The notes below the pieces were generated by a model. It was given only the letters and a program-made list of their open reading frames with translations. It did no database searches and was not told where the DNA came from. A DNA stretch of 64,000 bases from Vicugna vicugna (lineage: Eukaryota). Both the position numbers and the translations under genes were made by a program. The stretch covers positions 5,335,684-5,399,683 of the forward strand of contig MU061814.1 of NCBI GenBank assembly GCA_013265495.1, in the 5' to 3' direction. Shown piece after piece: positions 1-64,000 of this stretch (positions within the stretch are counted from its first letter, which is position 1; every line of letters begins with the position of its first letter).

Positions 1-31
1 CTGGACAGGTGAGGAAACTGAGGCACAGAGA
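1..31 (-). mobile_element. MIR core fragment (cut by window edge)
   Basis: ACAGGTGAGGAAACTGAGGCACAGAG. Confidence 0.65.
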
Positions 32-1688
32 ACCGATCAGCACGTCAGTGGGTCCCCGAGAAGCAGACCTGACAGGATGTGTAAATATTCATGAACAGGA
101 GGAGGGTCTGGGGAGCTGGCTCCAACCACCCAGACCAAGAAGCCCCATGTCTCCGTCTGCAGACCTAGGAGAGCCGGCGGGGAGGGTCAGTCCAAGCCCA
201 AGGGCCCGCGCGAGGTCCAGGGGGCTGACCTGTAAGCCCCAGTTCAAGGGCAGGAGAGAGAGGCCCCCACTGAGGCGAGGGAGGGGCCGGAAACCAGCCC
301 TCCTTCCCTGCTTTCGTCCTAGCCAGGACACCGCGCGGGGAACGGCCTTCCGCTTTACTGAGTCCACCGATTCCAACACTCGTCTCACCTGGAAACGCCC
401 CCAGACCCCCAGCTATGCAACTGCATTGAGCGTGGGCACCTGCGGCCTGTCAGGCTGACGCATGTCCTGAGCCATCACACACGCCCACACACTCGCCGCA
501 TCGTCTAGAAACTCAGGGGCCCCCAGGACATCTGTCCACTGGGCCAGCCTTTCTTGGGGTTGGGAACCCCAACACCTCCTCCAGAACCAGGTGGAACCCT
601 GCTTTTAAAGGCAGAGTCCACCGCCCTCACACCGCAGGTTTGGAATCTCCAGGGAGGATCTTTGCCACTGACATTTAACAGCACCCCAGGCAGCGGGGGC
701 CCCCACCCCACCTCAAGCTGCCGGGACAGGAGCAGGAGCAAGGGTGGTGAGCATGCAGGTAAATGCACGCCCTGGGCCATCACCCCGCCTGGCGCCTGGT
801 GATCACTAACCAGGCGCCTAATTAGCCCCACCTCCACGTCTCGCCCCAGGGGCCCATCTTGAGCTCCTGAGCTCTGTTTGCTGCTAATGACTGTCTTCGC
901 GACAACAATCCAATTACTTTGAGCATTTACCTCCCACCTTCCCCAGAAAAACTCCGAGGGCAGCAGGCAGAAGCCACGGGGCCCCTCGGCAGCACCATCC
1001 AGGGAGAGGCCGGAAACAGCCCAGGGCTGGAGGGTGGCCAGGCCGGTGACCACGCTCCTGTCTCAGCAGGGATGGGACGGGGGAGGGAGGGGTGAGGAGG
1101 GGCGGGAACGGGGTCACTGCGCAGCGGGTGAGACGGGGGAGGTCTGGGGGACTGGTTGCTCTGCCCTGTGCCTCCCCAGGCTGGGTCCCAAGGGACGGCG
1201 GGCGGGGGCAACTTTGTACACAAGCCTGTCTGCACTCTGTCTGCATGGCCTGACCAGGCGGGAAGTCTCGTTTTGCCTTAAGGAGAAGAGTGGGAACTCA
1301 GGAAGCAGTGAGACCCAGCGTGCCCCTTCTTGGAGCTTCACGAGGCCAGGGTAGGTCATGTCCCACCACATTCCAACGCCCGGCTTTTCTCTGGAGGATG
1401 AACCGCCTGCCTCCTCCCCTGGGAAGTGATGCACTGGTTTCCGACGCCCAGAACACAGAGGCGCGAGATGCAGTGACGGACGGTGGGGCAGGCGGAGTCC
1501 GTGCCCCGGAAACACCAGGTGCAGTTGCTCAAGACGAAGGCTTTACAGTGAACGTGTGGATTCACCTGCTCCCTTGCACGGAAATGACAGAGCTCAGGCT
1601 TCCGAAGGAGTCTCGGCAGCTCGGCCCGGTGAGAAGGACTCCTTGCAGGGAGGCGCCTCCAGGCTTCTTCCTCCAAGAAAGCGCCGTC

Positions 1689-1739
1689 CTCCCCTCCTCC
1701 CTGTCCTGTCTCCCCTCCTCCCTGTCCTGTCTCCCCTCC
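1689..1739. repeat. 21-bp tandem repeat x2.4 (CTCCCCTCCTCCCTGTCCTGT)
   Basis: Exact units at 1689-1709 and 1710-1730, partial unit at 1731-1739. Confidence 0.9.
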
Positions 1740-2729
1740 ACGCCGCAGCTTAGGGCCAGTAAATGGAGCAGCTGGGCCTTCTCCTTCCCGCCTTCCTTGA
1801 TCTCTGACAACGAAGCTTGCCAAGGGTGAGAACTCCTGAATTCAGGCCAGAGCTGGTGGGGGACCACCCTTCCGGAGCAGTGGGCTTCCCGGGCCATATT
1901 CTCAGAGCAATCTTCCACTGAGCTGTTTCTGGGAAACTCTGAGTGTCTCGGGGTGAACCCGGCCCCAGAAGGAGCTTCCCAGGCTCAGGGTGACGAGCGA
2001 CGTCTAAACAGCTCTGCACGAGGACAGCGGTATCGCCAAGCAGCAGCATAAACGAGCCTTTTCCCCTTGCAGCAGAGATCCGTGGCGGACGCGCCCTCTG
2101 TTTACCGGGGACGACAGGTGACCGAGAGGCTTGGGCTTTGCTGCTGTGTAGCACCCCGCTGTGACTGAATGGGTGCCCCCCGCAGCTCCAGAATGAGGAA
2201 GACTCGCATCTCCCGAGGACTGGAGATGTGGCGCCCAGCTCACCAGCTGTGGGTATGGGGCGCAGAGCAGTCTGAGAACTATGCCCCACTTCCAAGCCCC
2301 CGAACTCTGACACCCACCCCAGCTCCGAGCTTGCACACTCTCCCTGCCAGCTGTCACTCTGCAGTCAGGTCTTTGTTTTGTTTTCTTTTCTAAAAAAATC
2401 TTTTGCTGTAAGATAGAAAGAAAAAGGGTACATCTAGCCTTAGCAGTCATTCACCCTTTAGTCTGAATTAGCACCCGCTATTTCACCAAGGGCAGATCTG
2501 GATGATGCAAGGGGAGGGAAGAGGCAGGGCACAAAGGGCCACAGAAAAAAGGCAGATGGTGAGGGTATCACCCACAAGAAAAGTCCCCAGAACAGGAGCT
2601 GCAGACCCCTGAAGGCAAGTGTCACCACTTCACTTCCAAATTTGGCCTGGGCCTGGCTCGGCCTCGTGATGGCCCAGAGATCACGGAGATGGCCCAATAG
2701 CCACGTGGGACAGTGCGCCATAGTGCACT

Positions 2730-2830
2730 TGGTCAGTCAACAAACATGCTGAGTATCTCCTAGATGTCAGGCCCTGAGCTGCTGCTGAGGACACAGCCGT
2801 GAGCAACACAGTGAAGCCCCAGGCCTCTCA
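2730..2830 (-). mobile_element. L2 3'-end fragment
   Basis: CAGTCAACAAACATGCTGAGTATCTCCTAGATGTCAGGCCCTG. Confidence 0.6.
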
Positions 2831-5800
2831 TGCTCCTCCACCTACACAAGGGTGCATGCTGACATCGATCCAGCAGGTGGGGGCCGAGCCCTGGGGAGGA
2901 GGCAGCGGGTGCAGGGGAGCAAAGACGGCATGATGGCCGTGCAGGGCCAGGATGCAGCAATGTAGACAGAGGTCCCTCAGCATCCACAGAGGGGTCTCAC
3001 CAAGAGCCAGGCCGGGTAGGTGAGGAGGCAGCACAGAAGCAAGGAGACCCCCCCCAACCGTGGCCCTCTGCCACCGCCTCTCTGGGACCCTGGGTGCATG
3101 GCCACCTCTCAGCCACCCTCTGCACCCCAAGGTTCAGGGCAGGGCTGAGACTAAGCCACACCCCGGGCCGCACGCCCCTGGGAGGACACAGAGGGTGACG
3201 CCCACCTCCCTGCACCTCCCCCGGGCCCAGCCCACCTACAGAGAATCAGTGGAGCTGCTCAGTGGGGCCCGGACTGGGGGGTCGACATATCCCAGAGCCG
3301 GAGCAGCCATGTGGAGGGACCTCCCCTCGCGAATCCCCGGCATTCTGAGCGGAAGTGCCAAAGGGAGGGAGAAGTAACTTCCAGGGTCTCGGCGAGGGGG
3401 CCAGCGCCAGGCTGGCAGGGAGGGAGGGTTAGCATTTCCTGAGAAACCCATTAATTTCTTCAAATAAACCGAATGAGCACGTATCTCAGCATGAAAGCAC
3501 ATCTGGATAGAGTTTGAGAATCAGATTCATCATGAAAGCTCACTAAGAGTTCATTTTCCATTCTGACTCCTCTTCCCTCTTGCAGTTGGTCCTTCAAGCC
3601 AGCAGGTGGGCTGCAGGGGCCCCACTCTTCCCGTAGGTGCACAGAGCCAGCTGCTCACAGAGCCAAACTCTGGCTCTCCAAACCTCCCGCCCCTTCCTCC
3701 CTGAACCACGGACCAGCTTTGATCTGTGCCTCCCACAGAGGTCACCTGGGCTTCAAGGACACATGCCACGTCTTCCTTTTCCTTTCTTCGTTTCATCACA
3801 GGGGGTTTGTGAAGAAGCTGGAACAGAGCAGATGCCATCCCAGGCACTGAGGACACCAGCTGTGTAGACAGATGGACAGACACGGCCTCCCAGGGTGGAC
3901 GAGTGGAGGGTCAGAGTGCAGTATGTGGTGGAGGGGACCAGACGAGCCAGCTAGTGGTCACTCTCCAGGCCCGTCTCCATCCTACACTCTCCCCTCCCAG
4001 GGTCTAGGTCCTTTCTAAAGACCCCGAGGGGCTCCAGGGATCCATCTCCAAGCCGTGGGAAGTTGCAGAGGCTGGGGCAGTTACTGAAGTCCCCAGTCAA
4101 CCAGCTGTGGGACCCCCTGTCATGGGGGTCCTGCACCATGGGCCCCTCAGCCTGTGTCCAGCAACCCAGCCCTCACTGGTCCCACCCCTCACTGGGGGTG
4201 ATGGCACCTTGCAGGACGAGGAGGGTGGGCTCCTCTGGGCACCAACTGGGGTGTCCTGTCCTGTGGCCGAGGTGGGGTTCACAGGCCCCAGTTCTGCCTG
4301 CACTGTGCCCAGATACCAGAGAGGATGCTTGGCTGCCTCCCTGCCCGACCCTGCTTCCCTCCCCCCAGCGCTGCCTCCAGGCCTCCTCCCAGTGAACGGC
4401 CTGCACGTGACTCCCTGGCCCACGTCGGTTTGGGGAGACTCCTGGGAGATGGGGGCATCCACCAGCTCCCGGCCGCTCCAGTAACTCACCAGTTCCCACC
4501 ACGGCCACGTGTAGCTGGCCCACTTTCCGGGGGACCGTGTAACCTGCTGATGGTCTCCACCACCTGGGGACAGCCAGGCACTGACCCCAGGCCATTGACA
4601 TGGCCACAGCTTCTGCTCAGGGAAGGTTTGGAGGGGCAGTGTGGGGGAAATGCCATCCATTCCCTTCCAGATAGGCCCCAGGGCAACCCTGGGGAGCCCT
4701 GTCCCCAGCTCCACCTCTAATACACATGCTGTGGATTTACCACCGGCTTTTCTGTGGGAGGCCCTCCAAGGGCGCGAGGTACGTGGATGGACTCATGCGG
4801 AGACCGACTGTTCACAGTGAGGGGAAACGCCTCCTGGCCTCAGTCAGAGAGCTGAGACCCAATACACACACTTCCACTGAACCCAGGCTTCATCTTGTTA
4901 ACTTTGCCGAGAAACTGCCGGACGTGCTGAGCCAGAGGGAGACTGGTGTGCCCTTCCCCGGCTTCTGGCTTTGTCCACCATCAACCCGGCGTCTCCACCG
5001 CAGCATTTCCATTTTAACATTATTTGACAAAGTCAAAACCCCTCAACCATCCACGGGTGAGTGAAGAATGGATGAAATGTGGGCGTCAGTGAAATGTCCC
5101 TTACTTTAAAGAAACCCCCCAGAAGAGCTGAAGGCACCCGGGGCCCCAAACCCAAATGAGGTGACCACAGGAACCCCCCGCCCCGACGATCTGGGGATCC
5201 GGGCGGGACGGCAGCCGACTCCGGCTGCTCGGGGAGGCTCGGACCAGAGAGATGCCGGGCGGAGCTTCTGAGACGTTTCAAAAGCAGCATGAAGGCCCTA
5301 GAATGATGTTTTCTCAAAAACCTGTTTTCCTAAGTGACTGACTGTGTGGGCAGATCAGTCTGAGGCAGCGACGTGCTGTCACGAAGCTAATCGTTGGCTG
5401 TCACAGGAAGGAGCAAATTGCCTCCCCTTGGTTCCCACCAGACTGCAGCGTCTCAGGAACCGCTGTCGTCTCGGCCCAGCCCTGAGACTTCAGGGGAAGC
5501 CAGGGCTCTGTTCGTGCGTGCGCCGCCATCACTGTCCAACTGATCACAGGAAAACGGAACCCTGGGTGCCTCTCGATGCTTCTCTCTGTCTTCGCACACG
5601 AAGGATTCGTCACTCAAGTGGCTCTGGGCCCCGTGAGTGGTGTCTGAAGTGCTCGCGTCGGGCTGCGTGTGCCTGTTTCCGCTCAAGCGCCCAGTCACCC
5701 CACTGAGTGCAGGTGATGGAAACCCTAGTCCAGGCAGCTCAAGGACGAGGGGCGGGGGGGCAGGCCTCGGGCACCCGGGGCGTCAGGCTCAGAGTGGGGC

Positions 5801-6366
5801 CACCAGGGCTCTAAGACTGTCCTCCCTCAGCTCTGCTGGAGCCAGCCTGGCACCCAGGACAGGGCCCTTCCCCACAAGCAGGAAGGATTCTGAGGGCCCC
5901 GGGGCGTCCCGGGGCCGTGGGCTGGGGCCTCTGGGGCCGGGGCAGGGAGGACAGGGCCAGCCCCCTGCCCCAGCCGTGCAGGGCGCTCTCGGGAGCACGG
6001 CCCCTGGGTCCCCGCAGAAGGGCAGGCCGGGCGGGGGCGCCGCGGGTCTGGACAACGATGCCCCCTCCTGCGTCAGCGCCAGCGTCAGGGCAGAGCAGCA
6101 CTGTTAGCCCCTGGTGGAGCCTGACAGGGAGCGACAGGCTTCCCAGCCACAAGACAGTCCTGTTCCGCGAAAATGGCATCGGAAAAAGAAATGGCAGAAG
6201 CCAGACTGCAATTCGAGGGCCGTGAAGAATGTCGACAGCAAGATCGCTCACTTGGCGACACCCAGCAGACACAGCCTGTCTTAAAAGAGAAACAGAGTAA
6301 CACATCGTCTTTCTCAGCCATCACACCCCTTACATTCGAGTGTGTGTTTCACGTACGCTCTACGGC

Positions 6367-6416
6367 TGTGTGTGTGTGCGCGCACGCGTGTGCGTGCGTG
6401 TGCGTGTGTGTGCATG
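6367..6416. repeat. Compound (TG)/(CG)/(TGCG) microsatellite
   Basis: 50 bp of uninterrupted pyrimidine-purine alternation. Confidence 0.9.
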
Positions 6417-9400
6417 GGGGGGTGGGGAGCATGCAGGCTCAGGGAGACGGTGCCCGTAGGGAGCCCAGAGCAAGGCGGCAGCAGACCTCGGCTCTGACGG
6501 CTTGAGGCGACGCGTGTGCGCAGGCGAGAGCGGTATTTATGGACACGGGAGAGCTTGCTCGCATGCATAATCTCACTACTTCTCAGCTGCTGGTTTACAC
6601 CAGAACACATTTCCCTCAAACGTGCTAAATGCTCGTTCTCCCCCCGCAACGATGATATTTTTAAAAACCAGATTGCAGAGCGGCACTGGTGAAGATTTCC
6701 GAGGCGAAAACAACCAGCCCTCCGTGTGCGGACATCACACTCCCCCCGGGAGTCACATCCATGATGGGGGACAGAGCGTCGGCCCTGCCGCAGGAAGGCG
6801 CTTTCTCAGGAGGGGGCCCCACCGCAGGCCCTCACCCTCAACAGCCGGGTCAGCCCCGAGTGCCCGCGGGGGTGCCGGCAAGCAGGGCCGAGAGTGGCCG
6901 TGTGTCACTGCCGCCTGCGTCGAGCTGCTGGAGAAGGGGGGCTTTGTGCACACCCTGCACTTGCCCACAGAGAGGCTGCAGCCCCCAGGCCGTGGTCGTT
7001 GGTGGCCCAAAGAGGAGCTCCAACCGCCACGAGCAAGCAGCTCCAAAAGAAGGAGGTCCCCGTGGAAGTCCCCGTGAGCGTCCTGGGCCGGCGCTGACCA
7101 GCCTTGCCCACCCGACCCCTCCGCTGCTCTGAGTGTCGGGGAGGCGTCTGCATTTGGGTCTGGCTCAGCCGAGGGGGCCTTGGAATCTTCCAGCCCTTCA
7201 GACATTTTGGTTCCATCCAACAAAACAGCATCATCCTCACCATCCTGTTGCCACCGCAAGGACCAGGGTGCCCCTCGCCCACCCTGAGCAAGGCCGCCTG
7301 GCAGCTTCTGAAAGGCTGCTGTGTCAGCGCCGGTCCCAGAGTCAGACCCTGTGCAAGCCGGGCCACAACCCCACGGGAAGCTCTGGAGTGCACTTTGCAT
7401 CTCAGGGTCAAGGGACCCCCACCGGTGGGGCGGCGGAGGCAGTCTGCCCAGGGGCTGCAGCCCCAGGCACTTCCGTCCGGCTGGCGCAGTGGGCCGGGAA
7501 GGGGAGAGTCCAGGGTCAGATCTTTGAAGAAGCTCTCAGCTGAAACCCCCAGTCCCAGCCTTGGTCCCTGAACTGTGGTTTGTCATGAACCGCAGCAAAG
7601 AGGACTTCGCCGATACTATTAGTGGGTGGTCCGGTCTCGTCGCGGGTCCTCGAGAGCAGAGAAGGTGCTCTGACCAACAGCAGGCCTGGAGGCACGGAGC
7701 GGGGAGCCGGGCAGTAGGAAGCAAGAGAAGTTTCCAGAGTGCCATTGCTGGCTGGACGGGGGCCTCTAGGAGCCAGGGCAGCCCCGCTCGCTGACCGCCA
7801 AACAGGACACGATCTCAGTCCTACGGCCACAGGGGCCTGGGGGGGCCAAAGGGATTCTCCCCAGAGCCCTGGCAAGAGCCTGGCAGGTGACATCTTGGCC
7901 AGCCCACTGCACCTCTGGCCCAAGAGCTGGTCACCTGGAGGCCCCAGTGTGTGGTAACTGCTCAGCCAGCTCTGCCTGCTCCGTCCCAGACCTCCAGGCC
8001 GCCTCGTCCGGTGGGTGAATAAATGATGGAGGCGTCTGATAAGATCACAGGCGACTGTCCCAGGTCACTTCGGGGGCAAGTGGCAAAGACCCAAGTCTCA
8101 CCAGCTTGAGGGCAGAAAGAGCTCATGGGACCAAAATGTCCAGAGGAAGAGCTGGGGCAGATCCAGGGCCTCAGACCTTGGCGTCCAGAGCTGTGGGCTC
8201 CAGTTCACTCCAGAGATGGTCTCAGGGGAACGGGGCCTCCCAGGGAGGGGGGTCCAGGGAGGTGGGGTTCCTAGAGGGGCAAAGGTCCCAGGGAGGCAGG
8301 GGCCCTGGGGGCACCGCCGGCACAAGGCAGTGGCTCCCTCTCTTGTTGCTGGTGTCTCCCCACCCCCACCCCCGCAGCGGTAGAAGCCAGAGGAGGACCC
8401 GGGCCTGATGGGAGGGGCACCCCTTCTCCACACACCTGGACTGTGCACCAGAACTTACTCCCAAGACATACCTGCCTGCAAGGTGGAGGGGAGAGGGGAC
8501 AAGGGGTGGTGACTGACTCCACTTGGCCCAGCCCCGGCCTGGTCATTCCTCACCAGAGCCCCGGACTTGCCACGAGGACTGCACCTTGAATCCAAGGGCC
8601 ACCAGGCCTGCTGGGCACCTCTGCAGGACCCCTTCCTCCTGCTAAGGCCCCGTGTGTCACAGAGCAGGGCGGTTCTGGGAGAGCGGGTGGCCCGCCCTCA
8701 GCCCTCCTGGCCCCGGCTTGCTTCCCAGGGAGTCCGCTGACCAGCCGTGGGGGCAGCAAGGCAGGAACCACTAAGGAGGCTCCCACTCAGGTTGCTTTTC
8801 TGGAACTCACATGGAGTCACTAGGAAATGGGAGGCGCGTTTCCTAGTTAAATATTCCCAGGCAACTACAACTGCTGATTGCAGACAAAGGGAGCAGCCCC
8901 TGATCTCGGCAGAGGAGCTGGAGCCTACAGGAGTCATGTTTATGCAAACGCCAGCTCCCCCCAGGGGGGGAGCCCAGGAGAGAGGTGTGGACACACGGCT
9001 GCCGCCCCATCCCGCCTCAACAGAGGGGCCGCCGGGCAAAGCCACGGGCGCCCAAGGGCCAGGAGGGCGTGGGGCGGGGTCCTGGCGGCTGCGGGTCCCC
9101 TCCCGGCCCCCACGCCCCCAGCACCGGCTCCCAGAGCCTGCGGCCCGTGGCCAGCAGTCAAGAGAGGCCATTCTGTCAAATCCAGGAACTTCCCATCCCC
9201 ACGCCTCCTGACAATAAATGGAGACAGATATCGGCCGAATGTGACCCTTTCCGCTTAAGTCGCAAGAGCGTTCATGAGCACGCCTGGGAAATTTACCCAC
9301 AAATCGGTAAATTTATAAGAGGCACAAACTCAGCTTCCCAGGGTGAGAGCTGACAAAACACTGCTTTCTCTGCGAACTGAGCAGATGGGACTGCTTGTCC

Positions 9401-11390
9401 TTCTGCAGTGGATGTGCTGTTCGCAGGTTGTCTTTCTGCCCAAGAGCAAATTTCAAAGAGAAAATGCCTTTCCTGGGGGCAGGAAGTTAGGGGCCCTCCT
9501 TCCAGCCTGACCTGGGTCGGGGGGGGGTACGAGGGGGCAAGGCCATGGCCTTGGGTGGGGGGTCATTCTGTCAGCTTCAAACCCAGTCCGCAAAGTCAGG
9601 GTGCAGCTTTGAAGTTCCCATCAGCATCCCTCGTGTTGACCAACTGAAGCGAACGCTAAGCAAGGCCTTCCCTAGAGCCGTGTTCAGGAAGCTGGGCGGC
9701 GCTGGAGCGGCCTCGGAGAGCGGATTTTCTCTTTCTCCTTAGGAGACGGGCTGTCTAACGTGCCCCGTTTCCTCTAAAACGTCACCTCCCGTGGCACGTC
9801 TCTTTGCTGAAACCGTCAACGTCCCAAGCGGCGTCCACAGTCACCAGGCTCCACCAAGCCCTCCTCTGCCGGGACTGTCGGGGGCGGTCGCTCTTACCAG
9901 AGGTTCTGCTCAAGCAAATCCGAGACAGTGCACAGCAAGACCGTCTGGATCGCTTAGGAGAAGGGGCAGCGGTTCTGCAGCAGGCGAAATGACAGTTGTG
10001 ACAACGGTGTCCCCAGGGCCCGCCCCCGCCCCCACCTTCTCCCTGCCTGTTTTGGGGGTGGGGCTCCAGAAGGACCAGCCCCTGACCCTGAACTCAGCCT
10101 TCCGTGTGCGTTCCCCACCGGACCCTGCAACTCGCCGGAAAAAGAACCCATGCCTGCACTCGCCGGGTCCTGGGGGCTGAGCTCCTCTGGTCCTCCATGC
10201 TCGTCCCAGACCCCCAACTTGCACACGTCCCCCTGGGCTAAAACCCAGGTGTGGGCAGAGCTGCTTCCTTCTGGAGGCTCCAGGGGAGAATCCGTTTCCT
10301 GGCCCTTCCAGCTTTCAGAGGTACCCAAATCCCCGGTGCGTGGCCCCTGCCTCATCTCCAGCGCCCACAGTGGCCTGCCAGGTCTTCTCCCACTGTGGTC
10401 TCTCCACCCTCCTTCCCCATCTGAGGGCCTGTGTCACCCCTGAAACTTTGGACACCCACGGAGAATCCGGGGTCATCTCCCTCCTTTAAGATCGGCCTGC
10501 CACATAGCCAAGTGGACTCCGGGTTCTGGAAGCAGGGCATGGTCATGGCTCTGGGGCATGAGAAATTCAGGGACAAGGCTGCTTTTGCCTGCCCTTGGCA
10601 AAGCGCTCCTGGCTGGTGGAGGGAGAGACGGGTGCCTCTGTGGGTTCCAGGCAGACAGCAAAGATACACATAGTGGTAACTGATCGGTGGCTCCTTGAGT
10701 CAGACCACTGAGCAGAATCAGAGCTTGGAGGAGACACGTGGGTTACACGTGGGCCCTCAGGCAGAGCAGTCCCTCTCCTTTGAGCTAGTGTCAGGGTTTG
10801 AATTAGAAGATTCTTGGCATTTAAGCGACAGGAGGTGAAGGAACCCTCCGGTGACTGAGGATTTGGAAGGAGAGGAGGGAAACGGTCCCCGCAGGGGACC
10901 CGCCCGACCTGGGGGCAGGCGGTGGAGGCAGGACGGCAAACCTGCTCAGGAGCTGGCTTGAGAAGAGGCAGAGGCGGTCCTCAGGCCCAGGAACCCCCCG
11001 CCAGCACACGGTGCCGCCTCCTGCAGCCTGGGACCGAGGGGCTCCATGTCTCACATCTAAAACTGAGAGAATTCCAGGAAAACCAGGATGGTCATTGTAC
11101 CCTGGCCCTCCCAGCCCAGCACCCTGCTCACTTTGGGCTGGGGCAGGACCGCCCTAGTGTCTGTGCAGCTGGACAGGGCCTCCCTGTCCCTCTGGTGGCT
11201 AACCTTCCGTCCCTGGCCACATGCTCGCCACAGTCAGGCACTGTGCTGGGGACCTGTGTGCCCCATGCTGGGCCAGCCTCCTCCCTGAGCAGCCTCTGGC
11301 CCAGGATGGGGTGCGCCCAGCAGCTACGAAGCTAGTGTTTATGGCGCAGGGACCTCCACGTGGCAGGAGGCCACGCACCTTCACATGGTG

Positions 11391-11510
11391 CCCACAGCAA
11401 CCCAGTGATGTGGTCTCACTTCACAGGTAAGGAAACCGAGGCCGGGTCGGTTGATTTACCTTCTCCTAGAGCACGTGGTCAGGGCCTGTTGGGCCCAGGA
11501 CTCAAAGCCA
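11391..11510 (-). mobile_element. MIR fragment
   Basis: TTCACAGGTAAGGAAACCGAGGC...CCCAGGACTCAAAGCC. Confidence 0.65.
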
Positions 11511-11939
11511 CTCCTTCCTACACAGCCTGACACCCCAGGCCGCAGGAGGCCCTCCCGGCAGCCACACTCTCCCTTCTTCCGGCTCTTCCCTGTGAACACA
11601 GCTCCCGTTTCCAGAAAGCTGGCCAGGGGCTAAGGGTCGAGGACGATCTGGGCACGTGAGGGACAAGGATGTGATGGTAGAGACTGGTTCCCAGGCTGGA
11701 AGGAGGCCCCAGGGCTGCTGCTCAGCTGGTGACACTCGCACAAGCATTGCTCTGTTTTTAAATCCTCCCTGAGATGCTGTACGTTCTGACGTGTGCAATC
11801 TCCATGCTGTGAGTGGGAAAAGCCATGGCTAAGCTCTACAAACTATGCATATTACGTGTTCCCAATGACTCTAAATAAACGTACACTTCTCCCCACCCAC
11901 CTGTAGCCTCATAGGAGAAAAAACAGTAATAATAGTAAC

Positions 11940-12022
11940 ACTAAAATGCTTGTTTTGCTGCTAAGTCGCTAAGTTTGGGCTTCTTTGTTACGCAGCAATA
12001 GGTAAATAGATAACTGATACAG
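11940..12022 (+). mobile_element. MLT1 (ERVL-MaLR) LTR 3' end
   Basis: GCTAAGTTTGGGCTTCTTTGTTACGCAGCAATAG...ATAACTGATACA is the typical MLT1 terminus. Confidence 0.7.
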
Positions 12023-13734
12023 GTATTGCTGTGAACTTATTTATTTTTTAATTTGGGAAGAAGCCTTCTTCTTCTCTAGCAAGAGTGGCCTGACAGTGGT
12101 ATGGGGACCACAGGAAAGAGAGGAACCATGTCCTAAGGACACATCTCCAAGAGGGGAGGGACCCCATGACATGTGGCTCCAAGGACTGAATTCTTGTAGC
12201 CAGGAAAGCAAAGCCCTTTTCACAGCGGCTGCCTCTCTTCCTGGCCAACCGTTCTCCTGAGATGATTAAAGGCCCCTAGTCCTCCCACAGCTCTAGGCCC
12301 GGGGGTGCAGCCCAGAGGGGTCTGTCCTGGGCTCCTCAGCGACACCCCATGCATTTGGAAGCTTGTTGGAAAAAGACAAAGGCCGTTGCACATTCCTGTC
12401 TCACTGTCTACTAGTTCAGCAAAGGTCCATGGAGCACCAACTCCCTACTAGGCAGCCTAGCAGGGGCTTGGGAGTTGTTAGCAAGTAAAGCAAAGCAGGA
12501 CCCCTACCGCCCTCGCCGTGGCGGTGGACATCCAGGCTCATCCTTCCTCTGGTGTCCCAGCGATCTTCGTCCGGGGCCCAGGTGATCACCCTGGCCAGCA
12601 GCCATCCCACCTGCATCACAGGGAGTCCCCGGAAGCCGGAGCCACCCAGGTGCCTGCCATCCTCTCAGCCGTCATACCTGCTTCCCCCAGAAACGCAGGC
12701 ACCTCGTTGGCGGATCTCAGCCCCTGACCTGCAGGGACGGGCCAGCTCCCCGCTGACATGCGGCATTTGGAGTGGCGGGAGCGGGGCAGCAGGCCCCCAG
12801 GCTCTCGGGCCGGCCTGGGGCAGCTCCCGCGCAGGGCCCGGCCAAGGGTGCGGTCCTTTCCCCGGTGGACACAGCCGGACAAGCTCGGCCTGTCTCCAGC
12901 GCCTCACTGGAGCTTTCCTTAAAGGGTCCCAGCTGTTTGGGAAGCACCCGTGTCTCGGGAAATCAGAAGAGAAAGGAGCAAACGTCTCGGAGCTGGAAGG
13001 TTCCGGCTGCCGCGTCGCCCGGGCTCCTCTGTGCACAGAGGGGTTCAAAGCCACCGGGAACCCTGGACGAGGGCCTGCTGCCCACTTTGTAAAGTAAGGC
13101 CTTCTGAGTGACTTTTCCTCTGTGGTTTTAAGCAAATGCCTTGTCATAATATTTGCACTAAGTTGCCTTTTATGATTTTTTAAAGCTCCTAGGCTGTCTC
13201 AAAATCTTTGAAAAGAAGGCCAGCTTAGTGGAAAGGTCAAGGGGCTGGAAACCAAACAGCGGGCTTAAAGCGCTCCAGGGGGAGCACGTTTCCGCTGGCA
13301 GCGTCCTAAATGGCTTCTGCGGCTGGTCGGCAAAGAGGCCCCGGGGGCCGCTAGCTGCTGCCTCCCCCTGCTGCTCCGCGCGGAGGTGAGCACATGGCAT
13401 GGTCCGTGGTGGGACCCGCCGTTCCTGTGGGTGCAAGGATGAGCCCCTGAGGGTCCAACACAGTCCAGAGCCATCATCACTTCCTTCTGCGACCTGGACA
13501 CTCAGGTCCCAGTCCCAAGACCTGTTCACTGAACTGGTGGGCTTGTCTTCCAGAGAGCAAACCTGGGCTAATTTGGTGGATTTAAAGCAACTTTTGTTGC
13601 CCTGGGCTCTTGACCCCTCACCCTCTGAAGTCCCCGCACAACCCACTCAACAGCCTTCACCGCCCAAGGGCCTGCGGCTGCAGCACTGACAGCGTCCGGA
13701 GCAGCCTGGCCCCTGGGAGCATCCATTCTACCTA

Positions 13735-13840
13735 TGTTCCCATTTTACAGACGACTCAATCAAGTACAGAGAAGCTAAAACACTCTCCCAGATATTAGCA
13801 GCAGGTTCAAACCATGCGTGTCGCTCTGAGCCCGCGTGCT
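13735..13840 (-). mobile_element. MIR fragment
   Basis: CCCATTTTACAGA...ACAGAGAAGCTAA...TTCAAACC. Confidence 0.55.
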
Positions 13841-14889
13841 GGCTTCCAGCAAAGGGACGTTGGTGTTTCCTTTGAAAGCTAAATTTTTAAGCACATACTT
13901 TCTCTGCAAGACTCCATGCGTGGTGAGAACGTGAGGTTTGGGGAGCAGGCAAGCCCAGAGTCAGCCGGGAACAGAAGAGATTAAGAAGTACTGAGCCTGA
14001 ACTTCTCCCCCTGGGTGGGGCCGGGGTCTGGGCAGGGCTCCTCACTCCCCACAGCAGGCTCCGGCTTCTGATGTCCCAGTATACCCCTGCAGCCAGCCAG
14101 GTTCACGGCAGGGACAGGCACAGACCCTGGGGCTATGACCCCAGGGCCATCCCTCCCAAACCCTGAGAACTGGGCTCTGCGGGTGATGTCTGATGACCAC
14201 GTCCAGGAGGTGATGAGGGAGCCGGAGCATATCACACGTGTCCACAGTGGCACAAGCCACCCCCGGATGCCAGGTACAGGACCCAGCCTGCAGGGGGTCG
14301 GGCACTGCTTTGTTCTCTGCTTTCTGCTCCCCTTATCCCCCCTCCCCCCACACTCAGTTGTGCTTCCAGCAGCCTGTGGGCACCCCAGGAATGAGAGGCG
14401 ACCCAGCCATCCCGCGGGAAGCCTCCTCTTTGGGCCCTGCCCTCCATAACCTCTTCTCCCCCACCAGAGGGGACCTGGGGGCAGCTCCCCTTGAAGGAGT
14501 GGGTAAGAAGTTGAGAAGACCCGGGAAAGGAGGCTGTGCTGCCTGAGGGTACCTGGAAAGGGCCAATATTCTCCACGCACCCCGCTGGATTCCCAGTTCC
14601 CCGGGGCGCTCACCCCAGCCTGGATTGCTCCCCTCCCCACCCCAACCAGGGAGCGCACGAGGGGGACCGGCCAGCCCTGCTCTCTCGTGGGGCGGGGACA
14701 GCGGCAGGGGCCGCCTCCCGTCCCCTCCACCGCCCCCCACGGCTGGGCGCGCCCGCCGCCGCTGGCTCAGTGGAGGCGCGGAGCCCGGGAGGGCGCGGGC
14801 GCGGCGGGCGGTGTGCGGGGCGGGTGTGCGCCGAGAGCGCGGGGAGGAGTGAGCGCGCCGGGCACCGGGCGTGCGCTCCGCGCGGCGCC

Positions 14890-15300
14890 GCAGGCTCGCC
14901 CCGCACAGCCGAGCCGGCGGTCGCTCTCCGGGGGAGACGGCGCTGTCGCCCCGGAGCCCGAGGAACCGCGGGGTCTGGTGTTCGGAGGCAGCCCGGCGAG
15001 CGCGCCGCCCGGAGCCGCGAGTCCGGAGGAGGAGCGGAGCCCGGAGCACGGAGGAGCCCGGAGGGACCCGGCCTCCCCGGTGAGCGCGAGCCCCAAGCGC
15101 CGCAGGTGTCACGGTCCGCGTCGGGCGCTTGCTGGCTGGACGGCGCGCCCACCGCCCTCTCACGCCCTCCCCGCGGGCTCCCTCTACGCTGCCCCTGCCT
15201 GCGACGCGCCCACTCTTCGCCCCGGCTTCCAGCCGCGGAGGCGCCGGACGCAGCCTCGGACCCCGGGGAGCGAGGCCCCCGCCCGCCCGGCGCCTCCACC
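14890..15300 (+). other. NTSR1: NTSR1 5'UTR (start approximate; no upstream ATG)
   Basis: GCTCGCCCCGCACAGCCGAGCCGG and GACGCGCCCACTC...CTTCCAGCC resemble the recalled human 5'UTR. No ATG found between 14890 and 15300. Confidence 0.65.
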
Positions 15301-16023
15301 ATGCGCCTCAACAGCTCGGCGCCGGGCCCCCGGGTCGCACAGGGCAGCGACCCCTTCTCGCTGCTGCCGCTGCCGTCGTCGGGGCCGGAGGGGGCGCCCC
15401 TGACCTCGGGCTTCGGCAACAGCTCGGGCAACGTGTCGGAGCCCGTCCAAGCAGCGCCCAGCAGCGACCTGGATGTGAACACGGACATTTACTCCAAGGT
15501 GCTGGTGACCACCGTGTACCTGGCGCTCTTCGTGGTGGGCACAGCGGGCAACTCTGTGACGGCGTTCACGCTGGCGCGCAAGAGGTCCCTGCAGAACCTG
15601 CAGAGCACGGTGCACTACCACCTGGGCAGCCTGGCGCTCTCCGACCTGCTCATCCTCCTGCTGGCCATGCCTGTCGAGCTGTACAACTTCATCTGGGTAC
15701 ACCACCCCTGGGCCTTCGGCGACTCCGTGTGCCGCGGCTACTACTTCCTGCGTGACGCCTGCACCCACGCCACGGCCCTCAACGTGGCCAGCCTGAGTGT
15801 GGAGCGCTACCTGGCTCTCTGCCACCCCTTCAAGGCCAAGACCCTCATGTCCCGCAGCCGCACCAAGAAGTTCATCAGTGCCATCTGGCTGGCCTCCGGC
15901 CTGCTAGCCGTGCCCATGCTCTTCACCATGGGCCAGCAGAACCGCAGCACCGACGGCCAGCACCCCGGCGGCCTGGTGTGCACGCCCATCGTGGGCACCG
16001 CCACCATCAAGGTCGTCATCCAG
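15301..16023 (+). CDS. NTSR1: Neurotensin receptor 1, coding exon 1 (N-terminus, TM1-TM4, ECL2; 241 codons)
   Basis: ATG in CCTCCACCATGC context. Translates MRLNSSAPG...[15 protein letters not shown]...LALSDLL...[13 protein letters not shown]...SVERY...LVCTP...KVVIQ, the NTSR1 signature. Ends at donor CAG|GTGAGC (phase 0). Confidence 0.99.
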
Positions 16024-19000
16024 GTGAGCAGCCTCTTCAGGGGCGCGGGGCGGGGATGGGGGCGGGAGTGTGAGGGCACCAGGCTGGAGTCTGGCCTGGG
16101 GGCGAGGGTTGAAGGCACACCCCGGGAGGCCTCGGTGCTTCTCTTCCCCTCTCCCCAAAAGTAGTTTCTGGTCTGTATACACCCTGAGTGCGGGAAGTTG
16201 GGAAAAGGTCACAAAGAAATTTTACTCCTGGGAAGCTGAAAGGGGCTGGGGGCAGGGGAGGAGGGGCGAGGGGCTTGAGAACAGCCTGAGCCCCACTTCT
16301 TCCCTCCTTCCGCTTCAGGGTTGCCAGGTCTCAGCTCCCCCCACCCCCGTCTCATCCCTTTCTGCCATCAGAGTGGACTGGAACCCAGATCAGTGACTTC
16401 TCCAGGGGTGGGTGGGGGTCCATGGACAGGCCTCAGGTATGTCCACTCCCTGAGCTGGAAGGGAAATGTGTGCTGGCACCAGCCTCCTTCTGAAGAGAAT
16501 CCCTTCCATCAGCATCTCAGAAGGCACGTGGTCCCCGAGGCCAGGTCCCTGTCCTCTGCAGCAGGGCTGCCCCCAGGCCGCTCCCCAGAGCCTCCTGGCT
16601 GCCTGCCCCAGCCCACATATGGGAAGTGGAGCTCGACCTGAAGCTGTCTCCGGCCAGGTCCTACACTGAGTTTAGTCTCCCATTTCCCGTCTGTGAACTG
16701 TGGTCATCAGAGCTCCAACCTCAGAAGGCAGAAGTTCAAGAGAGAGTGTTGGGGAAGGGCCCTCGCGGTTCCCCGCTTGCAGAAGCACTCAAGGTGTTCT
16801 TATTGGTGATGGTGGTGACAACATTGTTCCTGCTGGGAGATTCCGAGGTATTTGGGCATGGTGGCTGGCGGTGGGCCCATGTGAGGTGAACGACCCTGGA
16901 GCCGGGTGACCAATGGCTCTCTGAGGGTCTGGTGGGAACCCAGGTGGGAGCCCTCCCTGGGAATCGGCTTGGCTGAGGCAGCCTGGCAGGGTAGGGGGCT
17001 TCTGGTCCTGGAGAGAAAGAGGTCTTATCAGGCAGGGCCCTGAAGTGGGAGGAGGGTGTCCACCGAAGCTAGTGCTGGAAGAGATACCACTTTGAATGGC
17101 ATCGTGGCCGAGGATGTGGGCAGAGGTGGAGGTGAAGGGGCTTCCTCCATCCCAGGGTGGGAGAGGGAAGGAGCGTCTGGGCGGGACCTCCACACCCCTG
17201 CGTGGTAGGGGCGGGGTGTGCCAGAGCGGCTGGCTGTCCCCGCTGGCTGTCCTTTCATACCCCAGCCGCCAGCAGCCTCCCAGCGCAGAACTTGTGCCGC
17301 TGCCTCGGAAGCCCAAGTCTGACAGCGGTGCTGGGAAAGGAGGGGCTGGTGAGCCGGGGTGGGCAGGCCGGGGTGGGCGGAGCTGTCGTCCGCACGACCA
17401 CCCTGGGCTGCAGCTGACCCTGCACAGGCCACCACCAGTGTAGACCGAGTGGGCAGAATTAGGCTCCAGGCCTCCCTTGCCTGCGCTGGAAACTCGTGCC
17501 TACAGGTGTCCCCGCGTGGAGTGGTCCTGGCAGCCACACGCAGCAGGGAGCTGGAGGCCGTGCCTCTGCGCTGACGCCTTCCCTGCCCTGGAGGTGAAGG
17601 CAAACAGGGTGTGTGCGGTAAACAGTGAGAATTACCTTCTTGCTTCCTTTGAGTGCTTGATGGGCTGTGCCCTGGTTGGGGGCCAGCAACCACGACACCT
17701 GCCTTCAAAGGAGTGACGTGGCAGGTCCAGGTCAGTGGCTCGGGGCCGGGGCACTCGCTGCCCACCCCAGAGACCCCGCTGTGGGCTCAGCCAGGAGCAG
17801 CCTGGGTTGGGATCAAGGACAACAGTGGCCGCAGAGGGGCATGACCCCTCCACAGCACCCTCGGCCTTGACCCCGTGGCCGCCCCGCTGGTGCCGCAGAC
17901 TCAGGCACCACCGTGACGCGGTCTGAGTCCTCTTGGTCAGAGGCTGTGACACCGGTACGGTCCAGGGCGCATCCTGGTCATTTGTCCACTTGGCAGGTGT
18001 CTTTTGAGCGCGTGCTGCAGAAGGTCGGCTTCAGCGCCCGCGGCTAGGGCCGCCTGAGCGTTTGCTGAGTGCTCGCTGGCTTCCGGGCGCCCTCGGAGAG
18101 CGGAGGTGCCATTTTTCTTTGAAGGTCACGGCACGTGCTTGGGAGACACACTTGGGAGAGACGGATGGGCTGATTATGAGAGACGCTCTTTGCTCTGTGA
18201 ACCGGCTGCTCCGTGTGCCTGCAAGAACATTCCTTTTGGGCCAGCTAGGCCCCGGCCTTGCTGCCCCCCTCCCTTCTGCGCCGCCATCCACCATCTGCCA
18301 TCCGCCATCCCAGGAGAGGGTTCCCAGGGGATTTTTCCTTCCCTACCCGGGCTTCTGGGCCACTTGGCAGACCTGGGCCCACTTCCACTGTTTTTGAACA
18401 GTGACATCTGTCCAGACAGGGGCTGGGTGCCTGTATCTGTGTGTCTCCCTCTTGTGGACCATGTGTGGGAGGGTAGAGATGTTGGCCAATCAAAATGGCT
18501 GTCACTCAGGAGACGCTCGTGTCCATGGGCACATGGACCCCAGGCAGCGTCCTGGACGCCCAGGCCATTAAAGTCTGACGTGCTTCCACGGAGGCAGAGG
18601 CAACTGAGACCTGTCTCTGCAAAGTGCAAGAAAATTGGTTCCAATAAAATCAGGACACGGATCATTTCCCCAGAGTTTCTGCCCCTGTCACCAGCCAAGC
18701 CCGGTGACCTCCTCCGCCCATCCGTCCACCTGCCCACTCCCCATTCGCTGATCCTCTTTTCCTTCCTGAGCCGGCTCAGCCTCAGTGATGCTGACACTCA
18801 GGGCTGAAGTTTAAGTCACAGGGTCCCCACAAGAGCGCTGTTACGTCGGGGAGACGTGGCAGACCCTGGAGCAGACACCCCCAGGGCTTGTACCACCATG
18901 TGGCTCCTGCTGTATGCACCGAGGACCTGCACCCTGCCCACCAGGTCGTAAGGCAGAGACAGGGCGGGGCTGTTCTGTATTAACGGGGATTAAAGAGCCG

Positions 19001-20673
19001 CAGCTGAGCGCAGGTGTGGTTTCCCAGCAGACCCTGGGCCGGAAAGGAGAACCACTGTGAGGATGTGGTCGAGACAGTGGCCAGGTTCAGCCCAAGGGTT
19101 ACGTGGTGACACTGTACCGACGCCCAGTGGGACGCCCTGATGTGGGCGCCCGTGCTGCGGTTCTGTGGGAGAACGTCCTGTCCGAGGACGGAGTCCGTCC
19201 TGAGGCTTCTAGGGCGGTGAGTAGGGAAGGGACCCCCACGAGTGGCCATCCCAGGTGACGCCCATGGGCTCGGGGACGCAGCCGTCAGCTGAGTCTAGAG
19301 CCTCCGCTGTGGGAAGAGGAGGACTTCGGCCATGACCTTTGGTGCCAGCACAGGACGCTCGCCCTCGGGCACCAGAGGAAAGAGAGGCCGGGGCGGGCGC
19401 CTGCGAGGAGAGGGGCCAACCTGCTCGCAGTGCTGGGGCCCTCGTCCCCTCCTCCCGAGAAGCACGGCCAGACTTCCCACCTGGTTTCCTAGTGGTTTGT
19501 GTTTCGAGGGAGGAAGGAATCGCAAGCCTTTCTTTGCTGCATTATGATGAGACAGATACAAAATGTACCACTTCCGCCGTCTTGATGTGGACCACCACCC
19601 CACCCGTCTCCAGAACGCTCCTGTCGTTCCCACTGAACACCAGCTGCCCCTCCCCCCAGCCTCGGCTTTCTGTCTCATCTTTCCATGTTTCCGTCTGAGG
19701 GGCTGTCAGGCCTTCCTTGGTCGGGGGGACGTGGTGCTCACGAGTGAATGCTCTCCGCCTGGAGAAAGAAGCCAGCCCCCGAAGGCCTCCAACCGTGCGA
19801 CTGCAGTGACAAGGTGTTCTGGGAAAGGAGCGTGACGGGAACAGGGGACCAGCGGCAGCCGGGAGGGAGGGTGGGGTGGGCGGTGGGTGACGGATGCTCT
19901 GCGCTCGGCCGTGGGCTGGTTGCACGACTGAGCGTTTATCAGGACTCCCGGAACTTAGACCGAGGGTGATTTCAGGGAGTGTGAACTGTGTCTCCCTGAG
20001 TCTCAGCCGCGAAGGAGCAGGAGCCTGTGAGGCTGTGGGGTGCCAGGTCCTCCCCCTGGGGGGCTCCGGGCAGGAAAGGACCAGGGGGGTCCTGGGGATG
20101 TTCCTGGGGAGCGCAAAGGCCCTGGGCAGCCCCTGAACGCCCCTCCCTGCCTCCCGACCGCTCCCACCTTGCCACCGCCGCTGGGAACCAGGCAGGTGCT
20201 CAGCAGCCAGGAGGCGGGTGGGGAGGGCCTGAGCCCGCACCTGGTGGGGGACAGTGCTGCTGAGCTCACAGCTGTGGGGACCGCCTGGCCCCCGAGACCT
20301 CTGCTTTAACCCGGCAACACCCTGGCATTTGACCTACCAACTGCTGTCCCTGGTGAAGGCATAGCCCCTGAGAGGAACCCGCCAGGGTCCTCAGGTCTGA
20401 AGAGGAAACCAAGGCCCAGAGAGGATGGGGACACCCGAGCCAGCCCACACCCGCCTGTCTGTCCAGTCTGTCTGTCTGTCGCTGCTCCAGCAAGGGGCTG
20501 GGATGGAGCCGCCCACCTGCCCTGCGCCCTGCCCCCTTCGGAGACTTCTCCCCCACAGGAGAAGTCTTGTCCCCCCAGGGCCAGTGCTGGAGAGGGAAGG
20601 AAGGCCTGGGAGCTGGGCAGAGACGGGCAGTCAGTCTGGAGTTTCCTGACGGTGGCAGCCCCAGGACCCCAAA

Positions 20674-20778
20674 TCAAATCCCAGCCTCACCACTGGCCAG
20701 CTATGGGGCCCGGGCAAGTGATGTGACCTTCTGTGCCCCAGTTTCCTCACCTGCCAGGTGGAGGTAACAATTCCTCTG
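20674..20778 (+). mobile_element. MIR fragment
   Basis: TCAAATCCCAGCCTC...GGGCAAGTGATGTGACCTTCTGTGCCCCAGTTTCCTCACCTG. Confidence 0.75.
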
Positions 20779-21744
20779 TGGTCCACTGGCCAGGAGCCTG
20801 GAAGGTCTCAGTTACCCACACAGATCAATGGTGATTCAAGGAGAGACGGGCCCTGATCTGTTGTTTTAGGGTAACAAGAGCTGGCGCCTCCCAACAGGGC
20901 CCCCCTCCAGAGCCGGGAGCCGTTCCTGCCGCCCACGGCCCTGCCCGCTCCGGGGGTCCGCGCGACCGCGGTGGGGCCCTGCGGGAACCCCCGAGCCTGG
21001 CGCTGTTCCCACGCCTGTGGGGACGGGGGCCGCCCACAGCTGGGCAGCATCTGTCCAGCTCCTCTGAGAAACGTTTGCTGCCCAAAGGCGAGGTCTCCCC
21101 AGCACCGTGTGTGTGACGAACCCTCTTCCAGTGTGATGACGCCCCTCCCTTCCGCCCTCCTCGCTGACCGAGCACCACGTGCCAGGTGCAGTAGCACAGC
21201 AGGACGGGGCTGGCAAAGGCTTCCACCCCACGAAGCGCACATCCCAGCAGAGAAGTCCGACAATCAGCAAAACAAACACGTGCAACACACGCTTGGCCTG
21301 TGGTGACAAGGGCGACAGAGCCACGGGAGGGGGCGGGGACGCAGTCTCCGGCAGGTCCCTGAGGGTCTCTCGGAGGCAGTTAAGAGGCAGGTGTGCCAGG
21401 TCTGGGGGAAGAAGATTCCAGGAGAGGGATGGCCGGGGGAACTGGACACACGGGGCAGAGCGAGCGTGGCCGGGTGAGCACCGGGCGTGCGAGGAGTAAC
21501 AGGAGGGCCTCAGAGAATACGCGTCATCTCGTCCTGGAGGAAAATGGGCACCATGGGAGGCTCTGTGCAAGAGGCCACATGGCTTACTTTGAAGGGGTCC
21601 TGCCTGCCTTGTTGAGAGTGCATTGCTGGGGGCAGGCCGGGGAGGGTGGCTAGGGAGGCCCCATCGTGCTCCAGGTGCGCGATCGAGGTGACCCAGACTT
21701 GTGCTTATGGGGACGGTGGAAGGATGACTGGAGACTAGATACAC

Positions 21745-23680
21745 ACTTTTCTTTTTCCTTAGGTTTATTTTTAAGTTTCCATCCAGTAAAAGTCACTCTC
21801 CATTTGACTTTTGTTTGCATCCATGAGCTTTGACAAATCCGCAGTCCTGTAACCACCACCTCCAAAGACACAGCCCCGTCCTGTCGCCCGGTGGAGTCAG
21901 TGCGTACCCCCCACCCCCGCCCCGGCCCCTAGCAGCCGTGCTCTGCTCCCCCCACCACCGCCAGCCCTGGGCCTGACTCAGGGCCACGTAAGAGGGCCCT
22001 GGCGTCCTTCGCTTATGTAATGCCTTGAGGCTCATCCGTGCCGTGCCCGGGCCAGCAGCTCCTTTTCTGCGTGGAGCAGGAGTCTGTTGCACCGATGGCC
22101 CGCCATGTGTTTATCCATTCACTGGCTGAAGGACACTTGGGTTGCTTCCAGTTTAGAGCGATTACGAACAAAGCAGCTGCCAGTGTTCACGCGCGGGACT
22201 GCGTGTGAGCGCACGCTTTCGTTCCTCTCGCGTGACCACTTAGGAGTCGGATCGCTGGGTCGTCCTAGAGTGTGTTTAACTCGGGGGGAAATTCCAAAGT
22301 GGGTGTGCCCTTTTGACGGCCCGCCAGCGACGGGGAAGGGCCTGTTCTCTGCCTCCCGGCCGGCGCCCGGGCTTCAGTTCCTGGTCAGGTTTTTTGTTTT
22401 CATTTACCCGTCCTGGTGGGTGTGCAGTGGCGTCTCGTTGTGGTTTGAGTTTGCATTTCCTGGATGGCTCATGACAAAGTGTCTTTTCAGGCGCTTACTT
22501 GACACCTGTGTATCTTCTTCGGCAAAGCTGCCTGTTCCGGAGGTTTGCGTGTTTTTTACACTGGGTTGTTTTCATACTGTTGACTCTGGGGAGTCCTTAG
22601 ATTCTGCACACAAACCCTTTGCCGGATGGGTGATCAGCAAGTGCCTTCTCCCCTCGATGGCTCTCCTTTGCGTTTTCCTAACACTGCGTGTCACAGAGCA
22701 AAAGTGGGAACTTTGATGACATCCGGCTCATCAAAAAAGCCGTGGGCCATGCTTTTGGAGTTGTGCCTAACCCCAGGGCACAGGGCTGTTTTCCTCTCTC
22801 CTGCTCTAGAACCGCTATAGTTCTATGCTGTATACTCAGGCTTACGACCTGTTTTGAGTCACTTTGTGATGGGGTGTGAGAGACGGGCGCTTTCTCTGCA
22901 TAAACATGTCCAAAGGATCAAAGCCACTTGTGGAAAGATGGTCTTCTCTCCTTTGAAGTTTGTTTGCATCTTAATCAGAAGCCGCCTGACCGCGTGTGCG
23001 GGGCTGCATCCAGGCTCTCACCGGCCCCTTTGGCCCCCGTGCCTCTGCCGTCCCCAGTCCCCGCTGCCTTGATTTCTGTAGATTTGTAGGAAGTCTTCCA
23101 AGTACCATGAGTCCTTCGATTTTGTCCTTCTTTTCCAAAATCGCTTTGGCCACTCTAGGTCCTCCGCTTTCTGTGTGGATTTTGGAATTAGGTTTCCAGT
23201 ATCGACAGAAGAGCCTGCGTGGGTTTTGATTGGGATTGTGTTCATCTGTAGATCAACGCGGGGAGACCAAGGTGGCGTCTCAACACCGAGCCTTCCAACC
23301 CACGCGGACACCGCGTCTCTCCGCTTACGCAGGTCTCTGGTTTCTCCCATCCGTGGTAGTCTTCTGTGTGCAGACCCTACACCACGTGTTTTGATACATC
23401 TGTATCTAAGCATTTGTATTTGGGGAGTTACTGTGCGTGCACTTCGAAAATTCTTTTCTGTTCCCAGTTTCTCACGGCAGCTTGTCTAGCCCTGATCGAT
23501 GTTTAGTTACTGACCTGGTAGCTTACAACCATGACACACACACTTACTCACTCTAGAGCTTCCCTTGTGGGTTTCCTGGGATTTTTTTACGTAGACAGTG
23601 ATGTCTGTGAATAGAGGAAGTTTTATTTTATCCCTTCCGCGCTGCATACCTTTAATTTCCTTTTACTGTCTTATTGTATT
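21745..23680 (-). mobile_element. Old LINE-1 (L1M-type) 3' end plus ORF2 fragment, antisense in intron 1
   Basis: T-rich tail, then ATGAGCTTTGACAAATCCGCAGTCCTGTAACCACCACC (L1M 3' end). Minus-strand peptides NTIPIKT...LIPKS and MAKAILEKKDKIEG resemble the L1 ORF2 C-terminal region. Confidence 0.85.
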
Positions 23681-23689
23681 TTTTAAAAA

Positions 23690-24420
23690 ATGTTAATCAG
23701 CTGTATTTCAACTTTAAAAATAGTTGATTTACAATGTTGTGTTAGTTTTTGTTGTCCAGCGTAGTGATTCAGCTATATACATGGATATTCCTCTTCATGT
23801 TCTTTTTCATCATAGGCTGTTGCAAGGCACTGAATAGGGTTCCCTGTGCTGTACAGTGGGTCCCTGTTGTTTATCTATTTTACGTATAATAGTGTCTGCA
23901 AATCTCAAACTCCCAAGTCATCCCTCCCCACCCCTTTCCCCCCGGTAACCATAAGTTTGTTTTCTATGTCAGTGAGTCTGTTTCTGTTTTGTAAATAAGT
24001 TCATTTGTATCATTTCTGAGAGTCCACATATAAAAGATATCATGTGGTATTTGGCTTTCTCTGTCTGACTTCACTTAGTATGATCATCTCTAGTTCCATC
24101 CATGTTACTGCAAATGGCATTATTTCAGTCTTTTTCATGGCTGAGTAGTATTCCATCATATAAATATACGCCGCAGCTTCTTTACCCAGCCATCTGTTGA
24201 TGGGCCCTCAGGTTGCTGCCATGTCTTGGCTGTTGTAAACAGCGCTGCTGTGAGCACTGAGGTGCATGTGTCTTTTTGAATTAGAGTTTTCATCTTTTCC
24301 GGATGTATGCCCAGGAGTGGGGCTGCTGGATCATGTGGTAACTCTAGTTTTAGTATTTTAGGGACCCTCCGTACCGCTCTCCGTAGTGGCTGCCCCAGTG
24401 GACACGCCCACCAATACTCA
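23690..24420 (-). mobile_element. Younger 5'-truncated LINE-1 3' end abutting the older L1
   Basis: Minus ORF 24156-24452 ELPHDPAAPLLGIHPEKMKTLIQKDTCTSVLTAALFTTAKTWQQP matches the L1 ORF2 C-terminus. AT-rich 3'UTR (TAGTTGATTTACAATGTTGTGTTAG). Confidence 0.9.
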
Positions 24421-24637
24421 CACACCTGACGCTTCTCTTGCTCGCTGCCCACCTCGAGGCCGACTTCCCGTGTCTTTTTTCTTATCGGCGGGTCTCATCC
24501 TAGCTCTCTGCCTCCCTAGTGCTTTTTCACTTACACCGGACCCTGTGGACGACACACTGAAGAGACTGGACACTCTTACCCCCCTTTGAAGGGTGTCAGC
24601 TCTTACTTTAGCAGGCTGCTCAGTTGCAGACTGACAA

Positions 24638-24752
24638 CCTTTTGTGGGGGGGTAAGTGTGTTTTTCTTTATTTTTAGTAGAGGTCCTGCGGGTTGAACCC
24701 AGGACCTTGTGCAGGCTGGGTGCACACTCAACCGCTGAGCTGTACCCTCCCC
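24638..24752 (-). mobile_element. tRNA-derived SINE, camelid-like
   Basis: Minus strand GGGGAGGGTACAGCTCAGCGGTTGAG (A box)...GGTTCAACCC (B box)...CTCTACTAAAAATAAAGAAAAAC...CCCCCCCACAAAA. Layout matches the recalled camelid SINE. Confidence 0.8.
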
Positions 24753-25759
24753 GCAAGACAGATCATCTTGAACCTGTGCAGGCCCGGTTTTCACACCCCA
24801 GCCGTCCTACCCTAGAAGGACCCGCGTCTGGGCTGAGCCTCCTGCGGGGCTTTTGTCCGTTTGCGGTTGGTCTTAGTGAGGGCGGGCCTAGGCTCAGCCT
24901 CCCTCTAGGGCGTGGCCCTCACGCCTCAGGTGTGGGCTCGCGGGCGCCTTGGCGGGTGCTCAGTGTGTCACGGAGGCCCCTCCTCCCCCCTCCAGCTCTG
25001 CCGGAGTGCCAGCTGCCCTCCCACAAGCCCGTCAAGGGTCCGGTCTGCGCACACGGCCCAGGCGGCCCAGGGAGGGCCCCTTGCCGGCGTCTGAGGCCCC
25101 ACCAGGCGGGCCCCCCTCCCCAGTACCTTGTTCTGCAGCTGGAAGCCCCTCCTGCAGCTCCAGGCTCTGACTTCTGCCTCTTTAGCTGGAGTAGCCACGC
25201 TCCACCCAGACCCCAGCTCCTAATGTCACGATCAGGATGGTGTCCCCAAGAAGAAAGCTGGGTGACAGTGGGGCTCAGCTCGCGACTTCCTGTCTCTCAG
25301 AGACGGCAGTCGCCCTGTGGCTTGTCCAGTGTCTGAAAACAATGGCCTGATAAATTGTGCCCAGTTCTATGGTTGTTTATGACAAGAGAGCTAGTCCAGG
25401 ACCCCAAGTGGAAGTCAGCAGTGGATTTTAAACACTGCCTACTTTCAAAAATATCTGAAGCAGCTTATGACAAAGGACTTGGTTCAAAGGGATTATTAAA
25501 ACAATGTTGCAAAAGAATACATAAAAACAAACACAGCTATCCTAGAAACAAAGTTGAAGACAGCCGCTGTGTTTGAGTAAATCTCGTGCCAGCGCTTAGG
25601 AAAAAGTGCCACGTTATTTGCACTTAAACATTTTTAGCTTACTGTCTGCTACAAGGTGGGTCTATCGTAAACTTCAATAGCTCTCCCCTGACATATTTAA
25701 AGGTTAAGAGCATTCTTCAGCCAGTTCTGTGCTCTTGTAACTCAAAAGCAGTTCTATTA

Positions 25760-25779
25760 AAAAACAAAACAAAACAAAA
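25760..25779. repeat. Short (CAAAA)n
   Basis: AAAAACAAAACAAAACAAAA. Confidence 0.7.
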
Positions 25780-27269
25780 TCACGCCACTTCCAACCTCCT
25801 GAAGTTCGGAGAGTCTTGGGGTTATCTGGGAATATTTAAACTGTAAACCTTTTTCACACTCTTGCACACAGAAAGTCCTGTTTAGGGATTATTAAGCTGC
25901 AACTGCCCAGCGCGGGCTGCGGGGCGTGTTGTCTGGAGTGTAATGTCCCAGTTGTTCGGCAGGACCACAGACCTCCAGCTCCCAAGGGTCAGGAGGGAGG
26001 GCCGGTGCATCTGGGCCATGTCACTTGGGAGCCCCGCACGTCGAGCCATCCAGGACATGCTGGTCTGGAGCCAAAGACTCGCTCATCTGTGAACCGGTCA
26101 GCTTCGGGCCCTGTGCCTGACAGGATGTGCACCGTCGGAAGCGCCTGTCGAGGGTCACTATTTATTGCCCGGGGATGAGGCAGAAGCCGTTGCATCCGTG
26201 CTGACCCCGTCTCCTGATCTTGGCCCCGAGCCGCTCCCGTCACTACCGGTCCCTCCCAGGAACCCCTAAAAGGAAGATGCACAAGTTGGGGCAGAAGTCC
26301 TTCCCTCCCAGGGACCCTCTTGGACATACAGTCCAGAGACAGCTCCCCCGAAGACTGTCCACAGTGCGGGAAGCCCGTCACATCACCCCTTCGCTTTCCC
26401 CACCCCAGTGATGGGCGGGGGGGAGGCAGGTCCAAGGCTCAGCAAAGCGCTCTCTCCGGTGGCCTCCGTGTCTGCCCGTCTCCCCATCACAGCAGGTCAG
26501 GAGCACGGGCACCACCGGCCAGGGCAGGAGGTAGAATGGAGAGGCCCGTGAGCCTGGGTCAAGCAGCTGAGTCATGGCAGGTCCCGTGCTGACGTCTGCG
26601 GTGTTGCCCACGTGGACTCTGCAGGAGGTGGGAGGGAGAGCGGCCAGCCCTGAGGCCCTTCTGTCCGCAGAGGCTGGCAGTATGCCTGGGTCCCCAGTTC
26701 TGCCCAGCCCCAAGGCCCATTTTGCCAAGGTGGACCTGAGCCACACCCGGGGAGATATCTGCTCTGCCCGAGGCTGGACGGTGTTTGAGGGCCTGGAAGG
26801 GGCAGGTCTCCTGGGGGCTCTGAGGACAGCAGGCTCTTCACACCCTCAGAGACCCGGAAGATTGGGAGGAAACACCAGCCAGCCACAGCGAGCTGCCGAA
26901 ACAGTCAGGCACCCCAGCCGAGGGAAGATTTCTAAACAGCAAGGCGCCTCCGAGGCCCCCACCCTGTCACACTCGCCTGCAGACTCGACGCGGATAATTG
27001 CAGGGCACTTAGACAAGGGTAACACCCGTTAGACTTCCTGCAGTTCATTTGCCTGACAGCTTGTTTAAGAGACTCCCGTTTAATGTATTAAAAATACCTA
27101 CGTTTGTGTCAGATCTGGAGATCGGCTGGAAGCCGCCCAGAAAGCTTCCCGTTAAAACCCCCAGGAGCAGGTGCTCGTGTTTGGAAAAGCTCTAACCCCA
27201 AACACCTCTTGTACTTCTGTTTGTCACAAAGGCCATGGGTCTCGTGAACAGATGAATCCTGGGGTCATG

Positions 27270-27660
27270 GCAACAGAGGACCACAGACCAGGCCACTCAA
27301 AATGACAGAAATCTATTCTCTCTCAGCTCTGGAGGCCAGACTGCAAAGGCAGGATGTGAGCAGGGCCAGGCTCTCTCTGGAGGCACGGGGGACAGTGCTT
27401 CCTGCCTCTTCCAGCTTATGGGGCCCCAGGCATCTCTGTCTGGTGGCCACCTGCCTCCCTCCTCTGCCTCTGTTGTCACATGGCTTCTCCCCTCTTTGGG
27501 TCTTCCTAAGGGCACTGTCATTGGATGCGGGGCCACCCCAGTCCAGGACGGCCTCGTCTTAAGAGCCTTAACTGCATCCACAGAGACCCTTTTTCCAAAT
27601 AAGGTCATGTTCACAGGTTCTGAGGGTTAGTCTGGACGTATCTCTTGGGGACCTCCAGCA
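27270..27660 (-). mobile_element. MLT1 (ERVL-MaLR) LTR
   Basis: ACAGAAATCTATTCTCTCTCAGCTCTGGAGGCCAG...CCCTTTTTCCAAATAAGGTCATGTTCACAGGTTC. Confidence 0.85.
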
Positions 27661-30600
27661 ACCCCGGTAGTCCATGCTGCAAGGGACCAGGGCCGGCTCT
27701 CCCCGACAGAAGGCTGCCCCTGGCGAGCTGCCTGCCTGGGCCGTCTCGCCCCGGGCACAGACACTGAGCTCTCTCCTGAGCACTAGCCGGTTCCCCGGTT
27801 CCAGGCAGGAGCCAGCGCGGGGGCCCCTGGAAATGCTGGAGGAGGAGCAGAAAGGGGCCGGATGCAGACCTCGCAGCCTCCAGCGAGACTGCACGGGACA
27901 GCCTCAGGGCCGGCCAAGACGAGGCCTTCCATGTCCTCAGTCCAGGAAACGCCCCTGAACCTGCTGCCAGGATGCGGCCCGGGTAGGGGTGGGGCTGGGG
28001 GAGGAAGGGGGACGCGGCCAGGCAGGCTGAGGAGCCCCTTTCCCACATAATCCCACTTGACCCTGTGGTGACCCTGTGAGGCAGGAACAATGAGCCCATC
28101 TTTGCGCCGAGGCGCAGAGGGGCTGGTGTTAGGCGGCAGCTTTCTGTCCCCTCTCCTAGATCCCCTCCGCCCTCTCTGTCCTGCCGGAGACGCCGAGCCC
28201 AGCTGTCCACGTTGCTGGCCCTGCCCCAGCCAGGCGAAGCCCATGGGAGGCGCCGGAGGGGCAGAGGGCGGGGGTGAACTCGGGGCCCGTGCTGCCCCGT
28301 CTCGGCCCTGCTGCGCGGCGGGCGCCGTCGCCCTGCACGGCCGTGGGTTTCATCCCTGCAGCTCCCTCTGCCCCTCGGGCTCCCCAGGGTGACCCTCAGA
28401 ATCCTGCCTCGCCCTGGCCAGCTGTCCCCTGGCCCACACCTGGTCAGGCTGTCCCTTGGCTGGAAGCTCTCCAGTTGCCTGTGGGAGTGTGCTGGCTGGT
28501 TCCTGCTGGCTGGTTCCTGCTGGGTCCTGCCCAGCGCTGTGATGAGCCAAAGTTGAGCTCAGGTGGATGTGCTGACCACACATGAGCCCCCTGTAGGGGG
28601 ACAGGTGCCTGTGACAGTCAAGGGGGGTGAGAGGGGGGAGCAGCTGCGGCAGGGATGGTGTGGCGAGGTCTGTGGCTCCCGGGGCCATGTTTTCTACTCC
28701 CAGCCAGAAACCTTGAGCACACCCGTGGGGTCTCTGAGCCACGAAGGTGGCCCCTAGTGCCCCGGGAAGGCCGAGGGGACTCGTGTGCAGAACAGGCCTG
28801 GACTTCCTCCTGGGACCCGGCAGCTGAGATGGCTCTGATCTGAGTGGCTGGTGTGGATGCGGGACCCTGGTCAAGAGGCTGCACTGGCCGCAGGATGGGC
28901 CGGGAAGGGGGTGACGGGCAGGGAGGCTGGGCTGCAGGCAATTCCCAGGCGCATGGGTGCCCTGGCCCCTGACTGGAGCTCCTTGGCCCAGGCGCAGGAG
29001 GGCTCCTGGTGGCTCTGCCTTAAGACCCCAAATCCCTGCTCCGTCTGCCAGAACCCTGGTGGTTCCGGAAAGAACCAGGCGCTCCCCTCCCTGTCCTGCC
29101 CCCAGACAGGGGCCCAGAGGAGCTGCTGGGCAGCCGCCCAGGGGCTGGGGTCACCGGCAGCCTCGTGGCAGCCCAACGGGGAGCGTCTGGTTGACATTTA
29201 AAGCATTTAGAGCCGACCCCTGCCCTGCCTGGGCCGGCTTCTGCTGAGTTTTAATGGAATCCTTCCCTGACCTTTTTAACTAATTCACAAAACAGATGGG
29301 GCACCCCTGGGTCGACTCCCCGACATTCTTCCAGATGCTGTGAGCTGGGGTCATGGTGCAGGAACCACAGGTAAAACCCAAGCACCTTTGTGCCAGGAAT
29401 CAGACAGAAGCGGATCTCCAGGGAGGCCTGGTCTCCAGGAGCGGCCACTCAGGCCACAGCTGCCTGGGAACTTCCACTTCTACTGCCAATAAATTAAACT
29501 TATTTTCGTTCCTGCTGCTCTGGACAAACAGCCACTGTCAGAGAGTGGAGCCCAGGAGGGCGGGCTGTTCAGGAAGGAAACCACAGGGGTGCCGGAATTC
29601 GGCAGGCCCCAGGTGCCCCCTTTCTCCACACTCTGTGGCCCTCCCGTGAGATGCAGCCGGCAGCCCCCACCGCTGCACGGGGGCCTGGGGGGACCCCTGA
29701 CGGTCCCCTGAGGTGCTGGCTTTTAGAGCAAAGGGGAACACTGTACGAACGTTGAGGAGTTTGTTTACTGATTCGGGGCTCAAGTGGGGCTGTCTCCACA
29801 AATAAGGGGGGACCACCTACAGTGCAAAGCCGGATGTCTGCTCGTCCCTTAACCACTGAATGAGGTGACAGACGCTGGAACCTAACTACTCCCAACCCCG
29901 TATGATGCTCGTGACCCGCATGCATCCCTGCCAGGGCTCAAGGGCCACGCCATCAGCTCTGGGATTGCTTTGAAGGCCAGATGCTGTGTCCAGTCGGGAG
30001 GCTGGGTCCATCAGCGGGGCTGGAGGCGTGGGCTCCAGTTCGTCAGGAGTACCTGGTAGTGAGGAGAGGATTTTGGTGTCACCTGTGTTCATTGGTCCCA
30101 AAGGCTCCAGGTGCTCCTGGAGTCCTGGAGAGACCATTGAGTTCAATGGGGAAACATTATTTCATGAAGCCAGGTCAGGTCACGTTGGTCCCCTCCCAGG
30201 AGTCGTGCAGGCCCCGTCAGCCCATGGTCAGGTGCAGGGCCTCCGTGTACACACACTGCCCCACAGACTTGTCACCGTGGGCAACCGTGCATGTTGTGGA
30301 CCCTCTCTGCAGCTGAAACCAGGGCTAGGAGAGAGGGGGACCCTGGGGAGTCCCAGCCAGGCATTTGCTGGGAACAGGTGAGTCCACGTGCTGGAGCGCA
30401 GTGAGGCACAAACAGCTTGCCTCTGCCCCCGAAAATAAACAAGGCTGTCACTGCCTGGAACCGCGGCTTCCTTCCCTGTGACCGGGCCCGTCCAGCAGGC
30501 TGGGTTGGAGCCAGCTTCTGCGCTAAGCAGGGCTGCCACACTCAGCAGAAGCGGCTCTGATGAGCATCCCTGAGGCTGGCCACTGAGCAGTGGCCTGGAG

Positions 30601-31429
30601 CCCCGGCTGGCAGCGGAGCGACTGTGGCAGGCAGCACAGACGGGGCAGCTGGACGTGGGTTTCCTCAAGGACATGTGTCCAGGGTGGCTGGAGGGAGCAC
30701 CTCGGGTGGGAAGAAGTGGACCTTGGACCAGTGGTCATCTCTGGCTGAAAGCTTTTATGGAAAATGGCTCCTGGACCTCGGGAATCCAGGCCAACCGCCC
30801 AGGGCAGACCCCAGTCTGCAGGAGCTTCCAGAGGGCCAGCGGGGAGCTGAGGCACTGCCCCAGGGTGGGCAGGCATGGGTGCCCAAAAGCTGTCCCGAGG
30901 TACCGCTCAGTGCACCTGAGTGCTTCCCAGGAGTCTGAGGGGAGAGGCTCCTGGGCAAGGGCCAGCAGAGCGGGCCACGGGACAGAACAGCTGTGTCCTG
31001 GGCGGGACCAACCCAGCTCCCAGCTTCCTGCGTGGCTCACCTCGTGTCACAGCAGACAGTGCCAGGCGCAGCACGGCCTCAGATTGCCCAAAGCCCACGG
31101 TGACGTGGGGCCAAAATAGGGCCAATCCGACTCCTGGCATCCCTGCCAGGGCCCCCTGTGAGGACAAGGAGGAGCGACATAGCCTTACGAGCAGCGTCAG
31201 GCTTCCTGAAGCAGCGAAGGCTTCCTGGAGGAGGGGCTGAGAGGCTTTTCAGTCCGGGGGAGGGGCTGGTTTGCTCTCCCCCAGGCTCTCCAAGCACCTG
31301 AGCTTTGATCCTATAGGAGGGAGGCCTGGGCTTCTTGGCTTTGATGCTCTCACCTCCCCGCCATGACCACAGTCCCCTCCTGCTCCGTTGGGGCCCAGGG
31401 TTGCCTCCTCCATGAAGCCCTCCATCCCG

Positions 31430-32170
31430 CAACCTCACGGCTCCCACGCAGGTATTTCCTCCCAGCCTGTCGCTTCTCATTCTCTTGGCAGTGCCTTTGC
31501 AGAGCAGAAGCTCTAATTCTGATCAAGCCAACTCATCTGCTTTTTTTCTTTTATGGAAGATCCAAAAACTCGTCACCAAACTCAGGGGCATCTGGATTTT
31601 TCTCGTGTGTTATTATGTAGAAGTTTCCGGCCATTCTGAGTTAATTTTTTTAAGATTTAAGCCCCAGCTGTTCCCGCACCGTTTGTTGAAAGGCTGTCCT
31701 CTCTGCGCTGAGCCGCTGTGCGCCTCCGCCAAAGGCCGGCGGCTGTGCGCGCAAGGGCCTGGTCCTGCGCTCCCGGTCTGCTCCGCCCGCCTGTCGCCGC
31801 CTCCTTCGCCATCACGCGCTGGACTGCGCGCTACGGCGCCGTAGGTCCTGGCGTCGGCTGGCGGTCCTCCAGCTCCCTTCACCCTCAGGGCTGTGTTGGC
31901 CATTCTGGTCTTCGGCCTCCTCTCCGTGTAAATCTTAGAATCAGCTTGTCGGTATCTGCGAAGTAGCTTGTGGCGATTTTGACTGCGAGCGAGTTGAACC
32001 TGTAAGTGAACTTGAAGAGAATGAAGTCATAGCGACATCGAGTCTCCCGGCCCAGGAGCGCGGGCTCCCTCTCCGCTCGCTCGCCCTTTTATTTTTCCGC
32101 TAGAGCTGTGTGGCCTGCCCCCTGTGCACCCTGTGTGTTCTTTGTTAGAGTTACACCTGAAGGACTTCAT
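31430..32170 (-). mobile_element. LINE-1 ORF2 fragment, strongly GC/CpG-shifted
   Basis: Anchors CCGTTTGTTGAAAGGCTGTCC, TAAATCTTAGAATCAGCTTGTC and TCTTTGTTAGAGTTACACCTGAAG are colinear with antisense L1 ORF2 consensus. Confidence 0.8.
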
Positions 32171-34769
32171 CTGTGCTGCTGGCTGCACGTGGGGCCGGGC
32201 AGGGCGGCCGGATGCATGCTCCCCCCTGCACTTGCTTTGCCTCGCTTCCTGTCGGGGCCGGGTGCGCGGACGTCTGGAGGACAGGGGAAGACCCTGTGTC
32301 GGGATTTGGAAGTAAAGGCCGTGGCCCCCGGCTCTTCACGCCGAAAATTTCCAAACTTCCTTCTTCGACTGGCGTTAGCAGTTAGACCGTTTAAACAGGA
32401 AGTCTGCCTGGGGCCCATCACGGGGCGGGTCACGCAAGGGCCGGCCAGGCCATTCAGCTGCCACAGAACTCCAGACGCCCCTCCCGGTGTGGACCCCAGG
32501 CTCCCTCCGATGGTCCAGCTCACAGACAGGCCACCGAGGCCCTCCGTCAGTGCCCGGGGCCCGTGGGGAGAGCTCCCGGTGCCCCCGCTCCGTGTCGGGT
32601 GATGGGCAGGTGGCGGGTGTGTGTGAGGTGTCCCAGGGGCCCGGGGCCTCGTCCTGCTCCCACGGCCCGGCCGAGGCCAAGGAAGCCCTCGGTCTGGGTC
32701 CGAGCCGCACGCAGCCACCTTTGGCTCAGGAGGAGTAGGGCAATCAGACAGGACGTGGGCGGCCCTGCTCCTCCCCGTCCCCGCTCCGCCGGAGTTCTCC
32801 AGCAGCTTCTCCCCTCCTCCCCGCCCGCCCGCTGGGATCACGGGGGTGGGGGCGGGGTGGCGGCCGGGGTCCCTGGCTGCTGACGTCTGGGCTCGTGGGC
32901 GTCTGCTGGCCCTGCCAGGTCCCTGAAAGAGACGTGGTGGCCCAGCCGGGCTGTGTCCCGGGAGCCGTGGAAAGGACAGCCTGCAGGGGAGTCACGTGCT
33001 GTGAGTATTCATGCCAGCATGTGACTTGCAAATCCCAAGTCATTTAAATGTCATCAACAGTGTGTGGATGTCTTTTCGGGATAAGATCTGTCAGAGAAAA
33101 TGAATCTTGATTACCAGTCACAACAGGGAAACAGCCCCCACGTCCTGGTCCGCATCCCTGTCCTCGCAAGGCGGCCGCCTGGAGGCACATCGTGTGACCA
33201 TCCTTCAAAGGCTCAGCTTGGGGGGCGGGGGCTGGAAATTAGTGCTGATCTGCAGAGGGTAAGCTGTGAGTTCCCGCAGGAGCCGTGGGCTCACACGCTT
33301 GCCCACACTCCTCCCCGCGGGCTGTGAGCACCCTGTGGGGGCAGTGGTATCTCTCGGGCAGGGACACTCCAGGCTCCCCGCGTAGGGCCAGCCAGCGTCC
33401 ACTCCAGTGCCCCAGGCTGGGAAGAGAAGTCCTAGAGCACGTGGCTGCTGCTGACCGGCCCAGAGCCTCTGCCCGGTGATGCGGGCGCTGGGGGAGGCTT
33501 GGGGAGGGCTCAGCGTGGTGGTCTAGCCTTTGAGACAGAGGGGCACGCCACCCTCCAATGGCCGCTCTTGATCTGGGGATCTCAGCTGATGAGGGAGAAG
33601 GTTCTGGGCTGGGTGAGCAGGCCTCACACGCTGGGCTAGTACCGAAGACGTAATTGCTGTGTGGGCCGAGTGACGCGTGGTGACAGCCCAGACGTGCTTG
33701 CCCATGTCCCTAAGGACAGTGTTGAGAGCCAGCTCTGACCCCCACAGCCACCTTCTGGGCTGGGGACCCTCCACCGTCCCCGTTTGTGGGTGAGAAGACA
33801 GGTTCGGGTGGGGAGGCCACCAGCTCAGCACGCCCCTCCTGGCAGCCATGGGACCCTGTCCACCTCTTGTCCTGGCTGCCCCCACCCATCCTGGCATCTC
33901 GTCCTCGGGGCTTAGCTGCTTGGGGTGACTGGTTCACTTCTGAGTCCTGGCAGGTGACAGAGCAAGAGAGGAGGGGGCCTTCCCTGGAGCCTTCCCTGCA
34001 GGGCAGCGGATCTGTTCACTCACATCTCGGTGCACCAGCATGCTTCGCGGGGATGCCGAGAAGGGGAAGGTCTGCTTCCGGAAGCTGTGACCCCAAGCGC
34101 AGGCTGCCCGGGGGCCCTGGCACTCCTGCGGCGTTCTCGGAGGGGCCTCCTGCATTAATCAGCCCAGCTGTTCTCGCAGCTTGTTTTATTAGGAAAGACC
34201 CCTCCTTGACCTCGTGCAGATTCTCATGCACCCTGTCTGGGCGACGACCTGGGGGCCCGGGGGCTGCTGACCCCTGCTGACCAGAGTGGCCACCAGGGAG
34301 CCAGCCCGATGCCTCCACGCGGGCTGTGGGATGGACGCCACCTGGAAACCATTCTGCAGGGCTTCTCCTTAGAACTCCGGCTGCCCTGTGCGTGCGGGGA
34401 CCGGGCCGAATCCACGGGATCTTGAACCACGCACCTGTGATTCAAGAGTGCTTGTAGGAAGGGACGCAGGCCCAGTCTCTCCTGAATGCTTTTTATACTG
34501 GCTGCATGTTGGAGCGACAATATTTTGCACAGATTGAGCTCAACAAAATACATTAATGATGTTATGTTCACCTGTTTCTGCTGTTCTCCGGTGGCTAGAA
34601 GAGTTTCTCTCACCACTGGCGCAAACTGCACCGCCTCCGGGGAGGCTGGGCCTGTCTGTGCGCGCAGTTCTTTTGTGCATTGGGGCCGTTCTCCAGTGCC
34701 CCCCGAGTTTTCCCCCAGGTTGGGGGCCCCTATACTGGGACAGCTCATCTGTCGGTTTGCCAGCTGTTC

Positions 34770-35040
34770 TGGACGGAAATGTGCCCCCCATTTATGTGTT
34801 GAACACCCCCGAGGTGACGGTATTAAGAGGTGGGGCCTTTGTGGGGGGTTGGGTCAGGAGGGTGGACCCGCTTTGGGATTAGTCCTCTTGTAGGAAGAGG
34901 CCAGAGGGCCCCGCAGCCTCTTTCAGCTGCGTGAGGACAGAGGCGGCCTCAGCAGAGCCCATCCACGCCTGGCCCGCCGACCCTCAGCGTCCAGAGCTGT
35001 GAGAAACAGGTGCTACCGTTTACCCGCCGCTCAGTCCACT
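34770..35040 (+). mobile_element. MLT1 (ERVL-MaLR) LTR fragment
   Basis: GTGACGGTATTAAGAGGTGGGGCCTTTG...GGGATTAGTCCTCTTGTA...CCAGAGCTGTGAGAAA. Confidence 0.8.
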
Positions 35041-35899
35041 CAGCTGGATGTCCCTTCACTCGCTCATTCACACAGTCAGCATGTGAGTGAGTGGGGGGCA
35101 CCAGGCTCTGCTCCCAGGCAGCCCATGGGGTGAGGGGTGGTGGCTGGGGACAGCAACCAAGAGACAAACACACCATCACGTGTGCCAGCGGAAGGGAACC
35201 CAGGACCGGGAGCTCTCCCTCCGGCCTCACCGGCTGCGCTGGGCCCCCGGGGGTGGGGGGCAGAGGGCAGCACGGCTCTAGGGGGGAGGGGGAGGGGAGG
35301 AGGGCGGCCTGCCCCCATGAGGTGCACCTGGCGCCCAGACTGGCCCCATTCACAGTTATGCAAATCACCGTCACTGCCATTACGGGGGCGGGGCCGTTGG
35401 AAGCCGGGTGGCGGGAGGGGACCGGCGCCTCCTTGGCTCCGCGCAGGCTGCTCATGGTTCAGCGGGATCCCACTTCTGCAGCGAAAGCCCGGCGTCGGCG
35501 GCTCCACACACTCCGGGTCTAACAAATGAACACATTACGTCTTTGTGACAAACACAGTGTCAGGAGGGAGATTAAGTTCCTTTCGTGGGTGGAAAAATGA
35601 TGCAGAGGAAGTGGCCCAGGACCAGATGCCCGCTGCAGGGAACGGCCCCCTCCCTCCTTTATGCCGGATGGTGGCCACCAGTCCAGGTGCCTCCCCAGGT
35701 GGGCGGCCACTCTGCCCATGGCTCCCTGGGGGCGGATAACCCCCAGGAGCTGTCTCCGTTCCCCAACTCCTGCCCTGGATGCTCTGGACAACCAAGCTGG
35801 GGGCATCTCACAGCCCTGGGAGGGAAGTCCAAGATCCAGGCACCAGCAATGACCGTGTCCTCACGTGCCTTGGGGGGTGGGGCAGGCTCTCCCTGGGGC

Positions 35900-36020
35900 C
35901 TCTGATCCCATCCTGAGACCCCACCCTCAAGACCTGATCACCTCCCAGAGGCCCCACCTCCTAACACCTCGTCTTGCCGTTAGGATTCGACACGTGACTT
36001 TGGGGACACACATTCCGTGC
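35900..36020 (-). mobile_element. MLT/MST (ERVL-MaLR) LTR fragment
   Basis: GATCACCTCCCAGAGGCCCCACCTCCTAACACC...TTAGGATTCGACACGTGACTTTGGGGACAC. Confidence 0.75.
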
Positions 36021-36607
36021 AGGAGAGTCGCCCCCTCTGTGTAATGTGAGGCAAGTCCCCCTCCTCAGGGGGAGTGAGGGTAAAAGAAGTGACATGAGGT
36101 AAATGCATGGTGACAGGGAGCTTCGCCCGGAGCCGGCGAGCCTGTGAGGCTGGGGGGGCGGGGGGCTGGGAGCCCAGTTGATCTCTGTTTCTGGTTCGGA
36201 GCTTTTTTCAGAGGGGTCTGGTCTGAACGCCAAATTTGCGCTGTGTTCAACCACGCTTCCTTCAGAGTCTAACTTTCCAGGCTGTAACTGTCGTCTGAGC
36301 CTGCTAACGTTCATCCCAGCACAGAGACCAGTGCGTAGTGGCCACGAAGCCTGGGTGTCAGCTGAGGGGCAGTTGTGCAGAAGCACGACCCTCGGTGGCA
36401 GCAGACCCATCAGGAGGCGTGGGGTCTGCTCTGAATCTGGGGTGTGGCAGCGGGACAGCCCAGATCCCAGCAGCCTCCTCACTGGCCACTTTGTGGGAGG
36501 CTGAGGCCCCCAGGCCTCTCTCCACCGTGAGGCCCTTCCCTCGTTCAAGTGACCGCCCGGGTTCTCTGTGAGCCAAGAGCAAACGGACGGGACCCGGCGC
36601 CAAGCGC

Positions 36608-36695
36608 GTGCACACGTGGCCAGGCGCGCTCACACACAAACACACACAGCCCCTCGGACACACGCACACAGAGACACACAAACACACGCGCACAG
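36608..36695. repeat. Imperfect (CA)n-rich tract
   Basis: CACACACAAACACACACAG...CACGCACACAGAGACACACAAACACACGCGCACAG. Confidence 0.7.
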
Positions 36696-37351
36696 TAAGC
36701 CAGCCGCAGCACGGCCGACGTCTGGGGGCTCGAGGGAGGGCCCCCAGACACGTCAAGCCGCAGGCCCCGTGAAGGACGCCAGGCCCCGCCGGCACCTGGG
36801 CTCGGCTGCCCAGGGCCCACTTGCGTTTGACGTCACACCCGCCTGAGTCTGAGCCAGCGGCGCAGAGCAGCTCTTCTCTTTTCAGGTGCAACCGCACGCT
36901 GCTGGTTCTTCAAGGAGTTAGACTCACAGGTCAGACTCTCTGATGGGACTCTCTTTACAGGAAGTAAGAAATAACACCGCCCGGCCCCTCCCCCTGCTCC
37001 GTACCCTGCTCTGCCGTCTGGGGGGGGGGTGGGCCACCAAAGTGGTGCCCAGCTGCCTTTATGACACCAGTTCCCCCCCCCACAGCCAGCCACAGCAAAC
37101 TGCCCCTAGAACCAGAGTCTATAAAGAGGTGAAGAAAAGCAGTCCCCAAGTTCCAGGGGCAGGATAGCCCAGCCAGCCACACAGACCACCCCTCCCCGCC
37201 ACCCCCACTGTGCCCTCCTGCCCCCTCAGGGCTTCTTGTCAGTGCTTGCAGTGGGGGGGTGTATTTTATTTAAGCAAGAGGTGTTCCCCTCCAAAAAGAA
37301 AATGTAATAGTGGGGCAGTTAAATTAAAAAATACAGTGCTCCATAAGACAG

Positions 37352-37700
37352 TGTATCAGCTAGACTCTGCCACATAACAGAACAGCCCCAAACTAACTGG
37401 CTTAAAACAACAGCTATTTATTTGCTCGTGATCCATTGGATTGCAACTTGGGCTGGCTCAGCCAGTCTCAGCTGGAGTCACTCATGTGGCTTTGGTCATC
37501 CTGTGGCTTCACCGGTCCTGGATGGGTCTGAGATGGCCTCATTCACCTGTGTGGAGGGTGGGGCTGGGCCTCTCTCTCCAGGCTAATCAAGGTTTCCTCA
37601 CGTTGGGGCAGCCACATCCGAGAGTGAGGGCAGCAGGGCTGGGGCCTGGCCTGGGAGGCACACATCGACTCTTCCACTGCGTTTCACCGGTCAGAGCCAG
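37352..37700 (-). mobile_element. MLT1 (ERVL-MaLR) LTR
   Basis: CATAACAGAACAGCCCCAAAACTAACTGGCTTAAAACAACAGCTATTTATTTGCTC...GAGATGGCCTCATTCAC. Confidence 0.8.
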
Positions 37701-38260
37701 CCCGGGCGGTGGGGGGGGGGGCAGGCCCCACCGCTTTTTGAGAGGAGCAGCCGAGTCTTGTTCAGGAGAGTTCTGGAAGGAGTTGCACCGCAATCTGGGA
37801 TGTCTGGGGTTAGCACCTCGGCCCTCAGATTACGCCGCACAGCTCCGGGGCTCTCCATGCTGATTAGACAGGCTCAGCCCCTGGGAGGTCCTGGTGACTG
37901 CGGGTCATCACGGTTCTGTCCGAGGGCAAGCATGCCACTTAGTGGCATGTGGTGGCCGGTGGTAGCTGAGCCAGGGACAGAGCAGGCACAAGGGGCCAGA
38001 GCCTAGCGCGGTCTCCGGGGAAAGCGGCCACATCGATCAGATGTCTCCCGGCCCAAGGGGTGACCTGGAAGCTGCTTTTCCCATCACAGGAAAGCTCCAT
38101 CCCCGCTCAGTCCGCGGCAGCGCTGTGGGCCTCACCCTGGAGCCTCTGCGTTGCTGAGAACTTGTCTCCTTGTTGCTGAGTTTGCGGGGAGGACGGCAGA
38201 CGGGCCAGAAGAACCAGAGACCTCCCGGCACCGACCGAGACACCACCAACCACTGGAGCC

Positions 38261-38751
38261 TGCGAGCGGCGGACGGCTGCGTCCAGCGCGGCTCGGGACC
38301 GTGTCTGAGGACAGGAGACGCGAGGCTTAAGAAACAAAGAGACAAAGTAAAGAGCAAAGATGGGGCCAGGGGACTCGAGAGCTCGTGGATCGAGAGCACC
38401 GGAAGCCTGGTCGGCATCATGTTTATTAGGAGTATACGGCTCAGAAAAGCTTGGGGCGGGGGGCTTTAGATGTTCCCTGCGGCAAGCACTGAGCTCTGCT
38501 TGCGAAGGGGTTGGTTAAATCCAAGCCGATCCCCTCCAGGAACTGTCGCCCTCCCCGGGTATGTAAGATTTATGAGCGCATCGTGTTACTGCCTCCGGGA
38601 CACCGCGCGATAGCAAACATCTCCTCTGGGTCAAACCGCGTGCTTTCACGCCAGAACAAAGTTCTGTCAATGGATGACCCGGCTTTCCAGGACCGTGCAT
38701 CGTGTGCCCTCCCTCGTGCCCTGATGGTCAGTCTCAGGGCAGCTCTCCACA
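38261..38751 (-). mobile_element. Endogenous retrovirus solo LTR (ERVK-like layout; class and left edge uncertain)
   Basis: Minus strand begins TGTGGAGAGCTG, has AATAAA at 38427-38422, a CT-rich U5 (CTTTACTTTGTCTCTTTGTTTCTT) and ends ...CA. No clean TSD found. Confidence 0.7.
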
Positions 38752-40129
38752 GATTGTCTTTAGCGTGGTCCGTGCTGTAGGTCATTTCCTGCGTAAAGCA
38801 TTAAAACAGAGCAAGCATGTGCGTTTGAAGCAAGCAAGTGTGAACATAATATTTTAAGCGCACGGAAGTTTAGGTGCGGCTTGTTTCCCAGCAGCGGACC
38901 CGCCCGCTGGCTCGGTGCCGGCTCGGCCACGCAGGGACCGGGCCCACACAGGGCGGCCGAGGCCCGTGTGCCTGCAAGCGCCCACTGCAAAGCCGTCAGA
39001 AGACTCTTCTCGCCGCAGAGAGAGGGTATTGACGGGAGGAGGGGACAGAGTTAGGCTGAATGAGCCTCGGTCAGTGAAGTCACATCATCACACACCTGGG
39101 ACCGTCCAGACGCAGTGATTAGCGCCCAGGCTGACGGTGGGAGACACATGTTAGCACCACAGGAAGAAAGGACTGGCCTCCAGCGTGGCCAGAGCTGACA
39201 GGTGACCCCAGTTTGCGGGGACTCACGCACCCACCTCAAGGGGGAATGGGGGCCCCGAGTTCCCGCCCACCCCCGCAGCAACTCCCCACAGGTCTGCATT
39301 TGGCTGGGAGGGCAGCCCGGAGATGCCCCCACCTGAGTTCACCCTGTGATTCTGCTGCAGGGGAAAAGCCCCATTTCAGGGATGCCCCATACGTGCTCCA
39401 CAGGGAGTCATTGTGGGTGGGGAGGGGCTGGCAACTCACGGTGGCTCCGGCGGAAATCAGGGTGCTGGTGACCCCAGGCAGATGGACTTGTCCAATGACT
39501 CAGGAAAGCCTCTCTGCGCAGGACATTTCCAGCGAAAAGAGCCTCAGTTGTTGGAGGAAAGACACAAGGAGGACCCTCTGACCCAGGGGGTCATTAGCAG
39601 CAAAGACAGCCACGTGGGGCTCCCAGGGACAGGAGCCGCGCCGCGGCCAGGAGCCGCCCGCACAGCCGAGGGTCCGGGGCACCTCCTCTAGGTGTCACCC
39701 TCGCCGCCTTCTGCCTGCCCTCGCCCCCACATCCTCCTATTCCCAGGCCCCCCCAGGCCCTCCCAACCCTCCACATGTCCATCCCCGCAGGCACCATCCT
39801 AGTACAGGCTGCTTCACGTCTCCCCTGGGCCTGGGGCCTCCCTGGTCCCCCTGCCCCCAGGGCCTGCCCACTGCGCCAGCAGAGCTCTCCCTAAATGCAA
39901 ATGTGCAACCCTTCCTGCTTCACCCCTGCCCCGCTTCCAAGACCAGGAGGAAACTGCCTGCCCTGTGATCTGAACCTGCCCGGGCTCCCCTCCCTTCTCA
40001 GGCCCGTGGGTGCCCCTCAGCCCTCAGGTCTCCACATAGAGGCCCCTCCTCCAGGAAACGGCCCCCTTCCCCCACAGGCTGCACCTCGCGCTCACCTCGG
40101 TGCCGCGTTGGCGCACCTGTCCTGTACAC

Positions 40130-40195
40130 TCAGCTCAGTGCCTGTGCAGGGAGCCCTGCACACAGCAGGTGCTCGGTAAATGCTTATGAAGTTTA
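40130..40195 (+). mobile_element. L2 3'-end fragment
   Basis: CCTGCACACAGCAGGTGCTCGGTAAATGCTTATGAA. Confidence 0.55.
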
Positions 40196-43093
40196 GGCGA
40201 GGAGGGTCGGTGCCTGGTGCAAGCAGCGGATGGAGCGTGGAGGCTGGTGGGCCAGTGGCAGTGGGGATAAGCAGAAGGGAAGGTGCAGCCAGTAAGTGCA
40301 GGAACATTCCAGAAGGGACGCAGAGCCTGTCCGTGCTCAAGTCTGAGGCTCCCCGGCTGTGCGGGGAGGAAGCCGGCTGCCCTGGGCCTGTCTCCAGGGC
40401 CTGAGTCACAGGAGGCCTGCGCAGCGCAGCCTCATTTCTGGAATTGCCTGGGCTGCCCCCAAGTTCCCGCAGGACAGGAAGGGCTAGTGAGCCTTGAGTG
40501 GAGCCGCCGTCCTGGCTCTCAAGACAGCGAGGCCTCCCCGGGCCCGTCAGCCCCCTCTGGCCCTCAGCTCAGGCTGTCACAGCGCGCCAGGCGCCCAGGG
40601 CCCTCCGGTGGGGGAGCAGGCAGGGCGGAACCGGGCTGGGGGCCAGGAGCACGTCTGCCTCGGCCTCGCGAGGCCCCGGGGGTCGGGGCCTTCAAGGTGG
40701 CCCAGCCCACCCCCGCGCTGTAGGCATGAGACAGGCCCAGCATGAGGCGAGGACACACCCTGGTCACGTGGCAAGACCCCAGCCCGGGCTGCTCTGCTCT
40801 TCTCTCCAGTTCTAGAAACAGAGGTCAGCCCACATGGCCCGCCTCTCACGCGTGTGTGGAGAACGGCAAGCCTCGCAGACCCCGTGCCGTTCATAACACG
40901 TGCAGACCGCCCTCTCCTGCAGAGGCCCCTGCGCGGCCGGACAAGAGCGGAGAGGAGCGCCGCTGGCCGCGCTGAGGCCCGCGGTCTCGGGACAGGGGAC
41001 GGATGGTCTTGAATAGATCCGGTCACTGGGGAGTGGGTTTGGGAGACGCGGGGCAGCCACCAGCGTGCCCTCTTTACTGATTGACTTTGTCTGAGAGAGA
41101 AGGGCAGCCTGGCCCCCCTCACTGGCGGGGGCTGAGCGGGGGCGGTCGTGCAGGACCCGCCCTCTCTCTAAGGCACACTTGCCCATAAGCACAGCCATTC
41201 TGGGCGGAAGCCCCAGGAGGCCCAGCCGGAGGAGCACCAAGTGTCACTTTCCAGGCTCAGCCTAGAGCACAGGGTCCCCTCCAAACACAGGGGCTGGTCA
41301 GCCTGGGAAGAAACTAGAGCCAAACGCTGGCCGAGCGGAATGAGTCCCATCCTGCTTGGGGGCCTGGGGCACAAGGGTGGCCGCTCCCAGCCCCCTTCCC
41401 TCTCACCGGCCGCTTGGCTCTGGGCCAGCCGTAATCAGATTCGCCTAAAGCAGGCAAGGAGCTCTAAGTCTGTGTCCAGAGCCAGAGGTCCTCAGGAGCA
41501 CGGGGACCACCTGCCAATGGACGGCCATTTGAAATCGGCAGGGAACAGGATATTTGCTTAGCTGCCCACACGACATGGCAAGAAAACGCTGAAAATTGTG
41601 GGGCTGGAGATTCATCTTCCAGGGGTGACAGGAACATGCGATGGGGCTGCCCCCTGCCACCCCTGGAGGTGCGGGACAGGCCCCCGGACTTCAAGCTGTG
41701 GCCGGGGGCACAGTTCTTTTCCAAGCACTTTCTGAATCGCAGTCAACACTGGCTTAGACCTCTCGATCCCAAAGCATGTGGGGTCCAGTCTTGCAAGTCT
41801 CACTCTGGGGTACGGCAGGGATTCGCACAGTTCCCTGGAAATCCACACCCAATCCGCGGCCCTGGGGCCCTTGATTAAGACCAGGTCCCCAGGTTTACCT
41901 GGCACGGAGCAGAGAACATTCTTTGATGGCTTGAATTCCGGGGCACAGGCAGAGCCTCCAGAACCCTGTGGTGAGTCGGCACCAGTTTTAATCCTGACTC
42001 AAATCAGCACCTACATGTTAGAAAAACAGAAACAGGAGTTGGCGACCTGACCACACGGGCTCAGGTTTGGACAGTGGGATAAGCAGTGGCCAGTTCCTAC
42101 CAACCCGAAGCTGCCCTGCAAGGCAGGCTTGGCCACAAGCAAGAAGGCAGCCACTGTCGCCATGTGAGGGGCAGTTGGGGTGAGAACTGGGGGCATCACC
42201 TGCGGGCTGTGGTCTCCACGCTAGGTGACCACTCAGGGGGCTTCCTGCCCCAATTCTACGGGGCCAGAGGTGGGGCCCATGCCCGGGATCGGACTTCCGC
42301 CCCCATCCTGTGCCTGTCCTTGCCAAGGGTTTTTAAAACCCCATTTATTGTGACTGAGCAGATGTCCCACTGATTTGAAAGTTCTCATGGGCTTTTTAGC
42401 CAGAAGATACTTGGAAACACGGCAAACAGGCCTTCAGCCCATACCCTGAGGCTTCTGTGCCGCACAGATGGCTTCAGTGCAGTTCTGAGAGGGGCTGGCA
42501 CGCCTGAAACATGACTCACCACCCCAGTTGCCGTGCCCAGGGCAGTTAACTAGCCCTCCACCTCCAGCTCACGCCGAGGTCAGGCCCCCCGCACTTGCCC
42601 TGTGTGCTGCCGAGGGGAGGGGTCACATCCTGTCCCTCGAGGAGGACGGCAACCCCAGCACAGGTGGAGGGGCAGGCGCGTTGGGAAGGCCATTTCCCTA
42701 ATCCAATTGAGGGTCTCCCAGCAGCCTGGCTGGTGCCAGGGCTGCAGCAGAGCCGGGAGCAGACAGGATGTGGCTGCGGGGACTGGGGGGGGGGCTTCTG
42801 TTTCACCAAGTTCATGCTCAGACTGCGGCCTCTGTGGCTCCAGCAGGGAAGAGGCTCCCGCGTACAGGGCTGCTGGCTGCACGGGCAGTGGGGCTGTGGG
42901 CAGGGTCCTCCTGCTGAGGCTACAAGCTGCTCACCTGCCCCTCATCAGAGGACAAGAGGGGTCTGGGGAAGAATGGAGTATTCATGATGGCCCCTGCCCC
43001 CACCTGACTGGGGGGGTCCCCACCCCACTCCCCAACCCCCGTTCTTCCCGAGCCCAGGCCCTCTCCCCATAGGGGCAGCCCTTCCCTTCGCCG

Positions 43094-43114
43094 GATACTG
43101 TCCGTGGTGCTGAA
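43094..43114 (-). promoter_or_regulatory. RE1/NRSE (REST-binding) element
   Basis: Minus strand reads TTCAGCACCACGGACAGTATC versus consensus TTCAGCACCACGGACAGCGCC: first 17 nt exact, 18/21 overall, canonical 2-nt spacer. Confidence 0.9.
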
Positions 43115-46100
43115 CTCCAGGCGCCCTGGGGCTCGCGGCTTCTCTCCACCCTGAAAGTCCCTGGTCCGTCCTCTCCCAGAAATTCCAAGCCAGAAGAGGA
43201 GCTCGGGGACCGGGGGGGGCAGAAGGGAGATCAAAAGAAGGAGAGCGAGATGGACAGACGTTCGGTCTTGGGAGATCACCAAGGAGTCGTGGCCTTTGGA
43301 TTAGAAGTCGTTCTCATGAATTTGCAGTCACCCAAAGTGCCCCCTCTGGGAAGCTGTGGGTGGGGCACGCACCCACCGAAGCTTCACCGGTGAGGACAAG
43401 GTCCCCCTGCTCTCGCCCACGGTCAGCGGGTGCCCCACTCGTCTGCTGTCTGCTCGCAGAGCGGCCTCACGACATGGGAAGCGGGTGCCGGGCTGTGGTC
43501 AGACCGGATCTGGACTTTTCCCCCTGTAGAGCGAGAACAGCCACTACGTCATAGATCTGACGCAGGGATTCCATGAGGTGACAAGTGCAGAGCGCTGCCC
43601 GCAGAACGTGCTCTGCCAAGAGTCAGCTAAAGTTGCGTCAACTAGAGAGTGGAAGTTAGGGGGACTTAAAATGCCCTTTTCCGTATTGAGCCAAGACCCA
43701 GCACTAACGCCACCTAATGGTGGGATGGGCTGCGTTGTGAGGAGCGGAGACTGTGTCCCAGGGCAGCAGGCTGGGCCCCCAGCTGCACACAGTCCATGGA
43801 GCCCCCTCCCCGTGGTGACCTTGCAGGCGCTAAGGTGACTCACGAGGTGCCTCAGAAATGCAGGCAGTTCTGGGGGAAGTTTGGGGCCCCTCCCGGAGGC
43901 ACACGCTGGGTGGGCTTCTCCGCACATGCTCGGGTCTGCAGTCAGGGCTGACCCACAGCCCCCGGGGCCCTCGACGCTGGTCTGTCCTCTTTCCCAGGTG
44001 CCTGTCCGCCCTGGACCATGTGTACCCTGCTGGGTGGCCGAGCTTTGAATGCTAGACCCCAGCAGCATCCAGAGGGTTGAGGTTCTCATGAGATGGGGGT
44101 GCTGGAGGACAGAGGGTCCTCCGGACGATGTCAGCCCTGGGGAATTCTGGGACCTGTCACCTTGAAGGGCCTTTCCTGCCTCCCAGCCCTGGTGTTCCAC
44201 CTCTGAAACGAGGGTGGATGCACTGAGCTCTGGTCCCAGGGCGGCAGGGTGGGGCACGTGGCCCTCCTGTAACCGTGGGGGCAGGGACTTGGGCACTTGT
44301 CAGAGGACGCACATGTGTTCCATCCAGGTGCTCTGGCTTCAGGAGGACGCGCCAGTAGCCTCCCAGCCCCCCAGCCTCTCCCTGAGTCGGCCTGTGCCGG
44401 CCTCAGCTAGGCTTCTCTTCAGAGGGCCACCCTGGGCATAGAGCTGTCTCCTCGCTTCACGGACCTGCCAGCTGCTCTCTGCTTGTTCTTTTCACTAGAC
44501 CATGACCTTGGCCTGCCTTTCGGTCATTCTCCATGTGTGGATGCGTCGTAACTTATAAACCAGCCCGAGGGGTGAGTGTCAGAGCCGTTACTGGAGTTCT
44601 GCTTTTTGAGCAAGTCTGCAAAGAGTGACGGTGACACTCAGGGGCTCTGGAGTGACTCACATTGCTGCTCTGTCACCAGTAGTGGCCAGGAGGGAGAGGG
44701 CTTTTCAGCTGGGGGTTAGAGGGAGGTGGCCCCTAAGGCCTGGGCCTGGCTGGGGTTGGTGGTCTTCTGGGGGGCCTGGCCAGCGGGGTTGTCCCAGTGG
44801 CTCCACAGGGGAGAGTTTGGACAGGAAGCCCCTCCTCTCCGCTACCCCCGCCCCCGGAAGCCTCTGGAGCTACTGTATAAGCCTCTGGGTTTTGCGAACA
44901 CCCTGAGCGGTGTTTTGATATTTTGCACCTTCCCACTCACCGGGGGCTGATTGTTGAGCCGAGATGCTCAGCGAGCCCGGGGGCCGTCTCTTCTCTTAAA
45001 CACAATGGGATCAATTAGAGAGACAGGCCAGTACAAAACAAGCGATCGCTCCTCAGAGGAAGGGTAGATGGGACGACAGCCGTGAAGGAAGGAGGCGGCA
45101 GAGCGTTATCCAGGCATGAGGACCCCCACCCCCGGCTGCGGGCCGGGGCTGGGCCAGCTGTGTGCATCCCACTGGCACCCACACCTGTCTGCAGACACAG
45201 TCGAGGCCAGCCCTCCCTCCCAGGCACACCTGTGTCCCTGTCCACTCTTTTTGTTGTTCAATCATTTCACTTTCTCTCGTTCGAAACATTACAAATACTG
45301 GAGGGCAGAGACCAGGCCCTGAGTCTCCAGCAGGACTGGCCACTGGCAGTGCCCTCAGAGCACCACCCCAGCTCCCAGGCCGAAGTACTGATCCTGTGTG
45401 CCAGCGGGCATGAACCCTTCTGTCAGCACCATCATCGTCCCCCTGTTAGTGATGAGAACGCTGAGGCCGACAGGCCCCTCTGGAACTGCCTGAGGGCACA
45501 GCTGGTCAGCAGACAGGCCAGGGCTCCCGTCTGTGTGAAGCCAAAGTCCCCAGCCCCCAGGCGCTAAAAGCCCCAGGTTCCTCAACCCACAGACACCCTC
45601 ACCCCCAGGTTCCCCAACCCCAGGCATCCTGGAACTTCCTGGTGGTCCTACCCATCTCAGAAGTTTTCAGCTCAGGTCAGGGAGTGGGAGGGAGGCAGGG
45701 AGGCATCTAAACATGTCACCTGGCCCTCAGAAGACCTATCCTCCCCCAGGCAGGCTGCCTGGTACGGTCAGACCTTGCCGAGTGGTCAGTCCAGACAGAG
45801 ATGGAGCATGCCTGGCCACTGTCTCAGGGACAGAAAGATGGGCTCTGAGGTGAGATCTGTATCTGCCCAATGCCAGGACCTGGATTCTCGAGGCTCCAGC
45901 TCTGGGATCTGTGTCCCCCTGGGCAACCTGGGGCCCAGGGCCGGGTCCCTGCCCTCGACATCCTACAGTCTGAGTGAATGAGACAGGAGGGCCCAGGGTC
46001 ATAGTTACAGGTATGTTTGGAGGGCAAGGAGGGACAGGAATTCCTCCCAGGATAGAAAGAATTTATTTTTTTCCATCAATTAGTTTTATAGCAAACATTT

Positions 46101-46234
46101 ACAGCAATGCCTAAGCCACTTCATCTTTTAAATTCCAACATACATAGTGAAAAGCAAAAGTTCTATGATTTCTTCTAGCAGTCTTAGAGCTTTTATTTCT
46201 ATGTTTTCATCTTTGCTCCATTTTTTTAGTGTGA

Positions 46235-46530
46235 GATCTCTGTGAGTTAGGGGTAAAAGTTCCAGGAACTCACTCAGATTGCCTTAAGGGGAATAAAGGA
46301 ATATTTATTTTGCTCAAGAAAAACTTCAAGTCTAGGAGTGATGGCTGCAGGCATAGCTGGATCCAGGAGCTCGAATGATGTCATCAGGGAGCTGTCCTTT
46401 AGGCTGTGCTGGCTCCATTATTAAGCAGGCCCTTGGGAAAATGGCACTAATGGACACGGAAACAGTTTTCCAGCTCAGCGGCACCCTCCCCCCTTCCAAA
46501 GGTGGTTCTCTTTCCTGGGGCTGACCCTCA
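46235..46530 (-). mobile_element. Old MLT1 LTR fragment
   Basis: GCAGGCATAGCTGGATCCAGGAGCTCGAATGATGTCATCAGG matches the old MLT1 core. Confidence 0.7.
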
Positions 46531-46789
46531 CACGACAAACATGATTGGTGCAGGGTTGAACACGTGGCCGGCATTTGTCCAATGAGAGCCCACTTGGGCC
46601 TTTTGGAATGTGCTCATTGGCCAGGTCTGCAAGGGGGCGGACAGTCCCGGGGAAGCGCAAGGGAGGTCCTGGGAAGGGGCGGTGGGTGCTGGGCGCACAG
46701 AGACAGCAGGTCCTGAGTGTCCAGGCCCCGGGCTGTGCCGGCCGTCGCCCACCTTCTCCCGCTGGCTCAGACGCCACCCCTACCACGTT

Positions 46790-47010
46790 CCGCGTTTGCC
46801 TCATCGGGAGCGATTTCTGGCCTCTCTCCTGCTCCTCTGATTTCTTCGTGCCAAACTGTTCTCATTAACGTCTTTCTGGTAGCTGGTAAGGCCGATGCCA
46901 CCCCGTCCCCTACTGACCTGTCACCCTTCCTTTCCAGAAGTTTCCTGGCTAGTCTTAGATTGTTTTTTTCCACTTGAATTTTAGAGTCAGCCTGTCTGTT
47001 CACAAGTGTT
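46790..47010 (-). mobile_element. Short LINE-1 ORF2 fragment
   Basis: ATTTCTGGCCTCTCTCCTGCTCC and TGAATTTTTAGAGTCAGCCTGTC match L1 antisense anchors. Confidence 0.6.
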
Positions 47011-49188
47011 CTCACCTGTAACTGGAGCAGACGCACAGAGGCAGCACAGCTAGTCCGTGTCCACGTGTCTATGTCCCAGGAGGGCCGTGGCTGCCCTCCT
47101 AACCCTTCTGTCTCTCCTGCGACGACACTTGCCGTGTCTCCTGGGGACTTTGTGCAGGGGTGGGCTCCTCCCCTGTTCCCAGAAGCAGGGGGCAGAGAGC
47201 GGAAAGAGGGCACAGGCTCCCTCCTCCGAGCTGTGAGCCTTGGCGAGAGAAGGCGGACCCCAGGAGAGGGGTGGGCCCCTGGCACCCCTACAGTCCAGAT
47301 TCACTCCTCGTCTCCAGGCCAGAAGGCACAGGGTGACCAAGGGAAGTCACCCCCACTCTGGAAGCCAGTGCTGGCCCGAGCCTCTTCGGGGGGCCGTCTC
47401 CCTGCTCTGGGACCACAGGATCCCGGGCCTGGACTTCTAACTGGAGGAGCCACTGGGGGCCTCAGACCGGACCCCACAACCTGCCAGCCTGGTCCACTGC
47501 TCACGGCCCCCAGAGGTGGCTGTTTTGCTGCCCGTGCACGGCGAAGTATGGTATTTCAAATGTTTTGACATTTAAAGTCTGTGTTGGAGACACTCGTTCT
47601 GTTTAAATTATATCCAGCAGTGGTGACTCACAAGGAATCAGTTTGTCTCCTGGGCCGGGGCCCGGCGTCCCCTGCACCCCTGCCCAGCCCCTGGCCCAGA
47701 GCTGCCCCTCGGCCGCGCCAGCCCCTCAGTGTCCCTCGGAAGGTGGACTCCAAGCGGGGAGTGGAGAAACCGAGGAAGGTGGGGTGGGCCCCCGTCTCTG
47801 GACCTGTAGACACAGGAGAGAAGGGTGCCTGGCAGAGATGCTCCCGGGACCCAGTAGGGTCCCAGCTGTGGAAAAGGCCCCACTCGAGGGCCCGGCGGCC
47901 CATCTCCGGAGTGTTTGTCCTCTAGTTCAGCGGAGTCTTTTTCAAAGGGAGCTGCCGGCAACCCCAGCCGCTCTCTCCCGGAGGCCTGGCGTCCTCCCAA
48001 GCGGGCTCTGGAGCGCCACAGGGCGGGCAGGATCTGCGGAGGCCTCGGCCAGCGCCCCAGAGAGAGCGGGTGTGAGCTGCTGGACAGACACCTGACCTCA
48101 GGGGGTCCGGGGAGCAAACCCACCCACCTGCCAGAACCTCCGGCCCTTCTTGGCTGCCTTGTCCTCCATGGCCGCTGCCCGTATTAGCAGGACCCAGCTG
48201 GACTGTCCTCACCCTGGTGAGACCATCACAGCTGTACCATCGAGGGGGCCTCCGCGCAGGACCCGCAGCTCTGCTCTCAGGGCAGCAGGCAAGCCCGGGG
48301 GAGGAGGCATCGCGAGGAGTCAGCGTAGGGCCCAGGGAGCCCCCAGGGCAGCACCTGAGACCTTGTAAGGAACCGCAGCTGCCAGGCCAGGCCAGCGCAG
48401 GTGTCTGCCCAGGAGCAGCCTAAAGCCTCCTCCAGTCTGAAGTTCAGAGAGTGTCAAGGGCAGCGCGGCAGGGACAGAGAAGCTCCGGGCCGCGGCAGGA
48501 AGCCTCAGGCTGTGAGCGCCTGAAAGCACAGGCCTCGGAATACGCGGTGAGGACCCGCGTGCCCAGCAGACGCCGCGAGGCTGTTATCACACGGCCTGTC
48601 CTGAGCCGCGGCGCCAGCTGGAGGAGGCCGTGGCCGCTCAGGCTGAGCACAAAGGGCCAGGCTCTGGCTCAAGTCCAGGTCCAGCCATCTCTGAGCCGGT
48701 GACTTTGGCAGGCCCCACAGTGCCCCGAGACTCAGCTTCCCTGGAGGCAGACTGCTGCCCCAGCTAGAGGTGCCAAAGGGAAGCACTTTTCAACGCTCTG
48801 AGAGGCTGTGCCGTGAGGTGGGGCGGGGGAAGGGGCTTCCCTTTGACTCCTAACTGTCCGCGTGCGGGGTGAGGGATGCTGGCCCGGCCTGGCGGTCCTG
48901 GAGAGCAGTCAGGTGGAGCCACATCCACATCCAGACCTGGGAACATGGAGCCCCAGCCCTTCACTGCAGCCAGGACGCCTCAAGGTCTCTCTCCACCCCA
49001 TCTACAGGCTGGACCCCGCACCCAGGGGCTCCCCAAGGTGGCGGAGAGTCTGCGAACCTCCTCAGAGCTAGGGTGGGAGAGCAGGCAGAGAGTCGGTCGG
49101 GTGATGGGCGGGCCAAACGCCACCCACACTCCAGGCCCTCGACCCCCGCTGGCAAGTGTCCGATGCGCCCTTCCCCGTCCCTCTGCAG

Positions 49189-49390
49189 ATCAACACCTTC
49201 ATGTCCTTCATCTTCCCCATGGTGGTCATCTCCATCTTGAACACCATCATCGCCAACAAGCTGACTGTGATGGTCCGCCAGGCGGCCGAGCAGGGCCGGG
49301 TGTGCACGGCTGGGGACCAGCACAGCAACTTCAGCATGTCCATCGAGCCCGGCAGGGCCCAGGCCCTGCGGCACGGCGTCCAGGTCTTAC
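49189..49390 (+). CDS. NTSR1: NTSR1 coding exon 2 (TM5, ICL3; 202 nt)
   Basis: Acceptor ccccgtccctctgcAG. Translates [36 protein letters not shown]...[10 protein letters not shown]. Donor C|GTACGT (phase 1). Confidence 0.99.
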
Positions 49391-49544
49391 GTACGTAACA
49401 GCTGGGCCCCACAGGGGTGGGTGGTGGCCAGGGGCCGGCAACGCAGTGAGCTCCCCACCAACAAACCAGGGAGGCTTAGAGATCCGGGTAGTGGAGCATG
49501 TCGGGGCCAAGGCCACTAGACCGCGAGTCCCCTCCCCACCGCCA

Positions 49545-50985
49545 GCCCCTGGTAACCATCGTTCTACTTCCTGAGCCTACGAATTTGACAACGCTCAGTG
49601 CCGACTGTAGGCGGAATCCCACGGTATTTGTGCTGTTTCTGACTGTTATTCACGTGAGTAACAACGTCCTCAAGTCTCATCCATGCGGTCGCAGGTGTCA
49701 GGATGCCCTTCCTTTTCAAGACTGAATAGCATTCCACGGTAGGGAGGGGCCGCGTTTTGTTTCTCCATCATCCGCCGGTGGACGCCTGGGCTGCGTCCAC
49801 CGTGTGGCCTCTGTGCCAGGAGCTGCTGTGCTGAGGCGCTGGAGCCCGTCTGCGCTCCGGCTTTCTGTTCTTTGGGGGCATTTGCCCGGGAGTAGAGTTG
49901 CTGAATCATATGCTAATTCCATTTTTGACTTTTTGAATTAAAAAATATTTTTAAACAGCCACACAGTTTTCTGAAGTGGCTGCACCATTTTACATTCCCA
50001 CCAACAGTGCACAAGTGTTCCAGTGTTTCCATGCCTTCCCCCAAATTGCTGTTTTCTGTTCTGCTTTTGTTCTCTTGGCGGTTGCCTTCCTACTGTGTGC
50101 GAGGCGGTATCCTGCTGCAGCTTTGACTGGCCTTTCCCTGGTGATCAGCCACGCCGAGCACCTTTTCAGGGGCTTTTAGGCCATTCGCAGATCTTCAGAG
50201 AAACGACTGCTCATTGCCCACTTTTGAACAGGGCTGTTGCTTTTTGTTGCTGCGTTTAGCGCACTGCCAACCCAGGATGCTAACCCCTTGTCTGAGATGT
50301 GATGCGAATGTACTGCCTTTTCAGTCTGTTAACTGTGTCCTTTAATACACGGGTTCTCATTTTCGTGCAGCCCAGATTATTTACTTGTTCTTTCATCTGT
50401 ACGTTTGGTGCACTAAGAAGTCACTTTCAAATTAAATATTGTGAAAATTTTGTGCTGTGTTTTCTTCTGAGTGTTTCATATGCTTAGCTATTATGTCTGG
50501 ATCTTCGATCCATTTTGAGTTCATTTTTGCACATGGTGTGAGGTAAGGGTCCAGCTCCATTCTTTTGCTTGTCAGTGTCCGGTTTTCCTAGCACATTTGT
50601 TGAAAAGACAGCCTTCCCCAGTGAATGGCCTTGGTGTCCTGCAGGAGGTCATCTGACCATATGTGTCAGGGCGTCATTCCAGGTCCTCTGTTCTAGACCG
50701 TTGGTCTGCATGTCTGTCCTGATGCCAGCACCGCACTGTTTTGATGACTGTAGCTTTGTGGTAGGTTTGAAGTCGGGAGGTGTGATTCCTCCAGCTTTGT
50801 TCTTCTTTCTCAAGATGTTTTGGCTGTTCAGGGTCCCTTGAGATTCCAAGTGAATTCTCCTACTTCTGCCCAAGATGTCATCAGCATTTCAATCGATGTT
50901 GCATTGAATCCGTAGATCGCTTTGGGCAGCCTTGTCATCCTAACAGGATTAAGTCTTTCAACCCATGGACACGGGACGTGTCCGT
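49545..50985 (-). mobile_element. LINE-1 3' fragment filling most of NTSR1 intron 2
   Basis: CCCTGGTAACCATCGTTCTAC (L1 3' end). Minus ORF 50649-50873 [17 protein letters not shown] matches L1 ORF2 [14 protein letters not shown]. Confidence 0.92.
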
Positions 50986-51017
50986 CCACCTCCCTGAGGC
51001 CCGTGTCTGTGTCGCAG

Positions 51018-51108
51018 GTGCCGTGGTCATCGCCTTCGTGGTCTGCTGGCTGCCTTACCACGTGCGGCGCCTTATGTTCTGCTACATCTCGGACGAGCAG
51101 TGGACCCC
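51018..51108 (+). CDS. NTSR1: NTSR1 coding exon 3 (TM6, ECL3; 91 nt), with non-canonical TT donor
   Basis: Acceptor gtctgtgtcgcAG. Translates (R)[29 protein letters not shown](P), including the CWxP motif. The 91-nt length restores frame to exon 4, but the following bases are TTGAGT rather than GTGAGT. Confidence 0.95.
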
Positions 51109-52233
51109 TTGAGTACCGGGAGGCTGGGGCGGGGCGTGCCCCCCAGAGCAGGAGGGTGCAGGGGGGACGCTGGGAGGAGCGGCTCAGCCGCGGGTCAGGT
51201 GTCCCCCAGTGGGCCCCCAGGTGGGACTGTGACTGGGCTGGGGGCAGAAGGCGGTGGAGACACAGACTCTCAAGGAAGCTGCTGCCAGAGAACAGAAGCA
51301 GATGGTAAGACAGTCCCCGAATGAGACAGGCTTGGGGCGCCTGGAGAGTGACAAGGCAAGGATGGCTCTGCTGTGTGGGAGAAGGGACGGTGCCTGCCAG
51401 GGCTCCCAGGCCACCCTCAGCCTGGAGGAGCTGCTCAGAGGACCCCCAGGCTCCAAGAGCATCATGCCCATGCTGTGACGTGTGCCGGTGAGGCCATATG
51501 ACACGTGGACACCAGCGAGGCCGGCCTGGCCAGTGGGGCCTCCCTGAGACGGCAGCCTTTCTGGATCCCACTGTGTGAGCTCTTCTGCACAGCAAGGCTG
51601 CCAGATCCAAGGGTCATGGGTTCTTCCAAGTGATGGGGAGCCCCTGGGGAGAGCAAGTCTGGGAAGGAAGAGAAGTTACAGGGTGTGGAGCACAAGTTAA
51701 AATGAAGTATTTCAGAAACTCAGGGCAGCCTGGTGGTGAAGGGAGCTGCCTGGTGAGGGAGTGAGGTCCCTGTGGGTGGAGGCAAGCAAGCCGGGGATGA
51801 GGTGCACAGCTGCTGGGAGGTTTGGACTGGGTTCCTGCCCTGGCTATTCAGTTGAGGGCAGGCTCCAGCCTAGCCCTGCAGCCCTGGCTGGGACTCTGCA
51901 CAAGGAAGGGCAGGCCAGGCGGGCTGCAGCGAGAGGTGGAGACTGCAGCAAAGTGGAGAGGCCCACCCTGCCCCAGGAGGCGGCTGCAACTCGGCTCAGC
52001 AGCTCAGCTGACTGGTGCCAGGCGGGAGTGTGGTCAGGACTTCCAGCTCCTCAAGAGAAGCCAGAACCCTGGAATTTATTAGGAAATACCCCCACATCAG
52101 AAAATGTACCAGTGCTTTTGCATTATTGCCCCACACCCCCATGCCTGCAGCCGCCATCAGCCAGGGGCTGCCGCTCGCAGGCCCCGCGGCCCCGCGGCCC
52201 CAGCGGGTTCTGAGCACCCTCTCCCGGCCACAG

Positions 52234-52483
52234 GTTCCTCTACGACTTCTACCACTACTTCTACATGCTGACCAACGCCCTCTTCTACGTCAGCTCCACC
52301 ATCAACCCCATCCTCTACAACCTCGTCTCCGCCAGCTTCCGCCAGACCTTCCTGTCCACCCTGGCCTGCCTCTGTCCCCTGTGGGGGCGCAGGAGGAAGA
52401 GGCCGACCTTCTCGAGGAAGGCTAACAGCGTGTCCAGCAACCACACCTTCTCCAGCAACGTCACCCGGGAAGCGCTGTACTAG
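52234..52483 (+). CDS. NTSR1: NTSR1 coding exon 4 (TM7, helix 8, C-tail, stop TAG)
   Basis: Acceptor ctctcccggccacAG. Translates (P)[32 protein letters not shown]...ACLCP...[18 protein letters not shown], with NPxxY and the CLC palmitoylation motif. Confidence 0.99.
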
Positions 52484-54574
52484 GGCGGCAGGGCTGGGAC
52501 GGGCGGGAGGGGCTGCCACTCAGCCTCCGCCCCTGACTCAGCAGGGGGGTGGCCCAAGTGGGCGCTGCTGCTGTGGGGGGGCCCGCACTCCAGGGGCCCC
52601 CGCTTCTTCTCCACACCTCCTCTCTCCCGTTCCCTCTCCCCCGCCTCCTCTCTTCTTTGAAAGCCAGAGAGAGGTTGATCCAGATCCAAAAAGGGCCTTG
52701 AATGAAGAGAAATTAGTGTTGGGTGGAAGGCAGGCTTCTTTGTTCTCGGACTAATGGATGTCGGGAGAGAAAGAAAGGAGCAGTTGGGGCCAGGCTCCCC
52801 GGCAGCCAGGCCGGCGTGGGGAGGGCGGTGACCCCGAGAGCTGGCGCTGGAAGGAGCCCTGCCGGCAGGACCACCACTGTCCTGGTGCCGCAGAGAAGAC
52901 CCCCATTGCGCCTCCTCAGCTCAGAAGCGAGTCAGCCCCACACGCCGCAGGCACCTGTCCCCACACCTCTCCGAGGACGAGTCCCAGAAGGCTTTGACAT
53001 CTCAAGAGGACAATGAAGGGGCCAGCCTGGTATTACCCCGACCCAGCCCTCCCCGTCTCGCCTGTGGTCAGAGGACGCGAGGCTCTGCAGGGACACCGCA
53101 GGGCAGCTCGGCCTCAAGCCCCTCCATCCCGGCTCTGCAGAATCAAGGCCAGGTCAGTGCAGTCCCAGTGGCCCAGGCCATGACAGGGACGTCCCCGTGC
53201 CCTCTCACAGCCGCTGTCAAGCTGAGCTCCTGCAGCCTGGCTCCGAGCTGCCTCCGGGTGTTCGTCCCAAGGCAGAGGGGAGTCTCAGCTGGGCTCCAAG
53301 AGATGCCAGCCCTGGGGACTGGGCCGCAGGTGAGGAGGAGGAGCCATGGGTACAGGCAGCCCGCTGGCCAGCAGCCAGGCTGAGGCCCAGACCTGTCTGT
53401 CACGGCCACCAGGCAGGCCCAGCCCCAGCTTCGGGTGCCCAGCAGCACAGGCACCTCCTTGGTGTCTGGGAGCCAGTCTCCAGACAGAATGGCCTGGCCC
53501 CAGGAAGGTGCCCTGCGCCAGGGGAAAGCGGATCCCAGGGAAGCTGCCCTGGACCAGCTGGGACCTCGAGTGGCAGAAAGGCCCTGAGAGTGACACGCAG
53601 GCCCTTTGAAGCAGGTTTTCCCTGGGCCTGGGAGCAGGCAGACGGTTGGACAGGCAGACAACCCACGGGGTCAGCCCTGACTTGGGATCAGAGTCAGGGT
53701 CAGCCAGGACTCAGCCTCCCCACCCACAAGCACGGCGAGTTGGAGGCTGCATTGTCCAGTGTCACTTCGGATCTGGACACTCTGCTGTGAATCAATGTAT
53801 GACTTGAGCCCCACAAAATCCTCCTCCAAGCTATTCACCAAGAACAGGGCCACCAGCTGGTCCCCAGGCCAGGCAGCCCTCCCATGACTCAGTGGCCACT
53901 GTCGCCGGGGGAGCCCAGCGGACAGGCCCAAGGTCATTGCAGCCCCCAGCCCGGCCCGGCAAGTGGGCATCTGAGTTCAGCAAAGATCAAGTCCAGGCCC
54001 GGGCATCAGCCTCCAAGAGGAGGGCCTGGGTTCTGTGAACAGGTCCCCAGGCCGCCCCGACATCCCTGGGCCTCGGGCCCCCTTCAGACCCAGCGAGTCC
54101 CCTGAGCCCTGGGCGTGGGCGCGCTCTTCCCACCCACCCAGCCACGACTGGATGTGACGGCCCCGGAGGCCCCAGCCTGGAGTGGACGGAGGGGACGGTT
54201 CCCTGAGGTGGGAGCGGAGCGGACGCGGGATGAGGTGCCCACAGCCCCAGGCGCCGTGGGGGGCAAGTGGGTGGGGCCTGCAGCTGAGCCCCGAGTCCCC
54301 TTTGCTGTGCCCACTTCACGGCACAGGAGGGGACCCGTGTCTGCCCCAGTTCTGGCCACATCTCCTTTCAACCTCAGAGGCCGGCTCTGTGTGCCGTGCA
54401 CGTGGTCTCAGAGCCCAGTGCCCACGTGACCGGTCAACAGTGATGGCAAACCCCCACGGTATGCGCTGGCCCCGCCGCATCACACGTCCTGCAGCGACAG
54501 GGACAACCCCTGCCTCTCAGGAAAGGAGTAAAGGAGACTGTGGACCCCGCGACCTGCCCCCTGAGGGGGCCAGC

Positions 54575-54640
54575 ACTCACTCATTCCTCATCAGACGTTC
54601 ACTGGCGCGCATACGGCCCTGCGCTGGGCTCTTTCACCAA
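54575..54640 (-). mobile_element. Degenerate L2 3' end within the 3'UTR
   Basis: CACTCACTCATTCCTCATCAGACGTTCACTGG...GCCCTGCGCTGGGC. Confidence 0.35.
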
Positions 54641-55426
54641 AAACATCTTGGCTCTGGGCCCATCTCTCAAAGGCTGGGGGCCGGGGACCGGGTCCCCCAG
54701 CTCGGGTCCTGCCCCCACCCAGAGCTTTAAGAAGCCACTTGTGCAGGGGCAGGCCCCTCCTGAGCCACGGGGTCCCGTGGGGCCTGGAGCTGGGGAGACC
54801 TGGATCCACACTGGCCACGTGGCAACATCCTGCCTCTCAGTGTCCTGATCTGTGGCCTGGGCACAGGGGAGGCCCAATGGAGAGGGGGTGCAGGGTCCTG
54901 TGACTGTTTGACTCTGGTCTCCAAGGCCCCTCAACCAGCCTAGGGACCTGAGGGACCAAGGCAGCTTCTCCCCGGGGGCCAGCAGTTGGGGACGCGGGGC
55001 AGGGCAGCACTAAGCCTGCCCCCTGGCTCAGCCACCCCGCCTGGACCCTCCCACCCGGAGATGCCTTCTGCATCGGGGAGTGCCCCTCCGCTCTGCTCTT
55101 CCCCTGCTCCACCTTCAGCCCCCACAGCAGGGCTCCTGATGGCCCCCAGCCTGGGGGATGAGGAGGGAAGCGTCCTTCTAGACTGCAGGCTCCCGTCCTC
55201 CCCCCGTGAGCCTCCTTGGCAGTCTTCCCCGCGGTCCCCCTTCACTCATTCATTCACCTGCCAGGTGCCCCTTCATCAAGTGACTCGACGTCCCATTCTG
55301 ATGGGCACGGGGCGAGGGCTGAGGCTCCCGGCCTCTGCACTTACGAGTCACCGGCCTCATCAGCAAGGAAGTCCCAGGACTCCCACTCCAGTAGGTGCAC
55401 TGACATTTTACGAGAATATCCAAAGA

Positions 55427-55432
55427 AATAAA
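55427..55432 (+). terminator. Putative polyadenylation signal AATAAA for NTSR1
   Basis: CAAAGAAATAAAACTC about 2.9 kb after the stop, in a locally AT-richer patch. Confidence 0.65.
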
Positions 55433-56010
55433 ACTCTAACACAGGAATTTCAGGCTCATCATGGAGAAAGAAATTTGGGGCAGTGGCAGGCAGTCCCAGA
55501 CCCTAGTCGCACCTCAGTGCCACAGTCCCATGAGGCCAGAGCTCTGGATAAGCCCCTCCGGCCTCCTGCAGGTTTTCTGAGCTCCGGGCCCTGTTCCAGC
55601 AGCACAGGGACAGGAGAGGAATCCACTCTCCTACAGGAAGGCACCTCTGGCCCCATCGCTGTCGCTAGGCAACAGGGGGAGGACTTGGGAGAGAATTCCA
55701 TACATTTTAAAATACATTTGAAGAAAGAAAAAAAAAGCCAGTAGCTGGCTCCGGAGCCTGAGTACAGAAAAAACCCCTCCTTCTCTCCCTCCCTCTCCCC
55801 TCCCCACCCCACCTTCCTCTCACTGCCCCCCACCGCTTCCCACAATTATGATTTGAATTCCAGTTTTTATCAGAACACCATGGAAACCACGTCCAGGCTG
55901 AATTCACGAAGGGAATGACTCCGCGTGGAGAGAACGGGGCAAGGCGGGGCCAGGAGCCACTGGGGAAGGGGAGACCCAGAGCTGGGGCCCGCGGACACGC
56001 CCAGCCTGCA

Positions 56011-56080
56011 CCCTGACCCTAACCCTAACCCTAACCCTAACCCTCACCCTAACCCTAATCCTCACCCTCACCCTAACCCT
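56011..56080. repeat. Interstitial telomeric repeat (CCCTAA)n with variant units
   Basis: About 11.7 hexamers: 7 CCCTAA, 1 CCCTGA, 2 CCCTCA, 1 TCCTCA and a partial CCCT. Confidence 0.95.
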
Positions 56081-58139
56081 CCCGGCCCGCCGGCCTGCTC
56101 CCCGGGTCAGAGAGGGCGCCAGTTCTCAGCCTGCGGGCCAGCTCACGAGGGGGTCAGCCAGCCCCTGGGCGCCCAGACACCGCCCTCCTGTCTGCCTGGG
56201 CCCCGCCCCGCCCCACCTCCCCTCCTCCCTCTGGGGTGAAGAGAGAGATGTGGGGGACTCATCCTGCTCCCAGAACCCCCCCGGGAGCCCCAGCCAGGCC
56301 CAGAATCAGGGCCCAAAGCAAGAGCCCCTCCCCTCAGTTCCTACCATCCCCGACCTGTTTCAAGAATGACGGGGTTCCTTGCGGGAGGGCTGTAGCACAG
56401 ACTGGGGCTCAGGCCCCACTCTGCACCCCAGGGCCTTGGGTTTGGAGCCTGCCGGCAGTGGCCAGGTCAGGGACCCTGCAGAGAGGTGCCTGCCTCCCTC
56501 CGCCCTGAGGGCCCCCTGCCCCGGGCGCCAGGCTCCGCCAGCTCATCCAGTTCCCCACACAGGGCTCCGCTCCCCAGCCCGGGGGCGGCTGAGCTGCTGA
56601 CACTGGACTGCCTGTCACGGTGCCAGTGGAACGGGGTGCAGTGAGAAGACAAGCCCCCTGACGGCTACTTCCGAGGACCAGCCAGCCGAGCAGTCGCCCC
56701 CCGTGACCCCGCAATCTGCTCATTTTGACTGCACGGGGCCCGGCATTGAAAAGGCACTCAAAACTCTAGCGAACAAGCTGACACATGTCCACCGCCCTAG
56801 CCAGTTCTTGCTGGAGACGCGGCAGGGTCCCTGTCCTGGGGCGCACGTGGAGCTGGGCCCCAAACAGGTGACCAGGATGCTCTGGCCTAGGGCAGGCCTG
56901 CCGGCCGGTCACTGCTGCAGCAGGACGCCTGGAGAGCCGGCCAGCCTGTGGTGTCCCCTGGGATGACACTGATGTCCTTAAATGTGCGGCCACCTGCGCT
57001 GCTCAGCAGAGGGAGAGCTGACAGCAGCGCCACTGCCTGCGGGCACAGCCCGGGGCCAGGTGACCATGCCTGGCTTTCTGTGAGGAAGCGGCCCTGAGGG
57101 TTGGGATGGACGGAGCCCCAGAGGGAAGCGGCAGGTGTGGGTGCATCTCGGAGCGGGACCAACGCCAGAAAAGGGGGGCATGAGACCACCTGTCCTCCTC
57201 CCCCAGGGGTCTCCCCCAAGAAGTGGCACCATTTCATCGCCCCCCCGGCCCCGCCGCCACCGCTCAGGGGGCCCCGCAAGGTGGATGAAGGCCCGATGGG
57301 CTCCCAGGCCCCCGGTCTCTTGGGAGGACGGGCGTGTTCCTGGGCTCTGCCTCCTAGTGTACAATCTGAACAGAACTTCCAGAGGGACATCCTGCTCGAG
57401 CCGTGTTGCCAGCTGTTCCATCAGTTTAAAGACCCAAGCCCCACCACCTCTGCCCCCGCAGGACCCACAGACGTACCTTATAAGTCACGTCACACTGGCC
57501 ACTCCGGGGCTGCCGGGCAGACATCCCGGGGGGCGGCTGTGACGGGGGAGCCGGGGTGTCTGCAGGCTCCACCTGCAGTCACCGAGCTGGGAGCACGTGT
57601 TGTGGGGACTGATGCTTCCCCTAGACCTGCCCTCCACCCCCTCACAAGGGTTGGAGGATCGATCCCCTGCCCGGTAGCTGTGGGTAACCCCGAGAGAGTG
57701 TCCTGCCCTGACCGTGTCCCCAGACCCCAGGCCAAAACTGTCCTGGCCCTTCCAGGGACTACCTCCCAGAGAGTTGACCAGGACTCAAGTCCTCATCTCA
57801 GGGTGGTCCTGGGAAATAGCCCCCCCGGGGTGGGATATGGGGATGAGTCCCAAGGGCCCAGTTGCTGATTGTAAGTGGGGGTCCGAGCCAGAGAATAAAG
57901 AAAGACATTAACCCAGAAGCCCATACTGGCCGTTTTGGTTGTCCTTCAAGTTTTAACTTCCCTCCGAATCCACCTGCTAGGTTGTTCAGGGAGGGAATTG
58001 GGACCAGGGGTGGATGGAAAGGGAACGAGGCCCCAGGGTGGGCGGGGCTGCGGAAGGAGCGCCCGGACCTGGTCCCCCACCCGGGGTCCCCGCCTGTCTA
58101 GCTTGCTGTGTGCGCATTCATCTTCAAAATGCAAAACCT

Positions 58140-58210
58140 TCATCTTTTATTATAAAAGTGATTCATTCCCTTGTGAAAAATTTAAATAACATGAAAGAGT
58201 ACAAAGCGCA
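58140..58210 (-). mobile_element. Old L1 (L1ME-like) 3'-tail remnant
   Basis: TTTTATTATAAAAGTGATTCAT...GTGAAAAATTTAAATAACATGAAAGAGTA. Confidence 0.45.
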
Positions 58211-58839
58211 GGGCGGAGTCTCGGCGTCGTGCCTGGCCCCCCCCCCCCAGGTGAGAGCTGCCGGCAGGCGGGCGAGCAGCCTGCCCGGGGCTGTGGGCAC
58301 CGCCAGCTGCTGCCATGAAAACACTCCAGCCTCGAGCGGCACACGAGCTCACGCTGGCACACACTTACACGTGCACACACGCACACACGTCTGAGGCCGT
58401 CAGTGCACACAGGATTCCCCACTTCCTTTGTGTGCACTTGGAAAGCCATGTTTTAGACACAAAGTTAAATTCCTGACATCCCGGTATTTCCAAAAGCAAA
58501 TACCTGTCCTATGCAGTGTGAGGTCCCTGTCCCCAGAGCAGCCAAGCAGAGGATGTATCGTGTCTCAACAGGCCTCAGCTGACCCCCTGGGAGCCCAGAG
58601 ATGGCCCTTCAGGGGGCCTGGGGTGCGGGGCCCCTTGCTCCCCTCCCCCTTCCTTTATTCAGCCTCACAGGATGCAGCCCAGGGGAGGCGGGGGAGGGGG
58701 CGCCAAAGAGGGGGCGGGGACAGGGAGGAGGGGGATGGCAGGGAAGGGACGCGGAACCCCCTCTGCTGCCCTCTCTCGGGTTGTGCGACCTCACAGCAGC
58801 CCCTGGGCCCCTGGGCCCCAAACAGGGCAGGGGATGGCT

Positions 58840-58875
58840 CCTTTCCTGATGAGGAAACTGGGGCCTGGGGGAGGC
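58840..58875 (-). mobile_element. MIR core fragment
   Basis: TGATGAGGAAACTGGGGCCTGG. Confidence 0.4.
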
Positions 58876-60129
58876 TCTGCCCGGCGGCAAGGCAGAGGAC
58901 ACGTGGGTCTCGCAGCTCCGGCCCAGCCCTCTTTCCACCAGGACTCCGTCCCCGACTGTACCCCTGGCCACAGGACTACCGGCCCCTGGGCAGTCGCTCA
59001 GCCCACCTGCCCCCACACCAAGAGTCCCTTTACTGTCCCTTATTCCTCCAAATGGGCTTTTCCCCAGAAGACTGACGAGCACATGGGTCACAGCCTCTGC
59101 AGCCTGCGGGGCCGCATCGAGGAGCCGGGGCCAGCTGAGGGCCAGCGTCATCTGAGGAGCCTGATGAAGGCGTGAAAACTTATTTCAAAGTCGCCAGCAC
59201 CACCTGTGGTGCCTCAGTGGCCGCAGGGAAGGAGCCCCCCAAAAAAGCGTTAGACTCTGCCCACCTCCTGCCCAAGAAGCAGCGGATTCCCCACCCTCCA
59301 GGCCCAACGTGGCCGCACTCCCGGGAGGCTGCTCGGAGGAGGCAGCGAGGGGCAGCCTTGACTGCTCTCCCCCAGAGCCCACCGAGTGGGTGGAGATTCC
59401 CACAGCAGGTGTACCTGAGCCCCCCGTGAGTGCCAGGCCTGGGCTGTTCAGGGCCCCGTGGTGAGCAGGGCGGGGCCCTGGGGCTGGAGGGATGGGCAGG
59501 ACAGACGAGAATGAGGAAAACAGTCACAAACGGGCTCTTGGGGGGCAGATGGAGACAGTGGCTGGGAGGAGCAGGCGTCTCTCGGGGGCTGGGATGGTGA
59601 CACCCGTGTGGTCGGAGCCGGGGTGCCAAGGGCAGTAGGAGGACAGGTGGCAGGGCTGGACCTCATACCTGGCTTTATTCCCAGCTCCTTGGGGACGTGA
59701 GGGTACACAATACAGACCCCCGAGAGTCACCCCCATCCCGGAGCTGGCCCAGCCCAGCAGTTGGGACCCTGGGGCCCGGCAGAGCCGTGCCAGCAGGGAG
59801 CCAGCACTGCTGGCTCTGTTGGTCCACATCAGTCACCTCTCCTGGACCCAGACTGCCCTTAATCACCTAGTTCCTTCCCTGGGCAGTCAGTCCGGCTCCT
59901 CTGCATGACCTCGTCATTCATCCACATTACAAAGTGACGCTTCCAGCAGGGACTGGGAAAGGCGGCACCAACCAGTAACGCTGCAAAGCAGGGCCCTACC
60001 TCCCGTCTGCCGGCACGGACCCCACCCACCAGAGGTGACCCCAGGGCTGAAGGAGGCCGGGAGCTGTCCACACAGTCCCCCACATCCGTCTGCAGTCCCT
60101 GTGGGCCTTCCACTCATCTGCATCTGTCT

Positions 60130-60185
60130 CCATCACTCAACAGGTTTAATGAGCACCTGCTGTATGCACCCAGCCAGGGGGCAGC
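60130..60185 (-). mobile_element. L2 3'-end fragment
   Basis: CACTCAACAGGTTTAATGAGCACCTGCTGTATGC. Confidence 0.55.
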
Positions 60186-61639
60186 GGCTCATCTCGTGTT
60201 CAGGGGGAGAGCACTCCACAGCCCCGTCCAGGCCCCCTCAGCGCAGCCCCCTGTGGACTGAGAATGTCGCCTGCCACGTCAGTAAACGGGGGATGCTGTG
60301 GCACCAAGCCCTCAGCCACTGCAGCCGCCCACAGGGTGCGCCAGAGGGGCGCCGGGAAGGAAAGAGCAGACACAGCCCCCCAGGGCTCGGGTGCTCATCG
60401 CAGGAGGGATTCCAGCGAGCCTGGGCGTCGCCCTTCCCAAGCCCGGGCCCGTACAGGTCGACAGACTCCAAAAACAGAACAAGACTCTCCCCTGGTGCGA
60501 AGAGGAAAAGAGTCCCCTCCCTTTCTCTTTCAGGGTTTAGGCTAGAAAGCATGGATTACACGTCCCTTCGAGAGGAACATACATCTTTTTAAAGCCTAAA
60601 TAAGCCTCCAGCCGGCTTCCAGCCCAGGCCTGTCTTTCTCAGGGACCTGGGAACTGCAGCCACCGGGGAGACGGCGCCGCCTCCCAGCCCCTGCAGGGGC
60701 AGGAGTCTGACCCCGAGCCCCTCCTGTCATTAGGGATGTGGGGGGAGGTTTTTCCTTCGGGTAAAGCCGATCGGCTAACACAGATGGTCATCCCCATTGG
60801 CAGGTGGCTTTAGGATGAAATATATGTGACAAATGGTGCCGCCAAGCCCCGAGACGTGAGGACGAGCATGTGTGCACCTGGAAGACATGTGGGCAGTGGG
60901 TGTGTCTCCTTGGCTCTTGAAAAGGTGTGATTTCCTCCTGTCTTTGCATCTCTTAGCAGATGGCCCGGGATGCACGTCCCATCCCGGTTTGTGCTCGCTC
61001 GAGAGGGAACCTGTTTTCTTTCTTCTCTACCTTTGTGGAGAGTTTTCTCGGGTTGGCAGGTTCCCTCTACTTCTTTCTCCCCAACACCCCAGCTCCGCGT
61101 GACCCTGCGTGACTCCGCCTGACTCCAAGGGCCACCGTGCTCCCGCTGCCATGTCCCCTTCACGTTACATGGCTATTTTCCAGTTTGAAGCTGCTTGACT
61201 TTCATACCCAGAGACGTGGCTTCTTCTCAGAGAAGAGCCCACGTGCCGGGAGAGAATGGAGCATACTGCCGAGACGCTGGCACTCCTGAGGACAGAAGGC
61301 AAACCCGGCCCGGCCCCTGCCTCCTCCAGGACGCACTCAGCCCAGCTCAGCAGACACCCTGCCGTCTGGGGCAGTGGGAGGCTCGAGCCGGCTGAGCTGG
61401 GGTGCAGTTGCTTTGTCATCCAACCAGAAAGCCAACCCCGCATCTAACACAAGGAGCAGCTCCGACAGCCCTGCTGCTGCTGGCCGCAAACACGGGGCTG
61501 AGCTCGGGGCTCCGTGGCAGGGCATGCCGGTGGGCGGCTTTAAATGGCTTTCCACTCATCGCTTTCCAAACGTACAAGTCTCTGTGCGAGCCCTGACCCA
61601 GGCCTGATTCTGCACCTTGTCTTTTTATCGTTTTTTTTT

Positions 61640-62405
61640 TAAATACATCATTTTCATGCACGTATGTACAATTTTTCAGATGGGGAATATCAGCACACAG
61701 GGCAGCACAAAGGAGGCGCGAAACTGATGCAGAGAAGCCCCACTGCCCCTGCCCCTCCGCCCCCTGGTCCTCCCCAGAGGCAGCCCCCCAGGACGTCTCT
61801 GCTCTCCCCGAGCGAGAAGTCGCAGCACAGGGACACGGCTGGCGGGGCCCTTCTGTTAGCACCAAGCCCTCCCCCTGTAACTGTGGTTGTGGGTCCTTCC
61901 ACATCAGACTCACACACAGGTCTGCCTTGCCCTCGGGAGCAGAATGCCCGCCCCAAGCCCCAGAGCCGTGTCGTGTGACAGGGCAGAGGAACCTGGCAGA
62001 TGTGAATCAGGAAGGGAGCGCATAAATACATCATTTTCATGCACGTATGTACAATTTTTCAGATGGGGAATATCAGCACACAGGGCAGCACAAAGGAGGC
62101 GCGAAACTGATGCAGAGAAGCCCCACTGCCCCTGCCCCTCCGCCCCCTGGTCCTCCCCAGAGGCAGCCCCCCAGGACGTCTCTGCTCTCCCCGAGCGAGA
62201 AGTCGCAGCACAGGGACACGGCTGGCGGGGCCCTTCTGTTAGCACCAAGCCCTCCCCCTGTAACTGTGGTTGTGGGTCCTTCCACATCAGACTCACACAC
62301 AGGTCTGCCTTGCCCTCGGGAGCAGAATGCCCGCCCCAAGCCCCAGAGCCGTGTCGTGTGACAGGGCAGAGGAACCTGGCAGATGTGAATCAGGAAGGGA
62401 GCGCA
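61640..62405. repeat. 383-bp direct tandem duplication (61640-62022 / 62023-62405)
   Basis: Both copies start TAAATACATCATTTTC and end GAAGGGAGCGCA. ORFs 61664 and 62047, 383 nt apart, translate identically. Confidence 0.97.
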
Positions 62406-62839
62406 TCCTGGATTCGCAGGTGGGCCCAACGTGGCTGCACGAGCACCACCTGGGCGAACAAGCAGCAGCCCCCCCGCGGAGCCTCCAGAAGGAGCAGAGG
62501 ACGGGGGGCGGCCCAGCCCCGCCCAGGGGTCTCGTCTGCTTTGCACCGTGAGAGTCGAGTCGGCGAATGGTGCTGCTGGCCGCGGCTACACCGGTGATGT
62601 GTTGTGGCCCCTCAGGGAAGCTACACCCGGCCGCCCGTGCCCTGTTGGTGCCAGCCTGCCTCCTTTTCAGTCTTGCCGTAAGAAAGCCTCGCGGTAACCA
62701 CCCCTGCAGGTCCGTCTGGGGCGCATGCTGGGGAGGTAAACCCGCCTGTGAGCCCTGAGTTCGCCCTCTCCCCTGGGCTGTGCCGAGGCGGCGCCTGCGT
62801 GGACCCGGCTCACCTGCAAGCCCCTCCAGGTGTGAGCAG

Positions 62840-62890
62840 GCCTGGCCACCAACAGACTCAGCAAGTATTTGTCAAATGAGGTGAATCTGT
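62840..62890 (+). mobile_element. L2 3'-end fragment
   Basis: CTCAGCAAGTATTTGTCAAATGAGGTGAAT. Confidence 0.45.
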
Positions 62891-63124
62891 GTGGCTGAAA
62901 TGGAGTCTAACGCTGTCGTGTTGAAAACAAAGCGAAGAACCTGCAGCAGGCAGAGTGGGCTTCCCTTTTTTTTAATTAGGTGAATTACAGATGGCAAACC
63001 ACGCTTCTGGGCACAGCGCCTGGTGGGCTGTTTGTAGCCAGAATGCCCTCTCCCATGCAGTGACCACTCGTTCAGGTTTCATAATAACCATCTTCATCAG
63101 CACAGAGACAGTGTTTACATTCTC

Positions 63125-63200
63125 CAATTTTTTATTATGAAAAGTGTCAAACATACAGAAAAGCTGAGTGAACAGGACAGTGGGCACCTGGTTGTCAACC
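63125..63200 (-). mobile_element. Old L1 (L1ME-like) 3'-tail remnant
   Basis: TTTTTATTATGAAAAGTGTCAAACATACAGAAAAG. Confidence 0.55.
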
Positions 63201-64000
63201 TTCTAGCCTCAACGATCGTTAAGGAAGAAAACCTACATTTTCTTTTGGGCTTTCCAGGAGGTCAAAGATGAGGGCACAGCCCGGACAGCAGGAGAGGAAC
63301 CTGGGTCTGGGTTGGGTGGAGGAGACGGGGGTGAGCGGGGGTGGGAGGGAGGACTGGTGCGGGTGGAAGGGGGGTGACTGGGGTGGGACAGGGTGGGCGG
63401 CAGCCCCCCACACTCCGGCCTGGGGCCAGGTGAGGAGGCAGGAGGGGGCAGCTCCCTGTCCAGTGCAGCCACACCCAGCCCTGGGCAGCGGGCAGACCCC
63501 AGGTTGGCCCCTTCCTCGCTGCTGCTTCTCTGGAGCAGCTCCTAACTCAGGAAACAGAGGCGCCTCCCCGCAGCCCGCAGAGGCGCCTGGGGGTGAGGAC
63601 GTCTGTTGATTTCACGAGTCAGTTGCAACGTGTCGAGTTCGGTGAAACGTGCTAAGTGCTGTGATCTCATCCCAGAGGAGGGGCAGCAGGTGCACGGGAC
63701 ACGGCAGAGGGAAGGGGCTCGGTGTCCTCACGCGCTGGGAATTTCAGGATCAGGGAGGGGGGTCCAGAGGGTCTCAGAGCGCCAAGCCCAGGAGAGCAGC
63801 CGGCCAGGAATGGCTGGCTTCTTCCCTGAGCCCTCCCCTCTGGCCCCATGCACCACAGGGGGACTAGGAGAGGCTCCTTTGGGCTTTGGTCCAACCCGGA
63901 GACCACCCTGTCGCCAGGCTTGGACCGTGGTGGGAGCACCAAGGGTCCTCTGCCCACCGAGGCCCTGCACATAAACTCCCAGCAGCCCTCCCGGTGCCTC

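Follow-up and report, generated by a model that had tools for sequence, protein, structure and literature searches.

Most mutations that convert a GT splice donor to TT disrupt splicing, and in reporters the use of non-canonical donors, which follows the order GC > TT > AT > GA > GG > CT, is strictly dependent on flanking enhancers (Erkelenz et al. 2018, PMC6280755). For a TT donor to be cleaved accurately at +1, both a second GT at +5/+6 and suboptimal complementarity to U1 were required (PMC6280755). In FANCC c.165+1G>T (Hartmann et al. 2010; PMC6280755), the substitution at +1 makes TT, the GT at +5/+6 is kept, and some accurate cleavage can persist at the TT, so that the allele is hypomorphic. 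Constitutive splicing of a TT-AG intron is known from ETV1, and the AT-AG intron of ACTR10 arose recently from a GT-AG intron in primates (Parada et al. 2014, PMC4176328). For F7 IVS6+1G>T, exon skipping was the dominant outcome, an in-frame product of a cryptic donor made up 8%, and the correct product was undetectable (Cavallari et al. 2012, PMC3787739).

Here we describe a putative TT donor at intron 3 of NTSR1 in Vicugna vicugna. The window, by which we mean the whole 64,000-nucleotide stretch of DNA that was analysed, contains the complete gene (Table 1; a slash marks an exon-intron boundary here and below). The spliced coding sequence of 1266 nt encodes 421 aa with a single, terminal stop, and every splice site except the intron 3 donor is canonical. 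The gene is an NTSR1 orthologue, a class A GPCR: exon 1 matches Pfam 7tm_1 (E=2e-32), its best database matches are all NTSR1, including a dromedary NTSR1-like model (P0001) that is 98% identical, the translated 421 aa share 89-90% identity with cetartiodactyl NTSR1, and the four exons align with the pig, goat and blue whale loci at identical boundaries. We take exon 4 to be the last exon from the established structure of the gene, in agreement with the stop codon and the orthologue models. An L1 element, present as its 3′ part, makes up most of intron 2 (window ~49500-50950) and stops ~70 nt short of exon 3.

Table 1. Coordinates of NTSR1 and of the sequence features around its intron 3 donor.
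Feature	Position in window	Strand	Description
NTSR1 gene, complete, four exons	window	+	boundaries set by homology
Exon 1 CDS	15301-16023	+	241 aa, N-tail to TM5; donor GTGAGC at 16024
Exon 2	49189-49390	+	202 nt; TM5 end, ICL3, TM6 start; acceptor ctgcag; donor GTACGT
Exon 3	51018-51108	+	91 nt; TM6 and ECL3 start; acceptor tcgcag; 3′ end GAG CAG TGG ACC CC
Intron 3	51109-52233	+	1125 nt; acceptor ...ctctcccggccacag
Exon 4 CDS	52234-52483	+	TM7, NPxxY, helix 8, C-tail; acceptor cacag; stop TAG
Intron 3 donor TTGAGT	51109-51114	+	T at +1; second GT at +5/+6
In-frame TGA after exon 3 donor	51110-51112	+	met on intron 3 retention
Cryptic GT, GCA/GTGGAC	51100-51105	+	9 nt upstream of donor, in frame; very weak U1 match
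Nearest downstream GT, TGA/GTACCG	51113-51118	+	behind stop, out of frame, weak

The locus was compared with NTSR1 of pig, goat and blue whale, with a Camelus contig (L005) and with the dromedary locus L001 (GCA_036321535.1), which matches ~21 kb of flanking DNA at 95% identity, as would be expected of a South American camelid, the sister group of Camelus. L005 is a 2.3-kb Logan contig from run SRR36380801, found by exact look-up of a 72-aa ORF in exon 4, and is 95.9% identical to window positions 50939-53267. We assign it to an Old World camel because a dromedary protein has an identical counterpart in a sister run of that series.

Window positions 51104-51114 read ACCCCTTGAGT; exon 3 is followed by TTGAGTAC, so the T at 51109 is donor position +1. 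The earlier note had called this donor TT rather than GT, and the alignment to pig, goat and blue whale fixes the junction where it had been placed: the T lies exactly at +1 because the annotated NTSR1 proteins of these three species need the same junction. At this junction GTGGACCCC/GTGAGTA is shared by the Old World camel contig and by pig, goat and blue whale, and the window alone reads CCCC/TTGAGTA. The +1 base is the sole difference from Camelus within the 55 bases of 51094-51148, and the intron 3 acceptor, CAG/GTTCCT, is conserved in the pig, goat and blue whale alignments. Intron 3 has TT at +1/+2 and AG at its 3′ end (cacAG), and the TT is not conserved in Camelus, whose contig L005 has GT. 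Comparison with related species at 51109, a check that had been proposed, returned G in Camelus and the three outgroups. Because all four carry G, the T would be derived after the split from Camelus, private to one animal, or an error.

This polarity also bears on the in-frame stop reported directly behind the donor. The TGA is present, but it is not a new feature: it is part of the GTGAGT donor, and CCG TGA occurs in every species compared, so it is ancestral. All three of the explanations offered earlier (a recent loss-of-function or hypomorphic allele, a TT-AG intron and a one-base error) still stand, and the comparison adds support for a derived, relatively young change. Two further assignments of the intron were rejected. 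A U12-type intron is refuted by the donor, since TTGAGTAC does not fit the /RTATCCTT consensus, and a shifted donor/acceptor pair is refuted because every shift gives non-GT/non-AG pairs.

Splice-site strength is expressed here as counts of consensus matches only. By this count, CCC/TTGAGT matches the consensus at 5 of 9 positions; positions +2 to +7 can pair with U1, and -2/-1 are CC. A GT is present at +5/+6, and the competing -1 register is closed because there is no G at -1. No strong GT competitor lies within ~90 nt of the TT donor. The GT at 51100, which the earlier note had missed, keeps the frame (-9 nt), shares only 2 of 9 positions with the U1 consensus (GCA/GTGGAC), and its use would delete W337-T338-P339, of which W337 is invariant in all 55 orthologues that have a residue there.

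Recomputation returned the truncated products that had been predicted for failure of this donor. If intron 3 is retained, the frame continues as CCT TGA and ends at 339 aa, the next GT (51113) comes after that TGA and leads to the same stop, and skipping of exon 3 shifts the frame to give R plus 11 residues and a product of 320 aa. The argument that these stops should escape NMD likewise holds, because all of them are in the last exon or within a few bases of it.

The coding sequence itself is strongly constrained. Exon 4 is identical to that of Camelus at 250 of 250 positions, synonymous sites included, exon 3 at 90 of 91 (the one change being synonymous) and exon 1 at 713 of 723. Intron 3 shows 2.45% substitution divergence, and the tail of intron 2 and the 3′UTR are about 5% diverged. 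Thus 11 of 1064 coding nucleotides differ from Camelus where ~28 would be expected at the intronic rate (Poisson P=2e-4). When changes were polarised with outgroups, two nonsynonymous substitutions were derived in the window lineage, L29P and L33P, which fall in the N-terminal tail, a variable region, together with 4-5 synonymous changes, a number similar to that on the Camelus branch. Comparison with 57 full-length orthologues revealed no other lesions in the NTSR1 coding sequence. The claim that the rest of the coding sequence is intact is therefore borne out by the 421-aa frame and the strong constraint relative to Camelus. As a separate observation, the lack of any synonymous change in exon 4 is striking for a GC-rich exon, and the adjoining 3′UTR (52484-53267) is 5% diverged.

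From the two nonsynonymous changes, we estimate that neutral evolution could cover at most about a third to half of this lineage's branch. If the T inactivates NTSR1, the inactivation would not be ancient, and any loss of function would be young because the coding sequence is strongly constrained relative to Camelus. Long-standing pseudogenisation is ruled out by the same retained constraint. The closest general parallel, lineage-specific loss of a unitary gene in mammals, shares with this locus a conserved single-copy gene and one change of an inactivating type in one lineage; in contrast, the window has one lesion in one individual with constraint retained, short of what is usually taken as gene loss. 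Neither relaxed constraint nor further inactivating lesions, both expected of a unitary pseudogene, were found in the coding sequence. Such constraint is equally compatible with a young allele, a functioning intron and a base error.

Several residues set the camelid receptors apart. Substitutions at positions conserved in 93-98% of the 57 orthologues are V82A, K95R, A142S, Y156H (in TM3, DACT-Y-ATAL) and I173L (adjoining the ERY motif). All five are common to the window and the dromedary (P0001, P0121) and therefore predate the split of the two camelid lineages; they are also the only unusual residues at highly conserved positions of exon 1. Across exons 2-4 the most notable unusual residue is R306Q (exon 2, window 49305-49307 region), at the cytoplasmic end of TM6 (GV-R-VLR), where 51 of 57 orthologues have R and none has Q; V298A is a further substitution in exon 2.

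We tentatively favour, with somewhat less than even confidence, the interpretation that the T at 51109 is a real, young +1 G>T variant that cripples the intron 3 donor and makes the allele null or severely hypomorphic. According to this interpretation, the transversion would have arisen among the South American camelids once they had separated from Camelus, and it may segregate or be recently fixed. The ancestral donor, CCC/GTGAGT, leaned almost wholly on its intronic half for pairing with U1. With U at +1, splicing biochemistry suggests that most transcripts would fail to join exon 3 to exon 4 (Erkelenz et al. 2018; Cavallari et al. 2012), and would instead retain intron 3 or skip exon 3, giving the 339- and 320-residue products, both of which would lack TM7, NPxxY and helix 8. 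Exact cleavage at the TT may persist in a minor fraction of transcripts, as the closed -1 register, the GT at +5/+6 and the lack of strong GT competitors nearby would allow, in which case the allele would be severely hypomorphic and not completely null.

Two +1 G>T alleles are informative for this interpretation. F7 IVS6+1G>T (PMC3787739) is alike in that the gene is otherwise intact and in that frameshifting exon skipping is accompanied by a minor in-frame cryptic product, as predicted here; by analogy, we expect mostly skipping or retention at NTSR1, with at best a trickle of correct mRNA. However, F7 is a human disease allele for which transcripts were measured, and the cryptic site in the window is much weaker and its use removes an invariant Trp. 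The residual use of the TT donor in FANCC c.165+1G>T that the earlier note had mentioned agrees with the literature (PMC6280755). Whereas the FANCC site, atG/TTAAGTAg, has G at -1 and A at +3, the window site, ccC/TTGAGTac, which is known from sequence alone, has no exonic pairing.

An explanation that we consider distinctly possible, although somewhat doubtful, is a one-base error of assembly or consensus, in which case position 51109 would be G in the animal and intron 3 of the usual GT-AG kind. The T is a single-base difference at a site that is invariant in the four other lineages examined, in a gene that is otherwise perfect and strongly constrained, with no compensatory change around the donor; the lack of other lesions or of relaxed constraint fits such an error just as well as a crippling variant. 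On the other hand, the assembly looks locally ordinary, with a clean alignment to Camelus over 2.3 kb that contains 8 indels, none of them in exons, and a normal ratio of transitions to transversions (48:23). Moreover, real individuals do carry splice-site variants in dispensable genes; Ntsr1-null mice are viable. We also observed that the window is one base shorter than Camelus at 51163, 51333 and 51442, two of these differences falling at G or C runs and the third lacking an A inside a G run. These length differences may be real, or may be homopolymer errors in either sequence.

We searched for independent sequence at this position. Fourteen DNA runs, from three organisms and seven studies, hold 0.90-0.96 of the sampled words of the window, a measure whose resolution does not reach position 51109. 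For three RNA-labelled runs (X15-X17) the share was 0.10-0.23, and these are probably from Old World camel, as ~96% identity leaves about a quarter of 31-mers and the Camelus contigs derive from two 2025 runs, SRR36380800 and SRR36380801. A search of the gene index for independent South American camelid sequence with the minus-strand ORF beside the donor gave no matches, and South American camelid runs appear to be absent from that index. A search with the exon 4 peptide gave no camelid match, the 72-aa exon 4 ORF led by exact look-up to a Camelus contig only, the read-through ORF of exon 1 had no exact counterpart on record, and exact DNA pattern scans of JGI metagenomes and GTDB genomes for host contamination gave 0 hits. 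The literature found on NTSR1 in camelids or on loss of neurotensin-receptor genes consisted of nanobody and pharmacology papers only.

Some further observations concern the Old World camel gene. No full-length camelid NTSR1 model occurs among the protein cluster members listed, the two largest clusters being listed in part. The only two dromedary NTSR1 models among these members are both truncated: one of 257 aa consists of exon 1 and a 16-aa alternative exon ~2.7 kb downstream (L001 10001-12750), and one of 287 aa is exon 1 read into intron 1 (L006, GCA_000803125.3). Despite these truncated models, both exon 4 and the donor of exon 3 are intact in Camelus. Two contigs from 2025 runs are long and unspliced: L007 (SRR36380800, 13.5 kb) spans the promoter, exon 1 and intron 1, and the 2.3-kb L005 runs from intron 2 through the 3′UTR. 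We suspect that SRR36380800 and SRR36380801 are among the metagenome-labelled RNA-Seq runs X15-X17, which would hint at genomic DNA or nascent RNA in those libraries.

Less probable is that intron 3 is an efficient U2-type TT-AG intron, in which the T is fixed in South American camelids, cleavage still occurs at 51108/51109 and the receptor is normal; we consider this unlikely. Precedents exist in the constitutive ETV1 intron and the lineage-specific conversion to AT-AG in ACTR10 (PMC4176328), and TT is the best non-canonical dinucleotide after GC (PMC6280755). The two features linked to accurate TT cleavage by Erkelenz et al., a GT at +5/+6 (which the earlier note had missed) and suboptimal U1 pairing, both hold for CCC/TTGAGT, no strong GT competes nearby, and an intact, constrained coding sequence is what would be expected of a gene that still functions. 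The TT-AG introns of ETV1 and FBXO9 (PMC4176328; Erkelenz et al. 2018) are alike in being U2-type, with TT, an AG acceptor and GT at +5/+6. However, these known natural sites (aAG/TTAAGT) pair at A-2 and G-1 and have RNA support, whereas the window has C-2 and C-1, is read from DNA and does not share its TT with Camelus. Also against efficient splicing, no compensatory strengthening of the site is seen relative to Camelus, the reporters needed flanking enhancers strictly, and most GT>TT mutations abolish splicing (PMC6280755).

Rescue by the in-frame cryptic donor at 51100, with a main product that lacks W337-T338-P339 of extracellular loop 3, keeps the frame and has a precedent in the cryptic donor used by F7 +1G>T (PMC3787739), but we consider it very improbable given the 2 of 9 consensus positions at this site and the invariance of W337, the loss of which would probably leave the product poor at binding ligand.

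If the T is an error, the consequence is caution about this assembly. If it is real and efficiently spliced, the locus would offer a rare, datable conversion of a canonical donor into a TT donor that works, in a GPCR gene that is deeply conserved. It seems improbable that llamas, alpacas, guanacos and vicunas all have the T as a fixed base and still remove the intron accurately, making this a newborn constitutive TT-AG intron less than ~20 million years old; such an intron would work without exonic U1 pairing, would depend on its GT at +5/+6, and would put the rules for TT donors to a natural test.

If the T is instead real and crippling, as we tentatively favour, all or some South American camelids would by nature be hypomorphic or null for NTSR1. 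This would bear on the llamas and alpacas that are immunised with NTSR1 to obtain nanobodies. NTSR1 is the main receptor for the effects of neurotensin on body temperature, feeding, gut fat handling and dopamine signalling, and because of these roles a crippled receptor would be of interest to physiologists of these high-altitude animals.
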